Assembly (NCBI GenBank): GCA_015478665.1
Contig: JADMII010000011.1
Span: 13,889-77,888 of the forward strand
Source: Dehalococcoidia bacterium
Lineage (GTDB): Bacteria > Chloroflexota > Dehalococcoidia > DSTF01 > JACRBR01
DNA: 64,000 nucleotides
Reading direction: 5' to 3'
Shown here: positions 1-64,000 of the stretch, one piece after another
Layout of the letters: each line of letters starts with the position of its first letter
Numbering within the stretch: position 1 is the first letter of the stretch
The notes under the pieces: generated by a model
Told to the model about the DNA's origin: nothing
Databases searched by the model: none
What the model saw: the letters and a program-made list of their open reading frames with translations, nothing else
Translations under genes and position numbers: made by a program

Positions 1-339
1 TGGCAGCTGCCGAAGGGCTGGATCGAAGCCGGCGAGTCGCCGGAGCAGGCCGCCGCGCGCGAGGTGCACGAGGAGGCCGGCGTCGATGCCGAGGTCGTCG
101 GGCCGCTCGGGATGATCGAGTACTGGTACAACTCGACGTACGAACCGGAGCCGGCGCGCGTGCACAAGTTCGTGCACGTCTTCCTCCTGCGCTACCTCTC
201 CGGCTCGACGGACGACCACGACGACGAGGTCCTGGAGGCACGCTGGGTGGCGCTGGACGATGCCGAGCGCACGCTCTCGTTCAGGGACGAGCGTCGCATG
301 ATGGCGAAGGCGCGGGAGGCGCTGGCGACGGTCACGTGA
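1..339 (+). CDS. NUDIX hydrolase (5'-truncated by window edge)
   Basis: Frame 1 from base 1 reads WQLPKGWIEAGESPEQAAAREVHEEAG, a Nudix box GX5EX7REUXEEXG; stop at 337-339. Confidence 0.9.
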   Translation, partial: WQLPKGWIEAGESPEQAAAREVHEEAGVDAEVVGPLGMIEYWYNSTYEPEPARVHKFVHVFLLRYLSGSTDDHDDEVLEARWVALDDAERTLSFRDERRMMAKAREALATVT

Positions 340-466
340 CGGCCGTGATCCGCGATGCCTGCAGACGCCGCCGGCCGATGCCCGGAACGCGAGGGCAGGA
401 CGATTGGACGGCGGTCGAGGGTCTCGCGGGCGACCGCCGACCTCCGATGTTCCCAGCTTCATCGAT

Positions 467-500
467 CGAAAAGGCCCCCGCGAGCGCGAGGGCCTCTTCG
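467..500 (-). terminator. Intrinsic terminator-like hairpin downstream of the cold-shock gene
   Basis: Minus strand CGAAGAGGCCCTCGCG-CT-CGCGGGGGCCTTTTCG, a long GC stem ending in a T-run, 17 nt after the stop codon. Confidence 0.7.
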
Positions 501-517
501 GCAGTTTGAAGCGTCGC

Positions 518-730
518 TCAGGCGACGGCGCGGACGTTGATGGCGCGGCTCCGCCGCGGGTCGCGCTCGTCGGCGGCCTTGTCGAACTCGACCGTCTGGC
601 CTTCGTTCAGGTCGTCGAACGAGCCGCCCTGCACGGCTGAAGTGTGGAAGAAGATGTCCTCACTCGCGCCGTCGGGGCGGATGAAGCCGAAGCCTCGGTC
701 GCGCGCCATTCGCTTAATCTGTCCTTGCAC
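518..730 (-). CDS. cspA: Cold-shock protein (CSD)
   Basis: RGFGFI (RNP1) and DIFFHTSAV (RNP2); GTG start at 730 preceded by GGAGG; 70 aa. Confidence 0.92.
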   Translation of the reverse strand: MQGQIKRMARDRGFGFIRPDGASEDIFFHTSAVQGGSFDDLNEGQTVEFDKAADERDPRRSRAINVRAVA

Positions 731-903
731 TGCGGTACCTCCTGCACGCCGCTCCTCTGTCGTTGGCCCCGCCACCATGCGGGCGACTCGCGGCGTCTTC
801 CACTGTGACTCACCACGCGCGTGGCGACCTCGTCTGCGTCGTCGTGTGCGTTCGGTGGAACCGTGGCGTACAGGAGACTGCGACTGTGAGGATTTACAGC
901 ATC

Positions 904-932
904 AGCCTACCAGACGCCGCCAAGGCTGGCAA
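904..932 (-). promoter_or_regulatory. Sigma70-type promoter for the cold-shock gene
   Basis: Minus strand TTGCCA-N17-TAGGCT. Confidence 0.6.
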
Positions 933-1029
933 CGCGCCTACCACGTTCGGTTGCGCCCGATCGTGGTCTGCCGGCGCGGGTGCAGTGTTGTTACGATGTG
1001 TGCGTCGCACCCTACGGAAAGGTTGCTCG

Positions 1030-2877
1030 ATGGCTGAGCGCGCGCGCTTCCACTTCTCGCCTCGCCCGAACCGGGCGGCCGAGATCGGCTGGCACGATTG
1101 GGGGGCGCCGGCCTTCGAGCGCGCGCGGCGCGAGGACAAGCCGGTGCTACTCGGCATCTCCGCCGTCTGGTGCCACTGGTGCCATGTGATGGACGAGACG
1201 TCGTACAGCGACCCGGCGATCATCGCGCTGATCAACGAGCGCTTCGTGCCGGTCCGCGTCGACAACGACCAGCGCCCGGACGTCAACGCCCGCTACAACA
1301 TGGGCGGCTGGCCGACGACGGCTTTCCTCACGCCGGGCGGCGAAGTGATGGCCGGCATGACCTACGTGCCGCCCGACCAGATGCGCGACGTCCTCACCCA
1401 GGTCAGCGGCTACTATCGCGACAACAAGGCGCAGATCGAGGAGAAGATCGCCGAGATCACGGCCAACCGTGAGCGGGCGGAAGCGGCGACCGTCGACGCC
1501 GACGAAGAGCTGACGGACCAGGTCTTCCGCGACGCCCTGCACTCGACGGAGGACGCCTACGACCCCGTCTACGGGGGCTTCGGCAACGAGCCGAAGTTCC
1601 CCCACACCGACGCCATCGACCTGCTGCTGCGCGCCTACCTGCGCGACGGCGACCGCGACGCCCTGCACATGGCGCGCAAGACGCTCGAGCAGATGTGCGC
1701 CGGCGGCACTTACGACCAGCAGTGGGGCGGCTTCTATCGCTATTCGACGAAGCGCGACTGGAGCGTGCCGCACTACGAGAAGATGCTCGAAGACAACGCC
1801 GGCCTGCTGCGCAACCTGCTCACGCTGTACCGCACGAGCGACGACGCCGGGCACCGGCGCTACATCGAATTCACCATCGCCTACATCGATGCCTGGCTGA
1901 GCGACGCCACGACAGGCGCATTCCACGGCTCCCAGGACGCCGACGAGGAGTTCTACCCGCTGCCCGCGGAAGAGCGGAAGCTGCGGCCGGCGCCGTACGT
2001 CGACCGCACGGTGTACACGAGCTGGAACGCGATGATGATCGTCGCCTACCTCGATGCCTCGTCGACGCTCGGCAAGCCGCACCTGCAGGAGCGGGCGCTG
2101 AAGGCGCTCGACTTCCTGTGGGACACGCTGCACGCCGACGACGACGGCATGTACCGCTACCTGGGGCCGCAGGGTCGCGAGATCGCCGGCCTGCTCGGCG
2201 ACCAGGCTTGGACCGCCGCGGCGCTGCTCGACGCCTACGAGACTGCGGGCCGCCCGCAGGACTTCGCGCGCGCACAGGCGCTCGCCCGCTGGATGGTCGA
2301 GCATCTCAGCGACGAGGGCGACGGCTTCTTCGACACGCCGCGCGGCCATGGCAGCCTCGGCCGTCTCGCATCGCGCCAGAAGCCGGTGAAGGAAAACGCG
2401 GTTGCCGCCGAGGTCTTCATCCGGCTCGGTCGTCTGACCCACGACCCGGCGTACGCGGAGGTCGCCCGGCGCACGCTGCTGCAGTTCACCGAGATCATCG
2501 ACGCGCAGGGGTACTTCGCCGCGGCGTACGCGGTGGCGGTCGACCGCTTCCTGCACACCGGCGCCGACGTCAAGATCGTCGGCGATGCGGCCGCGCCCGG
2601 GACGGCGGTCCTCCGCGCCGCCGCGCTCACGCTGCAGGTAGCGGACCGCAGCGTGCGCGTCATCGACCCGGTGGACGCGGCCGCGCTCGCGGCCGAGGCG
2701 TTGCCGGCGCAGCCGTCGCCCGCGGCCTACGTCTGCTACGGCACGCTCTGCTCGGCGCCGGTGACGACGCCCGGCGACCTCATCGAGGCGGTGGCGCGCA
2801 CGCGGCAGGCGTACGAGGCGACGCGGCACGGCGAGCCGCTGGCGGGGCCGCGCGGCGGCGGCATGTCGGGCGACTGA
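1030..2877 (+). CDS. YyaL/SPATA20-like thioredoxin-domain (DUF255) protein
   Basis: WCHWCHVM, GGWPTT, GGFG..PKFP, PHYEKML and SQDAD motifs; likely start ATG 1030. Confidence 0.9.
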   Translation: MAERARFHFSPRPNRAAEIGWHDWGAPAFERARREDKPVLLGISAVWCHWCHVMDETSYSDPAIIALINERFVPVRVDNDQRPDVNARYNMGGWPTTAFLTPGGEVMAGMTYVPPDQMRDVLTQVSGYYRDNKAQIEEKIAEITANRERAEAATVDADEELTDQVFRDALHSTEDAYDPVYGGFGNEPKFPHTDAIDLLLRAYLRDGDRDALHMARKTLEQMCAGGTYDQQWGGFYRYSTKRDWSVPHYEKMLEDNAGLLRNLLTLYRTSDDAGHRRYIEFTIAYIDAWLSDATTGAFHGSQDADEEFYPLPAEERKLRPAPYVDRTVYTSWNAMMIVAYLDASSTLGKPHLQERALKALDFLWDTLHADDDGMYRYLGPQGREIAGLLGDQAWTAAALLDAYETAGRPQDFARAQALARWMVEHLSDEGDGFFDTPRGHGSLGRLASRQKPVKENAVAAEVFIRLGRLTHDPAYAEVARRTLLQFTEIIDAQGYFAAAYAVAVDRFLHTGADVKIVGDAAAPGTAVLRAAALTLQVADRSVRVIDPVDAAALAAEALPAQPSPAAYVCYGTLCSAPVTTPGDLIEAVARTRQAYEATRHGEPLAGPRGGGMSGD

Positions 2878-2901
2878 CCGATAGTGAGATCAGGGGGTCA
2901 G

Positions 2902-3171
2902 ATGCAAGGGAAGGCGCACGAATCGCGGGCGTATCTGTCGGAGCAGCCGGAGGGCAGCACTTGGTCCCGGATCAAGTTGGTGATCGGGCTGGTTGCGCTG
3001 GGGGCGCTGATCCTCTTCCTGCTGCAGAACTTCCAGGGGGCGGAAGTGAACTTCCTCTGGTTCACCTGGCGCACGCGCGTCGTCTGGGCGCTGCTCGGCG
3101 CCGCCATCGCCGGCGCCATCGCGACGATCCTCTGGGGGACGCTGCAGGCGCGCGGCCGGCGCGCCAGGTAG
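2902..3171 (+). CDS. Small membrane protein, LapA/DUF1049-like
   Basis: Two hydrophobic helices around FLLQN...VNFLW and a basic C-terminal tail. Confidence 0.7.
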   Translation: MQGKAHESRAYLSEQPEGSTWSRIKLVIGLVALGALILFLLQNFQGAEVNFLWFTWRTRVVWALLGAAIAGAIATILWGTLQARGRRAR

Positions 3172-3367
3172 ACGGGGTCGAGGCGATCAGCGGGCGCCGC
3201 GCAGCGCCGGGCGGTGCATCTGCCGCTGCGGTACCAGCCGGCTCCGACCAGGGAAGGATACGGTAGCGCACCGGAGTGGGCTCCGACGCTCCCCTTGCCG
3301 CCCCACCGATGACTTCGAGCAGGCGCGTGCACGCGGGCGCGACGCCAGTCGTCCGCGAGCGATCGGG

Positions 3368-3637
3368 CTATGCGCCGGCCGCCGCAGGCCTCTCCAGCAG
3401 CCGGCCACCGTCGTAGAGCTTGAGCACGCGCACGGCGCCCGCCGGCCCCACTTCGAGGCAGAGTCCGCAGAGGATGCACTCGTCGAGGTTCGAGTCGACG
3501 ATGCGGACGCGGCCCGAGTCATCGGCGTAGATGTCCACCGGGCAGACACTCGCGAGCTGCTTCGCGATCGCCGCGTCGGACGCCGCCGGCTCGTCGACCT
3601 CACAGCGGATGAACATGCCGGAGCCGCTCGCTGCCAT
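3368..3637 (-). CDS. Small 4Fe-4S ferredoxin-like protein
   Basis: VCPVDIY and CILCGLC motifs; start overlaps the sucD stop by 1 nt. Confidence 0.8.
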   Translation of the reverse strand: MAASGSGMFIRCEVDEPAASDAAIAKQLASVCPVDIYADDSGRVRIVDSNLDECILCGLCLEVGPAGAVRVLKLYDGGRLLERPAAAGA

Positions 3638-4539
3638 CAGGCGCCCTTTCCATTCAGGCGCGAGCGGACGATCTCCGGGATGTCCTGGATCGCCTCAGCG
3701 ACGGAGATCCCGGCGTCCTGCATGCGCGCGATCTTCTCCGCCGCGGTGTCAGCGCGGCCCTCGACGATGGTACCGGCGTGCCCGAAGCGCATGCCGGGCA
3801 TCGCGTCCATGAACTTCCCGGCCATGAAGGCGACGACCGGCAGGCGGCTCTTCGTCGCCCTCACGTACTCGGCCAGCTGCGCCTCCATCGGCCCGCCCGG
3901 CTCGCTGTAGATGACGATCGCCTCTGTCTCGGGGTCGGCCTCGAACAGCGGCATCAGCTCGGCGTACGTCGAGCCGATGATCGCATCGCCGCCGATGCTG
4001 ACGGCGGTGCTCTGGCCGAAGCCCGCGGCCGTCAGCGTGTTCGAGATCTCCGTCGTCATGCCGCCGGACCGCGACATGACGCCGATGTGCCCCGGGGTGT
4101 AGGCGCGCTTCACCGCCGCGCCGCCGATGCCCCCCATCTTCGACTTGCCGGGCGAGATCAGCCCCAGGCAGTTGGGGCCGATGAGCCGCGCGCCGTGCAT
4201 GCGCGCGTGCTCGCACACCTGCGCGACCTCGCCGCGCGGGATCCGCTCGGTGACGATCACCAGCAGCTTGATGCCGTTCTCGATCGCCTCGAACGCGGCG
4301 TCGCGGACGAAGGCCGGCGGCACGGTGAGGACGGAGCCGTCGACGCGCTGCTGCGATGTGATCTCCTTCACGGTGTCGTACACCGGCACGCCATGCACCC
4401 CGCGGCCGCCGCGGCCGGGCGTCACGCCACCGACGAGCTTCGAGCCGTAATCGAGGCACTCGCGCGTCATGCTCACCGCCTCGCGGCCGGTGATCCCCTG
4501 GATGATGAACGTCGTGCGCTCGTCGATCAGGATCGACAC
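3637..4539 (-). CDS. sucD: Succinate-CoA ligase alpha subunit-like protein
   Basis: QGITG, GVTPG, IGPNCLG, SRSGGMT, SIGGD and FGHAG (phospho-His). Confidence 0.88.
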   Translation of the reverse strand: MSILIDERTTFIIQGITGREAVSMTRECLDYGSKLVGGVTPGRGGRGVHGVPVYDTVKEITSQQRVDGSVLTVPPAFVRDAAFEAIENGIKLLVIVTERIPRGEVAQVCEHARMHGARLIGPNCLGLISPGKSKMGGIGGAAVKRAYTPGHIGVMSRSGGMTTEISNTLTAAGFGQSTAVSIGGDAIIGSTYAELMPLFEADPETEAIVIYSEPGGPMEAQLAEYVRATKSRLPVVAFMAGKFMDAMPGMRFGHAGTIVEGRADTAAEKIARMQDAGISVAEAIQDIPEIVRSRLNGKGA

Positions 4540-5769
4540 CTACGCCACCACCTCCGGCTCGCCCTTCGCCTTGCGCATCTTCTCGACGGCGCGGCGCGCG
4601 GCCTCCGACATCGGCACGCTGCGGTCGCAGTATTCGACGCCGTACTTCTCGAGAATCTTGAACCCTTCGTCCTCCCACGAGCCGGGGATGCGGAAGATGG
4701 CGATCTTCTCCGCCGGGTCGTAGCCCGCCTCGATGACGCCCTTCACGACGCCGCGCGCGACGATATCGACGCGCGTGTTGCTGACGACGTTCATGATCAC
4801 GCAGATCTTTCCGACCCCCGGCTTGCTGAGGATGAGCTTCGTCAGCTCGGCCGCCTTCTTCACGCTCGGGTTGCCGCCGATCTCGCAGTAGTTGGCCGGG
4901 TCGCCGCCGAACTTGCGGATGGCGTCGAAGATCGTCAGCGAGCCGCCGCCGGCGCCGATGACGCATCCGAGCGTGCCGTCGAACTCGACGACGCGGCCGG
5001 CGACGCCGCGGTGGTCGGAGGCATCGACCTCGGCGCCGCGGATCTCGAACGGCGTCGGCGGCCTCGCGAGCCGCGTCTCCTCGCGGCCGATGCCGAGCCG
5101 GGCGAGCAGCGCCGCCTGGCCGTCGCGCGCCTCCTCCTCCATATCCAGATGGGAGTCGAGCGCGATGATGCTGCCGTCGTCGAGCTGCGCGAGTGGGTTG
5201 ATCTCGGCGAGGGTCAGGCCGTAGCGCAGGAACGCCTGCGCCAGCTGCGACATGATGCGCGTGAGCGCGTTCAGCTCGCCGCCGCTGATGCCGAGCGATG
5301 CCACGAGCTCTTTCATCTTGAATTCGGGGAAGGGCGAGAACGTCGAGAAGTGGACGCGCGCGACGTGGCCGGGGTGCGTCTCCGCCACCTGCTCGATGTC
5401 GATGCCGCCCAGATCGCTGAAGATGGCGACCGGCAGCTTCGCCAGCGCGTCGTAGATGACGCCGGCGTAGTACTCCTTCTTCACCGGCTGCTTCGACTCG
5501 ACGAGCACGCAGCGCGGCCGCTGGCCGCCGATCTCGAGCGCCAGGATCTGCTCCGCTGCCGTGCGCGCTTCTTCCGCCGCCGACGCGAACTTGATGCCGC
5601 CCGCCTTCATACGCCCGCCCGACAGCACCTGCGACTTCAGCACGACGTCGCCACCGACCTCGCCGGCGATGCGCGCGGCGTCATCCGCCGTGAGCGCCGT
5701 GCCGCCCTTCGAGACGGGCACGCCTGACATGCCGAGCAGCGTCTTCGCTTCGAACTCGTAGAACCTCAT
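4540..5769 (-). CDS. sucC: Succinate-CoA ligase beta subunit-like protein (ATP-grasp)
   Basis: [27 protein letters not shown] and PANYCEIGG. Confidence 0.88.
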
Positions 5770-5868
5770 CCATCATCCCCGCTGTCATCGATGACGAGCC
5801 GTCGTCGCATTCCGTCGTGGGTGGCGACGACCGCTCACGCAAACCGCATGTTTCGCGACCGCCGTGAA

Positions 5869-5896
5869 AGTATGGACGACTGTCCGACAGTCGCAA
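5869..5896 (-). promoter_or_regulatory. Putative sucC promoter containing a palindromic operator (5877-5893)
   Basis: Minus strand TTGCGA-N16-CATACT with the perfect inverted repeat CGACTGTC-C-GACAGTCG across the spacer. Confidence 0.5.
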
Positions 5897-5970
5897 GGTC
5901 AGCGGCGAGCCTGATCGGCCAGCACATGACCGCATTCGCCCTGCGCGCGGTCGCACCCTACAATCCCCGC

Positions 5971-7710
5971 ATGGAGCGCACTTCGCTGCGCCCGCAGCTC
6001 GAACGCGACGGCTGGCTGTCGCTCGACGGCGCCTGGCAGTTCGCCTTCGACGACGCCGGCTGCTGGCGCCAGCCCGGCGACGTCACGTGGACGCGCGAGA
6101 TCGTCGTGCCCTACGCGCCGGAGACGCCGGCCAGCGGCATCGGCGATCCGTCGTTCCACCTCGTCTGCTGGTATCGCCGCCGCTTCGACGCGCCGGAGCG
6201 GGCGCCGGGCGAGCGTGTCATCCTGCACTTCGGCGCCGTCGATTACGCGGCGACGGTCGGGGTGAACGGACACGCCGTCGCCCGCCACGAAGGCGGCTAC
6301 ACGCCGTTCAGCGCTGATATCACCCACGTGCTCGCGTCAGGGCAGCAGACCCTCGTCGTGCGCGCGGTCGATGACCCGCACGATCTGGCGGCGCCGCGCG
6401 GCAAGCAGGACTGGCAGCTCGAGCCGCACCAGATCTGGTATCCGCGCACGAGCGGCATCTGGCAGACCGTCTGGATCGAGAAGCTGCCCGCGGCGGCGAT
6501 CGCCGGCCTGCGCTGGACGCCGAGCGTCGAGCGCTGGGAGATCGGGCTCGATGCGGCGGTCGATGGCGACGCCGACGGCCTGCGCCTGCGCGTCGAGCTG
6601 CACGCGCGCGGCCAGCTGCTCGCCGATGACGTCTATGCCGTGCTGGAGGGCGAGCTGACGCGTCGCATCGCGCTCTTCGACCCTGGCATCGGCGATGGTC
6701 GCAACGAGCTGCTCTGGACCCCTTCGCACCCGACGCTGATCGATGCCCGCCTGCAACTGCTCGACGCGTCCGGCGCCGTCGTCGACGACGTCCGCAGCTA
6801 CACGGCCCTCCGCTCGGTCAGCGCCGACGCCGGCGCCTTCCTGCTCAACGGCCGCCCGTACACGCTGCGCATGGTGCTCGACCAGGGATACTGGCCGCAG
6901 TCCGGGCTGACAGCGCCATCCGATGAGGCGCTCGTCCGCGACGTCGGGCTGGCGAAGGCGATGGGTTTCAACGGCGTCCGCAAGCACCAGAAGATCGAGG
7001 ACCCACGCTACCTGTACTGGGCCGACCGCCTGGGGCTGCTGGTGTGGGAGGAGATGCCGAGCGCCTACCGCTTCACGCGCCGCTCGATCGGGCGGCTGAC
7101 GCGCGAGTGGGCGGACGCCGTCGAGCGCGACTGCAGCCATCCCTGTATTGTCGCCTGGGTGCCGTTCAACGAATCGTGGGGCGTGCCCGACCTGCCGACG
7201 GCCGCCGCGCAGCGCCACTACATCGCGGCGATGTACGAGCTCACGAAGACGCTCGACCCGACGCGGCCGGTGATCGGCAACGACGGCTGGGAGCACACCG
7301 TGACGGACATTCTGACGATCCACGACTACGAGAGCGACCTCTCGATCATCGAACGCCGGTACGCGTCGCCCGAGGGGCTGCCCGGATTGCGTCCGCACGG
7401 GCGGCGCGTGGCGCTCGAAGGGTACGCGCAGGACGGGCGCCCGGTGATGCTGAGCGAGTTCGGCGGCATCGCCTGCGCCGCCGATGCGGAGCGCACGTGG
7501 GGATATGTGCGCGCCGACTCGGCAGACGACCTCGGCGACCGGTACGAGCGGCTGCTGCAGACGGTGCATGCGTCGCCGGTGTTCTCCGGCTTCTGCTACA
7601 CGCAGTTCGCCGACACCTACCAGGAGACCAATGGTCTGCTCTTCGCCGACCGCACGCCGAAGTTCCCGCTGGAGCGCATGCGCGCGGCGACGCGCGGTCG
7701 CCGACACTAG
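5971..7710 (+). CDS. Glycoside hydrolase family 2
   Basis: [48 protein letters not shown] and SEFGG. Confidence 0.9.
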
Positions 7711-7877
7711 CAGGGATGCCCGTCGCGGCACGCCGCCGTCCCGCGAGCGTCCCGCTATCCTGCCTCGCGGGTTTGCCGCCGTGCGCTGCGGCCGGATGGT
7801 TCTGAGCCGCCGCGCCGCGATGCAACGCTGCGAACGTGCGCACTCCCCATGTCCGCGACGGCGTCGCGATTCGAACG

Positions 7878-9038
7878 CTATCGGCCGCGCGCGCCGGCGC
7901 CGTCGCGTTCGGCGCGACGCGCCAGGCGCCGGACGCCGAATGCCGTCGCGCCCGCGACGCCGGCGGCGGCGACGGCCGTCGGCAGGGGGTGCATCGCCGC
8001 CCAGAGCTCAGGCGCCGACTCGTGTGCGCGGTCGTCGAAGGCGCCGTGCGCGCCGCGGTCGCCGGCCACCGGCTGCCAGAGGTTCGACGGGCGCTCCGGA
8101 TCCTCGGGCTCCGAAGTCTGCTGCGATGTGTAGCCGGTGCGGCCGAGGTAGTGGTCGAGCAGGCCCGACGCGAACTTGTTGGCCAACACCGTGAGCAAGG
8201 TCGACATGCCGACGTTGATCTCGCGACGCCGGTGGTGCGCCGCCCAGTACACGGCGCGCGCGGCGACCTCCGGCTGGTAGATCGGCGGCACCGGCTGCGC
8301 CTTGCGCGGCATCTTGCTCTTCACCCAGCCGAACTGCGGCGTGTTCAGCGCCGGCATCTGCACCATCGTCACCCAGACCTTGCTCTTGTCGTGGTACAGC
8401 TCGCAGCGCAGCGACTCCGTGAACCCCTGGATCGCGTGCTTCGAGCCGCAGTAGGCCGCCTGCAGGGGGATGCCGCGATACGCCAGCGCCGAGCCCACCT
8501 GCACGATCGTGCCGTGGTCTCGCGGGAGCATCCGCCGCAGCGCCGCCATCGTGCCGTACACGTAGCCGAGGTACGTGACCTCGGTCACGCGGCGAAACTC
8601 GTCCGGCGTCATCTCCTTCACCGGCGAGAAGACCGACGTCATGGCGTCGTTCACCCAGATGTCGATGGGCCCAAACTGCCGCTCGATCTCCTGCGCCGCC
8701 GCCTCGACGTGCTGCGGATCCGAGACATCGGCAGCGTATGCCAGCGCCTCGCCGCCGCAGCTCTCGACGTCACGGCAGGCGCCCTCGAGCCCGTCGCGGC
8801 CGCGGGCGATCAGTCCGACGCGCGCGCCGTGCTCGCCGAAGAGCCGCGCCACCGCGCGCCCGACCCCCGCCGAGGCGCCGGTGACGACGACGACCTCGCG
8901 CTGCCGCTGCGGCGACCGTCCGTCGCCCGCGCGCGGCCGCGTCTGCGCGAAGCTCGGCGTGGGCGTCGTGCGGGTGGCCTGTCCGTTCGAATTCGCTGCG
9001 AGATGTGTGGATCGCGGTCCGTCCATGCGCCTGCTCAT
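7878..9038 (-). CDS. SDR family oxidoreductase
   Basis: TGASAGVG and YCGSK catalytic motif. Confidence 0.88.
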   Translation of the reverse strand: MSRRMDGPRSTHLAANSNGQATRTTPTPSFAQTRPRAGDGRSPQRQREVVVVTGASAGVGRAVARLFGEHGARVGLIARGRDGLEGACRDVESCGGEALAYAADVSDPQHVEAAAQEIERQFGPIDIWVNDAMTSVFSPVKEMTPDEFRRVTEVTYLGYVYGTMAALRRMLPRDHGTIVQVGSALAYRGIPLQAAYCGSKHAIQGFTESLRCELYHDKSKVWVTMVQMPALNTPQFGWVKSKMPRKAQPVPPIYQPEVAARAVYWAAHHRRREINVGMSTLLTVLANKFASGLLDHYLGRTGYTSQQTSEPEDPERPSNLWQPVAGDRGAHGAFDDRAHESAPELWAAMHPLPTAVAAAGVAGATAFGVRRLARRAERDGAGARGR

Positions 9039-9152
9039 GCTTCGTAGCGTTGCACATGCCCGCGCGGGTGCGGTATCGCCCGAACGGCCGCTCGTCTCCG
9101 TCCGCCTCCACCGTGCAGCCCTCGTTCACGTAGCCAAGGTCCGGATCAGGCG

Positions 9153-10163
9153 CTACATCCCTACCCGGTACGGGTGCGGCCCGAACTCCGCTTCGTAGAA
9201 CGGCGCCACCGACTGCCCGCGCCGCGCGAAGCGGTCGATCTGCTTCCGGTCGTCGTCCGTGATGGCGACATCGAAGGCGCCCATGTTGTCCTCGAACTGC
9301 TCCATCGTCCGCGGGCCGATGATCGGACTGGTGACGCCCGGCTGCTGCATGCACCAGGCGAGCGCCAGCTGCGACATCGTCACGCCTTTCGCGTCGGCCA
9401 TCTCGCGCAGCCCGTCGACGACGTCGTAGATGCGGTCGTTCAGCCGCCGCCGGTACAGCGGGTTCGTGGCGTCGGCGAAGCGCGCGCCCTCCGGCGGCTC
9501 CTCGCCGCGCTTGTACTTGCCGCTGAGCAGGCCGCCACCGAGCGGGCTCCATGGGATGACGGCGAAGCCGTACGTCCGCGCCATCGGCAGCAGCTCGCGC
9601 TCGATGCGCCGGTCGAGGAGGTTGTAGGGAGGCTGTTCGCAGATGAAGCGGTTCAGCCCGAGCTCCTTCGATACCCAGAGCGACTCGACGAGCTGCCAGG
9701 CGGCATAGGTGCTGCTGCCGATGTACCGCACCTTGCCGGCGCGGATCAGGTCGTCGAGTGCCCGCAGCGTCTCGTCGATCGGGATCTCCGGCTGCGGCCG
9801 GTGGATCTGGTAGAGGTCGATGTAGTCGGTCTGGAGGCGGCGCAGGCTCGCCTCGCACTGTTCGACGATGTGGCGGCGCGTGTTGCCCATCTGGTTCGGG
9901 CCTTCGCCCATCTGCCCGTGCACCTTCGTCGCCAGCACGATCACCGCGCGCTTGCCGTTGCGCTTCAGCGCCTCGCCTGTCACTTCCTCGCTGCGGCCGA
10001 TGCTGTACACGTTCGCCGTGTCGATGAAGTTGATGCCGGCGTCCAGCGCCCGGTCGATGATCGCGTACGAGTCGTCGGGCCCGGTCTTGCCGCCGAACAT
10101 CATGCAGCCCAGACAGAGCGCGCTCACCTTCACGCCTGTGCGGCCCAGCGGTCGATACTCCAT
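9153..10163 (-). CDS. Aldo/keto reductase
   Basis: LGRTG.KVS.LCLG, DTANVY, SL.RLQTDYIDLYQIH and PWSPLGGG. Confidence 0.93.
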   Translation of the reverse strand: MEYRPLGRTGVKVSALCLGCMMFGGKTGPDDSYAIIDRALDAGINFIDTANVYSIGRSEEVTGEALKRNGKRAVIVLATKVHGQMGEGPNQMGNTRRHIVEQCEASLRRLQTDYIDLYQIHRPQPEIPIDETLRALDDLIRAGKVRYIGSSTYAAWQLVESLWVSKELGLNRFICEQPPYNLLDRRIERELLPMARTYGFAVIPWSPLGGGLLSGKYKRGEEPPEGARFADATNPLYRRRLNDRIYDVVDGLREMADAKGVTMSQLALAWCMQQPGVTSPIIGPRTMEQFEDNMGAFDVAITDDDRKQIDRFARRGQSVAPFYEAEFGPHPYRVGM

Positions 10164-10775
10164 GTCCTCGTGCTCCTCTCGTCCGATCCCTGCGTCCGAC
10201 GCGACGGCTCGCGCGCATTGAGGGCGCGATCTCGATCATATGCCGGTTCGCGCTCAACGACCAGCGCCCGATGGGCGAGACTCGATGTTGAGTGGCGGAT
10301 GTTCGACCTTGCCACGCGGGCGAGGGACAAGACTGGTATTCGTCGCCCTCGTCGGTAAAGGCGGGCAGCGAGACGACGACGCCGACCTGCCGCCCACAGG
10401 CGGCCATGCGTCGACGCCGAGCTGCGGCCGGCGTCCCCGGAGCGCCGCCGCCGCTTCGTTGTATCCGGGCTTGACGCCGCAGGCATCCCTCGTGCAGATG
10501 GCGACGCCGAGTGCGTCGACCAACGTGTGTGGTCACGGGCGTGGACAACCGCCGCGGCTCGATCGCTGGGCGGGCGGCGTGCGGTACTGCCGGGGGCTCG
10601 TGATCGCGTACGAGCGTCAGAGCGTCCGTCGCCGGTGCGCAGCAGCGACGCAATCGTCGCGCGCGGCGATCCCCCGATTTCGATCGTACACTCGTCGCCG
10701 TCGCCTGCGATGAACGCGGCGTGCCCGTAGCGTTGGAGGGCGCGTCTGGTTGACGCATGCCGTCGTTCGCCGGCG

Positions 10776-12410
10776 TCAGCCGGCGCGCGCGTGGTCGGCC
10801 ATACGGTCGGCGATGCGGGCGGCGAGCGCCATGATCGTCAGGGCGGGGTTGGCGCTGCCCTGCGTCGGCAGGATGCTGCCATCGGTGATGTAGAGGTTGG
10901 GGACAGCGAAGGCGCGGCCGTCCGCGTCGACGACGCCGTGGCGCTCGTCGGCGGCCATGCGCGCGCCGCCGACGAGGTGGGCGTAGCGTTTGATCGTGAT
11001 CACTTCTTCGGCGCCGGCGGCGCGCTGGAGGCGCTCCATCACGTCCTGCGCGGCGGCCATCAGCTGGCGGTCGTTGTCGCACTGGGAGTAGGCGAAGTGG
11101 GCGACGCGTAGCCCGTTGCGGTCGCGCTCGTCGGACAGCGTGACGCGATTTTCGGGCTGCGGCAGGAACTCGCAGAGCGCGCCCGTGCAGGTCCAGTGCA
11201 CGTAGTCGCGCAGGTAGGCGCGGAGTGCCTGGCCCCAGTATCCCTGCGCGCAGACGTGCTCGGCCCAGGTGATCGGCAGCGGCGAGACGGTCTGTACCGA
11301 AAAGCCGCGCTTGTACGGCTTCGCCGGGTCGGTCTCGTAGAACTGCTCGCTGCTGACTTCGGGCGGCGGCGCCTTGTACATGCGGATCTCCGCCGGGAAG
11401 CGGCCGGCCGTCTGGGGCGCGCCCTGCACCATCAGGTAGCGCCCGACGAGGTCGAAGTCATTGCAGAGGCCCGCGGGGAAGCGCCTCGACGTGGAGAGGA
11501 GCAGCAGGCGCGGCGTCTCGATCGAATAGCCGGCGACGGCCACGGCGCGCGCGCGCTGCACGTGCGAGATGCCGCCGCGCACGTACTCGACGCCGGTGGC
11601 GCGTCCGCTGCGCTCGTCGATGTGGATGCGTGTGACCATGCTGTTCGGCCGGACCTCGGCGCCGTGGGCGAGGGCGTCGGGGACGTGCGTGATCAGCGGC
11701 GAGGCCTTGGCGTTGACCTTGCAGCCCTGCAGGCAAAAGCCGCGATAGATGCAGTGGGCGCGGTTGCCAAAGCGCCCGTTCGAGATGCCCACCGGCCCCA
11801 CCTTCGCCAGGATCCCGAGCTTCAAGGCGCCGCGCAGGAAGACCTCGCCGTTGCCGCCGACGGGATGCGGACGCTGCGGATAGCCGTGCGGGTCGCCCCA
11901 CGGCCAGTAGTCGCCGGCGACGGGCAGTTCCTCTTCGATATCGCGATAGTAGGGGCGGAGGTCGTCGTACGAGATCGGCCAGTCGGCGCCGACGCCGTCA
12001 TTGGTCCAGGTGCGGAAGTCGCTGGGGTGAAAGCGGGGAGTGTAGCCGGCGAAGTGGACCATCGAGCCGCCGACGCCGCGGCCGGAGTTGTTCGAGCCGA
12101 GCGGTACGGGGTCGCTGCCGCTGATCACGCGCGGCTCCGTCCAGTAGAGGTGGTGCGAGCCACCCTCGTCGCTGACCCAGTCCGCCTCCGGGTCCCAGAA
12201 CGGGCCGGCGTCGAGCGCGACGACGCGCCAGCCGCGCCGCGCGAGCCGCTGCAGCAGCGTGCCGCCGCCGGCGCCGCAGCCGACGATCGCCAGGTCGACC
12301 TCGTCGCTGTCGTCGAAGCGGCGCATGTCGTCGCGCAGCCGGTGGTCGCTGCGGCTGCCCTCGGCGGGCAGGAGCCACGCCGAGGCATTGCGCTCGCGCA
12401 CGCCGCTCAT
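10776..12410 (-). CDS. GMC family flavoprotein oxidoreductase
   Basis: GCGAGGG FAD motif, GVGGSMVH, CIYRGFCLQGC, HLVGGARM and ANPALTI; ATGA overlap with the upstream gene. Confidence 0.9.
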   Translation of the reverse strand: MSGVRERNASAWLLPAEGSRSDHRLRDDMRRFDDSDEVDLAIVGCGAGGGTLLQRLARRGWRVVALDAGPFWDPEADWVSDEGGSHHLYWTEPRVISGSDPVPLGSNNSGRGVGGSMVHFAGYTPRFHPSDFRTWTNDGVGADWPISYDDLRPYYRDIEEELPVAGDYWPWGDPHGYPQRPHPVGGNGEVFLRGALKLGILAKVGPVGISNGRFGNRAHCIYRGFCLQGCKVNAKASPLITHVPDALAHGAEVRPNSMVTRIHIDERSGRATGVEYVRGGISHVQRARAVAVAGYSIETPRLLLLSTSRRFPAGLCNDFDLVGRYLMVQGAPQTAGRFPAEIRMYKAPPPEVSSEQFYETDPAKPYKRGFSVQTVSPLPITWAEHVCAQGYWGQALRAYLRDYVHWTCTGALCEFLPQPENRVTLSDERDRNGLRVAHFAYSQCDNDRQLMAAAQDVMERLQRAAGAEEVITIKRYAHLVGGARMAADERHGVVDADGRAFAVPNLYITDGSILPTQGSANPALTIMALAARIADRMADHARAG

Positions 12411-13048
12411 CGGCGCCTCGCCGCGGGGTCGTCGTCCGGCCGGCGGTCGCGCACTTCGAACGGCTCGCGGGCGTTGACGCCGGCGTGCTTGTAGCCGCGC
12501 GGGTAGGCAGGGCCGGGGAAGCCGATCTCGTTCCAGGCCCAAGGATGCGAGTAGAACGCCGTGCAGGCGTAGCGCGTCCAGAGGCTCCAGACGCGCTCCG
12601 CGTTGAGCCCGTGCCAGGCGCCGGAGCCGAGCGAAAGGATCGACTGCAGCAGCGCCGCCTGCTCGCGTCGGCCGCAGGCGGCGAATGGCAGCGCATGCGC
12701 CGCCATCGCGTCGGCGTCGAGGGCGGCGAGGGTGTCGCGCCAGACCTGCCCGTCCTCGGGCATGTCGTCGTAGTGCCAGCCGTCCGTCTCCTGCTCGGCC
12801 AGGCGCGCGTCGACCATGTTGACGATGGGCACGCGCGGCTCTTCGCGCTGGTCGAGCAGCTGGTCGAAGAGGGCGCGTGCAGCGGCCTCTTCGGTCGGCG
12901 TGAAGAAGCGGACATCGGGCGGCATGCCGATGCGCTTCATGACGACGCCGACCGTGACGTCATCCCAAGCGCCGGTCTGGGCGAGGACGTTGAAGCCGGG
13001 GAAGCGCTCGTTGCGGCTACGTCCGGGCGTAGCGTCGGCCTCGCTCAC
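12407..13048 (-). CDS. Gluconate 2-dehydrogenase subunit 3-like protein
   Basis: F..LD..EQ..LL-type segment and AFYSHPWAWNEIGFPGP..PRGY; GTG start overlapping the upstream stop (GTGA). Confidence 0.82.
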   Translation of the reverse strand: MSEADATPGRSRNERFPGFNVLAQTGAWDDVTVGVVMKRIGMPPDVRFFTPTEEAAARALFDQLLDQREEPRVPIVNMVDARLAEQETDGWHYDDMPEDGQVWRDTLAALDADAMAAHALPFAACGRREQAALLQSILSLGSGAWHGLNAERVWSLWTRYACTAFYSHPWAWNEIGFPGPAYPRGYKHAGVNAREPFEVRDRRPDDDPAARRR

Positions 13049-13614
13049 GTCTCGCGCCGGAGGATGGCGGCGAGCAGGCCCATGCCGCCGACGAGGGTGA
13101 CGAGGAGCGGCGCCAGCAGCGGCGGCCCCATCTCCATGTTGTAGCGGAAGTTCGACCAGCCGCCCGGCTTCTGGGCGATGCCGCGCGCGTGCAGGTAGGT
13201 GCCCTGCAGGCCGTTGGCGACGATCGTCGCCGAGGCGATGGGCAGCACCGTCTTCGCCATGCGCTTGTCGAGGAAGCCCGCGACACCGGCGGCGGCGCCG
13301 ACTGGCCCGAGGATAACCGGCAGCCACATCATCGTGTTCCCGAAGCTCGCCTTGTCGTGCTCGAAAAAGATCTCCGCGGCCGTGACGACGGAGCCGACCG
13401 CCGTCAGCGCCGAGAGGCTGCGCTCGAAGCGCCCGGTCTCGATGTTGCGCAGCATCCGGTCGATGCCGTACTCGCCCTCGGCGGCGGCCTCGCGCGCCCG
13501 CGCGGCGATCTGCCCGGCGATGCGCTCGGCGCCGGCGGCCGGGCCGTCGGGCGCGTATGCGGAAGCGAGCTCGCGAGCGTCGCCGCCGATGCGGCGTAGG
13601 AGCGCGGGGGGCAT
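13045..13614 (-). CDS. Hypothetical membrane protein, first gene of the GMC triad
   Basis: About 4 hydrophobic segments, EH.K..F, LHARG and GPPLLAP; purine-rich RBS upstream. Confidence 0.7.
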   Translation of the reverse strand: MPPALLRRIGGDARELASAYAPDGPAAGAERIAGQIAARAREAAAEGEYGIDRMLRNIETGRFERSLSALTAVGSVVTAAEIFFEHDKASFGNTMMWLPVILGPVGAAAGVAGFLDKRMAKTVLPIASATIVANGLQGTYLHARGIAQKPGGWSNFRYNMEMGPPLLAPLLVTLVGGMGLLAAILRRET

Positions 13615-13791
13615 GCCTTATTCCCTTTCGCTGGGCGCGCGCCGGACGGCGCTGCCGCCGCGCACATCGATCCGATGCTACAGCGACGCGCCTCATCGTT
13701 CGATACTCCGAGGCGGTGAGTGTCGGCCGGGCAGCGCCGGAGACGCCGCCTGGACGCCCCCGATCGTCGCTCCTGGGTGGTAAGGCGACCG

Positions 13792-15102
13792 CTACACCGC
13801 TTCGAGGATCGTCGAGATGCCCATGCCGGCGCCGATGCACTGCGTGGCCAGCGCGTAGCGCGTGCCGGAGCGGCGCAACTCGTGGGCGACGGTCGAGACG
13901 AGGCGCGCGCCCGTCGCGCCCAGCGGGTGGCCGATGGCGATCGAGCCGCCGTTGACGTTGACCCTGTCGAGCGGGATGCCGAGTTCCCTGCACGAGGGGA
14001 TGACCTGCGCCGCGAAGGCCTCGTTGAACTCGACGCGGTCGATCTGGTCGGCGTCGATGCCGGCGTGGCGCAGCGCCTTCTTCGTCGAGGGCACAGGGCC
14101 GAGGCCCATCACCTGCGGTTTCACGCCGGCGACCCCCATGCCGATGATGCGCGCCAGTGGCTCGAGCTTGAGCTCGCGCGCCCGGTCCTCGCTCATCAGC
14201 AGCGCGGCGGTGATGCCGTCGTTCGTCGGGCAGGAGTTGCCGGCGGTGATGACGAGCTCCTTGTTGCCGTAGCTCTGGATGCCGCCGACGGGCTTCAGTG
14301 CGGAGAGGCCTTCCATGTTCGTGCCGCGGCGCAGCCCCTCGTCGACCTCGAAGACGACGCTCTTCCCGTGCTCGTCGGGGAGCCAGTTGCCCTCGGCGTC
14401 GAAGACCGGCGTCTCGAGCTCGAGCGGAATGATCTCGTCCTGGTAGATCCCCCTGTCGTACGCCTCGGCCGTGCGGCGGTGGCTCTCGACGGCGTACTCG
14501 TCCATCTCCTCGCGCGAGAGGCCGTAGACCTCGGCGACGTTCTGCGCCGTCTGGGTCATCGACATGACGGGTGGTGCATCGAGGATGTAGTCCGGGAAGG
14601 GGACGGAGAAGTTGGCGGCGTGGTCGGGCGCCACGTTGCGCTGCTCCGGCGTCGACTCGAAGCGCTTCTTGTTGAACTCGGTGACGCGGTTGCGCTCACC
14701 GCGGGCGCCGCCGCCGCCGCCGAGCGAACGCCCCATGCGCTCAATGCCGAGCGCGATGGCGCAGTCCGTGGCGCCGACCATGATCGACTGGGCGACGCGG
14801 TGCAGCGTCTCCATGCTCGAGCCGCACTGGCGGTTGGTGTCGAAGGAGCAGACCTCGGCCGGCAAACCGGCGAGCCGCGAGACGTTATTGGCGCCGATGC
14901 CGGCGAGCTCCGGCGCGCCCATCACGTTGCCGAGGCCGATGTCCTCGATCATCCACGGGCTGACCTTCTTGTTGCGGTCGAGCAGCGCGCGCAGGACGAG
15001 TGCGGCGTTGTCATCGAGCCGATTCCCGACCATGACGCCGCGGCCGCCGCGGGCGAAGGCGGAACGGACACCATCGACGAGGACGACGTTTCTGAGTTCC
15101 AT
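13792..15102 (-). CDS. Thiolase (acetyl-CoA C-acyltransferase)
   Basis: NRQCGSS, AGNS..NDG, NEAF, GHPLGATG and CIGAGMG; GGAGG RBS before ATG 15102. Confidence 0.92.
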   Translation of the reverse strand: MELRNVVLVDGVRSAFARGGRGVMVGNRLDDNAALVLRALLDRNKKVSPWMIEDIGLGNVMGAPELAGIGANNVSRLAGLPAEVCSFDTNRQCGSSMETLHRVAQSIMVGATDCAIALGIERMGRSLGGGGGARGERNRVTEFNKKRFESTPEQRNVAPDHAANFSVPFPDYILDAPPVMSMTQTAQNVAEVYGLSREEMDEYAVESHRRTAEAYDRGIYQDEIIPLELETPVFDAEGNWLPDEHGKSVVFEVDEGLRRGTNMEGLSALKPVGGIQSYGNKELVITAGNSCPTNDGITAALLMSEDRARELKLEPLARIIGMGVAGVKPQVMGLGPVPSTKKALRHAGIDADQIDRVEFNEAFAAQVIPSCRELGIPLDRVNVNGGSIAIGHPLGATGARLVSTVAHELRRSGTRYALATQCIGAGMGISTILEAV

Positions 15103-15234
15103 GGAAGCCTCCTTTGGCTCGATCATACGGCGGGCGCGGCGTTCATGGTAGCAGGCCGGAGCGCGGCGGCCGAAGGAGATCCAGGGACGCGGATTGCCGA
15201 GATCTTCTGCGATGACCGCGTGCCACCGGCCGGT

Positions 15235-16020
15235 CTAGACCACCAGCCACTGATAGAACAGGTACACCAGCGCGAAGGCGAACAACTGCGAGTCCAGACG
15301 GTCGAGGACGCCGCCGTGCCCCGGGATGAGCTCGCTCGCGTCCTTGATGCGCATCGCGCGCTTCAGCGCCGACTCGGCGAGGTCGCCGGCGGTCGCGAAC
15401 GGCGGCAGCAGCAGCGCCAGCACGGCGATCTGCCAGCCCGTGATCCGAAGGCCGAGGAGGTAGTTGAGCAGCACGACGGCCGCGAACCCCGCCGCGTAGC
15501 CGCCGACGAATCCCTCGACCGTCTTCGCCGCGCTGATGCGCGGCGCCAGCCGGCGACGACCCAGCGCGCGTCCGCAGAAGTACGCTGCCGTATCGGTGGC
15601 AAACGTCGCGAACACCGTCAGGTACACCCAGTCGCGGCCGTCCGGCAGGTCGCGGACGAGCACGACGAAGCTTCCCAGGACGCCGACGTACAGGAGCGCC
15701 CCGGTCGTCCACGACCAGTCGATGGGCGCCGTGTCGACATCGAACCGGGCGACGAGCATGACCAGCGACGCGAGGACGGCGGCGGCTGTGGCCCAGAGCA
15801 CCCAGTTGTATCCGGCGTGCGCACCGCCGGCCATCGCCGCCGCTGCCGTCGCTGCGAGCAGGCTCATCGGCGAGAGCCAGCCGAAGCGCGGCCGCTGGAA
15901 CTCGAGCGCAGCGACAGCGAGCGCCGCCGCCACCGCAGCCGCGTACCAGTCGCCGCCGACGAGGATGAGGACGAAGATCAGCGGCACGCCCGCCGCCGCG
16001 ACGAGCACGCGCTGCGCCAG
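15235..16020 (-). CDS. cdsA: Phosphatidate cytidylyltransferase (start uncertain)
   Basis: DTAAYF.G, KTVEG and GDLAES.LKR...KD...IPGHGGVLDRLDS; directly follows uppS. Confidence 0.9.
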   Translation of the reverse strand: MAQRVLVAAAGVPLIFVLILVGGDWYAAAVAAALAVAALEFQRPRFGWLSPMSLLAATAAAAMAGGAHAGYNWVLWATAAAVLASLVMLVARFDVDTAPIDWSWTTGALLYVGVLGSFVVLVRDLPDGRDWVYLTVFATFATDTAAYFCGRALGRRRLAPRISAAKTVEGFVGGYAAGFAAVVLLNYLLGLRITGWQIAVLALLLPPFATAGDLAESALKRAMRIKDASELIPGHGGVLDRLDSQLFAFALVYLFYQWLVV

Positions 16021-16030
16021 CGCCGACGGG

Positions 16031-16813
16031 CTAGCGGCCGTTGCCCGCGGCGTGCCCGGCGTCCTGGCCGCCGTCGTCGCTGACGCCGCCGAAGCGCCGG
16101 TCGCGCCGCGCGTAGGCGGCGAGGGCGCGGTCGACCTCCGCGGTGTCGAAGTCCGGCCAGAAGGTGGACGTGGCATAGAGCTCCGCGTACGACGACTGCC
16201 AGAGCAGGAAGTTCGAGAGCCGCACCTCGCCGGCGGTGCGGATCACGAGGTCCGGGTCCGGCAGTCCCGCAGTGTACAGGTACGACGAGAACAGCTGCTC
16301 GTCGACGCGCTCCGGCGGCACCCCGTCCGCCATCAGCCGCTTCACCGCGCCGATGATCTCCGCGCGGCTGCCGTAGTTGAAGGCGACGGCCACCGTCATC
16401 CGGTCGTTGTCCTTCGTCAGGGCGATCGCCTGCTCGACCTTCTTCCGGATCTCCGGCTCCAGCGGCTGCAGGTCGCCGATGTGCACGAGCCGCACGCCGT
16501 TCCGGTGCAGCTCCTTCACCTCACGGTTGATGACGCGGCCGATGAGCCGCATGAGCGCGTTCACCTCGCGCCGCGGCCGGGTCCAGTTCTCGGTCGAAAA
16601 CGCGTACAGGGTCAGCACCTCGACGCCGCGCTCCCCGAACGTCCGGATGATGTTGCGGATGTTCTCCGTCCCGGCCCGGTGGCCGGCGTTGCGCGAGAGG
16701 CCGCGCTGCTCCGCCCAGCGGCCGTTGCCGTCCATGATGATGGCGACGTGCCGGGGTACGCGCGGACGATGACCGTTGAGGTCGGTGAGGGTCGGTGCCG
16801 GTTCAGCGATCAC
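16031..16813 (-). CDS. uppS: Polyprenyl (undecaprenyl) diphosphate synthase
   Basis: HVAIIMDGNGRWA, YAFSTENW.RP, IRTAGE.RLSNFLLWQ and RRFGG. Confidence 0.95.
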   Translation of the reverse strand: MIAEPAPTLTDLNGHRPRVPRHVAIIMDGNGRWAEQRGLSRNAGHRAGTENIRNIIRTFGERGVEVLTLYAFSTENWTRPRREVNALMRLIGRVINREVKELHRNGVRLVHIGDLQPLEPEIRKKVEQAIALTKDNDRMTVAVAFNYGSRAEIIGAVKRLMADGVPPERVDEQLFSSYLYTAGLPDPDLVIRTAGEVRLSNFLLWQSSYAELYATSTFWPDFDTAEVDRALAAYARRDRRFGGVSDDGGQDAGHAAGNGR

Positions 16814-16844
16814 GTTGCGTCCAGTACTCTCTGCCGCATCGATG

Positions 16845-17402
16845 TCAGACCTCGAGCAGCTCCTGCTCTTTCGCATGGCCGTGGCGGTCGATCTCGGCGA
16901 CGAAGTGATCCGTCAGCCTCTGCAACTGCTCCTGCGCCCGCCGTCCTTCGTCGTCGGAGATCGTTTTGTCGTGCTGCAGCTTGCGCAGCTCGTCGAGGCT
17001 ATCGCGGCGGACGTTGCGGACGGCCACGCGTCCTTCCTCGACCTTCTTGTGCACGACCTTCACCAAGTCCTTGCGTCGGTCCTCCGTCAGCGCCGGCACG
17101 ACGAGGCGGATGATGTTGCCGTCGTTCGTCGGGTTCAGGCCGAGGTCCGACTTCTGGATCGCCTTCTCAATCGTGCCCAACTGACTCCTGTCCCAGGGAG
17201 CGATGGTGATCAGGCGCGGCTCCGGGGAGTGGATCGTCGCCAGCTGGTTGAGCGGCGTCGGCGAGCCGTAGTACTCCACCTTCAGCCCCTCGACGAGCGC
17301 CGGCCGCGCGCGTCCGGTGCGCACGGTCTCGAGGTCGCGGTCGAGCGCGACGACGGCGCTCTGCATGCGATGCTCGGCGTCGCTCAACGTCTCGGCGATC
17401 AT
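16845..17402 (-). CDS. frr: Ribosome recycling factor
   Basis: RTGRA, YYGSPTPLNQLA, LGLNP.NDG and RNVRRD. Confidence 0.97.
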   Translation of the reverse strand: MIAETLSDAEHRMQSAVVALDRDLETVRTGRARPALVEGLKVEYYGSPTPLNQLATIHSPEPRLITIAPWDRSQLGTIEKAIQKSDLGLNPTNDGNIIRLVVPALTEDRRKDLVKVVHKKVEEGRVAVRNVRRDSLDELRKLQHDKTISDDEGRRAQEQLQRLTDHFVAEIDRHGHAKEQELLEV

Positions 17403-17484
17403 CGAATCCGACCCCTCCCCGCGGCTGCCCGGCGCCTGCCGGCATGGTACATCACCCCGCTCGGGCGGCGATGCGCCGCTCGCA

Positions 17485-18246
17485 TCACGATGGCGTCGTC
17501 AGCGCCGGCGCCAGCGTCGTCTTGCCGCTCGCCACGCGCGTGCCGATCGTCTCGCCGCGCACGGCCCGCACGATGGCATCGGGCGAGGCGACGTCGAAGA
17601 CGAGGATGGGCAGGTCGTTGTCCATGCAGAGCGAGAGCGCGGTGCTGTCCATCACCTCGAGCCGGCGGCTGATCGCGTCCATGTACGTCAGCTCGCTGAA
17701 GCGCCGGGCCTGCGGGTGCTTCACCGGATCCGCGTCGTAGACGCCGTCGACGCGGTTCTTCGACATCAGCAGCACCTGCGCCTCGATCTCGATCGCGCGC
17801 AGGGCCGCCGCCGTGTCGGTCGTCATGTAGGGGTTGCCGGTGCCCGCCGCAAAGATGACGACGCGGCCCTTCTCCAGGTGCCGCACGGCGCGTCGCCGGA
17901 TGTAGGGCTCGGCGACCTGCGGCACCGGGATCGCCGTCTGCGTCCGCACCTCGGCGCCCACCTGCTCGATGGCGTCCTGGAGCGCCAACGCGTTGATCAC
18001 CGTCGCGAGCATGCCCGCGTAGTCCGCCGTCGCCCGGTCCATCCCGGTCTGGCTCGCCGTTGCCCCGCGCCAGATGTTGCCGCCGCCGACGACGACCGCC
18101 ATCTCGACGCCGAACTCCTTCACGGCGCTCGTGATCTGCACCGCGATGCGGTTGAGCGTCACCGGGTCAATGCCTGAAGACAGGCCGCCCATGAGCGCCT
18201 CGCCGCTCACCTTGAGCAGCACGCGCGAGTAGGTCGCCTCGGGCAT
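17485..18246 (-). CDS. pyrH: UMP kinase
   Basis: [26 protein letters not shown] and MDSTAL. Confidence 0.97.
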
Positions 18247-18264
18247 CGTGCACCCCCGGGTTGT

Positions 18265-18768
18265 CTACTGGCCGAGCTCGTATCGGGCGAAGCGCCGCAC
18301 GCGGATGTTCTCGCCGGTCTGCGCGATCGCTTCCTTCACCAGCTGCTCGATCGTGCGGGAGCCATCGCGGATGAACGGCTGCTTCAGCAGCACGGTCTCC
18401 TCCGGGCTGCCCTCGGCGTCCGCCGGCAGCTCCTCTTCGCTGACGACGAGCGTGCCCGGCACCCCGGCGATCTGCATCGCGATATCGTGGGCGAGCGTCT
18501 TGAAGGTGTCCGTCCGCGCGACGAAGTCCGTCTCACAGTTCACTTCGACGAGCACGCCGATGCGGCCACCCGCGTGGATGTACGACTCGACCAGCCCCTG
18601 CGACGTCTCGCGTCCGGCGCGCTTCTCGGCGCCGGCGATGCCCTTCTCCCGCAGGATCTGCACCGCCTGCTCGACGCTGCCGTTGGCCTCGTCGAGCGCG
18701 CGCTTGCAGTCCATCACACCGGCGCCGGTCTGCTCGCGCAGGCTCCTCACGTCTTCTGCTGTCGCCAA
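18265..18768 (-). CDS. tsf: Elongation factor Ts (short form)
   Basis: LRE.TGAG.MDCK.AL, EVNCETDFVA and GENI.VRRF; TTG start. Confidence 0.95.
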   Translation of the reverse strand: MATAEDVRSLREQTGAGVMDCKRALDEANGSVEQAVQILREKGIAGAEKRAGRETSQGLVESYIHAGGRIGVLVEVNCETDFVARTDTFKTLAHDIAMQIAGVPGTLVVSEEELPADAEGSPEETVLLKQPFIRDGSRTIEQLVKEAIAQTGENIRVRRFARYELGQ

Positions 18769-18789
18769 CGTCCGTGTCCTCTCTCGAAC

Positions 18790-19638
18790 TCAAGCCTGCG
18801 GCCCGGCAGCTGCGCCCTCCTGCGCCGCCGCGGCGGCCTGCGGCGACTCATCGTCGGGCGATGCCGAGAACGTGCCGGAGGCGATCGATGCCGGATCGAG
18901 CCCCTCGCTGTCGTCCGCTTCGCTCGCGTAGTTCTCGATCGTCCGCCCCTCGATGATCGCGTCGGCGATCCGGCTCGCCATCAGCCGCACGGCGCGGATC
19001 GCGTCGTCGTTCGAAGGGATCGGATAGTCCACTTCGTCCGGGTTTGAGTTCGTATCACACATCGCGATGATCGGGATGCGCATGCGCAGCCCCTCGGTGA
19101 CCGCGATGCGCTCCATCGGCGGGTCGACGATGAACAGCGCGCCCGGCAGCCGGCGCATGCTCTTGATGCCGCCGAAGTAGCGGTTCATCTTCTCGATCTC
19201 TTCGTTGAGCTTGCCCGCCTCCTTCTTCAGCAGGATGCTGAATTCGCCGCGGTCGCGCCGGTCTTCGAGCCGCAGCAGATGGTCGATGCGCCGCTCCATC
19301 GTCTGGAAGTTCGTCAACGTGCCGCCGAGCCAGCGGTTGGTGACGTACGGCATGCCGCAGCGCGTCGCCTCCTGCTCGATCGACTCCTGGGCCTGCTTCT
19401 TCGTCCCGACGAACAGCACCGTCTGTCCGCGCGCCGACACGCTGCGCGCGAATTCCATCGCCTGCTGCAAGAGCGGTACCGTCTGCTGCAGGTCGATGAT
19501 GTGGATGCCGTTGCGCTCGGTGAAGATGAACGGCTTCATGCGTGGGTCCCAACGGCGCGTCTGGTGGCCGAAGTGGACGCCGGCTTCGAGCAGCGACTTC
19601 ATCGATACGGGCGCGGCGGCTGCGGCTGCGGTGGTCAT
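18790..19638 (-). CDS. rpsB: 30S ribosomal protein S2
   Basis: [22 protein letters not shown] and DTN...IP.NDDAIR. Confidence 0.97.
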
Positions 19639-19716
19639 GGCGCTCATCCTCCCGGACATAAATTTGAGGCCGCAGTTGGCCCCAGGTCCGGTTCGTCCGT
19701 GGTCAGTTCCGGCGAA

Positions 19717-19746
19717 AGTATATCAGCGGCCGCCCCGGTCCGGCAA
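19717..19746 (-). promoter_or_regulatory. Putative rpsB operon promoter
   Basis: Minus strand TTGCCG-N18-TATACT with an extended -10 TG. Confidence 0.6.
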
Positions 19747-19776
19747 TCGAGGCTGCTTGCGGGTAGTGATGGAAGA

Positions 19777-19812
19777 CCTCACCCCCGGCCCCTCTCCCAC
19801 GAGGGGAGGGGG
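19777..19812. repeat. boxC/REP-like pyrimidine-purine palindromic element
   Basis: CCTCACCCCCGGCCCCTCTCCC-ACGA-GGGGAGGGGG hairpin; single copy in this window. Confidence 0.5.
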
Positions 19813-20060
19813 CGGCCCGAGCGCTGGGGCGGTGGCCCGCTCTCGCCGACATCTGCCCGCAGCTGAGGGCTCCGATCACCGACGCGACCACCGGCGAGAA
19901 CGAGGGATGCGTGCCAACCTGACGCTCGACGACGTGCGCGGCATGCCGCCGAACTGCCCGCGCCAGCCCGTACCGGCGGCGCGAGAACGCACGGCGCGAC
20001 GTCGTGCTCCGCTCCGGCTGAGTTGTCCGCGCGCCGCGCGAGGCCACATACTGACGGCTG

Positions 20061-20546
20061 ATGATGCGCTTCAACCGGGAGCTCCCGAACGGCAACCCGC
20101 AAGCCCTCGTACTCGCCATCCCTGGTGAGGGGCCGCTGCACGGCTACGAGGTCGCGAAGGAGCTCGGGCGGCGAGGCGACGACGCCCTCCGCCTTGTCCA
20201 CAGTCTCCCGTACCCCACCCTCGATCGCCTCGAAGCGCAGGGACTGATCGCCGGCGAGTGGGAGCAGATGACGGGCACGCCGACTCGCACGCGCGATGTC
20301 ATCACGGAGCGCGGCCGCGACGAGCTGCGCGCGTACATCGAAGCCGAAGCGCGCCAGCAGCCTGGCCGCGAGCCGCGCGCCTCGCGGAGCACGCCGGCGC
20401 GCCGCCGGCCGCCCGGGCAGCCGGCCGGCGCCGTGCTCGCGGAGCACCGGCGCGCAGGCGACCTGCCGGACGTCCGGCTGGCGCAGGCGCGCGCCGCGTC
20501 GCCGCTCGTCGGCACCGTCACGCCGATGGACCTGGGGCCGACGTGA
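20061..20546 (+). CDS. PadR-family transcriptional regulator, apparently degenerate
   Basis: GPLHGYE..., YP.L.RLE..GLI...W and ITERGR; several prolines in predicted helices and a low-complexity tail. Confidence 0.6.
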   Translation: MMRFNRELPNGNPQALVLAIPGEGPLHGYEVAKELGRRGDDALRLVHSLPYPTLDRLEAQGLIAGEWEQMTGTPTRTRDVITERGRDELRAYIEAEARQQPGREPRASRSTPARRRPPGQPAGAVLAEHRRAGDLPDVRLAQARAASPLVGTVTPMDLGPT

Positions 20547-21274
20547 CGCCGCCCGCACTGTGCTGGCGAAAGACAGAGCTGCGCGAGCGATTCTACGCAC
20601 CGGAGTTCCGCGGCATGTACGACCGCTTCGCCGACGTCATCCACGACTACGTCCGGCGCGACGACGTGATGCTCGACGCGGGCTGCGGCAGCGGACGGGT
20701 CTTCCAGTACCAGTTCGACGCACGCCAGCGGCCGGCGCGCATCGTCGGCGTTGACGTGACCGGGGAGCCGGCGGGCAACCGCAACATCGACAGCGCCGCC
20801 CGCGCCGACCTGGCCGCGCTGCCGTTCCGGGAGGGCGCGTTTGACATCGCGATCTCGAGCCACGTCGCCGAGCACCTGACGCAGCCCGAGCGAGTGTTCG
20901 GCGAGCTGGCACGCGTCGTGCGGCCGGGCGGACGCCTCCTCGTCCTTACGCCCAACCGCTGGCACTACGTCACGATCAGCGCGGCGCTGCTGCCGCACGA
21001 CCTCCACCTGCGCTTCAATCGCTCGCGCGGCGTCGATGCGCACGACATCTTCCCGACGGTCTACCGGGCGAACACGGAGCGGCGACTTCGCGCGCTGTAC
21101 GAGGACGCCGGCTTCGAGGTCGAACACCTGTACCAGTTCGAGACTGAGCCGGAGTATCTGGCCTTCAGCCTCCCGACCTACGCCGCCGGTGTCGGCTTCG
21201 AGCGCATTGTGAACCGCTTCGAGGCGCTGCGGCACCTGCGCGTCAACCTGCTCGCCGTCGGCCGCCGGCGCTGA
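20543..21274 (+). CDS. Class I SAM-dependent methyltransferase
   Basis: LDAGCGSG, LPF...FD and EH...E..RV.RPGG; GTGA overlap with the padR-like ORF. Confidence 0.85.
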   Translation: MTPPALCWRKTELRERFYAPEFRGMYDRFADVIHDYVRRDDVMLDAGCGSGRVFQYQFDARQRPARIVGVDVTGEPAGNRNIDSAARADLAALPFREGAFDIAISSHVAEHLTQPERVFGELARVVRPGGRLLVLTPNRWHYVTISAALLPHDLHLRFNRSRGVDAHDIFPTVYRANTERRLRALYEDAGFEVEHLYQFETEPEYLAFSLPTYAAGVGFERIVNRFEALRHLRVNLLAVGRRR

Positions 21275-21287
21275 GCGCCCGCCACGT

Positions 21288-22424
21288 CTACGAGCGGTCG
21301 GGCGGCCGCAGCCGACGCTCCGGGATCGGGTCTGCGAGCCCGATGGCGCTCGGCTCGACACGGCTCGTCTGCCAGTCGTCGACGGCCTGCGCCGCCGGCA
21401 GCCAGCCCGGCAGCGGCATCAGCAGGTAGCGCGACAGCGCGCCGATGTACGGCTCGTACGTCGTGCGCAGGCCGGCGAGCTCGTTGGCGCGGGCGGCGCT
21501 GTAGACGAGGCGCGGGTCGGCTTCGATGAGCCGCCGCATCGCCTCCTCTCCGTTCGCATCGAGCCGCTCGTCCGGAAGGATGCTCGGAGCACGCTCGAAG
21601 ACGTCGCTCAGGTCGACGGCGGCGTGCCGGGCGATCGCGAACGTCAGCTCGGCGCCCCTCGCATCGCGCCCGCTGCTGAACGCCAGCACGAGCGACGCCG
21701 TGTCGAGGATCGCCGCCAGGGCGGCCACCCACGACTGCCGTTCGTGCTGCGAGCGGAAGAACATCAGCACCGGATACGACAGATGGCTCTCAAGCAGCTC
21801 CGCGGCCCATCGCTCCCAGTCGCGAAGCATCGCCTGCAGCTCGTCGGGGTCATCGGCGGAGCGGCGCAGCAACTCGGCCGCGGTCGGCGGCGAGCCCGCG
21901 CGCGCGTCGAGCAGCGAGATCGCGGCTTCGCGGCGCGAGAACGACTGGTAGAACACGGGCAGGTAGCCGACGACGAGCGCCAGGAAGGCGAAGCCGTTCG
22001 CGCCTTCGACCACCGTTGTCGCGTGGGCGCCGCCGTTTTGCGGGCTGATATCGCCCAGGCCGAGCGTGAAGAACGTCGTCCCGCTGAAGTAGAGATCCGT
22101 GCCGTAGCCCGGGTGCTGCCCCGGCGCCGGCCCGACGTCGCCGGTCGCCCAGTAGATCAGCGAATAGGCCAAGACCAACCCGGTCGCCCAGAGGGCGATC
22201 AGCATCAAGAGCGACAGCGGCCCGAAGAAGCCGAGCACGCTGTCGCGCGTGTCGCCGTCGCCGATGCGCCCCGCGCACCACGACCAGAGCCGCCAGCTCG
22301 CGCGATAGAAGTACCGGGCGGGCCGCGCCGACCGCTGCACGCGCCGCGGCAGCACGATCACCTCGAAGACGTCCCAGAGCACGATGGCGATCAGCAGCGC
22401 GCCCGGGATGGCGGCGAAGATCAT
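21288..22424 (-). CDS. Potassium channel family protein (two TM plus pore)
   Basis: LYFSGTTFFTLGLGD pore signature and ESHLSYPVL.FFRS. Confidence 0.8.
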   Translation of the reverse strand: MIFAAIPGALLIAIVLWDVFEVIVLPRRVQRSARPARYFYRASWRLWSWCAGRIGDGDTRDSVLGFFGPLSLLMLIALWATGLVLAYSLIYWATGDVGPAPGQHPGYGTDLYFSGTTFFTLGLGDISPQNGGAHATTVVEGANGFAFLALVVGYLPVFYQSFSRREAAISLLDARAGSPPTAAELLRRSADDPDELQAMLRDWERWAAELLESHLSYPVLMFFRSQHERQSWVAALAAILDTASLVLAFSSGRDARGAELTFAIARHAAVDLSDVFERAPSILPDERLDANGEEAMRRLIEADPRLVYSAARANELAGLRTTYEPYIGALSRYLLMPLPGWLPAAQAVDDWQTSRVEPSAIGLADPIPERRLRPPDRS

Positions 22425-22503
22425 CGCCGTGGGAGCGCGTGTCGCCCGCGCCGCGGTGCGCGGTGCACCGGGCGACGACGGCCGGCAGGCGCCTGCATCG
22501 GCG

Positions 22504-23667
22504 TCAAGACAGCCACTTGCGCGCCATCCGCTCGACGGATGCGACGTCGGCGTAGACGCGCTGGCGCATGCCCTCGCGCTGGTCTTCGGGCACCGGCGCT
22601 TCCGGCGACGCGACCATCGCGCCGAAGAGGAAACCGACGATCTGCCAGATCGCCACGGCGACGATCTCGAACCCCTTGTACCACTCCGCGCGGTCGATGC
22701 CGTGCCCGAGCCCGCGCTCGAGCTCGTCGAGATAGTGCTCGAGCAGCTCCGGCACGTTCGGCGGGTTCTGATAGGTGAGGAAGCGCCCGACGTCCGCTGA
22801 CGCGAGGCCGACGCCGACGATCTCCCAGTCGATGACGACGGTCTGCGGGCCGTCCGGGCCGTGCCGGAAGCCCAGGTTGCGATTGTCGAAGTCGTAGTGG
22901 CAGAGCGTCAGCGGCATGCCGTCGATCGCACGCAGCAGGCGGTCGGGCTCGCGGAAGAGGCCCTCGATGAGCCGACGCGTCTCCGGTTCCAGCGAACCGA
23001 GCAGGTTCGTGATGCCGTCGGCCAGCCACGGCCACTGCGCGTGCATGTAGCGCGTCGCCTCCGCAGGCTCCGGCACGTTGTCGATCGTCTCGACGATCAG
23101 CCGGTACCAGGAGTCGACGGGTGTGCGCAGGCTCATGAGCCACGGTTGCGACAGCACGTCGTCCCGCTGCCAGAATCGCGCGTGGAACGCCGCCAGATGC
23201 GAGAGGATCAGCCGGATCGTCTCGTCCGGCAGTGCCTCGACGATGCCGAGACGCGCCATATCGGCGCTGACGTCCTCGAGGAAGGCCCAGTACTGACCAT
23301 GGGCGGCGTCGTGAATCACGTCGAGGTACGGATGATGGAACGTCGCCGGCAGCTGGTCGAGGAGTCCGGTCTTGAACGCGAGCAGCTCGCGATGCTGCGT
23401 GTCGCCGATGAGCGTCGACACGGCATCGCGCGGCGCCCGCCGGCGCAGGATCATGCGGGACGAGCCGCTGCCGCGGCTGCACTCGTAGTCGAACTCGATG
23501 ACGTCGAAGCTCTTGTTGCCGAACTTCGGATAGGCGAACGGCTCCGACTGCCCCAGGCGCAGCGAGCTGACGCGGGCCCGCTCGTCGCCGAGTAGCCGCC
23601 GCGCCGCCGTGTTCAGGTATTCGGGCGTGATCTCTTCGGGGGTACGGGGGATGATGTTCGTCGCCAT
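22504..23667 (-). CDS. APH/choline kinase-like phosphotransferase
   Basis: LEDV, LA.FHA, CHYDFDNRNL (Brenner-like) and IDWE; GGAGG RBS before ATG 23667. Confidence 0.8.
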   Translation of the reverse strand: MATNIIPRTPEEITPEYLNTAARRLLGDERARVSSLRLGQSEPFAYPKFGNKSFDVIEFDYECSRGSGSSRMILRRRAPRDAVSTLIGDTQHRELLAFKTGLLDQLPATFHHPYLDVIHDAAHGQYWAFLEDVSADMARLGIVEALPDETIRLILSHLAAFHARFWQRDDVLSQPWLMSLRTPVDSWYRLIVETIDNVPEPAEATRYMHAQWPWLADGITNLLGSLEPETRRLIEGLFREPDRLLRAIDGMPLTLCHYDFDNRNLGFRHGPDGPQTVVIDWEIVGVGLASADVGRFLTYQNPPNVPELLEHYLDELERGLGHGIDRAEWYKGFEIVAVAIWQIVGFLFGAMVASPEAPVPEDQREGMRQRVYADVASVERMARKWLS

Positions 23668-23798
23668 GAGCGCCTCCTCTGTGCGCCGCAGTGTATCCCG
23701 CGCCGCCTGCCAGGCCACCGCCGCGCCTCCACAGCTCACAGCGAGCAGCGCGCAGGCGCCAAACCGAACCGGCAACCGACGATCCGTTACCATGCACC

Positions 23799-24560
23799 AT
23801 GCTCACAAAGCGGATCATCCCCTGCTTCGACGTCGACGACGGGCGCGTCGTGAAGGGCATCTCGTTCGTCGAGCTGCGCGACGCGGGCGACCCGGCGGAG
23901 CTGGCGAAGGCGTACGACGCGCAGGGGGCGGATGAGCTGGTCTTTCTCGACATAACAGCCAGTTCGGACGACCGCTCGACAACCTACGACATGGTGGCGC
24001 GCACGGCCGACGAAGTCTTCATCCCGTTCACCGTCGGCGGCGGCGTGCGCAGCGACGTTGATGTGCGCGTGCTGCTCGAACTCGGCGCCGACAAGGTCTC
24101 GCTGAACAGCGCCGCCGTCGCGGACCCGCGCCTGATCGCCGTCGCGTCTGAGCGCTTCGGCTCCCAGTGCATCGTCGTCGCCATCGACGCGCGCGCCGTC
24201 GGTGAGGGCGCGTGGGAGGTCTACACGCACGGCGGCCGCACGGCGGCCGGGCTCGACGCCGTCGCCTGGGCGAAGCGCGCCGTCGAGCTCGGCGCCGGCG
24301 AGCTCCTTGTCACGAGCATGGATGCCGACGGCCACAAGGACGGCTACGACATCCCGCTCACCCGCACGATCAGCGAGAGCGTCGACGTGCCCGTGATCGC
24401 CAGCGGCGGCTGCGGACATCCGCGGCACATGGTCGATGTCATCGTCGATGGCCGCGCCGACGCGGTACTGGCGGCGAGCATCTTTCACTTCGGCCAGTAC
24501 TCGATCGCGGAGACGAAGCGCTATCTGGCGGCCCATGGCGTGCCGGTCCGCCTGCAATGA
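23799..24560 (+). CDS. hisF: Imidazole glycerol phosphate synthase cyclase subunit
   Basis: [31 protein letters not shown] and IASGG.G. Confidence 0.97.
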
Positions 24561-24776
24561 GGCGAGCGCCGGCGACCAGCGCCCGCGACTACAGGCGCGA
24601 CGGCTGCGCGTGGCGGATGCTGCGCCGGTCGCCCGTCGCACGGGCCGATCTTCGGCCGGCGCCCGCGCCTCTGTCGTGCGGGGGCGCCAGCGCGTGATGG
24701 GGCATTGGCAGGGCAACGAGCGCGGAGTTGCATCGTCCCCTCCGGCGCAGCGGAGAGGGACACGAAGAGGGAAGCC

Positions 24777-25106
24777 ATGACGCTCAACTACAACCCGCAG
24801 GGACTGATCCCGGCGGTCATCCAGGACGACGAGACGAACGCTGTGCTCATGCTCGGCTACATGAATCCCGAGACGCTGCGGCTCACCCGGGAGTGCGGTC
24901 AGGTCGTCTTCTGGAGCCGCAGCCGCCAGGAGATCTGGCACAAGGGCGCCACCAGCGGCGATTATCTGGAGGTCCGCTCGATGAAGGCGGACTGCGAGAA
25001 CAACTCCCTGCTGATCCGGATCCGGCTGGTCGGCAACGCGACCTGCCACACCGGCGCCTACTCCTGCTTCTTCAACGACGTCGATCCCGCCGACGGGACG
25101 CCGTAG
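24777..25106 (+). CDS. hisI: Phosphoribosyl-AMP cyclohydrolase
   Basis: GLIPAVIQD, WSRSRQ..W.KG.TSG, DCE and CHTG..SCF. Confidence 0.93.
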   Translation: MTLNYNPQGLIPAVIQDDETNAVLMLGYMNPETLRLTRECGQVVFWSRSRQEIWHKGATSGDYLEVRSMKADCENNSLLIRIRLVGNATCHTGAYSCFFNDVDPADGTP

Positions 25107-25150
25107 CTCGCCGCCTCTGCGCGGTCACTCCGTCGGCGAGCGCGCCGCGC

Positions 25151-27307
25151 TCACCTGGTGCGTTCCTCCGCCGCGTCGATCAGCCCCAGCTTCTCCATCC
25201 GCATGCGGATCGAGCCCGGCTGCCGCTGGAGCTTCCGCGCGATCTGCTCCGGGCCGTCGCCCACACCCGCGTACCGTTGCACGAGCGTATCCTCTTCGTC
25301 GCTCCAGCGCTCGTACGCGCGCGCGTGCTCGCGGCGCACCTCCAGCTGAGACGCCGTGAACTTGACCGGGCGCCGGCCGTTCCGAGCGTCCATCGCCGCC
25401 AGCGTCGGCTCGACGGTTGCCGGCGGGCCGTCGTCCGACGTCTCCTCGTTCGCCGGGGCGTCGATCGGCGTTCGCGCGGCAGGCGCGGCTACCTCGGCGA
25501 GCACGGCATCGCCGTAGCGTTCGAGCTTCGCCGGCCCGACGCCGCCCACCGCGAGCAGCGCCTCCGGCGTCGTCGGCCGCGCGTCGGCGATGCCGCGCAG
25601 CGCCGCGTCGGTGAGCACGACGTACGCCGGCACGCCGTCCGCCGCCGCGCGTTGCATGCGCCACGCCTTCAGGCGCGCGAACAACGCCGCACCGTCGCCG
25701 TCGAGCCCGGCGGCGGGCCCGACGACGCCCGGCCGTGAGCCCGGCCGATGCCCTCCGCTCGCCGCTTCCGCCGGCAGCCGCAGCTGGCTCGGGCGCGCGC
25801 CGGAGATGACGTCGGCCGCACGGCGGGTGATCTGCAGCGTCGCCCGCTCGGTGCCGACGGCGAGCATGCCGGCGGCCACCAGCCGCCGCAGGAGATGCCG
25901 CAGCCACATCTCGCGGCGCTCGCGCAGCAGGCCGAAGCCGGCGCGGCGCTGCCAGTCGTACGCGCGCACCTGCCGGCTCTCCTCGCCCATCAGGTAGCTG
26001 ACGATGACGTTCGCGCCGACGGCGAAGGGCAGCGCGCGGACGGCGGCGAGCGCCGCGCGCACCGTCTCGGCCGACGCCGCCTCGTCTGGTTCTGGCGGCC
26101 GCTCGTCGGCCGCCGATGCGCGGCAATTGTCGCAGTGCCCGCAGCCGCCCAACTCCTCCGCCTCGTCCTCGAAGTAGCGCAGGATCGCGTCGTGGCGGCA
26201 CTCCGCCGTCTCGGCGTAGGCGATCATCGCCCGCAACAGCTCGCGGCGATGCAGCGCCTGCTCCGGCGCCGGCTCTCCGTCCGAGGCGATGAGCCGGAAA
26301 CGCCGCTGGATGTCCGTGTCCGAGACGAGCAGCACCCCGGCCGCCGGCATGCCGTCGCGACCGGCGCGGCCGACCTCCTGGTAGTACGCCTCGACCGACT
26401 GCGGCACGGCGTGGTGCATGACGAGGCGGATGTCCGGCCGGTCGATACCCATGCCGAATGCGTTCGTCGCCGCCACGACATCGAGCGCGCCGGCCTGGAA
26501 CCGCTGCTGCACGGCGGTGCGCTCTTCGCCGCTCATGCCGGCGTGATAGTGATCGGCGCGCCAGCCAGGCCCGCGCAGCGCCGCCGCTACGCTCTCGGCG
26601 TTCGAGCGCGTGGCGGTGTACACCAGCGCCGTGCCGCGTCCGCCGCGCGGCTTGCCGATGGCGCGACGGAGCTCCGTCGCGATCAGCTGCTCCTTCGCTC
26701 TGGCGCCCGCCGCCTCGACGACCGACAGCTCGAGGTTGTGGCGGGCGAACCCCCGCAGCACCTGCACGGCAGCCGGCATGTGCAGCCGCTCGACGATCTC
26801 GCGTCGAACCGCCGGCGTCGCCGTCGCCGTGCAGGCGATGAGCCGCGGCGGCCGCAACCGCTCGACGAGCGCGCCGAGCTGTAGGTAGTCGGGGCGGAAG
26901 TCGTGGCCCCAGTGGCTGATGCAGTGCGCCTCATCGACAGCCAGCAGCGAGATCGGCAGCCGCGCCAGCACCTCTTCGACGAAGCGCTCCGATGCCAGCC
27001 GCTCCGGCGCCACGTACAGCAGCTTGACGCCGCCGGCCAGCGTCAGCTCCGTCCGGCTGCGCACGTCGTGCGGCTCCAGGTTTGATGCCAGGTACGTCGC
27101 AGGGATGTTGCGCGCGTGGAGCGACGCCACCTGGTCCGCCATCAGCGCGACCAGCGGAGTCACCACCAGTGCCATGCCGTCGAGGTCGACGGCGGGCTGC
27201 TGGAAACACATGCTCTTGCCGCCGCCGGTCGGCGCCACGACCAGCACCTGTCCGGGCCCATGCTCCAGCGCGTCGATCGCCTCGCGCTGCCAGTCGTACA
27301 GTTCCAC
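25151..27307 (-). CDS. recQ: RecQ family DNA helicase with HRDC and an extra C-terminal domain
   Basis: PTGGGKS, DEAHCIS.WGHDFRP.Y, TATAT, AFGMGID, QE.GRAGRDG, Zn site CR...CGHCDNC and HRDC L..WR....VPAYVV. Confidence 0.93.
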   Translation of the reverse strand: MELYDWQREAIDALEHGPGQVLVVAPTGGGKSMCFQQPAVDLDGMALVVTPLVALMADQVASLHARNIPATYLASNLEPHDVRSRTELTLAGGVKLLYVAPERLASERFVEEVLARLPISLLAVDEAHCISHWGHDFRPDYLQLGALVERLRPPRLIACTATATPAVRREIVERLHMPAAVQVLRGFARHNLELSVVEAAGARAKEQLIATELRRAIGKPRGGRGTALVYTATRSNAESVAAALRGPGWRADHYHAGMSGEERTAVQQRFQAGALDVVAATNAFGMGIDRPDIRLVMHHAVPQSVEAYYQEVGRAGRDGMPAAGVLLVSDTDIQRRFRLIASDGEPAPEQALHRRELLRAMIAYAETAECRHDAILRYFEDEAEELGGCGHCDNCRASAADERPPEPDEAASAETVRAALAAVRALPFAVGANVIVSYLMGEESRQVRAYDWQRRAGFGLLRERREMWLRHLLRRLVAAGMLAVGTERATLQITRRAADVISGARPSQLRLPAEAASGGHRPGSRPGVVGPAAGLDGDGAALFARLKAWRMQRAAADGVPAYVVLTDAALRGIADARPTTPEALLAVGGVGPAKLERYGDAVLAEVAAPAARTPIDAPANEETSDDGPPATVEPTLAAMDARNGRRPVKFTASQLEVRREHARAYERWSDEEDTLVQRYAGVGDGPEQIARKLQRQPGSIRMRMEKLGLIDAAEERTR

Positions 27308-28177
27308 CTACACCTCGCCGCCGTTGGCCTCGACCGGCGTCCAGCGCCGCTTGCCGTCGGGCGTCTCGCTCAGGCGGCCGAGCCCGGGGTACGGGCAGTG
27401 CACGGCGACGACGAGCTCGCGCTCATCGATCGCCCGCCGCACGACGGCCTTCTTCGTCTCCATCGCCTGCAGCGGGAAGACGTCGAACGACGACACCCAC
27501 GCCGTCCGCTCCAGCTGCACCGAATGCTGCACCATGTCGCCGATGTAGATCGCCCGCTCGCCCGCCGATGCCAGCAGCACGCTGGCGTGGTCCGCCGTGT
27601 GCCCGGGCGTGTCGACGACGATCACCTCGTCCGTGATCTTCGTCTCCCCGTCGATCAGCTCGAGCTGCCCGGCCGCCTCGAGCGGCAGGATGTTTTCCGG
27701 CAGGTAGGTCGCCCGCGTGCGCTCGTTCGGATGCGTCGCCGCCTCCCACTCGCCGCGGCGGATCAGATAGCGCGCGCGACGGAACGTCGGCACGAAGCTG
27801 CCGGCGTCGTCGGCGCGCGTGTTCCAGCCGCAGTGGTCGGCGTGCAGGTGTGAGTTGACGACGACGTCGACGTCCTCGGGCCTCACGCCGACGGCGCGCA
27901 GGCCATCGAGCAGCGTCCCCTCGCTCGCCGGCGACGACTGCGCCCGGACGCGCTCCTTATCGCCCACGCCGGTCTCGATGAGGATCGTCTTCCCGGCGGA
28001 CCGGACGAGCAGCGAGTTCAGCCCGAGCGCCATCTGATAGCGCTCGTTGAGCGGGATCGCCAGCCGCTCCCACATGATGCGCGGCACGACGCCGAAGACG
28101 GCGCCGGCGTCCTGGTAGTACGTGCCATCGCTCAGCACCAACAGGTCGAGATTCCCCAGCCGGTGTCGTGCGGCCAT
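27308..28177 (-). CDS. MBL-fold metallo-hydrolase (YtnP/AHL-lactonase-like)
   Basis: D.GA.FGVVP, SHLHADHCG, TPGHT..H, GD and a C-terminal H; abuts recQ. Confidence 0.88.
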   Translation of the reverse strand: MAARHRLGNLDLLVLSDGTYYQDAGAVFGVVPRIMWERLAIPLNERYQMALGLNSLLVRSAGKTILIETGVGDKERVRAQSSPASEGTLLDGLRAVGVRPEDVDVVVNSHLHADHCGWNTRADDAGSFVPTFRRARYLIRRGEWEAATHPNERTRATYLPENILPLEAAGQLELIDGETKITDEVIVVDTPGHTADHASVLLASAGERAIYIGDMVQHSVQLERTAWVSSFDVFPLQAMETKKAVVRRAIDERELVVAVHCPYPGLGRLSETPDGKRRWTPVEANGGEV

Positions 28178-28298
28178 GTGTTGATCCTCGCCTCAGGGTC
28201 GACCGCGTGGCGTCGCTGCGCGTCGACGGCGCGGCGTTCCGGAGCGCGGCGCTCGGTCGCAGGGTTCGTCGACGCTGGCGCAACATCGTCAGCATTCT

Positions 28299-28344
28299 AG
28301 AACGTCTGTGCGAGTACGATAGGCCGATCGAGCGCCTGCGTCAA
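28299..28344 (-). promoter_or_regulatory. Promoter plus putative LexA box for the MBL-recQ operon
   Basis: Minus strand TTGACG-N17-TATCGT (28344-28316); AGAAC-gtct-GTGCG at 28299-28312. Confidence 0.5.
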
Positions 28345-28403
28345 CTGCTCCGGGCGCCATCCGCAGAGTGGGACTGGCGCGCCCGGCATCCGGTCGCCGC
28401 TGC

Positions 28404-29741
28404 CTACAGATGCGCAGCTGCGATGCTGATGCCGTACCCGACGAGCAGCAGCACGCCCACCATCGCGTGCAGCTGGACGTTCTTGCCCAGCGTTGCCATC
28501 AGCTCGTACGGGGCGCCGTACTGCTCCCGAATGCCGCGATAGATCTGGAACACCAGCGGCAGCGCCAGCAGCGCCAGCAGCGTCGGCAGCGGGATGACGC
28601 CGCTCACCGCGGAGACGGCGATCGCCGCGAACGCGGCGAGCGCCGCGACCAGGAAGGCCTTCGTCACGATGTCAGCGCTCCAGCGTACGGGGAGCGTCCG
28701 CTTGCCGACGAGCGCGTCGCTCCGCCGGTCGGGGATCTCGTTGAGGTAGAGGATGAGCGCGATCAGGATCGCCACCGGGATCGACGCGACGAACGGCTCG
28801 GCGGACCACTGCTTCGTCTGCACCAGGTACGCGCCGACCACCATGATCGGCCCGAATCCGAGCGCCGTCGTCACTTCGCCCAGCCCGCGATGCACGAGCT
28901 TGAGCGGCGGCGCCGTATAGAAGACGCTCAGCAGCACGCCGATGACGCCGACGATGAGCAGCGGCAGCGAGCCTCGGTATACGACGAGGAAGAGCCCGAT
29001 GGCGATGCCGACGGCGTATGCGCCGAGGCACAGCGCCCCCATCTGGCGCAGGGTCACGAGTCCGCGCTGGACGACGCGCGAGCCGCCGCTGAACTGCGTC
29101 GGGTTGACGTTCGCCGCATCGGCGCCGGAGAGCGTATCGAACACATCGTTCGCGACGTTCAGCCCGATATGGATGGCGGCGCCGCCGATCAGCGTCAGCA
29201 GCGCCAGCCACCAGTTGAAGTGGTCGTGCTTGGCGGCGACGGCGATGCCGAGCAGCACCGGCACGATCGTCGCCGTCAGGAACGGCAGGCGCGTCGCCAG
29301 CAGGAACGTCCAGAAGCGCGAGAGCCGCGGCTTCACCTGCCGTCCCTGCTCCGCCGACACCTGCGCCAGGTACTTCCGCGCCTGCTCGTTCGAGCGCTCG
29401 GAGTACTCGAAGAACGGCGTCTCCTTCTCGTCCCAGCCCCAGGCGCGCGCCGGCGCCAGGATGCGCGCGCCGCCGCGCGCCTGCAGCCGGCCCCACAGCT
29501 CGATGTAGCGTCGCTGGTCGTAGCCCGTCCCCGGCTGCGGCCGGATGTGGCTGACCGTGACGTTCACCTCGCTCTCCACGGGCAAGGCGATGCCGCTGGC
29601 CGCGAGCACGAGCTCGCCGCGCCCGGCGTCGACCTCGAACAGCGCCGGGGTCTGCAGCGGGTAGCCGTCGTCGTCGGTCCAACTCACGATCGCGTGGGGA
29701 TACGTCGCGAGCTTGTCGAAGAGCCTGCGGTCGATCTTCAT
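28404..29741 (-). CDS. MenA/UbiA-family prenyltransferase with an N-terminal PNPOx-like domain
   Basis: ATRLPFL, NVANDVFD...GAD, SGGSR, YTAPP.KL...GLGE and NEIPD...D...GKRTL, preceded by about 140 soluble residues starting AIVSWTDDDGYP. Confidence 0.85.
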   Translation of the reverse strand: MKIDRRLFDKLATYPHAIVSWTDDDGYPLQTPALFEVDAGRGELVLAASGIALPVESEVNVTVSHIRPQPGTGYDQRRYIELWGRLQARGGARILAPARAWGWDEKETPFFEYSERSNEQARKYLAQVSAEQGRQVKPRLSRFWTFLLATRLPFLTATIVPVLLGIAVAAKHDHFNWWLALLTLIGGAAIHIGLNVANDVFDTLSGADAANVNPTQFSGGSRVVQRGLVTLRQMGALCLGAYAVGIAIGLFLVVYRGSLPLLIVGVIGVLLSVFYTAPPLKLVHRGLGEVTTALGFGPIMVVGAYLVQTKQWSAEPFVASIPVAILIALILYLNEIPDRRSDALVGKRTLPVRWSADIVTKAFLVAALAAFAAIAVSAVSGVIPLPTLLALLALPLVFQIYRGIREQYGAPYELMATLGKNVQLHAMVGVLLLVGYGISIAAAHL

Positions 29742-30226
29742 CGCGCCGCCTCCGCCGCCGCGAGCGTCGCCGTCCGGGGCGGCTTCGAGGGGTCGCCGTC
29801 GTCCCACCAGTAGACGCGCCGCGGCGTCACTTCGATAATCGACCGCTCGAAGAACAGGGGCAGCGCGAACCGCTTGCCGAGGAATTGGTCGATCGCCGGC
29901 TCCTTCGCCCGCCAGAGCGGCAGCACCTGCTCCCACGTCTCGTGCGGGTCGTCCTCGACCACGCGCGCATCGCCCTGGATGCTGCAGCGCGCCGTCAGTC
30001 CACCGGTGGCGACCGGGTCGGTGATCGAGAGGCTGACGCGGCCGTCGCGCTTGATGTGCTCGAGCTTCCTCGAGAAGAGGATGCTCGAGGTCATGTACAC
30101 ACGCTCGCCGTCCCATAGCGGGATCAGCGGGTGGACCACCAGGCGACCGTCGGCGCCGATGACGGCCAGCTCGCACACCAACGCCCGCTGTAACAGCTCA
30201 TCGACCAGCTTCGGCATCTCACGCAT
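29738..30226 (-). CDS. PNPOx-like (split-barrel flavin/F420-binding) protein
   Basis: ELAVIGADG...HP, K...I.RD.RVSL, IQG.ARV and IEVTP.RV..W; ATGA overlap with the downstream prenyltransferase. Confidence 0.8.
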   Translation of the reverse strand: MREMPKLVDELLQRALVCELAVIGADGRLVVHPLIPLWDGERVYMTSSILFSRKLEHIKRDGRVSLSITDPVATGGLTARCSIQGDARVVEDDPHETWEQVLPLWRAKEPAIDQFLGKRFALPLFFERSIIEVTPRRVYWWDDGDPSKPPRTATLAAAEAAR

Positions 30227-30563
30227 CAGACTCGGCTCCCGTCCTCCGGCATCGGCCTGCTCCGTCGCGTTCCCGCGCGTGATTGGATGCGACGTGGCAT
30301 CCACCCGAAGCGTACCGCGTCCGCCGGATGATGCATGCCGCCGCTAATCAGCGCTCATGCACCGGCCAGATAACACATGCGGAGCAAGCGCGAGCGGGTG
30401 GGGGCACGCCGCGCCATCGCCCAGCCGGCGCCGTCGCGCTGCAGTCAGGCCGCCGGCGCCGCGCGCACGCGTCACCGCCGGTCGCTCGCCCGTCGATCTC
30501 GACATCGTGCGGACTCGCGTGTACGATAGGCGCCTGAACGAGAACAGAGACGGAGGCCCGGCC

Positions 30564-31403
30564 ATGGCCACTACCGCGTACCTCACCGATGCCGCGTCCA
30601 TCTCGACCGGCGCGACGCGACGGCTCGCGCTCGTCACCGGCGCCTCGTCCGGCATCGGGCGCGGCTTCGCAGAGCAGTTGGCGCGGACAGGATACGACGT
30701 CGTCGTCGTCGCCCGCCGCCGCGATGTGCTCGATACCCTCGCATCGGACCTGCAGTCCGCGCATGGCGCGCAGGTGGAGGTGCTCGAGGCCGATCTCGCG
30801 ACCGACGCCGGCGTGACGGCGGTCGAGGAGCGTCTCGCGCGCGGCGACATCGATCTTCTCATCAACAACGCCGGCTTCGGCACGCGCGGGGAGTTCGCCG
30901 AACTGCCGGTCGCTCGCGAGCTGCAGGAGATCGATCTCAATGTGCGCGCGCTCGTGCGGCTCTGCCATGCGGCGCTTCCCTCGATGTGCGCGCGAAGCGC
31001 CGGCGGCATCATCAACGTCGCCTCGACCGGCGGCTTTCAGCCGGTGCCGTTCATGGCGACCTACGCGGCGACGAAGGCGTTCGTCCTGCACTTCAGCGAG
31101 GCGTTACACGAAGAGGTGGCGCCGCACGGCGTGACGATCACGTGCCTCTGCCCCGGGCCGGTGAAGACCGCGTTCCAGGAGACGGCCGGCATCGATCGGT
31201 CGGCGATGCCGTCGATCGCCTACGTCTCGGTCGAGGGCGTCGTGAGCGCCGCGCTCGCCGCGCTGCAGCGCGGGCGCGCGATCGCGATCCCCGGCGCGCT
31301 CAACCGCGCGACGGCCCAGGGCGCGATGCTGATGCCGCGCGTCGTCACCCGCAAGATCGCCGGCTCGATGTTCCGGCACGCCGGCTCGAAGCGCCGGGGA
31401 TAG
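30564..31403 (+). CDS. SDR family oxidoreductase
   Basis: TGASSGIG, NNAG, YAATK and CPGP. Confidence 0.92.
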   Translation: MATTAYLTDAASISTGATRRLALVTGASSGIGRGFAEQLARTGYDVVVVARRRDVLDTLASDLQSAHGAQVEVLEADLATDAGVTAVEERLARGDIDLLINNAGFGTRGEFAELPVARELQEIDLNVRALVRLCHAALPSMCARSAGGIINVASTGGFQPVPFMATYAATKAFVLHFSEALHEEVAPHGVTITCLCPGPVKTAFQETAGIDRSAMPSIAYVSVEGVVSAALAALQRGRAIAIPGALNRATAQGAMLMPRVVTRKIAGSMFRHAGSKRRG

Positions 31404-31648
31404 CGCTCGATCGATCGACGACGAGCAGGTGGCGATCGGCGTCACCGCGTTCCGGCGCGTGACGAGCGGCACCCGTACCTGCGCGAGGTGCTCAACCCGG
31501 CCTGCTCGAGGACTCGACCACCCTACCGCTGGAGCGCGCTGCTTGCGGTGCGCGCCGACGCTGGTTGAGGAACGCGGAAACCGCGGCGTTCGGCGCGCAT
31601 TGCCCACGCCGGGGCGCGTTGGCCGGGCGTGGCGGTCGCGGCGGTGGT

Positions 31649-34600
31649 TCAGCCGAAGTTGTGAGACGTCGGCGCGCGCAGGCGCTCGGCTGCTCTGCGG
31701 GCTTGCGGTACGGGCAGCGCCTCGAAGCGCTCCGCCAGCAGGTTGACGGTGCCTTCCTTCCGCTGCAGCGTCCCCGCGACGATCACGAACGGTTCGCCGC
31801 GCACGAGCGCCCGCTGCCGCTCGTGCAGCCACGGCGGCACGATGATGTTGAGCATCCCGAACTCATCCTCCATCAGCAGGAAGACGAAGCCCTTCGCCGT
31901 TCCCGGCTGCTGGCGGCAGACCACCATCCCCGGCACGCGCACCCGCTCGCCGTCCGGCATGCGCAGCAGGTGCCGCAGCGACGGCATCGCTTCGCCGATC
32001 GCCGGCCGCATCAGCGCCATCGGGTGGTGCCCCGGCGACAACGAGAGCAGGTTGTAGTCCGCGGCCATCTGCTCCCACGTCGTCATGTCTTCGAGCCGCA
32101 CGCTGTCCTGCGCGATGGGCAGCGGCAGCGTCAGCTGCACGTGTGGCGGCCGGTAGAGCAGGCCCAGCTGCCACAGCATCTCTCTCCGGTTCAGCCCGAA
32201 CGCATCGAAGGCGCCGGTCTGGATCAGGTTCTCGATAGCTTCCTCGGACACGGCGTGTGGTGCGCCATGCGGCAGCGCCGGAGCACGCTTGTGATGTTGG
32301 ATGGCATCGGCGGCCACCGCTCCGGCCAGCCGCCGCCAGCCGCCAGCCTCCGTCCGGGCGTGCGCGATCGGCGTGATGCAGATCCGCCGCACGAAGTCCG
32401 CCAGCGAGGCGAACGGCCCCCCGCGCGCGCGCTCGTCGACGATCGCCTGGGCCGGGCCGGCGCCGATGCCGCGGACGTAGCCGAAGCCCACGCGCACGGC
32501 ATCGTGCTCGACGCTGCAGGTCGCGGCGCCGGCGTTGATATCCGGCGGCAGCACGGTCACGCCGTGGCGCCTGGCGTCGTGCACGAGCACGTGCGGCGGG
32601 TAGAAGCCCATCGGCTGGGCGTTCAGCAGCGAGCAGAGGAACTCCACCGGATAGTAGCGGCGCAGCCACGCGGACTGGAACGCGAGGAAGGCGAAGGCCG
32701 CCGAGTGGCTCTTCGGGAAGCCGAACTCGGCGAAGGCGACGATCTTCTCGAACACCGTCTTCGCCACCTCGTCGCTGACGCCGCGGGCCCGTGCGCCATC
32801 GCGGAAGAGCGCGTAGAACCGCGCCATGTTGTCGCGCGAGCGCTTGCGGCTCATCGCCCGCCGCAGCGCTTCCGCCTGCCCCTCGGTGAAGCCGGCGACG
32901 GCGACGGCCGCCTGCAGCACCTGCTCCTGGTACAGGATCACCCCGAGCGTCTCGCTCAACACCGGCTCCAGGCTCGGATGGTCGTACGGCGGACGGAAGC
33001 CGGGGTCGGCGAGCTGCGCCTGGCGGTGCCGCACGTACGGGTTGACGGCGCCGCCGACGATCGGCCCCGGCCGGATGATCGCCACCTGCACCGTCAGGTC
33101 TTCGATCGACCGCGGCCGCGTGCGTGGCAGCATCTGCATTTGCGCCCGGCTCTCGATCTGGAAGACGCCGACCGTATCCGCTGCACAGATCAGGTCGTAC
33201 ACCTCCGGGTCGCCGAAGTCGATCCGGCTCAGGTCTTCGATGCGGCCGTGCTGCTCCGCGATGAGGTCCGCGCACTCTTCGACGAGCGAGAGCATGCCGA
33301 GCGCAAGGAAGTCGATCTTGATGAAGCGCGCATCATCGACAGAATCCTTGTCCCACTGGCAGATGTAGCGGCCGGCCATCGCCGCCTGCTCCACCGGCAC
33401 CAGCTCGACGATCGGCTTGGTCGAGATCACCATGCCGCCGACGTGCTGGCTGAGGTGGCGCGGGAAGCCGGAGATCTGCTGCGCGAGTGCGATCAGGTCA
33501 CGCCAGATCGGCGCGTCGATCTTGCCGGCGTACTCGTCGTACAGGGACATCTCGTGGGCGATGTCGCCGGCCGATCCCCAGCCGGCGCGCTTCGCCAGCC
33601 GGTCGAGCTCGCTCTCGGCGATGCCCAGCGCCTTGCCGACGTCGCGGATCGCGCTGCGCAGCTTGTACGTCGGGAAGCTCGCGACGAGCGCCGCATGCTC
33701 GCGGCCGAAGTGCTCGTACACTCGCAGGATCAGCTGCTCGCGGATGTCGCGCGGGAAGTCGAGATCGATGTCCGGGACGGAGGCGATCTCGTCGTTCAGG
33801 AAGCGGCCGAGGTAGAGGTTGTGCTTGATCGGGTCGACGTGTGACAGGCCGATGAGGTAGCAGAGGATCGACCCGACGGACGAGCCGCGGCCGCGACCCG
33901 GCGGCAGGCCGGAGCGGCTGCGCGCGGTGTGGCCGCCGCGGACCTCTGCCGCCACCTCGCGGCTCAGCTCGAGGAGCTCGCGGTAGATCAGGAAGAAGCC
34001 CGAGAGGCCGTGCTTGCGCACCAGCCGCAACTCCTCCTGCAGCCGCCGCTTGACGCGCTCCGGGATGCGCCCCGCCACGCTGCCGTAGCGTTCGCGCGCC
34101 GCCTGCCGGCACACCGTCTCCAGGTACGCATCGGCGTCGGAGCCGTCCGGCGGCGTATAGTCGGGGAAGCGATACTCAAGGTCCCGCGTGAGGTCGAAGG
34201 TGCAGCGTTCGGCGATGCGCGCGCCTTCGTCGAGCGCCTCCGGCCAGGCGGCGAAGAGCTCGGCCATCTCTTCCGGCGACTTCAGGTAGTACTCCGAGTT
34301 CTCACGCCGCTCGCGATGCGACGCCTCGAGCGTCGTCCGATGCCGGATCGCCACCATCACGTCCTGCAGGCGGTGGCGTGCGCGCTCGTGGTAATGCACG
34401 TCATTCGTCGCGACGTAGCGCAGCCCGTGCGCCTGCGCCAGCGCGACGAGACGCCGGCAGCGCTCCGTGTCGCCGTGCACCAGGTTCTGCTGCAGCTCGA
34501 CGTAGAAGTTCTCCCGACCGAACAGCGCGATATAGCGCTCGACGGCAGCTTCCGCCGCCGCAGGCTCGCCCGCCGCGACGAGCGCCGGCACGAGGCCGCG

Positions 34601-34993
34601 CTTGCAGCCGGAGAGCGCGATGAGGCCGCGCGTGTGCTGCGCCAGCGCCGCGAGCGAGAGGCGTGGCTCCTTGCGGGCGCTCGTCAGGTGCGCGGTCGAG
34701 AGGAGACGGCAAAGGTTGCCGTACCCCTCGCTGTCCCTTGCCAGCAGAGTCAGGTGGTGGCCGTCCTCGAGCGTCACCTCGGCGCCCGTGATCGCGCGGA
34801 TGCCGAAGGCGCGGGCGGCCTGCGCGAACTCCATGGAACCGTAGAGCCCGTCGTGGTCGGTGAGCGCCAGCGTCTCATAGCCCAGGTCGCGCGCGCGCAG
34901 GATCAACTCGTCGGGGCTGGAGGCGCCATCGAGCAGCGACCAGCAGGAGTGGAGGTGGAGCTCGGCGCGGTAGCGGTGGGCCGGGGCTGCCAT
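31649..34993 (-). CDS. dnaE2: Error-prone DNA polymerase (DnaE2/ImuC)
   Basis: PHP H.HS..S.LDG, GRGSS, PDIDLD, RHLSQHVGG, GFPKSH and the C-terminal SHNFG (S[RH].F[HG]) DnaE2 signature. Confidence 0.93.
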   Translation of the reverse strand: MAAPAHRYRAELHLHSCWSLLDGASSPDELILRARDLGYETLALTDHDGLYGSMEFAQAARAFGIRAITGAEVTLEDGHHLTLLARDSEGYGNLCRLLSTAHLTSARKEPRLSLAALAQHTRGLIALSGCKRGLVPALVAAGEPAAAEAAVERYIALFGRENFYVELQQNLVHGDTERCRRLVALAQAHGLRYVATNDVHYHERARHRLQDVMVAIRHRTTLEASHRERRENSEYYLKSPEEMAELFAAWPEALDEGARIAERCTFDLTRDLEYRFPDYTPPDGSDADAYLETVCRQAARERYGSVAGRIPERVKRRLQEELRLVRKHGLSGFFLIYRELLELSREVAAEVRGGHTARSRSGLPPGRGRGSSVGSILCYLIGLSHVDPIKHNLYLGRFLNDEIASVPDIDLDFPRDIREQLILRVYEHFGREHAALVASFPTYKLRSAIRDVGKALGIAESELDRLAKRAGWGSAGDIAHEMSLYDEYAGKIDAPIWRDLIALAQQISGFPRHLSQHVGGMVISTKPIVELVPVEQAAMAGRYICQWDKDSVDDARFIKIDFLALGMLSLVEECADLIAEQHGRIEDLSRIDFGDPEVYDLICAADTVGVFQIESRAQMQMLPRTRPRSIEDLTVQVAIIRPGPIVGGAVNPYVRHRQAQLADPGFRPPYDHPSLEPVLSETLGVILYQEQVLQAAVAVAGFTEGQAEALRRAMSRKRSRDNMARFYALFRDGARARGVSDEVAKTVFEKIVAFAEFGFPKSHSAAFAFLAFQSAWLRRYYPVEFLCSLLNAQPMGFYPPHVLVHDARRHGVTVLPPDINAGAATCSVEHDAVRVGFGYVRGIGAGPAQAIVDERARGGPFASLADFVRRICITPIAHARTEAGGWRRLAGAVAADAIQHHKRAPALPHGAPHAVSEEAIENLIQTGAFDAFGLNRREMLWQLGLLYRPPHVQLTLPLPIAQDSVRLEDMTTWEQMAADYNLLSLSPGHHPMALMRPAIGEAMPSLRHLLRMPDGERVRVPGMVVCRQQPGTAKGFVFLLMEDEFGMLNIIVPPWLHERQRALVRGEPFVIVAGTLQRKEGTVNLLAERFEALPVPQARRAAERLRAPTSHNFG

Positions 34994-35047
34994 ATCAGGT
35001 ATATTTTCCCGCGAATGTATCACCGGGAGGCGGATGATGGCCCGGCG

Positions 35048-35350
35048 CTAGTACCGCTGCAGCCACCATACTCCTCCTGCCTCCGCCCCCTCGCCCAGAT
35101 CCCGGTACACCGTCAGCACCCGCCCACCCTCCAGCCGCAGCTCGTAGTACATTCGCGAGAGCGCCGCTTCCCGCCACCACTCGTCGTCGATGCGCCAGCG
35201 GTCCTGCACCGCCTCGACTTGCCGCCGCGCCCCCTCGAACACCAGCGAGCGCGGCATCCCCTGCGCGTCCGCTTCGACCTGCAGCCGTCGCGGCGCCCCT
35301 AGAGGTCGTAGTCGATGAGCGCGTACCGGCGTTCGGGGATCCGCGACCAA
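35048..35350 (-). CDS. Small hypothetical protein of the imuB-dnaE2 cassette (DUF6504-like)
   Basis: V..V.D.WRIDDEWW....R.YY and YRD....W; TTG start overlaps the imuB 3' end. Confidence 0.75.
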   Translation of the reverse strand: MVADPRTPVRAHRLRPLGAPRRLQVEADAQGMPRSLVFEGARRQVEAVQDRWRIDDEWWREAALSRMYYELRLEGGRVLTVYRDLGEGAEAGGVWWLQRY

Positions 35351-36504
35351 GGTTCCACCTCCACCACGCGCGCCACCTGCGGCTCGCCGCCGAAGCGCGC
35401 CTTCAGTTGATGCAGCGTCGCGATGAGTTGCGCCCGCCGCCGCGGCTGCTCGGCGAACAGCAGGCTGCGCTGCTTTCCCGTCTCCCCGCTCAGGTCGATG
35501 AACTCCAGCCCCATCTCCTCGACCGGCGCCGTCAGTTGCAGCGGCTCGATGAGCTTCTTCAGCACGAAGAGCAGCGCCTCTTCGTCCGCTGTCGGCTCCC
35601 GCAGCGTCAGCGTGTGCTCCCAGCTGCCGCCGCCCAGCAGCGCCAGCCGCAGCCGCAGCTGCCGCACCAGCCGATGGCGCATCGCCGGCCGCGTGGTCAG
35701 CCGGCCGATCAGTTGCTGCGCGGCGATCAGCAGCGCTGCGCTATTCACCGTCGCCGAGGGCATCGCCAGCGTCCCGCTGACCGGCTCGCTGCGCGCGCGC
35801 GGCACGAACGGCGCCGGGTCGATGCCGCGCGCCAGCTCCCACAGCTGGCGCCCCTCGCGCCCGAACTGCGCCTGCAGCGCCCCGATCTCGACCGCGGCGA
35901 CCTCGCCGATCGTGCTCAGGGCATAGAGCGCGAGCTTGCGCTGCGTCGCGTACGACACCGGCAGAAACGAGGTGCCCAGCGGTCCGACGAATGCCTGCTC
36001 GCTGCCCGCCGGCACGAACGTCAGCTCCCCGGGCGCGCTCACCGTCGCCGCCGTCCAGGCGATGAACTTCCCCTCGCCGATGCCCACGCTCGCCTCCACG
36101 CCGGCGCCCGCTCGTACCGCCCGCAGCAGGCGCTCGCCCGCCCGTTGCTGCGCCTCCGCTTCGGCAGCTTGGTCGATCGCGGCGAAGACCGTGCCTTCGG
36201 CATCGTCGGCCGCCTCGACGCGCGGCTCCGTATCCTCGATGGCATCCAGCAGGGCGTCCGCCGCCCGGCGGTAGAAGACGGGATCCGGTGGCAGCACGAC
36301 CAGATCGGGCGCCATCGTCCGCGCATCGCGGAGCGGCATCCCCCGCCGGATGCCGAGCGCCGCCGCTTCCGGGGAGCAGTCGATGATCGTGCGGTCCCCC
36401 GACAGCGCCTCGCCGATGGCGATCGCCTGCCGCCCGAGATCGGGAGCGCGCGCCCGTTCGAGCGCGATGCGGAAGTGGGGGATGGTGATACACGCCAGGC
36501 GCAT
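35299..36504 (-). CDS. imuB: ImuB-like inactive Y-family polymerase
   Basis: S.EA...GI..GM.L..A, S.GIG..K..A and LW..ARGID; catalytic DMD/SIDE acids absent; C-terminal PWSRIPERR. Confidence 0.85.
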   Translation of the reverse strand: MRLACITIPHFRIALERARAPDLGRQAIAIGEALSGDRTIIDCSPEAAALGIRRGMPLRDARTMAPDLVVLPPDPVFYRRAADALLDAIEDTEPRVEAADDAEGTVFAAIDQAAEAEAQQRAGERLLRAVRAGAGVEASVGIGEGKFIAWTAATVSAPGELTFVPAGSEQAFVGPLGTSFLPVSYATQRKLALYALSTIGEVAAVEIGALQAQFGREGRQLWELARGIDPAPFVPRARSEPVSGTLAMPSATVNSAALLIAAQQLIGRLTTRPAMRHRLVRQLRLRLALLGGGSWEHTLTLREPTADEEALLFVLKKLIEPLQLTAPVEEMGLEFIDLSGETGKQRSLLFAEQPRRRAQLIATLHQLKARFGGEPQVARVVEVEPWSRIPERRYALIDYDL

Positions 36505-36565
36505 GTGCCGGCTCCGTGAGAGGAGATTCGCCCTTCGAGGCAGCGCCTGCAGAGGGGTTGGCCGT

Positions 36566-36594
36566 AGTATAGAACGGATGTACTAGAATTTCAA
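36566..36594 (-). promoter_or_regulatory. Sigma70 promoter with a LexA (SOS) box for the imuB-dnaE2 cassette
   Basis: Minus strand TTGAAA-N17-TATACT; AGAAC-ggat-GTACT (36571-36584) lies in the spacer. Confidence 0.8.
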
Positions 36595-36769
36595 GCAGGA
36601 TCTTCTCATCGGCTGAGGTGCGGGTGATGCCGAACGGAACGGCCAGGCTGCTGCCAGCACGGCGAACGAACGGTTCTATGTGGCGGTCGTGAGATAGGCC
36701 TGGGAGGCGCGACGCCGCTTGCTGTGCGGATTCGCTCAACAGCGCGCCATTGCGGCCGAGAATCAAGGT

Positions 36770-37570
36770 GTGAGGAAGCTTGGCTTCGTGCTGCTGGGCG
36801 GCTGCGCCATCGGACTCGCCCTGGGTGGGGTCAGCGTCAGTCAGTCGTCCGACCGCCTGAACACTGATACGATCGTCAGCATCGCGCTGCTCGCGCTGGT
36901 CTCGGCGCTGGTCTGCGTGGCCTACTTCGCGGCGCGCCAGGAGTTCAACAGGACGAAGGGCGCCGTCAACGAGCTCAACGCCCAGCTCCTGCGCAAGGAG
37001 ATCGAGCTCGACCATCTCGCCGCCGTCGATGAGCTCACCGGCCTCTACACGCGCCGCCAGTTCGACGACCAGGTGCGGCTCGAGTTCGAGCGCTCGCGAC
37101 GCTACAAGCGGCCGCTCGCCCTGCTCCTGATCGAAGTCGACGACATGCAGGCGCTCGGCGAGCGCGTCGGCCGCCTCGGCCGCGGCTACCTGATGTCGCA
37201 GGTGAGCGAGATCCTGCGCAGCCGCCTGCGCGTCAACGACCTCGGCGGCCGCTACGCCCCGGAAACGATGGGACTGCTGCTGCCCGATTCGGCGGAGACG
37301 CAAGCCATCGCCGTCGCCGACAAGATTCGCGGGCAGGTGCAGGTCAACAGCTTCATGAGCGAGCCGTACGACAACCCGCTGCGCCTCACGCTCTCGATCG
37401 GCATCGCCCTCTTGCCGCACGACGAGATCACGTCCTACGGCGAACTGGAGAAGGCCGCCGAGCGGGCGCTTTCTTCGGCGAAGGCGGCGGGCTTCGATTC
37501 CCTCTGCGTGCACGGCTCGTCGCAGCCGGTCCGCACCGCCGGTGGGGGCGACATGTCGCTGGCCAGCTGA
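36770..37570 (+). CDS. Membrane-anchored degenerate GGDEF-domain protein
   Basis: Two TM helices, coiled coil, DELTGLY.RR, RVND...RYAPETM and T.SIGIA. Confidence 0.82.
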   Translation: MRKLGFVLLGGCAIGLALGGVSVSQSSDRLNTDTIVSIALLALVSALVCVAYFAARQEFNRTKGAVNELNAQLLRKEIELDHLAAVDELTGLYTRRQFDDQVRLEFERSRRYKRPLALLLIEVDDMQALGERVGRLGRGYLMSQVSEILRSRLRVNDLGGRYAPETMGLLLPDSAETQAIAVADKIRGQVQVNSFMSEPYDNPLRLTLSIGIALLPHDEITSYGELEKAAERALSSAKAAGFDSLCVHGSSQPVRTAGGGDMSLAS

Positions 37571-37726
37571 CCGGCCCGCTGTAGGTCGCGCATCACCTCA
37601 CCTATACTCGGGCCGTATGATCGAGCAGCAGCCGGGCATCCGGCCGATGGTCGCCATCGCGGCACCGCGCGTCGTCGCGCCGTCTGGCGCCGGGTGGTGG
37701 TCTGGTGGCGGCCCGGGGGCGGCGCG

Positions 37727-38311
37727 ATGCCGGTAGCGCGGCTGCGCGGCGTCGTCGAAGAGGCCGGTGACGACTGGGTGATCGTCGGTGTCGGCGGCCT
37801 GGGCATGCTCGTCTCCGTGCCGGCCCCCGCCGCCGAGGCGCTGACCGCCGGTGCCCGTGCCGAGCTGTTCACTCACCTGCATGTGCGTGAAGACGCGCTG
37901 ACACTGTACGGCTTCACGAGCGTCGAGGAGCTGCGACTCTTCGAGCAGCTGATCGGTGTCAGCGGCATCGGTCCCCGCGCGGCGCTGGCGCTCCTGTCAT
38001 CGCTCGACTACGCGCAGCTCACGCTGGCGATCGTCGGCGGCCAGGTCGACGCGCTGCGGCGGGTGCCGGGCATCGGCCAGAAGACGGCGGAGCGGCTCGT
38101 GCTCGAACTGCGCGACAAGGTGACGCCGCCGGCCGCAGCCGAGGCCGCGCGGCCGGCCGCTATGCCCGAGCGCGATGGCGAGCTGATCGCCGCGCTGCTC
38201 GGGCTTGGCTACTCGCAGCCGGAGGCGACGGCAGCGGCCGGGCGTGTCGATGGCGCCGGGCTGCCGCTCGAGGACCGCGTGCGCGCCGCCCTGCAGTACT
38301 TCGCCGGCTAG
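37727..38311 (+). CDS. ruvA: Holliday junction branch migration protein RuvA
   Basis: H.HVRED...LYGF, VSGIGPR.AL, VPGIG.KTAER..LEL.DK and AL..LGY. Confidence 0.95.
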   Translation: MPVARLRGVVEEAGDDWVIVGVGGLGMLVSVPAPAAEALTAGARAELFTHLHVREDALTLYGFTSVEELRLFEQLIGVSGIGPRAALALLSSLDYAQLTLAIVGGQVDALRRVPGIGQKTAERLVLELRDKVTPPAAAEAARPAAMPERDGELIAALLGLGYSQPEATAAAGRVDGAGLPLEDRVRAALQYFAG

Positions 38312-38384
38312 CCTGTGCCGCGCGGCATGGGGCCGGAGCGACAATCCGGGGCGTGTCGCCGCCCGGCGACGCCTGCGCGCCGCG

Positions 38385-39518
38385 CTACCCCAGCGCGTCC
38401 TTGATCTTGCCCATGATGCCGCGATCCTCCTGCGGCTTGACGTCGGACCCCAGCGACTCCGCCAGCCGGCGCAGCAACTCCTTCTGCTCCTTCGACAGGT
38501 TCTTCGGCGTCACGACGTTGGCGCGCACGATCATGTCGCCGCGGCCGCCGCCGCGCAGGTGCGGTACGCCCTTCCCGCGCACGACGAACAGCTCGCCGGT
38601 CTGTGTGCCGGCGGGGATCCGCAGCTCGTACGGCTCGTTGTCCACCGTCGGCACCTCGACGGCGTCGCCGAGGCCCACCTGCGCGAAGTTCAGGTCGAGG
38701 TCGAGCAGGATGTCATCCTCGTCGCGGCGGAAGAACTCGTGCGGCCTGACGTTGAGCGAGAGGTAGAGATGACCGCGCGGGCCGCCCTGGCTGCCGACCT
38801 CACCTTCGTTGGCGAGCCGGATCTGCGAGCCGCTGTCCACCCCCCCCGGGATCGCCACCGAGAGCTTCCGTGTCCGCTTCTCGCGTCCGCTCCCCCGGCA
38901 GTGCTTGCAGGGCGTATTGACGACCCGCCCTTCCCCGCGGCAGCGGTCGCACATGGTCACGTTGACGAACTGCCCGAAGATGCTCTGCTGCGTCCGCCGC
39001 AACTCGCCGCTGCCGTTGCACTGCGGGCATCGTTCGGGCTGCGTGCCAGGCTCGGCGCGCAGTCCGTTGCAGGCGCTGCAGACCTCGCTGCCGACGAGTT
39101 CGAACTCCTTCTCGGTGCCGAAGACGGCCTCCTCGAACGAGATCGTCATCGATAGCCGGACGTCGGCGCCGCGCACGGGGCCGCGCTGCGTGCGGCCGTT
39201 GGCGCCACCGAAGAAGGCATCGAAGATGTCGCCGAGTCCGCCGAAGCCGAAGCCCTCGAAGCCGCGCGCGAACGGATTCTCGCCGCCCTGCGCCGCCGCG
39301 TGCCCGAAGCGGTCGTACATCGCCCGGCGCTCGGGGTCGGAGAGCACCTCGTAGGCCTCGTTGACCTCCTTGAAGCGCGCCTCGGCGCCGGCCTCCGCGT
39401 TGCGGTCCGGATGGTATCGCATCGCTAGGCGCCGGAACGCCTTCTTGAGCTCCTCCGGGGAGGCGTTGCGCGCCACCCCGAGGACGTCGTAGTAGTCCTG
39501 TTTTCTGTCTGTTGCCAT
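38385..39518 (-). CDS. dnaJ: Chaperone DnaJ
   Basis: J-domain HPD, G/F region and four CxxCxGxG-type repeats. Confidence 0.96.
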   Translation of the reverse strand: MATDRKQDYYDVLGVARNASPEELKKAFRRLAMRYHPDRNAEAGAEARFKEVNEAYEVLSDPERRAMYDRFGHAAAQGGENPFARGFEGFGFGGLGDIFDAFFGGANGRTQRGPVRGADVRLSMTISFEEAVFGTEKEFELVGSEVCSACNGLRAEPGTQPERCPQCNGSGELRRTQQSIFGQFVNVTMCDRCRGEGRVVNTPCKHCRGSGREKRTRKLSVAIPGGVDSGSQIRLANEGEVGSQGGPRGHLYLSLNVRPHEFFRRDEDDILLDLDLNFAQVGLGDAVEVPTVDNEPYELRIPAGTQTGELFVVRGKGVPHLRGGGRGDMIVRANVVTPKNLSKEQKELLRRLAESLGSDVKPQEDRGIMGKIKDALG

Positions 39519-39705
39519 GTTCCCCGTGGTCGTCTGGAACGCCGCGCTTCTGCATCGGCATTCCCATTGTAACGGGCGGCTGGATCGCGAGGGTAGCCGC
39601 GCCGGGCCGTGGGCCCGGGGTATGCGCGTTACCGGCAGGATGGGCGGGCGCGGCGGGTAGGAGGTCCGCGCCGCGTCCGCCCTGCGTCCTGCCTCCGCTG
39701 GAGCA

Positions 39706-40476
39706 TCACGTGATCGCCCAGGTGATGCTGACGTTTACCGTCACGTCGAGCTCGCCGGGCTGGATCGGCGTCGCCGCCGTGGTCGCGCCCGGTGCGGCGG
39801 CGAACGCGGCCTTGTCGTAGACGATCGGCTGCACGCCGCCACCCTCGCTGATGGCGATCGCACTGCCGAGCCCGACGCCGCTCGCCGAAGCCAGCGTCTG
39901 CGCCTTCGCCTTCGCATCGGCGACCGCCGCCTCCCGCGCCTGGCGCTGGAGGTCGCCGGGCTTGTCGATTGTGAACGTGATGCCCTGAATCTGCGTGTCG
40001 TCGCCGCCGGCGTTCACCGCGTCATCGACGACCTTGCTCGTGGTGTTGATGTCGCGCACCTTCACGGTCGCCGTGTTCGTGACGCGGAAGCCCGTCAGCG
40101 TCTGCTTGCCATCGCTGTAGTTGTACTCGGGCGAAATCGTCAGGTCCGACGTCTGGATGTCCCTGTCGGCGATCCCGTCCGCCTTCATCGCGTTGTCGAT
40201 CGCCGTCAACGAGGCGGCCGCCTGGTCGCGCGCGGCGGCGACCGTGGCGCGCAGCACCGAGACGCCGAGCGCGAGCTGCGCGATGTCCGGCTTCCCCTGC
40301 ACCTTGCCTTCGCCCGAAACGGTAATGCCGCGCGCCTGCTCCGGCTCGGTCTGCTGCGTCTGCGGCGCCGTCGACGCCGGGCTTGTCGAGAAGGCCCCGC
40401 GCGCGGCGGCGCCGAACACCACGACCGCGACGGCGCCGGCCGCCGCTCCCATGACCAGCCTGCGATGCGTGATCAT
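39706..40476 (-). CDS. SIMPL (DUF541) domain protein, exported
   Basis: Signal-like N-terminus, ITVSGEG.V...PD.A, A...A..DA..KA..LA and PI.PG......V. Confidence 0.88.
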   Translation of the reverse strand: MITHRRLVMGAAAGAVAVVVFGAAARGAFSTSPASTAPQTQQTEPEQARGITVSGEGKVQGKPDIAQLALGVSVLRATVAAARDQAAASLTAIDNAMKADGIADRDIQTSDLTISPEYNYSDGKQTLTGFRVTNTATVKVRDINTTSKVVDDAVNAGGDDTQIQGITFTIDKPGDLQRQAREAAVADAKAKAQTLASASGVGLGSAIAISEGGGVQPIVYDKAAFAAAPGATTAATPIQPGELDVTVNVSITWAIT

Positions 40477-40480
40477 CTGC

Positions 40481-41254
40481 CTACCTCCTTCGCCGCCGCC
40501 ATTGCCACACGCTTGCGCCGCCGGCGCCGATGGTGACCACGGCCGCCGCGGCTGCAGACCACTCCGCCCAGTCCCAGCCGGACGAAGGCGCGCCGGAGGC
40601 AGCCTGCCGGCGCCTGGACGCCGGCGTCGGCGCGGCCGCCGCGGTGGTGGTGGTCGGCGCGGCGGCGGCCGTTACGGGTGTGGACGCTGCAGCGGCCGAA
40701 GAGGTTCCCGTTTCCGGGCCCGCCGGTGCGTTGCCAGGTGCGGCGCCGGCGGGCGCCGGCGACGCCGCCCTGTCCGCCGGCGCGAAGGCCTGGGCTGCGG
40801 ACGTCGCCGGCTGGGCGGCGGCCGCAGGGACGATCGACGTCGCCGGCGGCGTCGCGGCGGCAGCGAAGCGCGCGGTCGCCGCCTGGTCGCGCGCGCCGCC
40901 GTTCCCGCCGCCGAGTACGCTGACCGCGACGAGCGCGACGAAGGCAACCGCGGCGCCCGCGCTCAGCAGCGGCAGCAGTCGCGCCGAGAGCGCCGGCTGC
41001 CGCCGAGGCGCCGGCGCCTGGTCGGCGGCGCGCAGCCGGAACGAGCGCGGGGCCTCTTCCTGGGGAAGCGATGCGAGCACCGCACGCACGGACTGGAGGC
41101 CGGCGAGCTCGCGTGCGCAGGCGGCGCACGTCGCGACGTGCGCCGTGAGAGCGGCCGCCGCGTCGTCGGCGAGCGCGCCGTCGAGACAGGCGCTGAGCAA
41201 GCGCGTATCAGGCCGATGCTTCCGGCTGAGGATCGCGAACACCTGCTTCACCAC
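40481..41254 (-). CDS. ZAS-type (zf-HC2) anti-sigma factor
   Basis: H....LSA.LDG.L...HVATCAAC, PRSF, a TM helix, an Ala/Pro/Thr-rich linker and a C-terminal TM. Confidence 0.8.
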   Translation of the reverse strand: MVKQVFAILSRKHRPDTRLLSACLDGALADDAAAALTAHVATCAACARELAGLQSVRAVLASLPQEEAPRSFRLRAADQAPAPRRQPALSARLLPLLSAGAAVAFVALVAVSVLGGGNGGARDQAATARFAAAATPPATSIVPAAAAQPATSAAQAFAPADRAASPAPAGAAPGNAPAGPETGTSSAAAASTPVTAAAAPTTTTAAAAPTPASRRRQAASGAPSSGWDWAEWSAAAAAVVTIGAGGASVWQWRRRRR

Positions 41255-41306
41255 GACCGTTGTCCTCCCGCCGCGTCCTCAGCCGGACGCATACGATCCT
41301 TGACGT

Positions 41307-41906
41307 TCATGCGTCGCCAGATGTTCCCGCCAGCGTGCGCCGCAGCTTCGCGCGCCCGCGCGCGATCCGCGACTTGACGGTGCCGAGCGACGCCTTCGTC
41401 GCCTCGGCGATCTCCTCGTACGAGAGTCCCTGCACGTCACGCAGGACCACCGCCAGCCGCTGGTCTTCGGGCAGCCGCAAGAGCGCCGCGGCGATAACTC
41501 GCCGCTGCTCGGAGCGGACGACCGCCGAATCAGGCCCGGGCGCCGGGTCCGGGACATCGAGCGGCGCCTCGTCGATCGGCTGCGGCGCGTCGAGTGAGAT
41601 CGCCGGGCGGCGGTGACGACGTCGCAGCTCGTCGGTGCAGGCGTTCGCGGCGATGCGCAAGAGCCAAGGGCGGAAGCGGTCGCCTGTGCAGCCGGCGATG
41701 TGGCGCCAGGCAGAGAGAAACGCCTCCTGCGTCGCGTCTTCCGCGAGCGAGGTGCTGCCGAGCATGCGGCGACAGAGGTTGTAGACAAGGCGCTGGTGCA
41801 GGTCGACGAGCGCGTTGAAGGCGTCGAGATCGCCGGCACGCGCGCGATGCAGCAGTTCGGGTTCGTCCGCTGCGGCTCGCGCTGAGGGACCGGCGAAGAG
41901 GTTCAT
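41307..41906 (-). CDS. ECF RNA polymerase sigma factor
   Basis: GD..AF..L, AED.TQEAF, WL.RIA.N and LSYEEIA....GTVKSRI.R.R. Confidence 0.92.
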   Translation of the reverse strand: MNLFAGPSARAAADEPELLHRARAGDLDAFNALVDLHQRLVYNLCRRMLGSTSLAEDATQEAFLSAWRHIAGCTGDRFRPWLLRIAANACTDELRRRHRRPAISLDAPQPIDEAPLDVPDPAPGPDSAVVRSEQRRVIAAALLRLPEDQRLAVVLRDVQGLSYEEIAEATKASLGTVKSRIARGRAKLRRTLAGTSGDA

Positions 41907-41978
41907 CGACGCCGGGCATTCTATCAGAGTGCCAATGCAACGGGCTGGCGCGTCCCTGCGTGCTACAATAGGCGGCTT

Positions 41979-42962
41979 ATGTCAGACGATCCGCTGCGCC
42001 GGGAGCCGGAGCTTCCCGCTTCACCAGCCCCGGCGGCACCCGGCGCCCCGCCTGCCTCGCACGATGCACTCTTCCCCGGCGACCACGCCACCCGGGACGG
42101 TGGCGCTGCTTCCGACGGCGCCCGCCGCGACTGGTCGCCGGCGCCGCCGTCGCCGCACGTCGATCCGTACGCCGTCGCGTCGGCTGCCGCTCCGGACGCC
42201 TACGCCGACGTGCCGGCGGCGCTCGAGCTCTCGTACACGAACGCCGACATCGGCCTGAGCGAGCGCGCCTTCGAGCGCACCCTTCCGTACGAGGACCGTA
42301 CGGTGCGCAAGCGACGCGTGGGCCGGGCGAAGGCGCGCCGCGTCGGACGCGAGCTGGTCGAGACGCTGCTGCTCGCGGTGCTGATCTTCTTCGCCGTCAA
42401 GGCGGTCGTGCAGAACTTCCGCGTCGAGGGCTCGAGCATGATGCCCTCGCTCACGAACAACCAGTATCTGCTGGTGAACAAGGCGCTCTACTACCGCATC
42501 GATACGCACACGCTGAACAAGTTCCTGCCGTTCATCCCCGACAGCGATGGCGAGCGGCACCTCTTCCGCGCTCCGCGCCGCGGCGACGTGATCGTGTTCA
42601 AGTTCCCGCTCGACACGAGCCGCGACTTCATCAAGCGGGTGATCGGCGTGCCGGGCGACACCGTCGAGGTGCGCGACGGCAAGGTGTTCATCAACGGCAG
42701 CCCGCTCGTGGAGCCGTACGAGCAGGCTGCGCCGAACTACACCTACGGCCCAAAGACGGTGCCGCCGGGCCAGTACTTCGTGCTCGGCGATAATCGCAAC
42801 AACAGCTATGACTCGCACGCTTGGCGCCAGCAGTGCAGCGCGCAGCAGGAATGCGACTTCGTCCCCGAGGCCAATATCATCGGCCAGGCATGGATCACGT
42901 ACTGGCCGTGGGGCGACCTGGGCCTGGTCAACAACACGAGCCTGAAGCCGCGGGCGCCCTGA
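41979..42962 (+). CDS. lepB: Signal peptidase I with a long N-terminal extension
   Basis: GSSM.P.L, RGDVIVF, FIKRVIG.PGD and GDNRNNS.DS. Confidence 0.92.
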   Translation: MSDDPLRREPELPASPAPAAPGAPPASHDALFPGDHATRDGGAASDGARRDWSPAPPSPHVDPYAVASAAAPDAYADVPAALELSYTNADIGLSERAFERTLPYEDRTVRKRRVGRAKARRVGRELVETLLLAVLIFFAVKAVVQNFRVEGSSMMPSLTNNQYLLVNKALYYRIDTHTLNKFLPFIPDSDGERHLFRAPRRGDVIVFKFPLDTSRDFIKRVIGVPGDTVEVRDGKVFINGSPLVEPYEQAAPNYTYGPKTVPPGQYFVLGDNRNNSYDSHAWRQQCSAQQECDFVPEANIIGQAWITYWPWGDLGLVNNTSLKPRAP

Positions 42963-43246
42963 GGCGCGTCGCTCACACGCGCTTGCCCGGTTCGCCGCCG
43001 GCAACAGCCGTTGATGCCCGCACGGCAGAGGCCGCCGCGTCGTTCGTGACACGGCGTGACGGGCTTCGGGGTTGCGGGTACGCTACCGATGCGCCGGAGA
43101 ACCGCAGGGCGGCCCTTCGGCGCCGAGGGGTGGGTTCATTGCTACAGAATCCACAATTGTTCCGAGCGATCTGGCCCGTTGGACGCGTCCGCGAATGAGC
43201 GGCCGCCGTTCGTTCCCCGGGGCGCGTACCGGCAACCGGCCTCCGC

Positions 43247-44311
43247 TCACTTGTTCGCGGCGAACGCGGCGTACAGCGGCTGGTCCAGCGTCAGTTCCCG
43301 CACGCCTCGCAGGCCCGCCTCCGTCGCCAGCCGGCGGATCTCGTCGGCGCTGAAGAAGCCGACGCCGCGTCCGCCCTTCGCCAGCGCCTGGGGGATCTCG
43401 TAGAACAGGTCGATGTGCGCCAGCACGGTGCCGTAGTCGCCGGTGGCGTCCTCGATGCGCTCGGCGCCCCGGATCTCGGTGATCAGCAGGACGCCATCTT
43501 CCTTCAGCGCGCGTCCGGCATTCGTCAGCACGGTCAGCGCGTCGTCCATCTCGTGCAGCGAGATCTGGGTGTAGATGAAGTCGAAGGCGTCCTCGCTCGT
43601 CAAGTCCTCCGCCCGCATCTCCTCCGCGTGCACGTGCTCGTCGAGGCCGGCGGCGGCGATCCGCTCACGGGCGAGGGCGACCGAAGTCGGGTCGGGGTCG
43701 AGGCCTGTGACGGTGCAGGCGGGGAACGCGCGTGCCAGCGCGACGAGGCCGGCGCCGGCGCCGCAGCCCAGCTCGAGGATCGTGCCGCCGTCGGCGAGCT
43801 GGCGGCCGAGCTCGGGCAACTCCGGCAGCAGCACGCTGGGCAGGAACAGCTCGTACGCCGCCTTGCTGAAGGCGTGGATGGTCTCCACCATCTCGCGTCC
43901 GTAGTCGGCGAAGGGGATGCCCTCGCCGTCCTGCATGCAGGCCTCGACGTGGTCGGCGAGCCGCGATTCGACGGCGAAGTTCGTCACGAGGCCGGCCGCG
44001 TATTGGAAGTCGTCGGCGTCGAGGAGGAGCTCGTCCATGTGCGGCGCCATCCGCAGGCGGCCGTTCGATGCGTCGTACGTCAGCAGCTCGCCGGCGGCAG
44101 CAAGCTTCGCCCACGCCTGCAGGTAGCGCGGGTCGACGTCGCACTGGGCTTGAAGCTCATCGACCGTCAGCCCGCCGGGCGCTGCGGCGAGCGCGCGCAG
44201 CATGCCGAGCTTGAGGCCGTAGTAGGCGGCGCGCATGGTCGCGGCGCCGGCGGCCCAGGCGAAGATCTTCAGCGCCTGGTCGTCCTTGGTCGCGTAAAAT
44301 TGCTCGATCAT
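43247..44311 (-). CDS. SAM-dependent methyltransferase with an N-terminal wHTH (Rv2258c-like)
   Basis: LT..EL......RYL..W, G.P...YG, LELGCGAG and SLHEM. Confidence 0.82.
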   Translation of the reverse strand: MIEQFYATKDDQALKIFAWAAGAATMRAAYYGLKLGMLRALAAAPGGLTVDELQAQCDVDPRYLQAWAKLAAAGELLTYDASNGRLRMAPHMDELLLDADDFQYAAGLVTNFAVESRLADHVEACMQDGEGIPFADYGREMVETIHAFSKAAYELFLPSVLLPELPELGRQLADGGTILELGCGAGAGLVALARAFPACTVTGLDPDPTSVALARERIAAAGLDEHVHAEEMRAEDLTSEDAFDFIYTQISLHEMDDALTVLTNAGRALKEDGVLLITEIRGAERIEDATGDYGTVLAHIDLFYEIPQALAKGGRGVGFFSADEIRRLATEAGLRGVRELTLDQPLYAAFAANK

Positions 44312-44428
44312 CCTCGCCCTCCACGGGTCGCCGGCAGTACGTCGCGGTCGTCGGTCGCGCGAGCCTTCGCGGCTCGTCGAGATCCGGCGGGGTGCGCGCG
44401 CGCGTCGTGCGTGCGGGGGCACCAACTA

Positions 44429-45097
44429 TTACACCGGATCGACGGGTTTTGCGACAGGATCGTCGTCCCGGCCGCGCCGGGCCCACACGGCGTACAGCGG
44501 ATCATGCGGCGGGCCGCCGCCGATACTCCGGTCTTCGGCCGCGACCTCGCCGAAGCCGCCCGCCTCGCGGAAGTAGGCTCGGATCAGCACCGCTCGCTCG
44601 CGGTCATCGAGCGCGCGCCAGATGGAGACGGCCTTCGTCGGAAACATCCGATTCGAATACGTGATGATGAGCGGCGCATCCGGCTTCAGCACGCGCCGCA
44701 CTTCGCGGAAGGTGTCGACCGGTCGCGTCATGTACTGCACGGAGACGGTGACGACGGCGCCATCGAACGCGCGGTCGTCATACGGCAGGCGTGGGTCAGC
44801 GTTGAGGTCGTGCACGACGAAGTCCGTGAGCTGGTTGTTCTTGCGCATCTCGACTTCGTTGAGCCCGAGACCGGCCAGCCGGTGGAGGCACAGCTCCGGC
44901 GGCATGTGCGAGCGATAGCTGGACATCAGGTCGAGCACGTCGCCACCCTCGGGCAGCAGCTCGCGATAGAGGCGCCGGGCGGCCTCGATGGCGTCGTCGT
45001 CGATGTGCACGAGGAGGCGGGGCTGCTCGTAGAAGATCGGGTCGGCGCGTTCGTCGAGGCGCTCGAAGAAGCTGGGCTGGAAGGGCGATGCCGACAT
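44429..45097 (-). CDS. Methyltransferase type 11-like protein
   Basis: F.R.DE..D..FY..PR...HID, LDLMSS, DLN....LP, VSVQY and SNRMFPTKA. Confidence 0.88.
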   Translation of the reverse strand: MSASPFQPSFFERLDERADPIFYEQPRLLVHIDDDAIEAARRLYRELLPEGGDVLDLMSSYRSHMPPELCLHRLAGLGLNEVEMRKNNQLTDFVVHDLNADPRLPYDDRAFDGAVVTVSVQYMTRPVDTFREVRRVLKPDAPLIITYSNRMFPTKAVSIWRALDDRERAVLIRAYFREAGGFGEVAAEDRSIGGGPPHDPLYAVWARRGRDDDPVAKPVDPV

Positions 45098-45215
45098 GGG
45101 AGCAGTCTACTCCGGCCGGCGACCCGCTCGTCGGAAGGCGGCTCGCGGGCGGCGCGCGGAGTGCCGTGCGGCGGGTAGACTGTCGGTAGCTGGACCAGCA
45201 TCTGGAGGCAGAACA

Positions 45216-45500
45216 ATGGCGACTCTGACAACCGACGAGGTCGACGCGCGGCTCGGCGAGCATGGCGGCTGGGCGCGGCGCGGCGATGAGATCTCCAAGC
45301 AGTACCGCTTCGACGACTTCCGCCGCGCGATGGCCTTCGTCAACCGCGTCGCGGATGAGGCGAACGCGCTCGACCACCACCCGGACATCACCATCCAGTA
45401 CAACCGCGTGACGATGATGCTCTCGACGCACAGCGAGGGCGGCGTGACCGAGAAGGACTTCGCGTTGGCGACGAAGATCGATGCCGCAGCCGGACAGTGA
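45216..45500 (+). CDS. phhB: Pterin-4-alpha-carbinolamine dehydratase
   Basis: F.DF..A..FVN.V, HHPDI and THSEGGVT..D. Confidence 0.92.
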   Translation: MATLTTDEVDARLGEHGGWARRGDEISKQYRFDDFRRAMAFVNRVADEANALDHHPDITIQYNRVTMMLSTHSEGGVTEKDFALATKIDAAAGQ

Positions 45501-46344
45501 GCCGCCGCTGACGACCGGGGCGCGGCAGCGCGCGCCGGGCGAGGAGAGCGCGGCGGCGGACTGGATCCAGCGCAACATGACGTGGCTGGTGTTGGTTGGT
45601 GCGCTGGTGCTGATCCTGCTGCCGCGCCTGTCGCCGTTCCAGGGGCTCAACGAGTACCTGAACGTCTTCCAGCGCCTGAGCGAGTGGATCCTCGGACGGC
45701 TCCAGGCACTGTTCAAGGACTATGGCTACTACGTCGTCTTCTTCGGCGTGCTCGCCGAGAACAGCGTGCTGCTCGGCCTGCTCGTCCCCGGCACGATCGT
45801 GCTGATCCTCGCCGGGCTCTCGGCGCAGAACGGCTCGATCAACCTGCCGCTGGTCATCGCGCTGGGCGTGGCGGCGGCGCTGCTCGGCGATACGATCAGC
45901 TACCAGATCGGCCGCATGGGCTGGACGCGCGTGCTCGACCGCTTCGGGATGAGCGAGATGATCGAGAAGGTGCGCGGGCCGATGGAGTCGAACCGGCGCT
46001 GGATCATCCTCGCCTATCACTTCGCGGGCTACTCGCGCGCCGTCGGGCCGATCGCCGCGGGCATCTTCAAGATCCCGTTCCGGAAGTGGGCGCCGTTCGA
46101 CTACAGCGGCGCCACGGTCTGGGTGCTGGCGTACGTGATGATCGGCGTCGTGCTCGGCATCTCCGGCGTGAAGTTCGACGACACGAAGCGGATGGCGCGC
46201 CTGATCGAGATCTTCTTCACCGGCCTCCTCGTCGTCGCGCTCGTCGTCACCGTCTGGCGCTCGATCCGCGCTCAGGAGCGCGCCGCGCTCGTGCCGGCAG
46301 CGGAGGCCGAGCCGGCGGTCGAGGTCAGCTCCGACGAGCGTTGA
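45481..46344 (+). CDS. DedA family membrane protein (start uncertain)
   Basis: E....LG...PG, A..GD...Y..GR, R......AG and F...D..GA..W. Confidence 0.85.
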   Translation: MPQPDSEPPLTTGARQRAPGEESAAADWIQRNMTWLVLVGALVLILLPRLSPFQGLNEYLNVFQRLSEWILGRLQALFKDYGYYVVFFGVLAENSVLLGLLVPGTIVLILAGLSAQNGSINLPLVIALGVAAALLGDTISYQIGRMGWTRVLDRFGMSEMIEKVRGPMESNRRWIILAYHFAGYSRAVGPIAAGIFKIPFRKWAPFDYSGATVWVLAYVMIGVVLGISGVKFDDTKRMARLIEIFFTGLLVVALVVTVWRSIRAQERAALVPAAEAEPAVEVSSDER

Positions 46345-46453
46345 TCGACCGGCGTCGTGTGGCGCGTGGCGAGAGGGCTTCGGCCTTCGATTTGCTACCA
46401 TCTCTGTACGAGCATCGATGTCCTCAGCCCAGGCACGAGACGTCTGACACGGT

Positions 46454-46984
46454 ATGGCGAAGCGACTCCCGGATTACCTGCGTCCCGGCCTCGACCTCGT
46501 GGTCGTCGGCATCAACCCCGGCCTCAAGTCCGCGGCGACGGGCCATCATTACGCCGGCGCCGGCAATCACTTCTGGCCGCTGATGTTCGAATCCGGCCTG
46601 CTGCCCGTGAAACTGACGTACGAGGATGACGCGCGCGTGCTTGACTGCGGCATCGGCCTGACGAACATGGTGGACCGGGCCTCAGCGTCGGTGAGCGACC
46701 TCTCGCCGGCGGAGCTGCGCGCCGGCGCCGTCAGGCTGCGCGCGAAGCTGCTCCGCTCTGCGCCGGCGGTCGTCGCCTTCAATGGCAAGCGGATCTACGA
46801 AGTCTATGCCGGCCGGACCTGCGTCTTCGGCGTCCAGCCGGAGCGCATCGGCAGCGTCCTCGTCTTCGTCATGCCGTCGACGAGCGCGCGCACCGCGGCG
46901 TACCAGCGCGACGCCAAGCTGGCGTATTTCCGCGAACTCGCCGCCATCGTCGCGGCGCAACGCAGGTCGGCGGTGGCATCGTGA
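46454..46984 (+). CDS. mug: Mismatch-specific uracil/thymine DNA glycosylase (UDG family 2)
   Basis: GINPG, HHYA..GNHFW, GIGLTN and MPSTSAR. Confidence 0.9.
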   Translation: MAKRLPDYLRPGLDLVVVGINPGLKSAATGHHYAGAGNHFWPLMFESGLLPVKLTYEDDARVLDCGIGLTNMVDRASASVSDLSPAELRAGAVRLRAKLLRSAPAVVAFNGKRIYEVYAGRTCVFGVQPERIGSVLVFVMPSTSARTAAYQRDAKLAYFRELAAIVAAQRRSAVAS

Positions 46985-47553
46985 GCGGTCACGCAGAGAG
47001 CAGCTTGCCGATCTTCTCGCCGCGCCTCGACGAGCTGATGGCGAGCATGATCGCCGGTGAGGCGCCGAACGTGGGGCGCTTCTGCGGCTACTGCTATACG
47101 CCGGTCGGCAAGAAGGCCGACGTCTGCCCGCACTGCGCGCGCACGACCGCGCAGTACGCGCCCGTCGCGAAGATCCCCGGCGACTTCTTCGTCCTGTACC
47201 GCCGCATGCGGCGACGCGAGAGCATCGTCGTGAACTCGTTCGCCTTCGCCGGCCTCGGGATCGGCCTGCTGCTCTTCGTCGGCATCGTGGCGCTCGGCGT
47301 CTACCGATACAACGCATCGCTCTGGGTGATGGCAGCGTCGGTCGCCGTGCTGATCGTCGGCGGGCGCGTGTTCGCCGGCCTCCTCGGCGGCTGGGTGGGC
47401 GACCAGATCGGCTACGACATCGCCCAGCGCAAGCTCGCGGTCGAGTGGGAAGCGTACGAGCGCGATCGCGAGGCACGGCTCCGACCGACAGCCCGTTCGC
47501 GCGCCGATGCCGAACCGCTCCCGGCCGTCAGCGGCCCGGCCGGCGGCAACTGA
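46981..47553 (+). CDS. Hypothetical zinc-ribbon membrane protein
   Basis: CGYC...CPHC followed by two TM helices; GTGA overlap with mug. Confidence 0.7.
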   Translation: MSGHAESSLPIFSPRLDELMASMIAGEAPNVGRFCGYCYTPVGKKADVCPHCARTTAQYAPVAKIPGDFFVLYRRMRRRESIVVNSFAFAGLGIGLLLFVGIVALGVYRYNASLWVMAASVAVLIVGGRVFAGLLGGWVGDQIGYDIAQRKLAVEWEAYERDREARLRPTARSRADAEPLPAVSGPAGGN

Positions 47554-47562
47554 CCGGCGCCG

Positions 47563-48462
47563 GTGCGGTACATCGAGCTCTCCGTCGCCGTCGCGCACGA
47601 CGAAGCCGAGGCTGCAGCCGATGCCCTCCGCATCGCGACCGGCGCCGGTATCGAGATCGACCGGCCGTTCACGCAGCCTGACCTCGAATCCGGCGCTGTG
47701 CCGCAGCGGGGAGGCGTCGCGCATGTGCGCGCCTACGTCGCGGCGTCAGCGGGCCGTGCGATGCGGCGCGCGGCCCAGGACGCGCTCGCCGCCGCCGGCA
47801 TTGCCGCGGCTGTCGGCGCGCGCAGCGTGGACGAGGAGGACTGGGCGGAGGCGTGGAAGGAGCACTTCCACGTCGAGCGCTTCGGGCGCGTGGTGGTCGT
47901 GCCGTCGTGGCGCGCGTACGAGGCGACGGCGGACGACGTCGTGATCACGCTCGACCCCGGCATGGCCTTCGGGACGGGGCAGCACGAGACGACGCGCATG
48001 TGCCTGGAGGCGCTCGCAGGACAGCTCCGGCCCGGCGAGCGGGTGCTCGACGCCGGCTGCGGCTCCGGCATCCTCGCCGTCGCCGCGGCGAAGCTCGGCG
48101 CCGCGGACGTGCTCGCCGTCGACATCGACGCGGACTGCGTGCGCATCGCCGGCGAGAATGCCCGCGCGAACGGGGTCGACGCACGGGTGACGCCACGGCT
48201 CGTCGCGGCGGGCGACAGCGACTGGCCTGCGACGGGCTCCTTCGACCTCGTGGTCGCGAACATCATCGCCGCGACGATCATCGAGCTCGCGCCGGCGTTC
48301 GCCCGCGCGCTGGCTCCCGGCGGCCGACTGATCGCCTCCGGCATCATCGCCGCGCGCGAGCATGACGTCTCCGATGCGCTCACGTCCGCCGGATTCCCGG
48401 TCCTGGACGTGCGCGCGATGGCTGAGTGGCGTTGCGTCCAGGCGATCGCGGCCAGCCGATGA
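47563..48462 (+). CDS. prmA: Ribosomal protein L11 methyltransferase
   Basis: DW...WK, LDPGMAFGTG.H.TT, LDAGCGSGIL and ANI. Confidence 0.93.
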   Translation: MRYIELSVAVAHDEAEAAADALRIATGAGIEIDRPFTQPDLESGAVPQRGGVAHVRAYVAASAGRAMRRAAQDALAAAGIAAAVGARSVDEEDWAEAWKEHFHVERFGRVVVVPSWRAYEATADDVVITLDPGMAFGTGQHETTRMCLEALAGQLRPGERVLDAGCGSGILAVAAAKLGAADVLAVDIDADCVRIAGENARANGVDARVTPRLVAAGDSDWPATGSFDLVVANIIAATIIELAPAFARALAPGGRLIASGIIAAREHDVSDALTSAGFPVLDVRAMAEWRCVQAIAASR

Positions 48463-49208
48463 CGCGCCGGTACTACGTCGAACCGCCCGCGCTCGCCGGC
48501 GAGCAGGTGATACTCGGCCGCGAGCTGGCGCACCGTGTCGCGACGGTGCTGCGCCTTCGTCCCGGTGACGAGATCGTGCTCTTCGAGGGCAGCGGCGAAG
48601 ACGCGCGGGTGCGGATCGACGCAGTCAGCGACCGCGCCGGCAGTGCGACCGTCATCGCGCGCCAGCCCGGGCCGCCGGAGCCGCGCGTGCGCGTGAGCCT
48701 GTATCAGTCGATCACGAAGGGCGAGCGCTTCGAGTGGCTGCTCGAGAAGGGCACCGAGGCCGGCGTCTCGCGCTTCGTCCCGCTGCAGACGGCGCGCGCG
48801 GTCGTGCGGCCAGAGGCCGGCGGCGCGAAGGCCGGGCGCTGGCGGCGCATCGTCATCGAGGCGGCGGAGCAGTGCGAGCGGAGCGTCGTGCCCGCCGTCG
48901 CGCCGCCGCAACGCTTCGATGACGCGATCGCTGCGGCGCCGGGCATCGTCCTGCTGCCGTACGAGGAAGCCGGCGATCTGGCGCCGAACGTGCAGGCCGC
49001 GCTCGACCGCGAGATCGACGCGCTGTTCGCGCTCGGCGAGATCAGCATCTTCATCGGGCCGGAGGGCGGATACGAGCGCGCGGAGGTCGACCGGGCCGAG
49101 GCGGCGGGGGCGGCCATCGTGACGATGGGGCGGCGGGTGTTGCGTTCGGAGACGGCGGGCCTCGTCGCCGTCACGCTGGTGATGCAGGCGATCGGCGAGC
49201 TGGGCTGA
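48459..49208 (+). CDS. rsmE: 16S rRNA m3U1498 methyltransferase
   Basis: H...VLRL, K.TE.GV, EAAEQC.R, IGPEGG and LRSETA. Confidence 0.93.
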   Translation: MTRRYYVEPPALAGEQVILGRELAHRVATVLRLRPGDEIVLFEGSGEDARVRIDAVSDRAGSATVIARQPGPPEPRVRVSLYQSITKGERFEWLLEKGTEAGVSRFVPLQTARAVVRPEAGGAKAGRWRRIVIEAAEQCERSVVPAVAPPQRFDDAIAAAPGIVLLPYEEAGDLAPNVQAALDREIDALFALGEISIFIGPEGGYERAEVDRAEAAGAAIVTMGRRVLRSETAGLVAVTLVMQAIGELG

Positions 49209-49237
49209 GGTGCGGGAGGACGTGTGGACGGGACGGT

Positions 49238-49264
49238 GAGGGGCGGCCCGCCGGGCCGCCCCTC
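49238..49264. terminator. Perfect GC hairpin between convergent genes
   Basis: GAGGGGCGGCCC-GCC-GGGCCGCCCCTC; no long U-tract. Confidence 0.55.
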
Positions 49265-49286
49265 TCATCATCGTGCAGGCGGCGCG

Positions 49287-50369
49287 CTAGCCGGTGATCG
49301 AGTGCGACGCCTCGCTGTTGCCATTGATGTCGACGGCGCGATAGGTGATCGTGCTGCCGCTGCTGACCGTGACGGCGCCGATGTACTTCGTGTACGTGCC
49401 GCTGCCGATCTTGTACTCGATGCCGCGGACGCCGGCGTTGTCGGTCGCCGTGATCGTCACGTTGGTGCCGCCCGTCACGGCTGCCCTCGTCGCGCTGGAC
49501 TCCGGCGCTGTCGTGTCGCCAAAGCTAAACGTCGCGCCCCAGGCGACGCTGGCGAGCAGGTTCTGGCCGGCCGTGTTTGGGTGGAAGTAGTCCCAGCCTG
49601 AGACGTCGCCCGACGGGAAGCTCGTGTTGAATACGGCGTTGTTGTCGAAGCGGCAGTGCACGTAGAGGGCGCACACCTGCTGCAGCTGCGTGTTGAAGTC
49701 GATGTTGCGCTGGCGGACGCGCGCACGCCGGTCGGTGTCCGCCTGCGCCGTGGAGGTCGGGTTCGCCAGCATCGACTGGCAGATGCTCGCCGTCCACCAG
49801 ACGGAGCGTGCCCAGAAGTTGTCGTGCAGGATGCTCCAGAGCTGGTAGATGTTCGGGATGCTTACGACGTAGATCCGCGCGTCGGGCAGTCCTGCGGTGA
49901 CCGTGGCCATCGCTGCCTGGAGCTGCGAGCGGAACGTCGAGACGCTCGTCATCGTCGATTCGCTCGATGTGCAGACGTCGTTCGCGCCCATGAGGATGGT
50001 CACGAATTGGGCGCCCTGGCTGACGGCCGTCTGGACCTGGCCGTTGAGGTCCGTCATCTTCGCGCCGGTCCTCGCGTCGTTCAGGTTGTTGCCGCTGATC
50101 GCGCTGTTCGTCGCGAGGATGCGACGATAGAAGCTGTTGACGGCGCTGTCGTTGCCCGTCGACCAGGAACGGGCGGGGTTATCCGTGAAGGGCAGAGTGC
50201 CGGTCTCGAACGCGCGCGTGATCGAGTCTCCCGTCGAGGCGATGGAGTTCGGTGGGCCCGTGCGCGCGGGATCGGCGGCCTTCGCCGGTGTGAGGAGGAG
50301 GACGGCGGCCGCCGCCGCCAGGATCAGAGCGATGATTCTCGTCTTCAGAGTGAGGCTCCTTCGTGACAT
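49287..50369 (-). CDS. Secreted SGNH/GDSL hydrolase with a C-terminal Ig-like domain
   Basis: Signal peptide (A.A cleavage), GDSIT, GANDVC, D.FHPN and a D..AP...ATDN.GV..IEY tail. Confidence 0.87.
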   Translation of the reverse strand: MSRRSLTLKTRIIALILAAAAAVLLLTPAKAADPARTGPPNSIASTGDSITRAFETGTLPFTDNPARSWSTGNDSAVNSFYRRILATNSAISGNNLNDARTGAKMTDLNGQVQTAVSQGAQFVTILMGANDVCTSSESTMTSVSTFRSQLQAAMATVTAGLPDARIYVVSIPNIYQLWSILHDNFWARSVWWTASICQSMLANPTSTAQADTDRRARVRQRNIDFNTQLQQVCALYVHCRFDNNAVFNTSFPSGDVSGWDYFHPNTAGQNLLASVAWGATFSFGDTTAPESSATRAAVTGGTNVTITATDNAGVRGIEYKIGSGTYTKYIGAVTVSSGSTITYRAVDINGNSEASHSITG

Positions 50370-50420
50370 AACGCGGGCGCCACCCGCGGACACGCCGGCA
50401 CGCTCCCCGGCTTGGCGCCT

Positions 50421-50448
50421 ATCGTACGTCGAGCAGCGCCGATGTCAA
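50421..50448 (-). promoter_or_regulatory. Putative promoter for the SGNH hydrolase
   Basis: Minus strand TTGACA-N16-TACGAT. Confidence 0.55.
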
Positions 50449-50585
50449 CCGCTTATCGTCAAGCGGGTGAAGAAAACTTGAGCAGACGGCCGCACGCTCG
50501 CTCGATCCGCCGAATGCAGCCGCTCGCGGCGGAGCCGGCGTGAACGCGGTCGCGCACGCCGCCCGCCGCCCGTAGACTAAGCTCG

Positions 50586-51182
50586 ATGCCGCCCGAACCG
50601 AACCCCTGGGTCCGCTCCCGAACGTTCTCGGGAGACGACTACGACGCCCGCTACGAGGCCCAGGCCGCGGCGGGCGAGGACGTGCACGGCGAGGCGAACT
50701 TCGTTGAGGCGTACGCGCCGCACTCCGTGCTCGATGCCGGCTGCGGCACGGGGCGCGTCGGCCGCGAGCTGGCGCGTCGCGGCATCGACGTCGTCGGCGT
50801 CGACCTCGATGCGGAGATGCTGGCGACGGCGCGCCGAAAGGCCGCCGGCGTCGACTGGCGCCTCGGCGACCTCGCCAGCATCGACCTCGGCCGCACGTTC
50901 GACCTCGCCGTGGCGGCCGGCAACGTGATGATCTTCCTGACCCCCGGCAGCGAAGCCGCCGTCATCGCCAACATCGCGCGGCACCTGACGCCCGCCGCCC
51001 TGCTCATCGCCGGCTTCCAGCTCGGCCGTTCGATGCCGCTCGGGCGCTACGACGAGCTCTGCAGCGCGGCCGGCCTCACGCTGCGCGAGCGCTTCGCCAC
51101 CTGGGATCGCGACGCCTGGCGCGACGACGCCGACTACGCTGTTTCGGTGCATCGCCGTGCCGCCGGCGGCGACGAAGGCTGA
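50586..51182 (+). CDS. Class I SAM-dependent methyltransferase
   Basis: HGEA, VLDAGCGTGR, GVDLD and AGNVM.F. Confidence 0.87.
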   Translation: MPPEPNPWVRSRTFSGDDYDARYEAQAAAGEDVHGEANFVEAYAPHSVLDAGCGTGRVGRELARRGIDVVGVDLDAEMLATARRKAAGVDWRLGDLASIDLGRTFDLAVAAGNVMIFLTPGSEAAVIANIARHLTPAALLIAGFQLGRSMPLGRYDELCSAAGLTLRERFATWDRDAWRDDADYAVSVHRRAAGGDEG

Positions 51183-52033
51183 TGGCAGCCGCGCCGGTCC
51201 GCATCGCCGTCATCGGTCACGTCGAACACGTCGTCATCGCCCGCGTGCCGGCGCTGCCCGGCCCCGGCGCGATCGTGCACCTCGACGAGCCGCTCTGGAT
51301 CCCGGGCGGCGGCGGCGGCATCACCTTCGCCCAGCTGACGCGCAGCCCGGCGGAGCTGCACCTCTTCACCGCGTTCGGCGACGACGACGCGGCGTCGGCC
51401 GTGCAGTCCGCCGTAGAGGCGACGAGCGCCAGCGTGCATGCGGCGCGTCGCGCTGCGGCGCAGACCCGCGACGTGGCGCTGCTGACGCCCGGCGGCGAGC
51501 GCACGATCCTCGTCGTCGGCCGGCCCCTGCACGCCACACTCGACGATGCGCTCGAGTGGGGCGTGCTCGACGGCTGCCGCGCCGTCTTCTTCAGCGCCGA
51601 AGACCCGCGCCTGCTCGCCCGCGCTCGCGCCGCCGAGCTGCTCGTCGTCACGGCGCGACGCCAGCGGGCGATCCGCGAGTCCGCTGTCGCGCCCGACGTG
51701 ATCGTGGGGAGCGCCTTCGACCCGCTGGAGAAGAGCACGCTCGGAGATTACAGGCTGCCGCCGAAGGCGCTGGTGATGACGGAGGGCGCGCGGGGCGGCA
51801 GCATCGAGACGGCCGCCGGCGTGACGCGCTTTCCCGCGCCGCCGCCGCCAGCGACGGCCGGTGGGGCCTACGGCGCCGGCGACAGCTTCGTCGGCGCGCT
51901 GACGTGGTATCTGGCCTGCGGCCTCACGGTCGAGGATGCCTGCGTGCGCGCCGGCCCGCACGGCGCCGCCGTGCTCCGTGGCATCAACCCGCTGGAGAAT
52001 CAGCTCGAGCTGGAAGACATCGGCGGCGCCTGA
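51182..52033 (+). CDS. PfkB family carbohydrate kinase
   Basis: GGGG, G.D, T.GA.G and GAGDSF.G. Confidence 0.85.
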   Translation: MAAAPVRIAVIGHVEHVVIARVPALPGPGAIVHLDEPLWIPGGGGGITFAQLTRSPAELHLFTAFGDDDAASAVQSAVEATSASVHAARRAAAQTRDVALLTPGGERTILVVGRPLHATLDDALEWGVLDGCRAVFFSAEDPRLLARARAAELLVVTARRQRAIRESAVAPDVIVGSAFDPLEKSTLGDYRLPPKALVMTEGARGGSIETAAGVTRFPAPPPPATAGGAYGAGDSFVGALTWYLACGLTVEDACVRAGPHGAAVLRGINPLENQLELEDIGGA

Positions 52034-52151
52034 CGAGAGCGGAGGTGCGCCCGGCCGAACGACGAGAGGTCGAGCGACGGCGCGAAGCGGGACGCTTCGT
52101 CCCGCCGATCGCCGCGCGTGGCCGGTCGCCGGCCCGCCGGGCAACCGGTGA

Positions 52152-52193
52152 CCACCGGCCAGCCACCAGCGGCCATCGGCCAGCCACCGAGGC
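52152..52193. repeat. Degenerate heptamer tandem repeat
   Basis: CCACCGG CCAGCCA CCAGCGG CCATCGG CCAGCCA CCGAGGC immediately after the ABC-F stop. Confidence 0.6.
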
Positions 52194-53765
<1,572 letters not shown>

Positions 53766-53902
53766 CGCGTCCGCCCCCGGCGCCGAAGCGCCGCCTCACA
53801 ACAAAACAGCGCGGCCCAGGCGCGCGCTGCCACCTGCACTATAGCGTGCGCGCACCCGTCCGATATACTGACTCATCCACCGCCGCCACCAGGGATGCCC
53901 GT

Positions 53903-54589
53903 TTGCTGATTGACCTCCATACCCATACGCGCCCGCTCTCGTGGGACTCCTATCTCACCCCGGATGACCTCATCGAGCGGTCGAAGCAGGCGGGGCTCGA
54001 TGGCGTCTGCCTCAGCGAGCACGACTACTTCTGGAAGCCGGCGGACGTCGCCGCGCTGGCGAAGCGCCACAACTTCCTCGTGCTGCCGGCCGGCGAGATC
54101 AACACCGACGACGGCCACATCCTCGTCTATGGCATCGACACGTACGTCTACGGCATGCACCGCTCGTCCGAGCTCGCGGCGCACGTCCGCGGGGCGCACG
54201 GCGCGATGGTCGCCGCGCACCCGTATCGGCGCCAGATGCCGTGGTACCAGGACAGCACGCAGGACTACGGCGACGCGCTCGCCCGCGCGGCGCGCAACCC
54301 GGCGTACCAGTACTGCGACGCGCTCGAGCGGATCAACGGCCGCGGCACGGTGAAGGAGAACCAGTTCTCCGCCGCCCTCTGCGACCACATGGGCATGCCC
54401 GGCACAGCCGGCACGGACTCGCATTCGCGCAGCGACATCGGCCGCTGCGCCACGCGCTTCGAGCGCGACGTCCACGACCTCGACGAGCTCATCAGCGAAC
54501 TCAAGGCCGGGCGGTTCGCGCCCGAGGATCTCGCCGGCGCGCCGCACCGTCTCGACCTCACGGCGCTGTCGTCCGGCGAGCACCTGTAG
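53903..54589 (+). CDS. PHP domain protein
   Basis: DLHTHT, EHD, GE....GH, AHPYR and GTDSH; TTG start. Confidence 0.85.
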   Translation: MLIDLHTHTRPLSWDSYLTPDDLIERSKQAGLDGVCLSEHDYFWKPADVAALAKRHNFLVLPAGEINTDDGHILVYGIDTYVYGMHRSSELAAHVRGAHGAMVAAHPYRRQMPWYQDSTQDYGDALARAARNPAYQYCDALERINGRGTVKENQFSAALCDHMGMPGTAGTDSHSRSDIGRCATRFERDVHDLDELISELKAGRFAPEDLAGAPHRLDLTALSSGEHL

Positions 54590-54611
54590 AGAGCGAGCGC
54601 CCGCCATCGAC

Positions 54612-55290
54612 CTGCAACCGATTGTGCCCGGGATCTACCCGCTGCCCGGGCTGAAGACAGGCCGGCAGCTACCTGCTCGAGGACGGCGACGGCCTCACGC
54701 TCATCGACACGAGCTCGCACAGCTGCGCTGCGAAGATCCTCGCGGCGGTGGAGTGCATCGGGCGTCGGCCGGAAGAGCTGCACACGATCGTCGCCACGCA
54801 CTACCATCACGACCACACCGGGAACGTCGGCCGGCTACGCGACCAGACGCCGGCGCGGCTCTACGTCCACGCCGCCGACGCGCCGTTCGTCGATGGGCGC
54901 CGCCCCTGGCGCGAGTTCCACGGGCCGTTCGCCCGGCTCGCCAGGCGCCTCAGCCCGCAGCCGTATCACCTGCGCGTCGATGATGAGCTGCAGGAGGGCG
55001 ACGTCGTGCGGAGCCTGGGTGGCCTCGCCGTCGTGCACCTGCCGGGGCATACGCCGGGGAACATCGGCCTCTGGTCCCGCCCGCTCGGCGTGATGTTCAC
55101 CGGCGACGCGCTGATGAACGTGATGGGCCTGCGCCTGCCGCTCGCGGCCTCCTCGCACGACATGGCGCAGGCCAGGGACTCCCTGCGCAAGCTGGCGCGC
55201 TTCGGCTTCGAGCACGCCCTCCTCGGGCACGGCGCGCCCGTGCTCGGACGCGCCAGCGAGAAAATCGCCGCGCTCGCGTCGCGCTGGTAG
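54612..55290 (+). pseudogene. Frameshifted MBL-fold hydrolase
   Basis: QPIVPGIYPLPGLKTGR in one frame, then one extra base at about 54666, then SYLLEDGDGLTLIDT...THYHHDHTG...PGHTPG...GDA...GHG. Confidence 0.75.
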
Positions 55291-55377
55291 GCCTGGCGCC
55301 AGGCTGGTCGAAGGCTGCTCGCGGGAACGGCGCCGCCCGGGCTCGCGCACGGCACGCACAGCGGAGCGCGCCTGACA

Positions 55378-56490
55378 CTACAGCGCGCGCGCCTCCGCTC
55401 CGACCGCTTCCCGCTGCTCCGGATACCCGCGCGCCGCGATCGGCCAGACGCCGACGACATCATCGCCCTCGACGGCGTACAGCATGTCGTGCAGGTTGAT
55501 CGTCGGGTCGATGTGCGACGGCCACAGCTCGATGCCGTCGCCGGGGCCTAGGTCGCAGTCCGGCGGCAGGGCGATCGTCGCGTGCTCGTCGCTGAGGAAG
55601 AGGACGGAGGCGCCTTCGATCCCCTTCACCGATGGGTTGCCGTGATCTTGCGAGCACGCCTTGTGGCCGTTGTCCGCGGCGCACTGCTCCGGCCGCGGAC
55701 GGCTGAGGACCGTGCCGAGGACGCTGAACGCGAGCTCGAACGGTAGCCCGAGCCTGGCGTAGGCGGTGTCCATCAGCACGTAGGAACCGGCCTGGACCTC
55801 GGTGATGCCCTCCATGCGGCCGGTGATGTCGTACGTGCCGGTGCCGCCGCCGCTGACGATCGGGCACGGCAGCCCGGCCTCGCGCAGCATGCGCGCGGTC
55901 GACAGCAGGCGCTCCATCGCCGTCGCCGCGCGCGCCGCTCGCTCGTCGCGGCCTTCGATGCCGACGACATGGCCCTCGTACCCCATCAGCCCGCAGAGCC
56001 GGACGCCGGCTGTCGCGGCGACGCGGCGCGCCAGCGCCATCGCCGGCCCGCCGGGGGCGATGCCGCAGCGCGGCAGGCCGACGCCGACATCGATCAGCAC
56101 GCTGATCTCGACGCCGGCCGCCGCGGCCGCCCGCGCGATGTCATCGAGCCCGGCGTCCGAGTCGACGGCGACCTTGATGTCGGCGACGGCACAGAGCCGC
56201 GCGACGCGGTCCGCCTTGCCGGCGCCAAGCACTTCGTTAGCGATGAGGATGTCGCCGGTGAGGCCTTCGCGGGCGACGACCTCAGCCTCGCCGATGGTGG
56301 CGCAGGTCAGGCCGGTGCAGCTGCCCGCCGCGAGCTGCCGGCGCGCGATCTCGGGCGTCTTGTGCGCCTTGAAGTGTGGCCGCAGCTTGCACGGGCCGGT
56401 GGCATAGTACGCCGCCATGCGCTCGATGTTCCGTTGCATCGCCGCCAAGTCGACGACCAGCGCCGGTGTGGGGATCTCGTGCTTCTTCAT
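55378..56490 (-). CDS. DSD1/D-threonine aldolase family PLP enzyme
   Basis: TPALVVD....NI, RPHFKAHK, GYEGH, GGGTG, E.QAGSY, DEH and H.DPT.N. Confidence 0.9.
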   Translation of the reverse strand: MKKHEIPTPALVVDLAAMQRNIERMAAYYATGPCKLRPHFKAHKTPEIARRQLAAGSCTGLTCATIGEAEVVAREGLTGDILIANEVLGAGKADRVARLCAVADIKVAVDSDAGLDDIARAAAAAGVEISVLIDVGVGLPRCGIAPGGPAMALARRVAATAGVRLCGLMGYEGHVVGIEGRDERAARAATAMERLLSTARMLREAGLPCPIVSGGGTGTYDITGRMEGITEVQAGSYVLMDTAYARLGLPFELAFSVLGTVLSRPRPEQCAADNGHKACSQDHGNPSVKGIEGASVLFLSDEHATIALPPDCDLGPGDGIELWPSHIDPTINLHDMLYAVEGDDVVGVWPIAARGYPEQREAVGAEARAL

Positions 56491-56612
56491 CAGCTGCTCC
56501 GCACGCGCAGGCGCGCGCGAATCGAATCTACCATGTGGCGGTGGCAGCGGCGACGAGTGGCGCGCGCGTCGCGCGGTTTGCCCGCGGCTCGCCGCTTCCG
56601 TAGGCTGCGAGT

Positions 56613-57233
56613 ATGGACGAAGGACGGACGCCCCGTCGCAGGCGCGGCCGCCGCGGGCGGCGTGGCGACCAGCGCGACGAAGGCCGCGCGCAGCCGTCGG
56701 GGCCGGAGCCGCAGCGGCCCCCTGGTCCGCCCGGGCCGCCCGGCGCCGAGCCGCCGCGCGCTGTCGGTGATGAGCGCATCGCCCCGCGCCAGCGACAGGA
56801 CACGCGGCGGAGCCGTGGCGGCGCATCGCCCGTGGGCGATGACGGCGCGGCCGCGAGCCGCATCCATCGTTCGCCGCCAGACGAGCGCGGCGCACGCGAG
56901 CCTCGCGCTGCCCGCGATGGCCGCCAGCAGCGCGAAGGCCGGCCGCAGCGCGAAGGCCGCGGACGCGAGCGTGATCGCGACGCCCGCCCGCGCAGCTTCG
57001 ATCCGCCGGTGCCGCAGGACGAGCGGTCGGTCGAGCTTGGCGCGGCGTTTCGGGAGGCACAGGGGGCGCTGCGCGACGCGAGGAAGACGCTCGACAAGCG
57101 CAAGGTGGAGCAGGGCGACGAGCCGGAGTGGCTCGTGGCCGAGTACGCCGCCGCGGAGCAGCGCTTCGCCGACGCGGCCACCGCCTGGTCGGAGCACCTC
57201 GCGCAGACCGGCCGGCGTGTCGTCCGCCGGTAG
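56613..57233 (+). CDS. Hypothetical Arg/Gly/Pro-rich protein with a C-terminal helical domain
   Basis: Fills the gap between two genes; TAGGCT-N6-ATG; GC3-rich codons in the helical C-terminus. Confidence 0.65.
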   Translation: MDEGRTPRRRRGRRGRRGDQRDEGRAQPSGPEPQRPPGPPGPPGAEPPRAVGDERIAPRQRQDTRRSRGGASPVGDDGAAASRIHRSPPDERGAREPRAARDGRQQREGRPQREGRGRERDRDARPRSFDPPVPQDERSVELGAAFREAQGALRDARKTLDKRKVEQGDEPEWLVAEYAAAEQRFADAATAWSEHLAQTGRRVVRR

Positions 57234-57392
57234 CGGTCGCCTTCACAACCCACGGTCAGCATGCATCCGTCTCTGCTACCACGTCGCGGGCCACGCCTCG
57301 CATCTGGCCTCCCACCTCCCGCCCCTCCCTATTGAAGCCAGCACCCGGCTCTGCTAGCGTGGACTTCCAGCGAACGCGCCTGGAGGTCACCC

Positions 57393-58949
57393 ATGTTCAC
57401 CAGCCCGTGGCCCAGCCTCGAACCGTATGCGCCGATGAGCGTGCCCGAGATCATCGAGGCGACGGTGCGCCGCCTGCCCGACAAGCGGGCGCTGATCACC
57501 GCCGAGGGCGAGGCGCACACGTTCGCGGAGTTCTGGCGCGATGTGCGCGGGATGGCGCGCGCGCTGCAGGACCTCGGATTGCGGAAGGGCGACATGGTCG
57601 CGCTCTACGCCCCGAACTCGGTCGAGTACGCCGTCGTACTGCACGGCGCGCTGCTCGCCGGCGCCACCGTCACGACGCTGAACCCGCTCTATCGCGAGCG
57701 CGAGGTCGAACATCAGCTGCACGACTCCGGCGCCCGCTTCGTCTTCACGCTGGCGCCGCTCGTGCCGGTCGTCGATGCGGCGCGCGCGCAGTCGGACCAT
57801 GTCGAGCGTGTTATCCCGCTCGACGAGGTGTTCCGGATGGCGCGCGCCGGCGGCGAACCGGCGCCCGTCGACATCGACCCGCTGAACGATATCGCCGTGC
57901 TGCCGTACTCGAGCGGCACGACCGGCCTGCCGAAGGGCGTCATGCTGACGCACCAGAACCTGACGGCGAATATCCGCCAGACGATGGCGCTGCAGATGAC
58001 GACGGAAGACGCTGTCGTGCTCGATTTCCTGCCCTTCTATCACATCTACGGGATGATGGTGCTGCTGAACTGCGGACTCGTTGCCGGCGCGACGCAGGTC
58101 GTCCTGCCGCGCTTCGAGCCGGAGGCGGCGATGGCGCTGATCCAGCAGCATCGCGTCACGGACCTCTACTGCGTGCCACCGGTCGTGCTGGCGCTCGTCA
58201 ATCAGCCGCGACTGGCGGAGTTCGACCTCTCGTCGCTGCGCTTCCTGATGTCGGGCGCGGCGCCGCTGCCGGCGGAAGTCGGACGGCAGGCCGCTGTCCA
58301 GCTCGGCTGCGTCGTGATGCAGGGCTACGGCATGACGGAGGCGAGCCCGATCACGCACGTCAATCCGATCGCTTCGCCGCGCGAGGGCAGCATCGGGCCT
58401 GCGGTCTCGGACACGCTGGCGAAGATCGTCAGCCTCGACAGCGGCGATGAGCTGCCGCCGGGCGAGGTCGGCGAGCTGCTCGTGTTCGGGCCGCAGGTGA
58501 TGCGCGGCTACTGGAAGAACGACGCCGCGACCCGCGAGACGCTGACCGCCGACGGCTGGCTGCGCACCGGCGACATTGCCTCCGCCGACCCCGACGGCTA
58601 CATGCGCATCCACGACCGCAAGAAGGAGATGATCAAGTACAAGGGCTACCAGGTCGCTCCGGCGGAGCTCGAGGCGGTGCTGATGGAGCACCCGGGCGTC
58701 CGCGACGCGGCTGTGATCCCGAAGGCCGACGCCGAGGCCGGCGAGGTGCCGAAGGCCTTCGTCGTGCCGCGCGAGCCCGGCCTCGACCTCGACGAGGTGG
58801 CGGCGTTCGTCGCCGCGCGCGTGGCGCCGTACAAGAAGATCCGGGAGATCGCGCTGATCGACGCGGTCCCCAAGAATCCGTCGGGGAAGATCTTGCGGCG
58901 GCAGCTGATCGAAGAGGAGCGCGCGCGCACGGCCGCCGCCGCCGGCTGA
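57393..58949 (+). CDS. Acyl-CoA synthetase (4-coumarate-CoA ligase-like)
   Basis: YSSGTTGLPKG, QGYGMTE, RTGD, IKYKGYQVAPAELE and SGKILRR. Confidence 0.93.
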   Translation: MFTSPWPSLEPYAPMSVPEIIEATVRRLPDKRALITAEGEAHTFAEFWRDVRGMARALQDLGLRKGDMVALYAPNSVEYAVVLHGALLAGATVTTLNPLYREREVEHQLHDSGARFVFTLAPLVPVVDAARAQSDHVERVIPLDEVFRMARAGGEPAPVDIDPLNDIAVLPYSSGTTGLPKGVMLTHQNLTANIRQTMALQMTTEDAVVLDFLPFYHIYGMMVLLNCGLVAGATQVVLPRFEPEAAMALIQQHRVTDLYCVPPVVLALVNQPRLAEFDLSSLRFLMSGAAPLPAEVGRQAAVQLGCVVMQGYGMTEASPITHVNPIASPREGSIGPAVSDTLAKIVSLDSGDELPPGEVGELLVFGPQVMRGYWKNDAATRETLTADGWLRTGDIASADPDGYMRIHDRKKEMIKYKGYQVAPAELEAVLMEHPGVRDAAVIPKADAEAGEVPKAFVVPREPGLDLDEVAAFVAARVAPYKKIREIALIDAVPKNPSGKILRRQLIEEERARTAAAAG

Positions 58950-59019
58950 CGTGAGCGCCTGGTCGGGCGGGTGAGGCGCGCGTGACTTCACGGGGATCTG
59001 TTCAAACGGAGGCAGCACC

Positions 59020-59853
59020 ATGTCGGAAGACGTCCTGATCGACAAGCGAGACGATGGCATCGCGATGATCACGCTGAACCGCCCGGATAGCCTGAACGCG
59101 ATGGGCGGCAAGCTGATGCCGATGCTCGCGCAGCACCTCGCCGACTGCGCCGCCGACCGCGCCGTGCGCTGCGTCGTGCTGACCGGCGCGGGACGCGCGT
59201 TCTGCGCCGGCGGCGACGTGAAGGGCATGGCCGCCGGCCGCGACGCTGTCGCCGGCGATGCCGACGGGTCGCAGCATTCACCGGCGAGCGCGCTCGCAGC
59301 GGGCGTCGAGGGCCTGCGCCGCTCGCAGCGCGACACGAGCTACATGCTGCACACGATGGGCAAGCCGACCGTGGCGATGGTGAACGGGCACGCCGTCGGC
59401 GCCGGGCTCAGCCTGGCGCTGTCGTGCGACCTGCGCATCGCCTCCGACCGCGCGAAGTTCGGCACGGCATTCCGCAACGTCGGCTTCAGCGGCGACTTCG
59501 GCGGCTCGTACTTCCTCCAGCGCCTCGTCGGCATGGGGAAGGCGCGCGAGCTGTACATGACGGGCGAGATCCTGGAGGCGGCCGAGGCGGCGCGCATCGG
59601 CATGGTGAACCGCGTCGTCGAGCACGAGCAACTGGAGGCGGAGACGCTGAAGCTGGCGACGCACCTGGCCAGCGGGCCGACGCTCGCCTACGCGCGGATG
59701 AAGGAGAACCTGAACCGGGCGGAGACGTGCGACCTGCCGACGCTGCTCGACCAGGAAGCGCTGAACATGCGGCTCTCCGGCATGACGAACGACCATCGTG
59801 AGGCCGCGCGCGCATTCGTCGAGAAGCGCCAGCCGACGTTCACCGGCAGCTGA
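59020..59853 (+). CDS. Enoyl-CoA hydratase/isomerase
   Basis: LNRP..LNA, AFCAGGD, NG.AVGAG and AF.EKR.P.F. Confidence 0.92.
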   Translation: MSEDVLIDKRDDGIAMITLNRPDSLNAMGGKLMPMLAQHLADCAADRAVRCVVLTGAGRAFCAGGDVKGMAAGRDAVAGDADGSQHSPASALAAGVEGLRRSQRDTSYMLHTMGKPTVAMVNGHAVGAGLSLALSCDLRIASDRAKFGTAFRNVGFSGDFGGSYFLQRLVGMGKARELYMTGEILEAAEAARIGMVNRVVEHEQLEAETLKLATHLASGPTLAYARMKENLNRAETCDLPTLLDQEALNMRLSGMTNDHREAARAFVEKRQPTFTGS

Positions 59854-60023
59854 CGGCGCGCGACGGCTCGGCGCGACCACGGCGCCGGGACGATCCACCG
59901 TCGACGCGGCACGGTACCGCATCGCAGACGGCGCAAGCGGCCGGCCCTCGCCATCGTCGAGCTTCCGGAAAGATCCGTCGCTTTCGCCTCGGGACGACGC
60001 GACAGGCGCCACACGACCCGCGA

Positions 60024-60126
60024 CCGACGTGCTTCCGGGCTTGCGCCGGCAACGAGCGCGCCCGCGTCGAGACGGCGCTGCGTGGGCGGCGACATCCGAC
60101 GTGCGACCGGGCTTGCGCCGGCAACG
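60024..60126. repeat. 31-bp direct repeat, two copies
   Basis: CCGACGTGC(TT/GA)CCGGGCTTGCGCCGGCAACG at 60024-60054 and 60096-60126; 29 of 31 identical. Confidence 0.8.
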
Positions 60127-60127
60127 C

Positions 60128-60943
60128 CTACGCCGTCTTGATCGCCTCGATGCGCACCTTGAACGTGCCGGCGGGCGCCTCGACCTCGACCTCTTCGCCG
60201 GCACGATGCTGGTAGATCGCCTTCCCGAGCGGCGAGGCGATGGATACCTTCCCCTGTCCCGAGCGCACCTCGTCCGAGTTGACGAGCATGTATGCCTTCT
60301 CGTTGCCGTTGCGCAGGTCGCGCACCGTCACGTGTGCGCCGATGCGCGCGATGTCGCCCGGCTCGTCGGCGCCGTTCTCGAGCACGACAGCGCGGCGAAG
60401 CGTGGCATCGAGCTCGCGGATCCGCGCCTCCAGGTGCCCCTGCTCGTTGCGCGCGGCGTCGAGGGGGGCGTTTTCGCGGAAGTCCTTGTCCGCCATCGCC
60501 CGCGCGAGGTCGGCCTGGATCACCGGCCGGCGCTCCTTGAGCTGCTCCATCTCGCGCACGAGGTCGTCGTGGCCCTCGCGCGTCAGATAGATCGGCTGCG
60601 TCTCGAGCGTGTGCGCGGTGCTGCTCGGCTTGTTCGCCTTGCGGACGCGCAGGTGGGTGCCGAGGTTGGTGTCGGTGACGCCCTTCTCCTTCGCCCACTT
60701 CAAAAACGCGCGGACGAAATCCGCGCGCTTCGCTGCATCTGAGACGGTGGGGGGGAAGTTCTCGGCGTACTGCGCCACCTCGTGCCCCAGCATCGCATGG
60801 AGGTCACGGCTGGGGCCGCACCATCGGACGAACTTGAGCACTTCCGGTTGCGCCACCTGGCGCTGCGTCTGCTTCAGCGATGCCAGGTAGTTGTGCGCCA
60901 CGTCATCGAGCGTCATGTGCCCGTTCGCCACGTCTTCGGTCAT
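60128..60943 (-). CDS. greA: Transcription elongation factor GreA with an N-terminal extra domain
   Basis: LT.EG...L..E...L, D.RENA..DAA, G..S..SPLG and EAPAG; about 110 extra N-terminal residues. Confidence 0.9.
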   Translation of the reverse strand: MTEDVANGHMTLDDVAHNYLASLKQTQRQVAQPEVLKFVRWCGPSRDLHAMLGHEVAQYAENFPPTVSDAAKRADFVRAFLKWAKEKGVTDTNLGTHLRVRKANKPSSTAHTLETQPIYLTREGHDDLVREMEQLKERRPVIQADLARAMADKDFRENAPLDAARNEQGHLEARIRELDATLRRAVVLENGADEPGDIARIGAHVTVRDLRNGNEKAYMLVNSDEVRSGQGKVSIASPLGKAIYQHRAGEEVEVEAPAGTFKVRIEAIKTA

Positions 60944-60971
60944 CGATTGCATTCCTCCTGCCCTTCCATCG

Positions 60972-61001
60972 ATTGTAGGCAACCGCACAAACCCGCGTCA
61001 A
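60972..61001 (-). promoter_or_regulatory. Putative greA promoter, divergent from rsmG
   Basis: Minus strand TTGACG-N18-TACAAT. Confidence 0.6.
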
Positions 61002-61021
61002 ACATAAGATACGATCCGGCC

Positions 61022-61738
61022 ATGCCATCGCCCCGCCTCCGCACGGAAGCCGCCACCTACGGCGTCGTCCTCAGCGACGAGCAGGTCGCGCAGTTCGACG
61101 CCTACGCGCGCCTGCTGGGACAGTGGTCTGAGCGCGTCAACCTCGTCTCCGACGCGAGCGAGGACGTCGTCGAGCGCCGCCACTTCCTGGAATCGATCGC
61201 GCTCGGAGCGGCGCTGCGGGAACGCGAGCTGCTTCGGCCGGACAGCGGCGTGATCGACGTCGGCAGCGGCGCCGGCTTCCCCGGCGTCGTGCTGAAGCTC
61301 GTCTGGTCGTCGCTGCGTCTGACGCTGCTGGAAGCGACGGGGAAGAAGACGGCCTTCCTGGACGCGCTCGTCGGTGCGCTGGGCCTGAGCGACGTGACGG
61401 TGCGCACGGGCCGCGCCGAGGAGCTGGCGCACGAGGCCGGCCTGCGCGGCGCCTTCGACCTGGCGGTCGCCCGGGCGGTGGCGCCGCTGCCGGCGCTGCT
61501 TGAGCTGACGCTGCCGTTCGTGCGCACCGGCGGCCGCGTCGCCGCAGTGAAGGGCTCGCGGGCAGCCGCCGAGCTGGCGGCGTCGCGTCTTGCGCTCGAC
61601 GCGCTCGGCGCCCGCGCCCTGGCGATGCCGCTGCGAGTGCCCGGCCCGCCCCAGCGGATCATCGTCGCGGTGAAGCAGCGCGAGACGCCGTCCGAGTACC
61701 CGCGCCGGACGGGCGTGCCGCAGAAGCAGCCGTTGTGA
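61022..61738 (+). CDS. rsmG: 16S rRNA m7G527 methyltransferase
   Basis: W...NL, HF.ES, DVGSGAGFPG, KK..FL, RAEE, ARAVA and YPRR.G.P. Confidence 0.93.
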   Translation: MPSPRLRTEAATYGVVLSDEQVAQFDAYARLLGQWSERVNLVSDASEDVVERRHFLESIALGAALRERELLRPDSGVIDVGSGAGFPGVVLKLVWSSLRLTLLEATGKKTAFLDALVGALGLSDVTVRTGRAEELAHEAGLRGAFDLAVARAVAPLPALLELTLPFVRTGGRVAAVKGSRAAAELAASRLALDALGARALAMPLRVPGPPQRIIVAVKQRETPSEYPRRTGVPQKQPL

Positions 61739-61931
61739 GGCAGCGGAACCAAAGCGGCATGCTTCGGCGACCGGCGCGGAACGTCGCGCCGCGCCGGCCG
61801 CGGTCGCCGGCCGGGCCGGAGCGACGCCGAGGCTAGACAGCGGGAGCGCATATGCTGTATGAGGTAGGCAGATGAACCGTTGATGGCTGCACATCTTGCC
61901 GGATGGCAAGAGCGGCGGAGGGAGGATCCTC

Positions 61932-62573
61932 ATGATGTCTCAGGCAGGCGGCATGAATGTCCAGGCACTTGTCGAGCGGCTGCGGCGTCTCGCCATGCTC
62001 GACACGTCCGTCTTCGACGAGGTGCGGGTCGACACCACGGCCACGATCCCGGCGATCGTCGTCGCCGCGGTGTCGATCCTGCTGTTCGGCTTCGGCGGCT
62101 GGTTCTGGTGGGTGCTCGCGGACATCGGCGGCACCGGCAAGGTGTTCTGGCAGTCGCTGATCCTCGGCAGCATCGTTGCCTTCCTGCTCTGGGGCATCTG
62201 GATCGGCATCACCTACGTGATCCTGACGCAGGTGTTCCACGCCCGCGCCGACCTCAACGAGCTGGCGCGCGTGATGGCGTTCGCGACGGTGCCGCTTGCG
62301 CTCGGCGTGCTGATGTTCATCCCCGGCCTTGATTACGGCATCGGCCTGACCGCGGTGGCGCTGCTCCTCGGGCTGACGGTGATCGCCGTGCAGACGGTGA
62401 CCGATGCGCCTGCGGGACGCGTGCTGGCGGCGACGGGCGCCGGCTTCGTCGTCTGGGCCGTCGTGCTGGGTCTGCTCGTTTCGAATTCGCACATCTATGC
62501 GCCAGGCGTCTTCGTGTTCGATACCGGCACGGAATTCCTGAAGTCGCTGTCATCATCGTTCAGCAGCTTCTGA
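61932..62573 (+). CDS. Yip1-like multi-pass membrane protein
   Basis: F.EV..D..AT, R...FA..P and about 5-6 TM helices; GGAGG RBS. Confidence 0.7.
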   Translation: MMSQAGGMNVQALVERLRRLAMLDTSVFDEVRVDTTATIPAIVVAAVSILLFGFGGWFWWVLADIGGTGKVFWQSLILGSIVAFLLWGIWIGITYVILTQVFHARADLNELARVMAFATVPLALGVLMFIPGLDYGIGLTAVALLLGLTVIAVQTVTDAPAGRVLAATGAGFVVWAVVLGLLVSNSHIYAPGVFVFDTGTEFLKSLSSSFSSF

Positions 62574-62678
62574 CCTGAGGCGGCGGGTCGCAGGCGCGCG
62601 CCTACGTCTTGACAACGGCGGCGCCGCCTCACCTCGACGCCGATTCTGGTCACGCCCGGCGCTGGCTATACTCGCCGC

Positions 62679-63941
62679 ATGGAGCTGCTGCCGCGTATCC
62701 GCGACGAGCTGGCGTTCGAAGGCAACATCCGGAAGTCGTACATCTACCGCTTCCTGATGAACTTCCAGCTGTGGTGGCCGATCTGGGTGATCTACCTGCT
62801 CCAGGAGCGCGGCCTGTCGTACACCCAGATCACGCTGCTCGACACGCCCTTCTTCGTCCTCATCGTGCTCGCCGAAGTGCCGACGGGCGCCATCGCCGAC
62901 CACTTCGGGCGCAAGACCTCGCTGATGCTGGCGAGCACGCTCTTCGCCGTGGCGATCTTCGTCTTTGGCATCGCGCAAAACTACTTGCTGATCCTCGTGT
63001 CATACACGGCCTGGGGGCTCGCGCAGACGTTCCAGTCCGGCGCCGACACGGCCATCCTCTACGACAGCCTCAAGCAGATCGGCCGTGAAGACGACTTCCA
63101 GCAGATCAACGGCCGCCTCTGGGCGCTCACGTCGACCGCCGTCCTCATCGCGATGCTGATCGGCGCGCCGATCGCCGCCGCCACGAGCCTCTCGTTCCCG
63201 ATCGTCCTCAGCGCCGGCGTCGCGCTCGTGGCGGTGCCGGTAGCGGCGTCGATGCACGAGCCGCGCCGCGAGCGCGGCGACGAGGCCGGCGAGTACGCAC
63301 GGACGGTGATCGCCGGCATCCGCGACGTCTTCCGTACGCCGCCGTTGCGCTACATCATCCTCTTCAGCGCCATCCTCTTCATGTCGACGTTCGCGCCACT
63401 GATCTTCCTGCAGCCGTTCCTTGCGCATCACGGCGCGGGCATCGGCAGCCTCGGCCTCTGGCAGGCGCCGGTGCGCGGGGCCGGCATCGTCTCGGCGCTG
63501 CTCGCCGCGCGCTTCATCGCCCGGGCGGGCCAGCGCGCCGCGTTCCTGGCGATGCCGCTGGCGCTCGGCCTCTGCTACATCGCGCTCGCCGGCATCGACC
63601 AGGCGTGGGTGTACGTGGCATTCCTGCCCGTCGGCATGGTGGCGGGCATGCAGAACCCGGTGCTCGCGACCTACGTCAACCGCCGCATCCCGAGCGAGCG
63701 TCGGGCGACGATCCTCTCGGTGCAGAGCGTGCTCGGAAGCATGCTGCTGGCGGCGATGGAGCCGACGGGCGGCTTCGTTGCCGACCAGCTCGGCCTGCGC
63801 GCGCTCTTCCTGCTCTTCGGCGTCCTCGTGCTGGCGACGGCGCCGGCGGCCCTCTGGCTGTGGAGCCGCGTCGAATCCGGCGATCTCGCCGTGACGGCGG
63901 CGGCGTCGGAGCGCACGGCCGAGGCGGTGCCCGCGTCGTAG
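62679..63941 (+). CDS. MFS transporter
   Basis: EVPTG.IAD..GRK.S, SGA..A..YDSL, S..RAT..S and about 12 TM helices. Confidence 0.9.
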   Translation: MELLPRIRDELAFEGNIRKSYIYRFLMNFQLWWPIWVIYLLQERGLSYTQITLLDTPFFVLIVLAEVPTGAIADHFGRKTSLMLASTLFAVAIFVFGIAQNYLLILVSYTAWGLAQTFQSGADTAILYDSLKQIGREDDFQQINGRLWALTSTAVLIAMLIGAPIAAATSLSFPIVLSAGVALVAVPVAASMHEPRRERGDEAGEYARTVIAGIRDVFRTPPLRYIILFSAILFMSTFAPLIFLQPFLAHHGAGIGSLGLWQAPVRGAGIVSALLAARFIARAGQRAAFLAMPLALGLCYIALAGIDQAWVYVAFLPVGMVAGMQNPVLATYVNRRIPSERRATILSVQSVLGSMLLAAMEPTGGFVADQLGLRALFLLFGVLVLATAPAALWLWSRVESGDLAVTAAASERTAEAVPAS

Positions 63942-64000
63942 CGCCGCGGCGGCCGGATTCCGCCCGGTTCCCGGCCCGCCAGCGAGCGGCGACCTGCGAG

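Follow-up and report, generated by a model that had tools for sequence, protein, structure and literature searches.

MenA-type prenyltransferases are regarded as self-sufficient membrane enzymes, and the hallmark of their UbiA superfamily is an NDxxD motif together with a second Asp-rich loop. UBIAD1, the animal menaquinone-4 synthase, uses menadione that is reduced beforehand and has no de novo head-group pathway. Split-barrel enzymes of the Ddn type are described as F420H2-dependent quinone reductases that convert quinone to quinol (PMC3567243). For Porphyromonas pasteri, another study reports that five pathway genes are missing, that the two genes leading from DHNA to menaquinone are kept, and that the organism grows on DHNA or MK-4 (PMC9704088). 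Our full-text search of the literature found no description of an architecture that combines a split barrel (PNPOx) with a UbiA/MenA prenyltransferase, nothing on menaquinone biosynthesis with F420 in Dehalococcoidia, and nothing on quinone pathways in Gaiella. Here, we describe such an architecture, whose conserved pairing in several uncultured soil lineages suggests that respiratory quinones are made with a redox-assisted step that is as yet undescribed. It would represent a dedicated redox module built onto a MenA-type enzyme and kept across two phyla.

The locus lies in a window of 64,000 nucleotides (the whole stretch of DNA that was analyzed) from a Dehalococcoidia genome and consists of two genes, hereafter the cassette, with the following features:

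29738..30226, minus strand: free split-barrel gene P0002 (162 aa, PNPOx family), the predicted partner of the fused barrel
29738..29741, minus strand: ATGA stop/start overlap joining P0002 and P0001, read directly
28404..29741, minus strand: fusion gene P0001 (445 aa), encoding a split barrel that a helical linker joins to a UbiA domain of the MenA/UBIAD1 kind
29418..29741, minus strand: P0001 residues 1-108, new split-barrel domain assigned from structure, without a sequence-family match
29322..29417, minus strand: P0001 residues 109-140, helical linker (the domain model has helices at 110-117 and 119-132)
28404..29321, minus strand: P0001 residues 141-445 and stop, MenA/UBIAD1-like UbiA prenyltransferase domain (PF01040, 109.5 bits)
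29118..29150, minus strand: first Asp-rich motif of P0001, N198-D-V-F-D202...D208, invariant in 30/30
28695..28742, minus strand: second Asp-rich motif of P0001, N334-E-I-P-D338...D342...G-K-R-T349, invariant in 30/30

Direct reading confirmed the two open reading frames and the overlap given in the initial annotation: within the shared ATGA, the P0002 stop TGA occupies 29738-29740 and the P0001 start ATG 29739-29741. Both P0001 strings quoted there are also present (AIVSWTDDDGYP at residues 17-28 and YIELWG at residues 79-84). The P0002 start at the ATG at 30226 agrees with homologues, which share the same aligned start position; an alternative GTG start at 30304 would give 188 aa. A promoter and terminator scan of 27900-30600 yielded nothing decisive; one promoter-like minus-strand site was seen at 28344-28316, between P0001 and the next gene.

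The initial call of a fusion to a prenyltransferase with both Asp-rich motifs holds. P0001 passes the Pfam UbiA model (PF01040) over residues 159-415 against a cut-off of 34.2 bits, its prenyltransferase domain is all-helical in the AF2 model, and the motifs (N198-D199-x-x-D202...D208 and N334-E-I-P-D338...D342...G346-K-R-T349) are invariant across all 30 aligned homologues. P0001 shares the UbiA fold and the Asp-rich motifs with the MenA enzymes of E. coli and M. tuberculosis, whose models (TIGR00751, PRK06080) are its best family matches. All 10 MenA-named NCBIfam models fall below cut-off on P0001 (NF004751, the best, 163.9 against 264 bits; TIGR02235, 128.7 against 225; TIGR00751, 85.1 against 102.15), and UBIAD1 is the solved chain nearest to it (8djk, E 5.2e-8 over residues 145-409). 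In contrast to MenA, P0001 is extended by about 140 residues at its N terminus and comes with an obligate partner gene, and in contrast to P0001, UBIAD1 (301 residues in 8djk) has no fused or dedicated barrel module. A check for a separate canonical menA in the genome found none: P0001 is the only MenA-like protein among its four UbiA proteins.

Dehalococcoidia also encode two other kinds of fusion, PNPOx-type::UbiA (511-514 aa) and Bac_luciferase::UbiA (667 aa), in which a redox domain precedes the MenA-like domain, as in P0001. The PNPOx-type fusions have the PFSGGSRxIQ motif in common with the cassette and are closely related to it: its profile gives them 216-251 bits, whereas plain MenA reaches about 150. 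Unlike P0001, they have a recognizable PNPOx domain; for the one at locus L093, tblastn detected no partner gene. The luciferase-like fusion combines a TIM-barrel oxidoreductase with a distant prenyltransferase domain. In a tree of prenyltransferase domains (midpoint root, long outgroup branches; one row, G016, dropped for an internal stop), the cassette domains form a clade of their own (100/100) and are joined with the PNPOx-type fusions in a 16-row clade (84/90). A 13-row clade (95/95), separate from that of the cassette, holds 9 of 9 MenB-adjacent MenAs.

The first 140 residues of P0001 had been suggested to resemble a split barrel, a claim without sequence support that the structural comparison bears out. 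At E<=1, no Pfam or NCBIfam model matched this region, and phmmer against 1.84 billion representatives matched solely proteins of its own kind. Folded alone with AF2, the region gave a model with a pLDDT of 94, whose best match in a wide VIA search was NimA (1w3o; Z 11.0, rmsd 3.2 A, 101 aligned residues); 6eci matched at Z 10.8 (rmsd 2.8 A, 96 aligned). At Z>=8, 38 chains matched, and nearly all of those listed cover residues 1-108 and are split-barrel proteins of the flavin, F420 or heme kind. The top Foldseek rows against the PDB are likewise all split barrels; their best E value (1.3e-3) falls short of 0.001, and the fold was decided by the wide VIA search. By the fold of its predicted model, residues 1-108 are a split barrel, a six-stranded barrel that can be superposed on solved members. 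Invariant residues in this domain are S64-H-I-R67, G73-Y-D75 and R77-R-Y79, followed toward the linker by R99, G102-W-D-E105, P109, F110, E112, E115, R116 and Y124; the invariant WGWDE..PFFEYxERS stretch lies just ahead of and within the helical linker. Pfam, NCBIfam and profile comparison recognized no cofactor motif in the N-domain. In the full-length AF2 model, pLDDT drops below 50 at residues 110-118 and pTM is 0.67, and the placement of the barrel relative to the membrane domain is uncertain for these reasons. As a lead only, the Atlas neighbors of the N-domain, at a score of 0.88 (below the 0.9 line), are hypothetical proteins of about 135 aa labelled Bathyarchaeota.

P0002 is a PNPOx-like protein of 162 aa, as first annotated: it passes Pfam PNPOx_N (PF01243; 35.1 bits against a cut-off of 28.1, residues 5-141), and its Atlas neighbors are PNPOx clusters (score 0.96). 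It stays below the cut-off of TIGR03618 (F420-PPOX; 48.2 against 79.05 bits). The closest solved sequence by family profile is 3f7e (E 5.8e-6), the F420 reductase MSMEG_3380, to which residues 4-72 align with the S-x-K region included, and an alignment of 30 sequences of the P0002 family has 39 invariant columns. Both barrels resemble the split-barrel oxidoreductases of mycobacteria that use flavin or deazaflavin, among them Ddn/Fqr; P0002 does so by this sequence match and the N-domain by fold (MSMEG_3380 3f7e, MSMEG_5243 6eci and Rv1155 1w9a; Z 8.6-10.8). We dropped the idea that the two are recent duplicates of each other, since comparing the profiles of the P0002 and fusion families detected no relation (probability 0.5%). 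Modeled together, P0002 and the N-domain reached ipSAE values of 0.87, 0.87 and 0.85, against 0.35 for the best control; solved complexes pass the mark used in 58 of 80 cases, mismatched pairs in 2 of 110. The runs agree on at least 77% of contacts, with partner pLDDT of at least 80. The modeling supports a heterodimer of the free and the fused barrel; the predicted pairing may reflect likeness to the many solved split-barrel homodimers. The mycobacterial oxidoreductases are free homodimers uncoupled to a prenyltransferase, whereas here one subunit of the predicted heterodimer is fused to a membrane enzyme. Of the initial proposal that the two barrels form a heterodimer serving the prenyltransferase, the pairing finds support in the complex model and the quinone link in the genomic context described below, while the catalytic role is one that we infer.

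A relative is encoded on 462 genome stretches. The best 80 loci come from Chloroflexota and Actinomycetota, and each of them (80 out of 80) has the free barrel gene immediately upstream of the fusion on the same strand, so the survey of genomes that had been proposed found the pair strictly conserved. Carriers are Gaiellales-like actinomycetes, Limnocylindria and soil Dehalococcoidia. Counted by hand over the 80 loci, the junction is [A/G/T]TGA in 62, TGATG in 11, a single continuous ORF in 3 and of another kind in 4. We discounted the single-ORF triple fusions (L052, L078 and L086; 617-625 aa) as proof of fusion, given that they come from long-read MAGs with possible frameshift errors. Separately, 11 of 142 representative proteins hold P0002-like and N-domain-like parts in one predicted chain. 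The other neighbors in the window were rejected as members of the system (MBL hydrolase 0/80; SDR 2/80; RecQ, DnaE2-like, HisI and HisF 0/80).

No third gene is conserved with the pair over the 80 loci. The next-commonest neighbor clusters, each in at most 26 loci, are late quinone or complex III genes: a polyprenyl synthase in 25/80 and a MenG-like methyltransferase in 23/80, in the order MenG, synthase, barrel, fusion, with Rieske and cytochrome b genes upstream of the cassette in 22-24/80. In G122 and G123, the MenG inside the cassette operon is over cut-off. This operon behind Rieske and cytochrome b genes indicates that the pair belongs to late quinone synthesis, in line with the suggested quinone link, and its MenG and polyprenyl synthase partners in some lineages are a further likeness to MenA.

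The genome studied here (98.9% complete) has genes for cytochrome b, a Rieske protein and heme O synthase, and neither of the known head-group routes was found in it. MenB (best 162.7 bits against a cut-off of 342.7) and MenD (59 against 244.2) are below cut-off, MqnA/D (PF02621) has no match, and the sole matches to the MqnC model in a search for MqnC/E are CofH and CofG. That other men genes are absent from the window, as originally noted, is also correct: its lone MenB-model match (59026-59841) is the one at 162.7 bits. The genome resembles P. pasteri in keeping late step(s) without head-group genes, although the DHNA-dependent P. pasteri uses a plain MenA. MenG is likewise below cut-off (best 56.3 against 158.35), so this genome and the actinomycete operons may make different end products. 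Of the 61 genomes in the actinomycete order of G122, 59 carry PF02621; G122, alone among the 61 in having the cassette, does not, and neither do G123 and G124. The idea that the fusion always accompanies a missing head-group pathway is weakened by two observations. G038 and G121 have the cassette together with MenB over cut-off. In addition, Dehalococcoidia at large often have MenA-like genes and no known head-group route: among 86 sampled genomes with a MenA-like match and no fused barrel, only 35 have MenB over cut-off or PF02621, so missing Men/Mqn markers are not specific to the fusion in this class.

We propose, with a probability of roughly 0.45, that the cassette is a late respiratory-quinone complex in which a flavin-binding barrel heterodimer supplies the reduced quinol acceptor to the prenyltransferase. 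P0002 and P0001 would form one membrane enzyme complex, with the C-terminal 305 residues of P0001 acting as a MenA/UBIAD1-type polyprenyltransferase and the fused barrel and free PNPOx-family protein forming a heterodimeric module at the cytoplasmic face. This module would carry one complete cofactor site, mostly from the free subunit, would bind a flavin (FMN, or F420 in F420-making hosts) and may work as a two-electron quinone reductase. It would hold a naphthoquinone-type acceptor, or deliver it directly at the prenyltransferase, as the quinol, which is the form MenA-type enzymes need. With the known head-group pathways missing from carrier genomes, the acceptor may be taken up oxidized by salvage, as with UBIAD1 and menadione, or made by an unknown route. 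The idea that the acceptor is reduced before prenylation is strengthened by the two other, unrelated redox domains fused to MenA-like proteins. Carriers are common in soils and almost all uncultured, and several combine a respiratory chain with the lack of a known head-group route; knowing what the complex prenylates would show which quinone they respire with, and might yield a new pathway or a head-group dependence useful for isolation media. The cassette would also be a natural example of reductase-prenyltransferase coupling, which animals solve separately for UBIAD1.

An alternative is that the cassette ends an undiscovered de novo pathway, with the barrel heterodimer forming or aromatizing the head group from a common metabolite, as a PhzG/PNPOx-kind oxidase or dehydratase, and handing it to the prenyltransferase; this would add a third route to the two known for respiratory quinones, or yield a new quinone. 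Carriers with a full respiratory chain and neither known head-group route fit this idea, as do the separation of the cassette clade from the MenB-adjacent MenAs, the sub-cut-off scores of all MenA models, and the invariant Arg/His/Tyr cluster (SHIR, GYD, RRY), which suggests binding of an anionic substrate. We consider it unlikely, because the pair has no third conserved gene and its commoner neighbors are late quinone or complex III genes, because one small barrel dimer would hardly make a bicyclic head group, and because three unrelated redox folds on the same enzyme type better fit a generic reduction than ring formation. A broader version is doubtful: that the cassette marks a third, undescribed way to a respiratory quinone, which would have taken the place of the futalosine pathway in an abundant soil lineage of uncultured actinomycetes and would be shared with Limnocylindria and soil Dehalococcoidia, with the barrels creating or activating a non-DHNA head group (a new quinone class), or else with these lineages being obligate head-group scavengers. 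Obligate scavenging, if true, would help explain their resistance to cultivation. The module might instead act after prenylation, reducing the prenylated quinone to the quinol for the methyltransferase MenG, much as NDC1/NdbB is a dedicated NAD(P)H dehydrogenase that gives MenG its quinol in phylloquinone synthesis. MenG shares the operon in 23/80 loci, and in L093 the gene right after the PNPOx-type fusion encodes a UbiE-type methyltransferase (163.9 bits), but the conserved unit is the pair (80/80) and not MenG, and both this genome and G125 have an intact cassette with no MenG over cut-off, which makes this option distinctly improbable. Similarly improbable is a non-catalytic role of the barrels as scaffold, as carrier of substrate or heme, or as regulator of the prenyltransferase, a role with precedent in the split-barrel GluTR-binding protein that regulates tetrapyrrole synthesis. 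The N-domain has no recognizable cofactor motif, and non-enzymatic heme or protein binders are among its matches (4n7r, Z 9.3; 5bnc, Z 9.0; PilZ-type YcgR-N 5y6h, Z 8.9); against this, P0002 exceeds the PNPOx_N threshold and aligns with MSMEG_3380 through the S-x-K region, and a luciferase-like oxidoreductase, a fold known for catalysis, occupies the same position in relatives.

The initial annotation had also offered a flavin, deazaflavin or heme as the prenyl acceptor, and a bound cofactor in this role (flavin, deazaflavin F0 or heme) would give a new lipid-anchored cofactor. This now appears very unlikely indeed. CofH is over cut-off in 5 out of 6 carriers of the class sample, CofG and CofH are both over cut-off in this genome, and in G038 cofG and cofH precede the cassette on the same strand, yet the 5/6 figure spans three lineages only. 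Outside the class, one of the 5 carrier genomes has a CofH over cut-off, 3 of 5 have no match to the CofH model, and G121 has a partial match below cut-off; G001 has no CofH over cut-off. Moreover, the genes conserved in operons with the cassette are those for MenG, polyprenyl synthase and complex III, and the catalytic domain has MenA and UBIAD1 as its nearest relatives. The absence of CofH from several carriers also led us to reject F420 as an obligate cofactor or substrate, and F420 synthesis is a further point in which these carriers differ from the hosts of Ddn/Fqr-type enzymes.

The two minus-strand genes described in the initial annotation are real open reading frames, and they share an ATGA that is common to the stop codon (TGA) of the upstream gene and the start of the downstream one:

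29738-30226, minus strand: P0002, the free split-barrel protein, 162 aa; Pfam PNPOx_N, 35.1 bits (cut-off 28.1)
28404-29741, minus strand: P0001, the split barrel::UbiA fusion, 445 aa; Pfam UbiA at residues 159-415, 109.5 bits (cut-off 34.2)

The top NCBIfam matches of P0001 are MenA models, every one under its curated cut-off (NF004751, 163.9 against 264 bits; TIGR00751, 85.1 against 102.15 bits), and residues 1-140 (the N-domain) have no family match in Pfam or NCBIfam. The curated model closest to P0002 is the F420-dependent PPOX class, also under cut-off (48.2 against 79.05 bits); among solved structures, P0002 is closest to MSMEG_3380, an F420 reductase. In the full-length AlphaFold model of P0001 (pLDDT 81.1, pTM 0.67), residues 1-104 form a helix and six strands, followed by an ill-placed linker and an all-helical membrane domain; modelled by themselves from a 36-row alignment, residues 1-140 reached a pLDDT of 94. 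Foldseek returned split barrels in all top rows (best E 1.3e-3), and a wide structural search found NimA (1w3o; Z 11.0, rmsd 3.2 Å, 101 residues aligned) and the FAD protein MSMEG_5243 (6eci; Z 10.8, rmsd 2.8 Å, 96 aligned) among 38 chains at Z≥8; almost every chain listed is a split-barrel protein of the flavin, F420 or heme kind, matched over residues 1-108. The earlier guess of a split barrel was therefore right by structure, although the fold is invisible to sequence methods: the N-domain falls outside every Pfam family, and profile comparison detected no relation between its barrel and that of P0002.

Split-barrel dimers bind cofactors at the dimer interface. When P0002 and P0001 residues 1-140 were submitted to complex prediction with custom alignments, they scored 0.87, 0.87 and 0.85 (top control 0.35), with contact agreement between runs of at least 77% and partner pLDDT of at least 80; of 80 solved complexes 58 reach this mark, as do 2 of 110 mismatched pairs. 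Among the residues placed in the predicted interface are, on the N-domain side, the invariant S64-H-I-R67, G73-Y and R77/Y79 and, on the P0002 side, F51, S52, R80, Q84, G85, D93 and H95. The model thus supports the idea that the free and fused barrels bind each other as a heterodimer, as had been proposed, with the binding itself a prediction; because many split-barrel homodimers have been solved, the pass may in part reflect memory of them.

We found that the pair is strongly conserved. Queried with these 140 residues, phmmer matched 142 proteins (E≤0.001) among 1.84 billion representatives, and 11 of the 142 hold P0002-like and N-domain-like parts within one predicted protein. Ten longer ones were scanned, and eight had a UbiA match (over cut-off in five); one of those scanned, P0255 (594 aa), combines an N-domain-like part, PNPOx_N (35.5 bits) and UbiA in a single chain. 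A word-index search gave at least 120 proteins of 440-475 aa (62-96% identity, query coverage at least 95%), which, if named, are called prenyltransferase or DHNA octaprenyltransferase; current databases name such proteins as plain prenyltransferases. When each species was represented by a single genome, a relative was encoded in 462 of 480 candidate stretches, and the best 80 of these loci come from Dehalococcoidia, Limnocylindria, other Chloroflexota and Gaiellales/Thermoleophilia-type Actinomycetota. In all 80, a P0002 homologue (56-77% identity) lies immediately upstream on the same strand, which bears out the pairing. By hand count, the barrel-gene stop shares bases with a potential start codon in 62 loci as (A/G/T)TGA and in 11 as TGATG, with other arrangements in four; in the remaining three (L052, L078 and L086, long-read MAGs) the two genes read as a single ORF of 617-625 aa, which may be a genuine three-part fusion or the product of an indel error or assembly frameshift. 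Mean column identity is 70-73% in both families. The other window neighbours occur next to the fusion in 0-2 of the 80 loci. Three genes, identified by reading of the translation and beside the pair in 0/80 loci, flank it in the window:

31649-35023, minus strand: 1124-aa DnaE-type polymerase alpha subunit
27308-28177, minus strand: 289-aa metallo-beta-lactamase-fold protein
25151-27307, minus strand: 718-aa RecQ-type helicase

We found no description of this architecture, a split barrel fused to a MenA-like UbiA domain with a barrel partner, in the literature. The function of the pair is a prediction; beyond architecture and pairing, the analysis adds operon context, genome-level pathway gaps, the complex model, further redox fusions and a tree. 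Clustering of all ORFs in the 80 loci revealed no third universal gene. In the actinomycete group, same-strand genes for Rieske, cytochrome b, cytochrome b-C/c and polyprenyl synthetase lie upstream (22-24 of 80 loci), and a targeted search found a polyprenyl synthase in 25 of 80 and a MenG/UbiE-type methyltransferase in 23 of 80; upstream sequence of >2.6 kb is available for 62 of the loci. The gene order of these operons is MenG, synthase, barrel, fusion, and in the carriers G122 and G123 MenG scores above its cut-off within the operon. These neighbours place the pair in late isoprenoid-quinone synthesis, beside a quinol-oxidising complex. Elsewhere, in G001 (L099:3552-4877), the next same-strand gene 3' of the fusion encodes a cytochrome P450, and a 324-aa no-family ORF precedes the barrel gene. 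Thirteen Limnocylindria-type loci (e.g. L084:3422-4156, L037:3746-5203) have a 244-aa ORF without Pfam match just downstream of the fusion and, about 1.8 kb downstream, a gene for a beta-eliminating lyase of the tyrosine phenol-lyase/tryptophanase family (257 bits); tblastn found no counterpart of either in the genome of the window.

That genome (2.67 Mb, 98.9% complete) encodes cytochrome b, Rieske and four UbiA proteins: a heme O synthase, one of decaprenyl-phosphate phosphoribosyltransferase type, an unassigned 300-aa protein and the fusion. The last is the sole MenA-like one, with no separate canonical menA found. Best matches stayed below cut-off for MenD (59 against 244.2 bits) and MenG (56.3 against 158.35 bits), MqnA/D was not detected, and the MqnC model matched CofH and CofG only. 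The top MenB-model match, one of 15 such, is a crotonase-family gene in the window (59026-59841, plus strand), rejected as MenB at 162.7 bits against 342.7. Bacteria with late menaquinone genes only, living on DHNA, are known (PMC9704088).

The fused form occurs in six of 121 sampled Dehalococcoidia (G000, G066, G084, G001, G003 and G038, with apparent frameshifts in G003 and G038). Five lack both MenB and PF02621, the marker for MqnA/D; the sixth, G038, has MenB beside a separate plain MenA. By our own tabulation, only 35 of the 86 other Dehalococcoidia with a MenA-like match and no fused barrel have MenB above cut-off or PF02621, so that within this class the absence of these markers is not specific to carriers. 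The majority (51/86) have neither. The actinomycete comparison is sharper, though independent carrier lineages are few and kin non-independent: PF02621 is present, mostly in two copies, in 59 of 61 sampled genomes of the order of G122 (58/60 excluding the unpublished genome G147), and G122, the sole cassette carrier, is one of the two without it. Two further carriers, G123 and G124, have neither PF02621 nor MenB, and in G122 and G124 nothing matched the CofH model, which does pick up MqnC/E in futalosine-pathway genomes.

The class sample also holds MenA-like matches of 216-251 bits within longer ORFs, roughly 511-605 aa in length, and further redox fusions were found:

L093:4661-6199: PNPOx-type fusion, Dehalococcoidia G117, 511-514 aa class
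L094:3666-5201: PNPOx-type fusion, Dehalococcoidia G026, 511-514 aa class
L095:3468-5012: PNPOx-type fusion, Dehalococcoidia G017, 511-514 aa class
L096:3687-5690: luciferase-type fusion, G059, 667 aa; Bac_luciferase 205.8 bits, UbiA/MenA-like 108.1 bits

The first three represent a second fusion kind, with a recognisable PNPOx-type barrel ahead of the MenA-like domain: two of them give near-threshold PNPOx_N or Pyridox_ox_2 (27.6 against 28.1; 28.1 against 27) together with UbiA. Beside them tblastn found no P0002-like partner; a UbiE-type methyltransferase (163.9 bits) lies directly 3' of the L093 fusion. The luciferase-like oxidoreductase::UbiA fusion is also present in G078, G038 and G003; in the genus where it occurs, the cassette and a plain MenA adjoining MenB are found as well. 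In a midpoint-rooted tree of 33 prenyltransferase domains with long-branch outgroups (one row dropped for an internal stop), the cassette domains form a clade (100/100) with actinomycete and Chloroflexota branches, and a wider clade (84/90) unites them with three proteins that lack a fusion and the PNPOx-type fusions. All nine MenB-adjacent MenAs fall in a distinct clade (95/95), and the luciferase-type fusions form a long branch of their own.

The occurrence of three differing redox folds ahead of MenA-like enzymes argues that they serve the prenyltransferase in some general redox capacity. UBIAD1 requires reduced menadione. In the best-supported reading, which draws on modelling and analogy, a heterodimeric barrel module would dock on the MenA/UBIAD1-type enzyme and hand its acceptor over in quinol form. 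The proposed step resembles that of the split-barrel Ddn-type enzymes, which perform exactly such a two-electron reduction with F420H2 (PMC3567243). Rival explanations are that the cassette itself performs the last de novo head-group step, that the barrel module reduces the product, for MenG, that the barrels are non-catalytic, or that the cofactor itself is prenylated.

For a barrel module supplying quinol, flavin is the safer guess as cofactor, and F420 is possible in some hosts. CofG and CofH lie adjacent in G000 (C1:67318-72656, L009/L010), each above cut-off, so this genome can make the F0 deazaflavin; a 291-aa ORF adjoining them has no NCBIfam match. CofH is above cut-off in 34 of the 121 class-sample genomes; of the six carriers there, five have it (three lineages only). 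Outside the class it is above cut-off in only one of five carriers, and we therefore rejected F420 as a required cofactor. In G038 the cassette lies downstream of cofG and cofH; the same-strand order at this locus (L097, C190:1-9000) is crotonase, ThiC, CofG, CofH, a 205-aa no-family ORF, the barrel gene, the apparently frameshifted fusion and FtsY.
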